This document shows positions 1 to 20,000 of a stretch of 20,000 nucleotides of DNA, one piece after another (positions within the stretch are counted from its first letter, which is position 1; every line of letters begins with the position of its first letter). The translations under genes were made by a program, and so were the position numbers. The notes under the pieces were generated by a model. It saw only the letters and a program-made list of their open reading frames with translations. It searched no databases and was not told where the DNA came from. Location of the stretch: NCBI GenBank assembly GCA_000182565.2, contig KQ257458.1; one strand, written 5' to 3'. The DNA is from Spizellomyces punctatus DAOM BR117. Its lineage: Eukaryota.

Positions 1-1
1 C

Positions 2-478
2 AGCACAGTAGCCATTTTCGGACCCAGACGACGAAGTGTGGCTGATGCATGGTCAAAACGGAAAGAGCCGGTTATTGGATCATCTTCCAATTCTCCTTCC
101 ACAACCATCCAGGAACCTCCATCAACAATATGCAACCATACATCTCAGGTCCCACGGGACTGGATCGTCCCACCACATCTCCTCGCTCGATTCCAGTCCT
201 TCCATGATACTTTTACGAGTCGGAACGCGCCGCTAGAAGTTAACCTCCCGTCGTCAGTCGCAGACGTAATCCGCCAGGCGTTCATGAAGAGAGGATCCAT
301 TCATGTAGGAATCTTTGATGAAGCAGCAAAAGAAGTTGTTTGGAGCATGTTTGGAAATACTTTTCCGGCTTACTTGAAAGCCAGGGAAGAGGGGCCAAAG
401 TGCACGGACCCAGATCGGTGGTGGAAAAGGTTTTGGGGTTGGAGACCAGGGAGAAGAAGAGCCGGTGTTGATGTGTGA
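2..478 (+). CDS. 3' part of a host gene ending in an RGS (regulator of G-protein signalling) domain; 5' end lies outside the window
   Basis: Frame is open from position 2 to TGA at 476-478. The peptide FHDTFTSRNAPLEVNLPSSVADVIRQAF...IFDEAAKEVVWSMFGNTFPAYL fits the RGS C-terminal pattern (APxEVNL/I...IFDxAxxEVxxxMxxNTFPxFL). Confidence 0.75.
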   Translation, partial: STVAIFGPRRRSVADAWSKRKEPVIGSSSNSPSTTIQEPPSTICNHTSQVPRDWIVPPHLLARFQSFHDTFTSRNAPLEVNLPSSVADVIRQAFMKRGSIHVGIFDEAAKEVVWSMFGNTFPAYLKAREEGPKCTDPDRWWKRFWGWRPGRRRAGVDV

Positions 479-572
479 CGGGACGAGGTACCCGGGAAGG
501 AGGAAGGGTCTTTGTAAGAGTAGTGCGACTTGCTTTAATTTATTTATACGATTAGTTACAATAGAATAACTT

Positions 573-660
573 AAGTTCCTCACCAATTAGTGTATTAGCA
601 AAAACAAATGTCAGTGCCTCCACACCAGGGAATAAACCGGCGACAACCGGTTCGGAAAAG
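573..660 (-). ncRNA. Putative Fanzor1 omega-RNA: about 73-nt scaffold (660-588) plus about 15-nt flank-derived guide (587-573, ATTGGTGAGGAACTT)
   Basis: Starts about 20 nt downstream of the Fanzor stop. Minus strand reads CTTTTCCGAACCGGTTGTCGCCGGTTTATTCCCTGGTGTGGAGGCACTGACATTTGTTTTTGCTAATACACTA. It has hairpin AACCGG/CCGGTT and stem TGGTGTG/TACACTA, and ends in CACTA. Position, length and 5' part agree with the SpuFz1 omega-RNA as I recall it. Guide length is assumed by analogy. Confidence 0.75.
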
Positions 661-2078
661 CTAATCTAACCAATCTATGCTACGCTACGGCTGGAACACT
701 CCTCCTGCTGAACACCTCTGGTCTACAGTGCCCATCCAACATTGATTGCACGATCGTTAGCATATTGCAGGTTGACAGCATATCTCGATTCCAGTAGCGC
801 ATCATCCAGGCTTGCTGCAAACAGTTAGGGTTGGCACAACCCAGCAATCCATGGACTTTTTCAATCTTGCCTTTGTGACGGCGCCAAGGTCTTGAATGAG
901 GTCATTGTTTGAAGCCTTTTTCAATGCCAGAGGAACAGTGAGGGCAGACAGATGAGGTCTTGTACTCATCAAGGAGGAAGCAGTTGATTCTGTTCCACTT
1001 AAAGAGGGTGTGCCAACCTTTCATCTTTGATGAGGTATGAAATCTTGCAGTTCGACCGGCATCACTCCAATCACCCATCACAATGGTAAAGTTCCCAAAC
1101 TTGTCACACAAGTTGGATATGAGGTTCGATTCACTCTTCTGATGGTTTATAAATGCATGCCACTTCCACCACATGTGGGCAGGATGCGAATAGAATTCCT
1201 TGCGACAATCCCAATCAGCGTGGCAAACAAGAAGGTAGCGAGTGAAGTCCATGAGGTTCATTGTTTTGTGGGATGGTATTCGTGATTCTATGAGATCAAC
1301 TCCAGCTTCTTCCTTCATTGCTTCTAGTCTCTTTGCAAATCGACAGCTTCCAGTCTCCATGGCTCACTGGTTGGTGGTGTAGCGAAATGTCATACCATTG
1401 CTGTCTTGGCAGTAGAGAATGTCATGCTTGTTTGGGTCAATAATGATGACATTCTCTGCTGCTTGACAAGCAGGTAAGTTGTTCTCCACATAAAGCACTT
1501 TGGCCTCTGCCACCACCATGTTTGCTGACTTTCTTGCTCCATGCTTTCCATACTTGTCTGCTTCTGGGTGCTTTAGGTATACAGATACCGAGGTTCCATC
1601 TGTCATGATCGAGCCTTCAAACTGCATACTGCAGCGAGACCGAAAAGCTTTGGTACATAGATTGCAGATGTGCAACCATAAATCAACCTTCTCTATGGCT
1701 TCTGCTTCTCGTCGTGTGATGCAAAGAACATGAGAGTAGAGGATGATGGTGTCGATCCGCACATGGCTTTGGATGAGGGAGCAGTGAAGTGGGATGGCAC
1801 TGAACTGTCGAAATCCATGCTTTTCATATAGGCTTGACACCCAACAGTATGCAGGAAAGAACATGAGAGGGTCTACAGCAATGGAATAGTGGCTGGTCAT
1901 CAGAAAGGGGAATGTTAAGGGACCAAATCTCTTCTAGAAGTTCACTCTCTTCAGCAGTCAAGTCATCCAGCGATTCTGGCATGGTTTCGAAAAGGAAAAC
2001 TGACTTTAAATAGCGTAGCTGAGTAAAGAAAGCTTTCTGTGCATCGCTTTTCAGTGGCAGCTGCCCTTTCCATCCCTT
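588..2078 (-). mobile_element. Fanzor1-carrying DNA transposon remnant (Spu-1-like): right end present, left part missing
   Basis: Fanzor ORF remnant plus omega-RNA ending at a TA (588-589). Coding similarity stops abruptly at the LTR TG at 2079. Confidence 0.8.
680..2078 (-). pseudogene. Fz1: Fanzor1 (eukaryotic TnpB-like RNA-guided RuvC endonuclease), SpuFz1-like, N-terminally truncated pseudogene
   Basis: Manual translation: KGWKGQLPLKSDAQKAFFTQLRYLKSVFLF... [frameshift near 1890] YSIAVDPLMFFPAYC...IIIDPNKHDILYC (RuvC-I)...TTNQ*AMETG...VMGDWS...LLDEYKTSSVCPHCS (RuvC-II and Zn finger)...FKQ*PHSRPW...VHGLLGCANPNC...YWNRDMLSTCNM (RuvC-III)...RPEVFSRRSVPAVA* with TAG at 680-682. There are two in-frame TGA stops (1364-1366, 902-904) and one frameshift. 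Confidence 0.93.
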
Positions 2079-2678
2079 TGTAATGGATTTTTTATAGGTA
2101 GACTATGGTAAAGACAACTTGGGTCTCCTAGCAGGTTGTGTGGGTGTCCGTACTAGGAATCATAGTCTCCGAATCCTTTCTTTGGGCGTTGGTAGCGACT
2201 TAAGGGTGAGAGGCAAGGAGAGTCAGTTAGTTGTGAACCGAGCAGGATTTAGAGGCTTCTGTGTGGGTGATCAGGCTGTTGAAGCACTCTGTTAGGTTCC
2301 TGTTAACCTAAGATTGGAGTTGAGAAGCTAGTTGTGGGGATTTAGTGTTGCTACGGCTTCTGCCCACGACTTATTTTATTGAATACATCCTTTTTATACA
2401 AGATTCTTGGATAAACTGTTAAACTAAACTAAACTAATGGGTGCCGCTGCATCGCAACTGATTTATTGGTGGCAGTACCGATCTCTTCCTTTTCCACACT
2501 GGCTCGGGCCTCCACAGGTTGTACGAGGCATGCTGAAATCTAATGTGCCAATTGCCATTCTCCGAACCAGTTTTTTCAGTTGCGGTAACCCAATCGGTGG
2601 AGTTGGTCACGCGATTCGTGCTTCCCGCGTCCGATTTGGGCTTACTCATGATCTCTCGAAGACATCCTCATCATTACA
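2079..2678 (-). repeat. 3' LTR of element 1 (600 bp)
   Basis: Ends TGTAATG...CATTACA form a perfect 7-bp inverted repeat and abut the PPT. Segment 2079-2403 matches 10348-10672 with about 24 differences in 325 bp by manual count. TATA-like TATAAAAA on the minus strand at 2391-2398. Confidence 0.88.
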
Positions 2679-2688
2679 TCCCCCCTTT
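2679..2688 (-). other. Polypurine tract (AAAGGGGGGA) of element 1
   Basis: Directly precedes TGTAATG on the minus strand. The same junction recurs at 11129-11145 on the plus strand. Confidence 0.85.
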
Positions 2689-2735
2689 GAAGAGCCAACG
2701 CACCGGCGCTCCGAGCGGGGGTGTTGGGATGTCAA

Positions 2736-3104
2736 TTACCAGGTCGGTACCGGATCTGTGGGGTCCGCTTCATCTGCATCTTGGTTCACGACCCAGATGA
2801 TACTGGCACGGCCACTGATGTTGCAACAAAACCAGATTTGATCTGTTGCGGTATGAACGATGGTACCTGGGGTCACGTCAGGGCCAGTTCTGGTTACATA
2901 GAGGGCCGTAAAGGTCTCCGCGGCCCTTTTCAGGTTTGTCACGCGGAAATGGTACTCTGCATGCTCGTGATGTCGGGGTCTGGTGAGCCTTGCAGAGGCT
3001 TCCGCTGCGTTTGCTGTCCTTAGGAGCACCATCCTAGCTGCTTCAATGATGGCAGACGCAAACTCGTGGGCATCATCGTTCAGCCAATCGGTGAACGGAG
3101 CCAT
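2736..3104 (-). CDS. Hypothetical ORF (122 aa) between pol and the PPT of element 1, possibly the 3' part of a frameshifted accessory ORF
   Basis: ATG-initiated open frame. Its C-terminal VTRTGP...DPVPTW* is also open in the inverted copy (10920-11081). No recognisable domain. Confidence 0.35.
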   Translation of the reverse strand: MAPFTDWLNDDAHEFASAIIEAARMVLLRTANAAEASARLTRPRHHEHAEYHFRVTNLKRAAETFTALYVTRTGPDVTPGTIVHTATDQIWFCCNISGRASIIWVVNQDADEADPTDPVPTW

Positions 3105-3201
3105 TTTTCGGCTTCCTGCCTCGTGTTGGGGAACCCCGCGGTCAAGCCAAGCGGCGCACGGAGCTGGGCGCCCTCTTTTTCCGGGTTTTTCACGTCAGCA
3201 A

Positions 3202-6200
3202 CTATTCCAACCACTGCTTCACCACCATCGGTGGCCTTGCTGTAGGGGTCCGCAATGTGGTTTGTGAGGGGCTGGCCCACCGCGTAAGGTTTCGGAGCGT
3301 CAACTCCCAGCCAAAACTCATGCCCTGGAGTCTGCAGCGGCGCGTTGGGGTTGGTCCGAAGCTGATGAACCCAGGGTGAACCCAGGTAGCGATCGCAACC
3401 CCAAGGCGATCCAGCACGCCCTCGGCCTCGAAGTCACCTGAGTCTTCCTCCCAAGGGTAGCCAGACATGTACATGGAGGGTATGCTCACTCCTGCTTGTC
3501 CTCTGAGATCAGTGTTCATTGTGTTAGAAATGAAAGTTTTAGTTTCAGTGTCAATAGAAGGGGTTTGCGAAGCAGAGTGAGTGTGTAAGGGAAGTAGGTC
3601 ATGGGCGGTTGAAGAGGAACAAAGAGGGGGAGCATGCAGGGGCGTCCTTTTAAGGTCGTCACCGGCTGATTTTGACAGCTCAGATGCACATAAGCGTGAT
3701 CGGGAGGCTTGGTGTGGCATTCTCGACTGGTGAGGTAAGCCACACAAAACTGGTTTTCTTTCTGGTGAGAGGGCGTGATTATCACGTGAGCTATTGTCCG
3801 GATAAACCGCGAAGCATTGGTGGTCGGAAGCATAAGCCGTATCTTCCGGGGTGTCGCCTGCAAGGCTGACTACCAAAGAGTCCTCTACTAGCGCGCTAGT
3901 GGGAGCTCTGGATCTCCAGTACTCTTCTAAGGCTTCAGAAGCCTCTGTTAGGGCTTCCTCTGGTTCCCAGGTATCCTCATGGGGTGGGTATCCAGACCAA
4001 CATATTTGAAATTGACGTTTTCCATGCCTGGTTCAATGGTCTACTATCACTTCCACTTCAAACTCGCCCTCTGAAGCGTCGGAATCCTCCGCTTGTGCTT
4101 CTGCAACCTTTTCCTCAGTTTTGGCGTTGACAGGCTTCTGGTACAGATGTAATTTTGATATGTGAAACCATGGATGAAGTCGTCTCATCTTGTCTGGCAG
4201 TTTTAACTCATAGTTGTCATGGAGAGGGTTACAGTCGGTCACCGTGACTGGTCCCAGCCATTTTGGGGCAATCTTGGACTCATACCCTGCTAGGTTTTTT
4301 GTGCTCAGAAGCACCTTATCTCCTCTCCGGAACTCCAAATGTTGTCGTGATAAATCATAATATCTTTTCTGCAAATCCTGGGCTTCGATCATCAGATCTC
4401 GGATAAGGATGTTTAGGTTGCCGAGGTGTTTACAGAGCTCTTCTGCATCTGCATTTCTGGTTTCTGATGGCCTTTCGACGATATCCACCAGTGGATTGTG
4501 GGGCTCATAGCCTAGGTCCATTCTGAATCATGTCATTTTTGTCACCTTGTGTACTGTATCGTTGATAATGAATTCTGCAACCGGAAGAAAGGTGTCCCAG
4601 TCATCTAATCATGTGTTGACCATTGTGGTAAGGACCTGCAAGACCATTGCTTTGTCTCTCTCTGATTGTCCATCACCTTGAGGGTGGTAGGCTGTGGTGA
4701 GCTCTTGATTAATCTTTAGGTTTTTGCAGACCTCCTGCCAAAATCAACTCGTAAACTTGGGGTCATGGTCCAAGATAATAGTCTCCGGAATGCTGTGCAA
4801 TGGGATGTAGCATTCTATAAAGAGTTCCGCGACCTGAATAGCTGTCGCAGTGCTCTTGAGGGGCCATACGTGGATCCTCTTTGAGCATTTACATGCTATT
4901 AGCCAAAAGGCATCGTACCCTCTGGAAGTAAGTGGGAGCTTGGTTACGAAGTCAGTCGTGATGACTGTCCAGCGTCCCGGAGCTGGTGGTATGGGTTTCA
5001 GCAACCCCGGAATCAGTTGCGGTACCCTTTTTGAGCGTTGACAGATTTCACATCCTGTGCAGTGTTTTCTGAAATCTTGTGCCATCTTTGGCCACCAGAC
5101 TTGCGCTGCAGCTCTGGCATAGGTTCTTTCGAATCCGAAGTGTCCTCCCCCCTCGTGAAAAAGCTTGCACACCTTGGGGGTGCAAGCAGGGGGCACGTAG
5201 AGGTGCCAAAGGTCTTCGGAGACTGAAAAATGGTGCCACAGCAGGTTATCTGCACGTTGCCAGTCCTGAAGAAAGCGCGCGTTGGCTGTAGTGTAGGTGT
5301 CAGGGCTGGTCTCCCATAGGAGCGTGCGGGCCTGTTGGGCTATGGGGTGGAGCTGGCTGGTGAGGCCAGTGCGGATGGCAGCAATGAGTGCAGGCTGTAA
5401 TGCCAGACGAAAGACGGCATCTGCCAGTGTTGAGGAAGGTGCAAGAGCCACTGGTGTGGTGCGCAGCCGTTGTCTTCCGCATTCCGCCACCCATATTTGG
5501 GTCGCGGTGGAGCAGAGGAGGGTTTCCGCTCCTAGTAGCCGTGAAAGTGTATCAGTGACAATGTGAAAACATCCTGGTTTGTGAACGATTGTCATCCATT
5601 CAGACCAGTAACTAAGATTGAGGGCCCAGCAGAGAAGCTTATGGTTCTCACCTTTGTATTTAGCGAGCCACAAAAGAGCTCGGTGATTGGTAATGACCAT
5701 GAAAGGCAGGCCTTCGAGGTATGGGCGGAGTTTTCCGACGCCCCAAATGAGGCATCCGGCCTCGAGTTCGATGGGGGGGGCCTTTTTTTCTGAGGTGGTG
5801 GTGCCTCAGGAATGGTAGCACAGCAGGCATTTAGAAGCATCCGGCTGTAACTGTTCGAGCATGACATTAAACGCTGTGTAGGAAGCGTCACTGTGAAGGG
5901 TGTAGGGGAACCCTTTTCTGGGTGCGGCAAGCACTGGAGCTGTTGTCAGAGCCTGCTTGGCGGCTGCGAAGGCAGAGTTTCGGGAATCGGTCCATGAAAC
6001 TTCACACGCAATAAATCTGCGCAGACCTTGGTCGGGGCGCTTGCGAGCAAGGCGTCCGACACAAAAGGGGTCAATGGGCAAGTCCACCAGCGATGATTGG
6101 CATAGATTGACTGCCGGTTGGTCTGAGGAGCTAGATTTTGGATGTTGCGAAACCTCAAATCGGGCTCCGGTGGCTGTGATTGTAGGGGCCACCACCGTGT

Positions 6201-9200
6201 CGAGCATGGATGGTGAATTGAGCTTTTCAGTGCCTTTCTTTGGGTCAGCGCGACCCTTTTTAAGGTCTTGGTATTCGCGAACGCCCTCTTGGATAGCATC
6301 TTGCAGGGGTCGGACGAGTTCCACGTAGCGAGGGATGAATTGGGCATAGAACCCTAGGAGACCCACAAAGGACCATAGGTCACCTATGAATTTGGGTCAT
6401 GGCCAATTGACTATGGTTGCAACCTTGTCTGGATCGGTAGCGAGACCCTGGGAGGAGGCAACGAAACTGAGAGCCGTGAGCTGGTGAAAGAGCCATTGAC
6501 ACTTGTCGAGTCTTAGGGTGAGTTTGGCTCTGGAACAGCGGTCGAGCCAGTCCGCGATGGCGTCTAGGGCTTCCGCGGCTGTCTCCGCTCGTGTATGGAT
6601 ATCGTCAACGAAGTTGTTGATATTTTGCCATTTGGAGGGACCCAAGGTGTCGTCCATTACCCGACAGAAGTGCGAAGGGGCAGTCTTGGGTCTGAAGGGC
6701 ATAAAGAGTGGTTCATAGATGCCGTCATGGAGTCTGATCGTGAGCCATTTGCGTACCAATGCATCAGTGATGGCGATTTGGTAGAATCCTTTGTTTGTGT
6801 CACCTCCCAATATGTATCGGAATGGGACTGCGATGATCCAGTTCAGGATGTCGAGCATGATGGGAAAGGGATATGGGTCCCAGGCCATGCAGTCATTGGC
6901 TCGGCGATAGTCGAAGGCTACCTGCGGGGGTTTGTCTGCATAGCGAATGATAACAGGATTGCTGGTGAAGGTTACTTCGGTGGTTCGTTTCCACCTCTGA
7001 AGCCCCATCATGGTGTCTCACTCCGTCTCGAGGGCTGTCCGCTCCAATGGAGAGTACAACCATGGCCTCGAAAGGGGTGGCAGAGCTGAGATAAATTGAG
7101 GTGCATAAGGAATCTTGGTGTAGTTCCCTATGAGATGACCCTCATAGCTGAAGGCTTGATGGAAGTGTCGTAGAATGTTGATTAGGGCCCAGACCACGGG
7201 TTTGGGTTGCTTGAGATCGACGTGGAAATGTTCCGCGTCTTTTAATTGGGCTTCAAAGGCCCCTGGAGCCTTCTCCGTAGAGTCGAGGTTCCATTTGTTC
7301 CAAAGTGTCTGCCATTCTTCTTTGGAAATGTTCTCTTTGGGGTCCGCAACCGAATTATGGGTTGCAGTGGACAGTTTGAGGCCTAACGGGGCCATTGAGC
7401 TAGCTGCGGTGGCCTCAAGAGGGTTTTCGATGAGAAAAGTTTGGGCTGCCACATGCATCTGTCCCGTGATTAACATGGTTAATTTAGACTTCTGAGCTTT
7501 GGCTTTGGTCAGCCGTGGCATTGACACATCCTTCATGAATTCGCCCTGCTTGGTCTTGTATGGCGTGCCGCGCATGTGATTGGTGTCCAGCTCATCCGTT
7601 ATGGAGCAAGGGATAAGGATGTCCAGATTCTTGAGCGTCACCGCAAAACTGGGTAACGGGGGTTCCTGAACCAAGGTTTGGAGTTTCAAATGTCCCAGAA
7701 TGTCATTGGCTAGGATGATGAGAGGTTTCCCGTATGCAATGACTCGGAAATAGGTGTGGAAAGTCAGGTATTCTCCTCCGTGGCCTTTGAGGGAAGTTTC
7801 GAGGCATACTGTCTTGGTAGATGAGATACGTCCACCAATGCCATTGAAAGCCATCGTTTCCGCATCCTGCAAATCGGTTTCGGAGAACAGAAGGCCCTGG
7901 TATGTGTCGGAAACCAGAGACTTGCAGGCTCCTGTGTCTAGTACCACAGGTGCCCAGAGCTGAGTGATGACGGCTAGCATCCAGCAAGGCTGCGTTTGGG
8001 TCTTGGTCTGGCTTTTGAGTACATCGCCTAAATCTACCGAGTAGAAGGCGTTGATGGAAGGCACCGCGACCTCGAAATGGGGCGCGATGTCGTTACTTGT
8101 TGCTTCCGTAGCCTTGATCGCACTCTCAAAGTGCTCTCTAGATTTGTCATTTTGTGGTTTTGTTGTTTTATTCTGGCGAGCAACTTGTTCGATAGCCAGC
8201 ATGACTATACACGTCCGTTCGCTCTCTTTGTGTCTTTGGAGACGTGGATGGTCTTTAACGTGCAGAAATTTGGGGTTTCCGCGACAATAATAATAGTCTG
8301 AGCAAACGATATTGCCTGTCAGGAGAAATGCCACCAGTTGCAGGTTGGCGTAAGAATCAAAGATAACAGGATCTTCAGAGCTCCACATCAAGAATTTCTC
8401 GCGCTCATCGAGCCTTATCCAGGCAAGGAGGATCAAACGAGGGGTACCATCTTCTCGGACTTTTCGCAGGATTCGATCCTTGTCAGCTTCAGCTGAGGCA
8501 GCAATGTAGAGGTGGTGGGAACTCCACGTGACTGTGTAGGGGTCGTTCCCGAGGTGCCCAGCGCCTCGCTTTGGTTCTTTGGCGAAGAAGCTGAGCATGC
8601 GGGGGTTGTCGCCCATCATCAGAGCCACTTGTGGGGTGCCCCAGATGATGGCTATGTTGTCCCAGACTCGGTCCCAGCCCTGCGTGGGCATGTGGGGGTC
8701 CTCTTCCTTGGTCACTGTGACCTTGGAAAGAGGTGCGGTCATCAAAATTGTTGATTCCGAGTGCTCGGGTGAATGAAATAATCCGATGGTGTGGAATCCT
8801 TGATTAGCGGCAGCTGTCCTTTCCAGTTCTGAAGCCGAAAAAAGAGTCTCGGTGGTAGCAGACGTTGAGTCCAGCTCCACTATGTATGACTTCTTGGACT
8901 CCTGTTTGGGTTTCCAACCTGCGGGCATGGGTGCTCCGTATGGTCCCTTCTTTCCATCTTCAGGATCTTTTCGGTTCGGGTTCTGCCAGCAGAAAACATT
9001 CCAATGCTTTTTCTGACAGAATTTGCAGGGTGCCGGTGGTTCCTTGTTGGGGTCCGGAACCATCTTCTGAGGGCCGTTGCGACCCTTTTCGGGGTTTCCG
9101 GTTTTATGTTGAGCCGTCTGCTTAGAGCCTTTGTTGGTTCCGGTCTTTTGTGACTTCTTCTGAGCTTCTGCAGCACCGCTGTAGCAAGGGTCTCGCTTTC

Positions 9201-10220
9201 TGGTGTCATCAGAGCCAAAATAAAGGCGCAGGAAGTCTTTTAATTTGGTCAGGTTCGTGACGTTACAGGATTTGACCATGATTTGGATGTCGCTGGGCAA
9301 TTGTTCGACTATTAGGTCGAAATGCTGGTCAGCGGGACATTCTATGTTTGCCCGGTCGCCATAAGCGAGGCGCCGGAGATGAGTTTTGTGGTCGATGAAC
9401 GCGAGAAAGCTGCGAAATTCTTTGGGGTTCTCATGGCAGCACACATATTCAGTTTTGCGCTTGGACTTGGTTAGGGGATCTCGGAACTCTCAAAGCAGTT
9501 CTTCTTTCCACCTTTTCCAGGTCCATGAGCGAGTTTCCTGGGCTTCCAGAGTGTAAAACCACATGTCAGCAGGGGTTTTCTTGGCTGTCATGGCTGGTAG
9601 GAGCTGTACCATCCTGGCATCTGAAGTCACGCTAACGTTTTGAAGAAGTTGGACTTTGTTAAGCCATTCTTCAATGTCTTGGTTTCTTTTGCCCGTAAAC
9701 TCGGGTACGTCCTTTGCTTTCAAGAAGTTGACCTTGGTGTTGCTGGCACTTGGATTGGAGGCACCGGACCTGGAAAACTTGGTTCGGTACGCTCCCTTGG
9801 TGTGTCCGACGTTTCCCACGGGGTTGCGGACCGTTCTCTTGTAGCTCGTGCTATGAGAGGTTGTTCAGGCAGTGGGTGATGTGCTAGGGCTTCTAAGGCT
9901 CGTGCGAGGCACTCATCCGCCACTGTCTGACATTCGGAAAGCCTATGAAGCTGTTCCATAAGATTTTGAGTTGCCAACTGCATTGCAGCAGTCGAGTGGG
10001 CAATGTCTTCTTTTAAAGCTGCCACTTCAGAGGCCATTGTGGCCAAGTTAGGGGCTTCCGGTTCAATGGAAGTGGTCCCCAAACACCTCGGGCATGTTGC
10101 GGGAGGGACTTCAATGTCCTCCGCAGGACCCTGACTATGAGTCTGGATCACAGGTGAGCGGCCTCGCATTGGTGAGCATTCGACCAGCATCATTCTCAGT
10201 TTCGTGAAGTCTGTTTCCAA
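3202..10220 (-). pseudogene. gag-pol: gag-pol polyprotein pseudogene of element 1 (Gag, Zn knuckle, MTase-like domain, protease, RT, RNase H, integrase, chromodomain, C-terminal extension)
   Basis: ORFs 9490-9819, 7018-9444, 6397-7011, 5806-6366, 4744-5700, 4033-4521 and 3202-3876 share one frame and are separated by TGA stops; 9720-10220 is in another frame. Motifs: VPEFTG...IEEWL (capsid), CKFCQKKHWNVFC, VLDTGA, FDYRRAN, DTNKGFYQI, FVDDI, HSDAS, ELEAGCLIW, HEGGGH...CEIC, ITTDFV, LDHDPKF, GQSER, KWLGP, FEVEVIVDH*...WSGYPPHEDTWEPE. Confidence 0.9.
8311..8676 (-). other. DIRS1-type/phage Dam-like N6-adenine methyltransferase-like domain, catalytically degenerate, inside the element 1 polyprotein
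   Basis: WDNIAIIWGTPQVALMMGDNPRMLSFFAKEPKRGAGHLGNDPYTVTWSSHHLYIAASAEADKDRILRKVREDGTPRLILLAW...EDPVIF...NLQLVAFLLTG follows the order and spacing of the DIRS1 MT pattern (IxxxWGxPxVDLFA..N..F..P..G.DAF...W...Y.xPP...L.K+....+IL+.P.W...P...L.L.AW.+SG). Recognised by eye. Confidence 0.6.
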
Positions 10221-10334
10221 AACAAGAGAAAAGGTTTCTGAGTAGCTACCTGAGCAGATCTCGGTTTGCGCAAGAGTTTCGGTATGACTGAATAAGGTTT
10301 TCAGCTGAATTTGAGAGGGGAAGGTGGTTCATCA

Positions 10335-10347
10335 TGCTTCTCCACCA
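10335..10347 (-). other. Primer-binding site of element 1 (TGGTGGAGAAGCA), tRNA-Ala-like
   Basis: Starts with TGG immediately after the LTR-terminal ...GTTACA on the minus strand. TGGTGGAG is complementary to the CUCCACCA 3' end typical of many tRNA-Ala. Confidence 0.7.
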
Positions 10348-10919
10348 TGTAACGGATTTTTTGTTGGTAGACTGTGGTAAAGACAACTTGGGTCTCCTAG
10401 CAGGTTATGTGGGTGTCCATACTAGGAATCGTAGTCTCCGAATCCTTTCTTTGGGCATTGGTAGCAACTTGAGGGCAAGAGGCAAGGAGAGTCGGTTAGT
10501 TGTGAACCGAGCAGGATTTAGAGGCTTCAGTGTGGGTGATCAGGCCATTGAAGCACTCTGTTAGGTTCCTGTTAACCTAAGACTGGAGTTGAGAAGCTAG
10601 TTGTGGGGATTTAGTGTCGCTACAGCTTCTGCCCGCAACTTATTTTTATTGAATTCATCTTTTTATACAAGAATATGCTACGGTAACATCTACACTAGTT
10701 TCTGTAACCTTCATTAGGGTGGCGGTGTCCGATATTCCCATTTCCGATCATTGCCATGATCAATTATGATTGCGCAATGTATCCTTTGTGCTGTGCTGGT
10801 GTAGCCCAGAACCAAGCTTGATCTCAGGGGTTTTGAAGCTTAGGTTGCAATTGCAGAAACCTCAATCATGGTCACCTGATGCCTTTAAGCGAACCGGTTC
10901 ATCAGAGTTGTTCACTACA
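10348..10919 (-). repeat. 5' LTR of element 1 (572 bp) with a divergent U3 part
   Basis: Plus strand runs TGTAAC...CACTACA. The first 325 bp are near-identical to 2079-2403. The remainder has only patchy similarity (GGTGGCGGTGTCCGATATTCCCATTTCC versus GGTGGCAGTACCGATCTCTTCCTTTTCC; TCACTACA versus TCATTACA). Confidence 0.75.
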
Positions 10920-11466
10920 GTAACCAGAACTGGCCCCAATGTGACCCCAGGTACCATTGTTCATACTGCAACAGATCAAATCTGGTTTTGTTGCAACGTC
11001 AGTGGCTGTGCCAGTATCATCTGGGTCGTGAACCAAGATGCAGATGAAGCAGACCCCACAGATCCAGTACCAACCTGGTAATTGACATCCCAACACCCCC
11101 ACTCAAAGTGCCAGTGCATTGGCTCTTCAAAGGGGGGATGTAATGATGAGGACATCTTTGAGAGATTGCAAGTAAGCCCAAATTGGATGCGGGAAGCACA
11201 AATTGCATGACCAACTCCACTGATTGGGTTACTGCAACTGAAAAAACCAGTTCAAGGATGGCAATTGGTGCATTAGATTTCAGCCTGCCTTGTACAACCT
11301 GTGGAGGCCTGAGCTAGTGCAGAAAAGGAAGAGATCGGTACTGCCACCAATAAATCAGTTGCGATGCAGCGGCACCCATTAGTTTAGTTTAGTTTAACAG
11401 TTTATCCAAAAAATCTTGTATAAAAAGGATGTATTCAATAGAATAAGTTGGGGGCAGAAGCCATAG
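10920..11466 (+). mobile_element. Inverted fragment of an element-1-family copy: 3' internal region, PPT (11129-11138) and partial 3' LTR (11139-11466)
   Basis: Reverse-complement match to about 2351-2897 with many CG to TG/CA changes. Cut on the left by the element 1 LTR end and on the right by the element 2 LTR start. Confidence 0.88.
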
Positions 11467-11894
11467 TGTGACAGAATTCTTCTGTCAGTGCTATGGTTAT
11501 ACTGGTTAGATGTGGTTCCAAACTAGTGGTCACATGACTTTGCTGATGGTGTCAGCATTCATTTGACCAGAATTAGATAAATAAGCAGATTTAGCCATTT
11601 CTGGCTAAATTAGATGAGTATCCTGACACACTAGCATCTGCCCCTTTTAATCAAGTGGCATAGTGTATTTAGGATGACTTGTCTCACTTGTGATTGGCTA
11701 TAAATGGTGCAATAGGCTGACAAATAGTTTAGGATGACATGTACAAGATCTGATTGGGTAGTTAGGATATAGCATTTGTCAGCCCCTTTGTCTATAAAAA
11801 GAGGACCTCTCTGAGGCCCCTCAAGAGAATAACAAGTAGTAACCAAGTCTTCCCTAGTTTTCTGTTGTCTTCTTGTCCCTGCTAGCCTGTTACA
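11467..11894 (+). repeat. 5' LTR of element 2 (428 bp)
   Basis: Ends TGTGACAG...CTGTTACA match 7/8 as an inverted repeat. TATAAAAA at 11793-11800. Followed directly by TGGTAGC. It begins where the interrupted element-1-family LTR stops matching. Confidence 0.8.
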
Positions 11895-11906
11895 TGGTAG
11901 CACCAC
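11895..11906 (+). other. Primer-binding site of element 2 (TGGTAGCACCAC), initiator tRNA-Met type
   Basis: TGGTAGC immediately after the LTR CA. Equals the yeast Ty-type iMet PBS TGGTAGCGCCGC with both CpGs read as CpA. Confidence 0.75.
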
Positions 11907-11990
11907 CTTAGACAACAACCCCAGACTCTTAGACCTTCTGTGAGAGATCAGAAGCTAAGATCCCCAGACCCCCAGAACCTGCCCTAGATG

Positions 11991-12417
11991 TTCTGAGTAA
12001 TATCAGAAGACCAACAGACCCCAGACCCCAGACCCAGCCTTAGTCCTTCTGAGTAATATCAGAAGACCCCTGCCTCTTATCCCAGACCCAACTTATGCCC
12101 AGAACCCCCCTCAAGGACTCCTACAGACCAGCCCACACCATCCCATACCACAAACCTACCCCCAGCACAACCTCCAGAACTACCACCAGACACACCACTT
12201 GGTTAGCATCAGAAGCTCTGATAAAACAGATAGAGCTTTTCTATTGTGGGATTGTGAAGAAGCTGTAGAGTCCCCCTGTATCCTCCCCACCAGTTGTACT
12301 TGCAAGTAATATTGCATATTTTGGGCCTGTGACCCACCCTATCTTGACTGCAAGTAACATTGCATCTCTTGGGCCTGTGACCCACCCTATTGTTGTTGTT
12401 ACAAGTAATATTGTAAC
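11991..12417 (+). promoter_or_regulatory. Five leader hairpins sharing the loop GTAA(T/C)A; candidate packaging or Gag-binding RNA signal
   Basis: TTCTGA-GTAATA-TCAGAA (11991-12008), CTTCTGA-GTAATA-TCAGAAG (12046-12065), TGCAA-GTAATA-TTGCA (12301-12316), TGCAA-GTAACA-TTGCA (12349-12364) and GTTACAA-GTAATA-TTGTAAC (12398-12417). Function is inferred. Confidence 0.55.
12301..12417 (+). repeat. Tandem repeat of about 48-51 bp, roughly 2.4 copies, upstream of gag
   Basis: TGCAAGTAA(T/C)ATTGCAT...TTGGGCCTGTGACCCACCCTAT occurs twice, followed by a partial third copy. Confidence 0.8.
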
Positions 12418-12444
12418 TACCCAAGACTCCACCCCATTACCACC

Positions 12445-13356
12445 ATGACCAGCCAGGAAGAGATTCTCTTCAACACCATTGCTGAGCTTGACATAGACCA
12501 GGTCAGGCAGGAGCTTTATCAAGCAAAGCTCCAGCAGCTGAACTCCACCACACCAGCCACTGCTCAGTACCAACCCAGAGTAGATAAATCCCTGGTAAAA
12601 GTCCTCCAAAGCAAGTTGAAGCCCTACAAAGGCAACAGGAATGTCCAAGAGATTAGGACATACCTCCTCAGACTTGAAGAGTACTTCCAGGCAGCTGCAG
12701 ATCTATCACCAGAAGGCCAACTGTTAGTAGCCACCACCTACTTGGAACTCCATGCTGAAGTCTGGTGGCAAAGCCATGTCAAGAACCACCCAGTAGGATC
12801 CCCTCTCAGAATCCAGTCTTGGGACCAGTTCAAGAGAGCCCTTCAAGAGAACTTCCTCCCAGCAAATGCCACCAGAGCAGCAAGAGACCAGTTGGCCAGG
12901 CTCAAACAACAAGGCTCAGTAAAGGAGTACCTAAACCAGTTCAATACTTTATGCCTTCAGGTGGATGACTTGTCAGAAGCTGAAAAGTTAGACAAGTTTA
13001 TCAGAGGGCTTAAACCCAGGGTTCAGGAACAACTGGAGCTCAACCCCACCAGTACCATCAACTTAGCCACAGCTGCAGCAACACCTGATAGGATTGACCA
13101 GATCCAGTTCAGCTACCAGAAAAGAAGCCAGGCCACCAGCTACTACTCCCCCAAGGCTGAGAACTCTGGAGTAGTCCCTATGGAGATAGATAGTATATCC
13201 ACCAACTCTGGGAAGCCTCTCTCCAAACTCACTGAGGCTGAGAAGACTGAGCTCAGAAAGAAGGGAGCCTGTTTCAGGTGCAGAAAACCAGGCCATATTG
13301 CCCCCCTATGCCCCTTGAAGACCAAGCAGCAGGGAAATGGCAAGCAGACTCAGTAG
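12445..13356 (+). CDS. gag: Gag of element 2 (303 aa)
   Basis: Intact ORF with CACCATG start context, Ty3 capsid-like [10 protein letters not shown]...SWDQFKRAL...[10 protein letters not shown]...FIRGLKP, PMEID motif and CCHC knuckle [14 protein letters not shown]. Confidence 0.95.
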
Positions 13357-16300
13357 AAGATTCTGCCTCTACTGGGGAAGATATCAAGAACCACCACCCT
13401 GACACCCACCACCTGGTACACTCTCCTGTTATTCAACCCTTGGACCTATTGGACCCACCTGAAACCACCCCTGAGACTTTAACTATCCATGGACTTTACC
13501 TGGAACCCCAGAGAACCCCAGCATCCCAGAGAACCCCAGAAACCCAGAGAATCCCAGAATCCCAGAGAACCCCAGAAACCCAGAGAATCCCAGAACCCCA
13601 GAGAACCCCAGAATCCCAGAGATCCCCAGAAACCCAGAGAATCCCAGAACCCCAGAGAACCCCAGAATCCCAGAGAACCCCAGAAACCCAGAGAATCCCA
13701 GGACCCCAGAGAACCCCAGAACCCCAGAGAACCCCAGAAACCCAGAGAACCCCAGAACTCCAGAGAACCCAAGAACTCCAGAGAACCCAAGAACCCCAGA
13801 GAACCCAAGAATCCCAGAGAACCCCAGAAACCCAGAGAATCCCAGAACCCCAGAGAACCCCAGAATCCCAGAGAACCCCAGAACTCCAGAGAACCCAAGA
13901 ACTCCAGAGAACCCAAGAACCCCAGAGAACCCCAGAACCCCAGAGAACCCAAGAACCCCAGAGAACCCCAGAACCCCAGAGAACCCTAGAACCCCAGAAA
14001 ACCCAGGAACCCCAGAGAACCCCAGAACCCCAGAGAACCCAAGAACCCCAGAGAACCCCAGAACCCCAGACCACCCAGGCCACCTACCAAGAAAGCAAGA
14101 TCCATGTAGTAGTGGTGGCTCCATACTCTTTAAGTACCCCCAAAGGGCCAAGGATTCCCCAGAGTCACTTGCTGACTGTGCAAGGTAGAATCCAAGGAAT
14201 CCCAGTAACCATTCTCCTGGATAATGGGGCAAACCAACTCTATGTGTCACAGTCCTTTGTCAAGAAGGCACAACTGGTGACTCATTCTCTCCCTGGAGCA
14301 GAAATCTCTATGGCTGATGACAGAAAGCACCAAGAAATAGGCTTTGTCAAAGGTCTTCAGTACTCAGTAGGAACCTACACAGAACAGTCAGACTTTATAG
14401 TAGCCCCAATCAAGTTTGACTTGATCCTGGGTATACCTTGGTTTGCCTGGAGGAATCCCAGTATCAACTACAACAAGAACACTGTGACCTTCACCACCTC
14501 CCAGCACCCCAGAGTCAGATGGATTGTTAAGCAGGCCAGCTCTTCCAACAAATCCCAGAAGTCCAATCTTATCACCATGGTATCAGCAAAGATGTTGGCC
14601 AGAACACTGAAGAAGAGGACAGCAACAGCTTTTGCTGTGTATCTCAAGAACCCTCAAGATACCAGCACCCCTCCAGACACCATGGATTCCAAAGTCACCA
14701 AGCTTCTTGAAAACTATCAAGATGTCTTTGCTGAAGAGCTTCCCCCAGGACTTCCCCCTGAGAGATCAGTAGATCACAGAATTGAACTCAGTGACCCCAA
14801 CCAGACCCCCTGGAGACCAACCTACCACCTCTCTTCTTTGGAGTTAGAAGAACTGAGGAAGCAGCTTTCAGAGCTTCTGGAGGCAGGCCACATCAGACCC
14901 TCCAAGAGCCCATTTGGAGCACCTATCCTCTTTGTTAAGAAGAAAGAAGGTTCTTTGAGGATGTGTGTGGACTACAGGGCTCTGAATAAAATCACCATCA
15001 AGAACAGATATCCCCTCCCTAGGATTGATGAGCTGATGGATAGGCTGAATAGAGCCCAGGTGTTTACCAAGCTAGATCTGAAGTCAGGCTATTACCAGAT
15101 CAGAGTCCACCCAGAAGACATCCCCAAGACAGCCTTCAGAACCAGATATGGTCACTTTGAGTTCCTGGTCATGTCCTTTGGAATGACCAATGCCCCAGCC
15201 ACTTTCATGACTTTGATGAATGATGTCCTTAGACCCTTCTTGGACATCTTTGTTATTGTCTACCTAGATGACATCCTCATCTACTCCAAGACCCCAGAAG
15301 ATCACCTGGACCACCTCAAGCAGGTTCTGCAAGCCCTCAGGCAGAACAAGCTGTATGCCAACCCCAGCAAGTGCCAGTTCTTCAAGCAAGAAGTAGAGTT
15401 TCTTGGCCATGTAGTCTCACATGAAGGAGTCAAGCTTGATCCCAAGAAAGTGCAGACTGTTCAAGAATGGCCCACCCCTCAGAGTGTCACTGAAGTCAGA
15501 CAGTTCATGGGCCTGGTGAACTACTTCGATAGCTTTCTGAAGGACCTGGCAGAGCAAGCTGCACCATTGACAGACCTGTTGAGAAATGACAAGCCCTGGA
15601 CCTGGTCTGAACCTCAGGAGAAAGCTTTTCAGCAGCTGAAGGATATGGTCACCAAAGCCCCTGTACTCAGACCCTTTGACCCAGCCTTGCCTACCACTGT
15701 CTTCCCTGATGCCTCAGGCTATGCAGTTGGAGCATGGCTTGGACAGGATGATGGGAAAGGCATGAGACCAGTTGCCTACCACTCCAGGAAGATGGCTCCA
15801 GCAGAGACCAGATATGACACCAGAGAACAAGAGCTGTTAGCCATCCATGATGCCCTCAGAGTTTGGAGGCCCTACCTGGAAGGAACCCCCTTCAAAGTTA
15901 TCTCAGACCACCAGTCCCTCAAGTGGCTACAGAACCAGCCCTTCTTGACCAGAAGACAAGCCAGATGGGTCATGAATTTCCAATCTTTTGACTTTAAGAT
16001 TGGCTATGGCCCAGGAAGACTCCACACAGTGGCAGACATCCTGTCTAGAAGACCAGACCTGGCCCCAAGATGCATCAAGTGCAAGGCCTTGGTGACAGCA
16101 GAGTTGAATGCTGTGACCCACACCACCAGCACCCTTCAAGAGAGATTAAAGACCAGTACCACAGAAGACCCAGAACTTCAAGAGCTCATCCAAGCTTTGG
16201 ATGACCCCAGGAGACCAGAAGACCAGCAACAAAGGCTCAAATACCTCAGCCATCAAGATGGGTTACTCTATTTCCAGGACAGGATCTTTGTTCCTAGTGA

Positions 16301-17624
16301 CCCAGACCTAAGGTTGAGCCTACTCCAAGAAACCCATGACACTCAGTATGCTGGACACTTTGGCATCACCAAGACCCATGAGGCCCTAGCAAGGCATTAC
16401 TACTGGCCCAGGATGTACAAGGACATTAAGAAGTATGTCAAGTCTTGTGATTCCTGCCAGAGAAGCAAACCTAGTCAGCAACCACCAGCAGGCTTGCTGC
16501 AGCCCCTCCCAGTACCTAAGACCAGATGGAGCCAGATCTCCATTGACCTGATCCCTGACCTACCCATGACTTCCTCTGATCACAATGCCATCTTTGTCAT
16601 TGTTGACAGATTGTCAAAGAGAGGCCACTTCATCCCCACTACCACCAGAGCCTCAGCCAAGGACCTGGCCCTGCTCTTCCTGAAGCATATCTTCAAGCAC
16701 CATGGCCTCCCAGAAGTGATTGTATCAGACAGAGACACCAAGTTCACCAGTTCGTTCTGGTCCAACTTGATGCAACTCTTAGGCTGCAACACCCTCCTAG
16801 CCACTGCAAGGCACCAGCAGACCAATGGACAGGCAGAGAGAACCATCAAGACTTTGAAGATCTACCTGAGGGCTTTCCTGCAGTACAACATGAAGAATTG
16901 GGAAGATCTTCTCCCCTTTGCTGAGTTTGCCTACAACAACAGTATCTCAGAAACCACAGGCTTTACCCCATTCTACTTGGAGAATGGCCAGCATCCCAGG
17001 ACCCCAGCAACACCACCAGGAGAAAGCAATGATCCTGAAGCAACAGACTTCCACCAGTATATTCAGCAACTGCTTCAAGTAGCCAAGGATAACATGATAC
17101 TGGCCCAAGAAAGACAAGTTCAGCAAGCCAACAAGTCTCTCAGCAAGGCCCCAACCTACCCCCTAGGCTCCAAAGTTTGGCTATCTAGAGAAGGTATCAC
17201 CCCAGAAGAAGAAGCCCAGAGGCCAGCCCAGAAACTTCTTCACCCCTGGCTTGGACCTTACAGAATCAAGGCCAAGGATGAATTTCAGAATTACACCCTG
17301 GAGCTCCCCAGCACCATGAAGATTCATCCAGTGCTCCATGTGAGACTCCTCAAGCCTTACTTGGACCCCACAGAGGACTTCCCTACCAGACCAGTACCCC
17401 CTGAGCCTGAGCCAATTATCCAGCAAGGAGAAGAGTTTTGGGAAGTTGAGAAGATTCTTGACCACAAGACCAGAAGGAAGAAGAATCTCTACCTCATCAA
17501 GTGGAAAGGCTATCCCTCCTCTCAGAACACCTGGGAACCAGAAGAAAACCTCCTACCCCATTGCTGCAAGTGGTCACAGAACGGCGAAGAACGGAAGCTC
17601 TTGCTACATGTTCTCCCTACATAG
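13278..17624 (+). CDS. pol: Pol of element 2 (protease, RT, RNase H, integrase, chromodomain), probably entered by -1 frameshift near 13332; last 20 or so codons probably read into foreign DNA
   Basis: Uninterrupted 1448-codon frame with [63 protein letters not shown]...CDSC, ISIDLI, VSDRD, GQAER, WLGPY and WEVEKILDH...IKWKGY...TWEPEENL. Confidence 0.95.
13332..13376 (+). promoter_or_regulatory. Candidate -1 programmed ribosomal frameshift signal: slippery G_GGA_AAT plus downstream pseudoknot or hairpin
   Basis: The heptamer (13332-13338) is phased X_XXY_YYZ in the gag frame and pol is in the -1 frame. After a 5-nt spacer come GCAGA(13344-48)/TCTGC(13362-66) and CAGTAGA(13351-57)/TCTACTG(13368-74). 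Confidence 0.7.
13503..14078 (+). repeat. Coding minisatellite of 32 x 18 bp (consensus GAACCCCAGAGAACCCCA) encoding E-[PSTL]-Q-R-[TI]-[PQ]
   Basis: 32 hexapeptide units counted in the pol translation; frame is preserved throughout. Confidence 0.95.
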
Positions 17625-17967
17625 CATTTTTATGAGAAAAGAGGGGGGACACAAAATACACTCCATGATTTTTGGGAAAAAGCTGTATAAATTTGGTTCA
17701 ATTGATGAAAAAGATAGAACTAAATAGAAATATGCATCTGTTTAAATGGCCTCGTTGGTTTCCTGCTGAAAAACTGGTTGCATATTTCATGTAGGCAACT
17801 CAGGCGTCAGAACTCATCCCATCTCAACATTACCTTCGAGGCATACCAGCCGGGATTGGCCGCTCCGCGCCCGGCATCTTCCGCCGCGGAATTTCTATGT
17901 GCGAAAATGTACCCTTCGGACGAACTTTTAACTTTTTCTGCTGCGCACGAGTACGAGCGGGCTGGAT

Positions 17968-18991
17968 TCAGACAGGTGTCAAGTCTTCAAGTTCTCTTGC
18001 TGCCTGCTTTTGCAAACGATCCCTTTTTTGTAATGCGTCCGCAACTTTGATTGTGACTGGTTCCTCGGTTTTGATGAGTTCATTATAGTTGAAAATTCGA
18101 TCGGGAATCCCCTCTACCACATATCTATATGACCGCAGTTTGTCGAATGGTTTAATGACTTTCCCAATCCGATAAACATTGCTAGAGAAATTTTCTCGAT
18201 GTGCCTTTTTGAACACATTGCCTTCATGTTTGACACGAACATGATCACCGATGGAGAATATTTCAGGTTCTTTCTGATGCATCTTCTCCCAGTATCTTTC
18301 CAAGTTTATCAATGCCTTATACGGTTTCTCGATTGCTTCATGGGGAGACATCCCAATACCGCGATGTTCTCGCCTGTTAATCATTGATACAAGTTCATTG
18401 AGAAAATCCAGCCACCGCTTGTCGCCTTTATGAGTAAGAACTCGACCGATGGCTGACTTTACCGTTTTGATCATTCGTTCTGCTTCAAAGGCCATGTATA
18501 CGATACGATGTTCTATTGCATAATCCCTCATGAGATCTTTGAATCCCCCTGACATGTATGCTCCACCAGCGTCAGTAACGATTTTGTTGGGTCTCATTTT
18601 ATAAGTCTTTAGCGAACGATCGAGAATATATCGCATTGCGGGAACATACGGAAGTCTCGTCCAATTTCTTCAATGGTTGTGTAAATACCATCTTTGAAAA
18701 CTTGTCCACGCATACCAAAATATGAGAACATCCTTTATTCTGACGAGGGTAAGCGTCCGATCCTAAAGCGAGACAATCGCTTTCCCAAACATCAAATGGT
18801 GCATATGTACGCTGAACGTTCAGGTTCAGCCTCTTCTTTTTTCGATGTATTTGATGAGTACGTTCTTTCTCCAGAAATGACTTTATGTCTTTCAAGGACA
18901 AGTCTGTCCCTTGTCTCTTCAGCATATTCTTCAAGCCGGATGCTCCTACCGGAGCTCCAGGCGTGTAATACAACTTCCGGAGTTCCTCCAT
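17968..18991 (-). pseudogene. Polinton/Maverick-type retroviral-like (rve, DDE) integrase split by a +1 frameshift
   Basis: LRKLYYTP...DIKSFL...HQIHR...VWESDCL...NKGCSHILVCVDKFSK, then IVTDAGGAY...AERMIKTVK...NRREHRGIGMSP...FSIGDHVRV...FKK...NFS. Removing one base from the GGG at 18640-18642 joins ORFs 18599-18991 and 17968-18636 as ETSVCSAMRYIL. Confidence 0.85.
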
Positions 18992-19011
18992 ATTTGTATG
19001 TAACGCTTAAT

Positions 19012-20000
19012 TTATTTCATATAGAATTGTTTTACAGCATCGTTCGTTCTTTTTTGTTTTCGTCTATTCTCTGAAATGTCTAATGGTGCAAGATTTTCAT
19101 AGTGATTTGATCCGCCTTGGGATTCAGGCATTATGTGATCGATTTCAAAGTTCCATCGGTAGTCATTCCATGACATGCCCTTAAGATCTTTCGACTTTTT
19201 GAGCAGTTCTTGGATGTATGACAAGAATTCTTCAAAAGTGCAACCTTCAACCCATGAGAGAGAGGTCCTCAGTTGCGCCATCCAAGCGGGATCCTCCATC
19301 CGGTTTCTAAGTGAAATAGAGGAGAATGATATAAATTTGCTGTGCTTTGCCCGAGACACTGCTGTATATAACATTCTCTTCGACATCTTCTCTACCTCGT
19401 GGATGGTGAACGGTCTGTTAAATGTTTGCCCTTGTGCCTTGTGTACTGTGGTACAATAACCAGAAAGAAAAAACTTTTGAAATTTGTTCCTGGGTACAGT
19501 GCATTTCATTATACCATCGGATAAATCCTCTTTTTCACAAATGACCTTTGTGTCATTCCAACTGGAAATACGCCATCGGGTTCCCTTGATCACTCCTTGA
19601 TTGCGCATTGGCTTTCTAGAAACCACAGGGGATCCCTTGATGAAAATACAATCTTGCGTTTTTGAATCTTTGGGGATTCTTGGGCACTTTAGGATCCTTG
19701 CTTTGTTCCTCTCCAATTGTTCATCTCGTTTCATGTTAAGATCATTCACATGATGGCACATTCTATTTGTAAAGGCAATGTTCAGAGAATTTGTTGTTGC
19801 AGTGGGATCGCTCTTCACAAAATCAGGTAAGGAGGGATCCTGCTCGCTTTGCACTGCTTGTACAATCTCATGCATTTTGTTTGAGGGATCATCCAGAAAC
19901 CGATAGTTCTCCGTCAGGAAAACGAGATTTCCATCTGCTATATCTGCTATGGGCTTTGTTTCAAGATAATCATCAGAGTACGAATCTTCCCATGGTTCAA
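19012..20000 (-). CDS. SF1B (Pif1/RecD-like) helicase C-terminal half fused to an HNH endonuclease; 5' end lies outside the window
   Basis: Frame stays open to the window end. Motifs LTENYR (IV), AFTNR, GYCTTVHKAQGQT (V) and LYTAVSRA (VI), then GCTFEEF...GMSWNDY.W.FEIDHIMPESQGGSNHYENLAPLDISENRRK (HNH fold). Confidence 0.85.
   Translation of the reverse strand, partial: EPWEDSYSDDYLETKPIADIADGNLVFLTENYRFLDDPSNKMHEIVQAVQSEQDPSLPDFVKSDPTATTNSLNIAFTNRMCHHVNDLNMKRDEQLERNKARILKCPRIPKDSKTQDCIFIKGSPVVSRKPMRNQGVIKGTRWRISSWNDTKVICEKEDLSDGIMKCTVPRNKFQKFFLSGYCTTVHKAQGQTFNRPFTIHEVEKMSKRMLYTAVSRAKHSKFISFSSISLRNRMEDPAWMAQLRTSLSWVEGCTFEEFLSYIQELLKKSKDLKGMSWNDYRWNFEIDHIMPESQGGSNHYENLAPLDISENRRKQKRTNDAVKQFYMK

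Follow-up and report, generated by a model that had tools for sequence, protein, structure and literature searches.

The closest described relative of the domain analyzed here is the methyltransferase-like (MT) domain of DIRS-type tyrosine-recombinase retrotransposons, which is located after RNase H and beside the tyrosine recombinase. A more distant one is the phage-type Dam methyltransferase (PF05869, e.g. phage T1 Dam). An accessory domain of nucleic-acid metabolism in the corresponding interval of Gag-Pol is known in betaretroviruses, where an active dUTPase is fused to the nucleocapsid (NC) upstream of the protease (PR). Ty3/Gypsy elements that captured a DIRS-derived DAM domain, some of them with chromodomains, have been described as DAM-LTRs (Fernandez-Moreno et al., bioRxiv 10.64898/2026.05.21.726589). 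According to this preprint, DAM-LTRs favour hosts with AMT1 and 6mA, and their lineages are reported from Chlorophyta, Ochrophyta, Ichthyosporea, Pyropia, and Euglena; their DAM domains were collected by an HMM screen at E < 1e-5 and keep N-P-P, and the only position stated in its text is between integrase and reverse transcriptase (RT). Its main text mentions neither fungi nor chytrids nor Spizellomyces.

The window, i.e. the whole 20,000-nucleotide stretch of contig KQ257458.1 of Spizellomyces punctatus DAOM BR117 that was analyzed, contains a block that shares with the DIRS-type MT domain the N-terminal helix with WG.P, the D..s.W segment, the RvL.Kv helix, the ILvaP strand, and the final L.aw.LsG strand. 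The two differ in their surroundings, since the block occupies the interval between NC and PR, upstream of RT, in a chromovirus with a DDE integrase. They also differ in sequence: the motif pair WG.P.xDLFA(S/T/N) and (F/Y)-P-P of DIRS-type domains is not found in the block, its family lacks x-P-P and the S. punctatus branch lacks DLFA as well, and a conserved C-terminal extension is added. With phage-type Dam the block shares a colinear motif order in a greedy alignment, but the N-P-P-Y and LD.AA motifs are not kept. The likeness to the betaretroviral dUTPase is one of position only, the folds being unrelated.

The element as a whole is an LTR-flanked, decayed Ty3/Gypsy chromovirus on the minus strand, in which the chromoviral order of parts (LTRs; Gag knuckle, PR, RT, RNase H, integrase, and chromodomain) can be followed. 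Translation of its minus-strand ORF 7018-9489, open over 823 aa, places the zinc knuckle, the block, and an LDTGA motif in one frame. In the direction of the element, the features are as follows.

10348..10669, minus strand: 5' LTR with TG...CA ends, a direct repeat with 2079-2377 (93% identical), ends refined by alignment
10330..10347, minus strand: putative primer-binding site adjoining the 5' LTR, element strand TGGTGGAGAAGC..., suggested by its TGG start and position
9028..9864, minus strand: N-terminal part of Gag, assigned by position only, with one in-frame TGA at 9490-9492
8989..9027, minus strand: Gag nucleocapsid zinc knuckle, CKFCQKKHWNVFC, by motif match
8680..8988, minus strand: linker of about 100 aa from the knuckle to the MT-like domain, by translation; covered by P0008, whereas the Geranomyces proteins begin near the block
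8302..8676, minus strand: DIRS-type, Dam-derived MT-like domain, apparently catalytically degenerate, by hhalign, HMM, and AF2
8239..8301, minus strand: family-conserved C-terminal extension of the MT-like domain (..SDYYYCRGNPKF..DHPRL), beyond the DIRS-homologous span
7993..8238, minus strand: poorly conserved linker from the MT-like domain to the protease, about 14% identical to Geranomyces P0004
7621..7992, minus strand: putative aspartic protease region, with LDTGA at 7927-7941 and ILANDILG beyond, by motifs and position upstream of RT
6487..6813, minus strand: reverse transcriptase, FVDDI at 6598-6612, Pfam RVT_1 E 2.6e-8
5611..5994, minus strand: RNase H, split by a TGA at 5806-5808, RT_RNaseH_2 E 7.4e-12 and RT_RNaseH E 1.8e-11
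5026..5196, minus strand: integrase H2C2 zinc-binding domain, Pfam Integrase_H2C2 E 4.2e-19
4141..4323, minus strand: Tf2-1-like SH3 domain at the integrase C-terminus, Pfam SH3_Tf2-1 E 6.6e-9
3913..4026, minus strand: chromodomain, Pfam Chromo E 3.2e-9
2079..2400, minus strand: 3' LTR, a direct repeat with the 5' LTR, ends by alignment

Pfam detected neither a Gag domain in 9028..9864 nor the rve integrase core in the decayed copy of the window. The protease assignment, suggested by motif and position, received no support from Pfam, a PDB profile search, hhalign, or BLASTP against a second Gypsy element in the window (13251-17624), which lacks the block. Eight in-frame TGA stops and a pair of LTRs only 93% identical mark the window copy itself as dead. 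Recoding of TGA was considered for the eight stops and rejected, as the second Gypsy element has no constant residue at the aligned positions (R, S, K, T, and G all occur).

Translation confirmed the block that the first-pass annotation had reported between the knuckle and the DTG protease motif, including its coordinates and residue string. The block (8311-8676) is stop-free and lies in the same frame as Gag and the protease motif, with IWGTPQVALMMG at 8611-8646, LYIAASA at 8491-8511, and VAFLLTGN at 8311-8334 in the minus-strand frame. Its expected presence in other copies of the family was likewise borne out, since it occurs at the same site ahead of the protease in four further proteins, P0008 of S. 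punctatus, P0003 of Geranomyces variabilis, and P0004 and P0007 of G. michiganensis. A D(T/A/V)GA protease region follows the block directly in all relatives. The alignment of the five block sequences has 37 invariant columns, which include buried-looking W, L, I, and F positions, and in the C-terminal extension the D, Y, G, P, H, and P columns are invariant between S. punctatus and Geranomyces.

Relatives of the block appear to be few. The search among 1.84 billion representatives yielded three chytrid proteins only, and P0007 and P0008 were added through profile searches; the S. punctatus protein P0002 overlaps only the C-terminal end of the block. Even with E values of up to 10 admitted, profile searches of a 5.8-billion collection returned nothing beyond the block family itself, a scan of metagenome contigs with the block-family profile found no relative, and P0003 had no usable match in the protein atlas. 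Two giant bacterial proteins, P0005 and P0006, the latter an Ig-repeat surface protein, were discarded as chance matches. As known so far, the lineage is restricted to the Spizellomycetales chytrids S. punctatus, G. variabilis, and G. michiganensis.

The relationship to DIRS1/Dam-like MT domains proposed in the first-pass annotation was examined by profile comparison. A DIRS-like set was retrieved from metagenome contigs with the pattern W-G-x-P-x-[IVM]-D-[LF]-F-A, derived from the Geranomyces proteins; of the 120 stretches found, 45 passed a completeness filter, 38 remained after redundancy removal at 70%, and 37 were used. All eight full ORFs among them contain RVT_1 and four contain RNase H, and weak matches to the tyrosine-recombinase family were seen in four of five overlapping ORFs. 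In hhalign the block family matches the 37 domains with Prob 98.8% and E 5.1e-17, and the alignment is colinear across 98-121 columns, to the domain end. Since the retrieval motif had been taken from the block family, the match was repeated with the motif cut off: the part after WG.P.xDLFA alone still gives Prob 96.6%, E 6.6e-10, and a score of 56.5, which was reached by none of 200 shuffles (mean 11.6, SD 2.3, maximum 20.9; reversed query 13.0). The window sequence on its own matches the set with Prob 88.2% and E 3e-6. Similarly, an HMM of the DIRS-like set scores 43.4 bits with P0003, 38.8 with P0004, 36.3 with P0007, and 16.5 with the window ORF (residues 274-356), and gives no match in the second Gypsy element. 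Homology of the block to the DIRS-type MT-like domain is thus statistically supported by these sequence profiles.

The DIRS-like set in turn matches an alignment of 16 phage Dam sequences (PF05869) with Prob 96.2% and E 2.2e-9 in hhalign. Loci for T1-like Dam in IMG/VR, with identities of 61% or more throughout, were too similar for a useful profile and had been replaced by 13 diverse phage records. The link of the block to Dam is only transitive, via the DIRS-like set, because the direct comparison of the block family with the phage Dam alignment falls short of significance (Prob 0.9%, P 0.06; 4 of 100 shuffles score as high), as does that with T1 Dam in hhalign. The Pfam Dam model PF05869 (gathering score 28.1 bits) matches neither the window block nor its four relatives at E up to 10, whereas T1 Dam, the positive control, scores 236.5 bits. 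No PHROG matched either the window block or a relative at this cutoff, and for the block there was no relevant sequence match in Pfam, PHROGs, or the PDB.

The alignments agree with the claim that both methyltransferase motifs are degenerate. WGTP is kept in the block, and DLFA of motif I aligns to ALMM within VALMMG (8611-8628). At the motif IV position (LYIAASA), x-P-P aligns to A-S-A in the window and to H-V-A in Geranomyces. The P-P dipeptide is missing in all five members of the block family, while it is invariant in the DIRS-like domains (32 F-P-P and 5 Y-P-P, 37/37), as N-P-P (N113, P114, P115) is in the 16/16 phage Dam sequences. Of the intact motifs for which the first-pass annotation had suggested a survey, motif I is kept in Geranomyces, where it reads IDLFAD, and P-P in none of the five members. 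The changes had also been held to go beyond CpG decay; indeed, ALMM is not a copy-specific product of such decay, because a second S. punctatus copy has it too. In terms of the aligned residues, motif IV has been lost in all five members and motif I in the S. punctatus branch. Since (D/N/S)PP(Y/F/W) is the canonical catalytic motif, the block domain would not be capable of canonical adenine methylation.

We consider it probable that the block is a DIRS-derived Dam-like domain that was captured by a Ty3/Gypsy chromovirus, is now motif-dead, and is retained in a non-catalytic capacity. Coincidental or convergent resemblance, in which case the chromovirus clade would have an unrelated alpha/beta domain here, would fit the missing database matches, the non-significant direct comparison with phage Dam, and a weak structure model, but is very improbable in the face of an E-value of 5e-17 to the DIRS-like profile, its persistence at 6.6e-10 with the motif removed and 0/200 shuffles, and the colinearity to the domain end. 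Barely credible is an artefact of the window copy, produced by nesting of a DIRS fragment or by chimeric assembly. Nesting of retroelements is frequent, and the DAM-LTR preprint (bioRxiv 10.64898/2026.05.21.726589) warns of chimeric DAM-TEs in Euglena; however, the in-frame arrangement is repeated in four more proteins and three species, a contig from another sequencing run covers 7800-9100 gaplessly, differing by 64 substitutions, Pfam finds no DIRS RT or recombinase beside the block in the window, and S. punctatus has been reported to lack YR elements (PMC3783388). A still-active N6-adenine (or other) methyltransferase with a non-canonical active site could be suspected from the motif I retained in Geranomyces, from the 6mA enrichment reported in the same preprint for DAM-LTRs elsewhere, and from the 6mA of the host (PMC12695648). 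It is highly unlikely, since the P-P present in every DIRS-like and phage Dam sequence is found in 0/5 block-family members, and the motif I aspartate is also missing in the S. punctatus copies.

The domain could further be a neutral passenger, captured once and decaying slowly, owing either to the young age of the elements or to a role as mere spacer between NC and PR, with no function of its own. Such a course would be in agreement with the loss of the catalytic motif in all members and of motif I in S. punctatus, as well as with the death of the window copy. Variation among the S. punctatus copies also leans this way: among the 40 of 79 variant places listed, 18 fall in the block, 8 of them synonymous and 10 non-synonymous, and the resulting pN/pS of about 0.37 is not below that of the flanks (about 0.24), so that constraint among these copies is at most weakly suggested. 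Nevertheless, a passenger is expected to diverge as much as the adjacent linker, and when the window ORF is compared with P0004 by BLASTP, the block is about 36% identical (48% in the core) and the linker about 14%. Together with the 37 columns invariant across five sequences, this contrast speaks against a passenger, which we regard as unlikely. With about 45% identity in the neighbouring protease region, the block shows sequence conservation between genera close to that of the protease region.

According to the explanation that we favour, a domain of about 125-140 aa descended from the Dam-derived MT-like domain of DIRS-type retrotransposons would have been captured by a chromovirus lineage, have become fixed after the nucleocapsid knuckle of Gag and ahead of the protease, and have been kept as a non-catalytic Gag-Pol module. 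The first-pass annotation had likewise proposed a pseudo-enzyme acquired by a chromovirus in a new position, and this agrees with the identical NC-PR site in all members and the absence of P-P from each of them. Two further points count against this explanation: the nearest DIRS-like domains have F/Y-P-P instead of N-P-P, and no activity of eukaryotic DAMs was found in E. coli according to the preprint (bioRxiv 10.64898/2026.05.21.726589). A class I (Rossmann-like) methyltransferase fold may be present, but the AF2 model is a weak test of it (pLDDT 54); the model's order of strands and helices agrees with an MT-like domain, and TFB2M and the Mtf1 complex are among its weak fold matches.

METTL14, DNMT3L, and Mtf1/TFB2M have a methyltransferase scaffold without catalysis, used for nucleic-acid binding or for partnering an active enzyme; in particular, METTL14 and Mtf1/TFB2M are dead methyltransferase folds acting as nucleic-acid-binding scaffolds. 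The analogy with the block would be functional only. Provided that the domain is retained, we tentatively prefer, with somewhat less than even confidence, a similar scaffold that would accompany NC inside the particle, bound to RNA, cDNA, or RNA:DNA hybrid. It is unlikely that the domain instead serves to dock or recruit the 6mA machinery of the host, or to read 6mA, which is reported to be high in S. punctatus (PMC12695648). Also doubtful, and quite unlikely in our estimate, is a dead Dam-like domain on Gag-Pol serving, in a host with 6mA-marked active genes, as an epigenetic decoy or adaptor that binds ApT/6mA DNA or docks the host AMT1 complex. If this were true, new cDNA or insertions would acquire permissive 6mA chromatin or be steered to it, and the element would have a second chromatin-reading module beside its chromodomain.

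Because Ty3/Gypsy elements with a DAM domain of DIRS origin have been described in the 2026 preprint, the novelty is lower than first assumed. Under the wider definition of DAM-LTRs, Gypsy elements with a DAM-like domain of DIRS origin, the window element is one of them; under the strict definition (hmmsearch E < 1e-5 and a conserved catalytic pocket) it is not, as the block has neither a Pfam Dam match nor N-P-P. Relative to the main text of the preprint, the new variant is fungal, lies between NC and PR, is motif-dead, and escapes the Pfam-based screen used there. Even among the F/Y-P-P DIRS-like domains a weak Pfam Dam match was found in only one of eight. Censuses with Pfam Dam at E < 1e-5 thus miss the block family and most of the F/Y-P-P domains retrieved here, and the spread of the module is probably underestimated.

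LTR-retrotransposon capture of DIRS-type adenine-methyltransferase domains now extends to fungi. The persistence of the domain after loss of its catalytic motif argues for a non-enzymatic use of the scaffold in the retroelement life cycle. Since S. punctatus is transformable and its 6mA has been mapped, the role of the DIRS MT domain is experimentally approachable in this chytrid.

The minus-strand LTR retrotransposon of the window is a Ty3/Gypsy chromovirus, since Pfam matches in the downstream pieces of its reading frame comprise RVT_1, RNase H, Integrase_H2C2, a Tf2-1-type SH3 domain and a chromodomain. Over the 299 nt scored, its two LTRs share 93% identity. A single frame spans ~9864 to 3202, with zero frameshifts over ~6.6 kb, a terminal TAG and eight internal stops, all TGA; this copy is dead. 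Judged by motif positions in the 823-aa open piece, the first-pass annotation had placed the zinc knuckle, the Dam-like block and the DTG protease motif correctly.

Features of the minus-strand chromovirus
2079-2400 and 10348-10669, (-) element: direct repeats (LTRs), ends refined by alignment
9490-9492, 7018-7020, 6397-6399, 5806-5808, 4744-4746, 4609-4611, 4528-4530, 4033-4035, (-): premature TGA stops
7018-9489, (-): longest open piece, 823 aa
8989-9027, (-): zinc knuckle CKFCQKKHWNVFC, motif in the 823-aa piece
8611-8646, (-): start of the block, IWGTPQVALMMG, in the 823-aa piece
8311-8334, (-): end of the block, VAFLLTGN, in the 823-aa piece
7927-7941, (-): protease motif LDTGA, in the 823-aa piece

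The TGA stops suggest that a methylated copy decayed by CpG-to-TpG (CGA-to-TGA) change. The protease (PR) is a putative assignment, made only from motifs and the position before the RT; this region found no support in Pfam, in a profile search of the PDB or when aligned by hhalign to the protease of the window's other Gypsy element.

Searches of Pfam (E up to 10), PHROGs and PDB sequences left the block without a match. With phmmer run against the full set of 1.84 billion representatives, five proteins came up at E <= 1e-3, the true relatives among them being P0002, P0003 and P0004; the very long proteins P0005 and P0006, the latter consisting of bacterial Ig-like repeats, were taken as chance matches. 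Profile searches of a 5.8-billion collection at E up to 10 added solely P0007 and P0008. P0002 and P0008 belong to Spizellomyces punctatus (89-91% identity to the window), P0004 and P0007 to Geranomyces michiganensis, and P0003 to G. variabilis. Behind the block, P0003, P0004, P0007 and P0008 all have a variable linker and then the same protease region, into which P0002, starting within the C-terminal end of the block, also runs. Together with a contig from another sequencing run, which covers 7800-9100 with 64 substitutions and zero gaps, this shared arrangement rules out a copy-specific nested insertion of the block. In comparison with the sister contig, the window has T/A for C/G at 32 places and the opposite at 16; where the window has three Cys codons (TGT/TGC), the sister copy reads CGT/CGC, again as CpG-to-TpG decay would leave it.

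A ten-residue pattern derived from the Geranomyces proteins, W-G-x-P-x-[IVM]-D-[LF]-F-A, was back-translated and used to scan metagenome contigs, yielding at least 120 stretches. Among the 120 matches listed, 45 were complete enough to keep (motif preceded by at least 12 aa and followed by at least 120 aa, DLFA[STN] present, x-P-P 45-80 aa further downstream, and free of X), 38 were left once sequences at least 70% identical were removed, and exclusion of the frameshifted L201 gave 37 domains, all C-terminal parts of long ORFs. Eight full ORFs contained RVT_1 (8/8) and RNase H (4/8), and weak tyrosine-recombinase-family matches were found in 4/5 ORFs overlapping or downstream of them; on these matches we assign the fetched ORFs as DIRS-like RT-RNase H-MT genes. 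This architecture has been described for DIRS elements (available text of PMC3783388). Pfam Dam was detected in just one of the eight ORFs, below the cut-off (E 0.0035), and Pfam-based counts of retrotransposon DAM domains are thus probably too low for the F/Y-P-P class. The loci L150-L269 represent a large class of such ORFs, with F/Y-P-P instead of N-P-P in 37/37 used. Two further loci, L193 and L202, share the WG.P.xDLFA start and have N-P-P or H-P-P with differing downstream sequence; they may belong to a different class of MT-bearing retroelements.

Alignment of the block family with the 37 DIRS-like domains by hhalign was strong (Prob 98.8%, E 5.1e-17), and it persisted when the fetching motif and everything before it were cut on both sides (Prob 96.6%, E 6.6e-10; 98 columns, score 56.5). 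None of 200 column shuffles of this motif-free control reached the observed score (mean 11.6, SD 2.3, maximum 20.9), and the reversed query scored 13.0. Even the window sequence alone, motif-free, was matched (Prob 88.2%, E 3e-6). Against an HMM built from the DIRS-like domains, P0003 reached 43.4 bits, P0004 38.8, P0007 36.3, the window ORF 16.5 (over residues 274-356) and P0008 8.7. The profile comparisons and HMM scores give good support to the block being a homologue of the DIRS-type domain, as the first reading had proposed.

The Dam-like part of that reading holds transitively and not directly. The phage Dam alignment was built from 16 PF05869 proteins, namely T1 Dam (236.5 bits in Pfam), two T1-like IMG/VR loci and 13 diverse phage records. 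Its match to the DIRS-like set was significant (Prob 96.2%, E 2.2e-9), whereas its direct comparison with the block family was unconvincing (hhalign Prob 0.9%, P 0.06), 4/100 column shuffles scoring as high as observed; a greedy alignment of the two was nevertheless colinear. The link from block to Dam would thus run via the DIRS-like set. The AlphaFold2 model from the five-sequence alignment was poor (pLDDT 54.2, pTM 0.55) and had no Foldseek match at E <= 1e-3 in PDB or BFVD. The modelled order, helix-strand-helix-strand-helix-strand-helix-strand-strand, is in keeping with the alignment: strand one holds the motif I position, and the motif IV position follows strand two. The model is consistent with the Dam/DIRS-like reading, yet is no independent proof of it.

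The motif (D/N/S)PP(Y/F/W) has an established role in amino-methyltransferases. P-P is present in all 37 DIRS-like domains (F-P-P in 32, Y-P-P in 5), N-P-P in 16/16 phage Dams, and P-P is missing in 5/5 block-family members, where this position is filled by A-S-A in the window (in LYIAASA), by TAA-type residues in P0008 and by H-V/I-A/H in all three Geranomyces proteins. Given this absence and the role of the motif, we infer that canonical catalysis by the block is excluded. For motif I, Geranomyces has IDLFAD, whereas both S. punctatus copies have VALMMG, so the difference reads as a change of the family branch rather than decay of the window copy. Both motif losses noted initially, DLFA to ALMM and that of xPP, are borne out, as is the view that they do not reflect CpG decay of one copy.

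The window ORF aligns with P0004 over 351 residues at 34% identity (BLASTP). Counted by region on this alignment, identity is ~36% in the block, 48% in its core (residues 337-394), ~14% in the linker and ~45% in the protease region. Variation among S. punctatus copies, for which 40 of 79 variant places were taken in, gives pN/pS ~0.37 in the block (8 synonymous and 10 non-synonymous among 18) and ~0.24 in the flanks (12 and 10 among 22), both mixed with post-insertion decay, and is weak evidence on constraint. After the DIRS-homologous part, DY..RG.PK....HPR (8239-8301) is conserved between the genera and has no counterpart in DIRS-like domains; this segment could serve as a processing site or be an extension particular to the family.

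The second Ty3/Gypsy chromovirus, at 13251-17624 (+), carries PR, RT, RNase H, integrase, SH3 and Chromo in a 1457-aa pol frame that is intact; no LTRs of this element were detected within the window. The HMM of DIRS-like domains had zero match in its polyprotein and detected no MT-like block there. A long array of 18-nt repeats upstream of PR (~13395-14260), encoding PE(T/P/S)QRT hexapeptides, occupies the place of the MT-like domain in the first element.

The novelty claimed for the architecture is reduced to that of a variant. According to the main text of a May 2026 preprint (10.64898/2026.05.21.726589), Ty3/Gypsy elements, chromoviruses among them, captured DIRS-derived DAM domains at least four times, in green algae, an ochrophyte, ichthyosporeans, Pyropia and Euglena; these domains, screened by hmmsearch at E < 1e-5, keep N-P-P and showed no activity in E. 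coli. The words fungi, chytrid, Spizellomyces, gag and protease are absent from that main text. The available text of PMC3783388 reports no tyrosine-recombinase elements in S. punctatus, and our literature search found nothing on a fungal or chromoviral Dam-like domain beyond these two sources.

The Dam-like block is real, and the interpretation as a pseudo-enzyme captured by a chromovirus is supported by the DIRS-type homology and by loss of the catalytic motif in 5/5 members. High 6mA is reported for S. punctatus (available text of PMC12695648). The MT-like domain would work non-catalytically; it could read the host 6mA system or act as an adaptor to it, although binding of nucleic acid beside the nucleocapsid (NC) is favoured as the likelier role. 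What the family comparisons show is a methyltransferase-like domain of DIRS descent that one chromovirus lineage has fixed between NC and PR and has conserved there without its catalytic motif.
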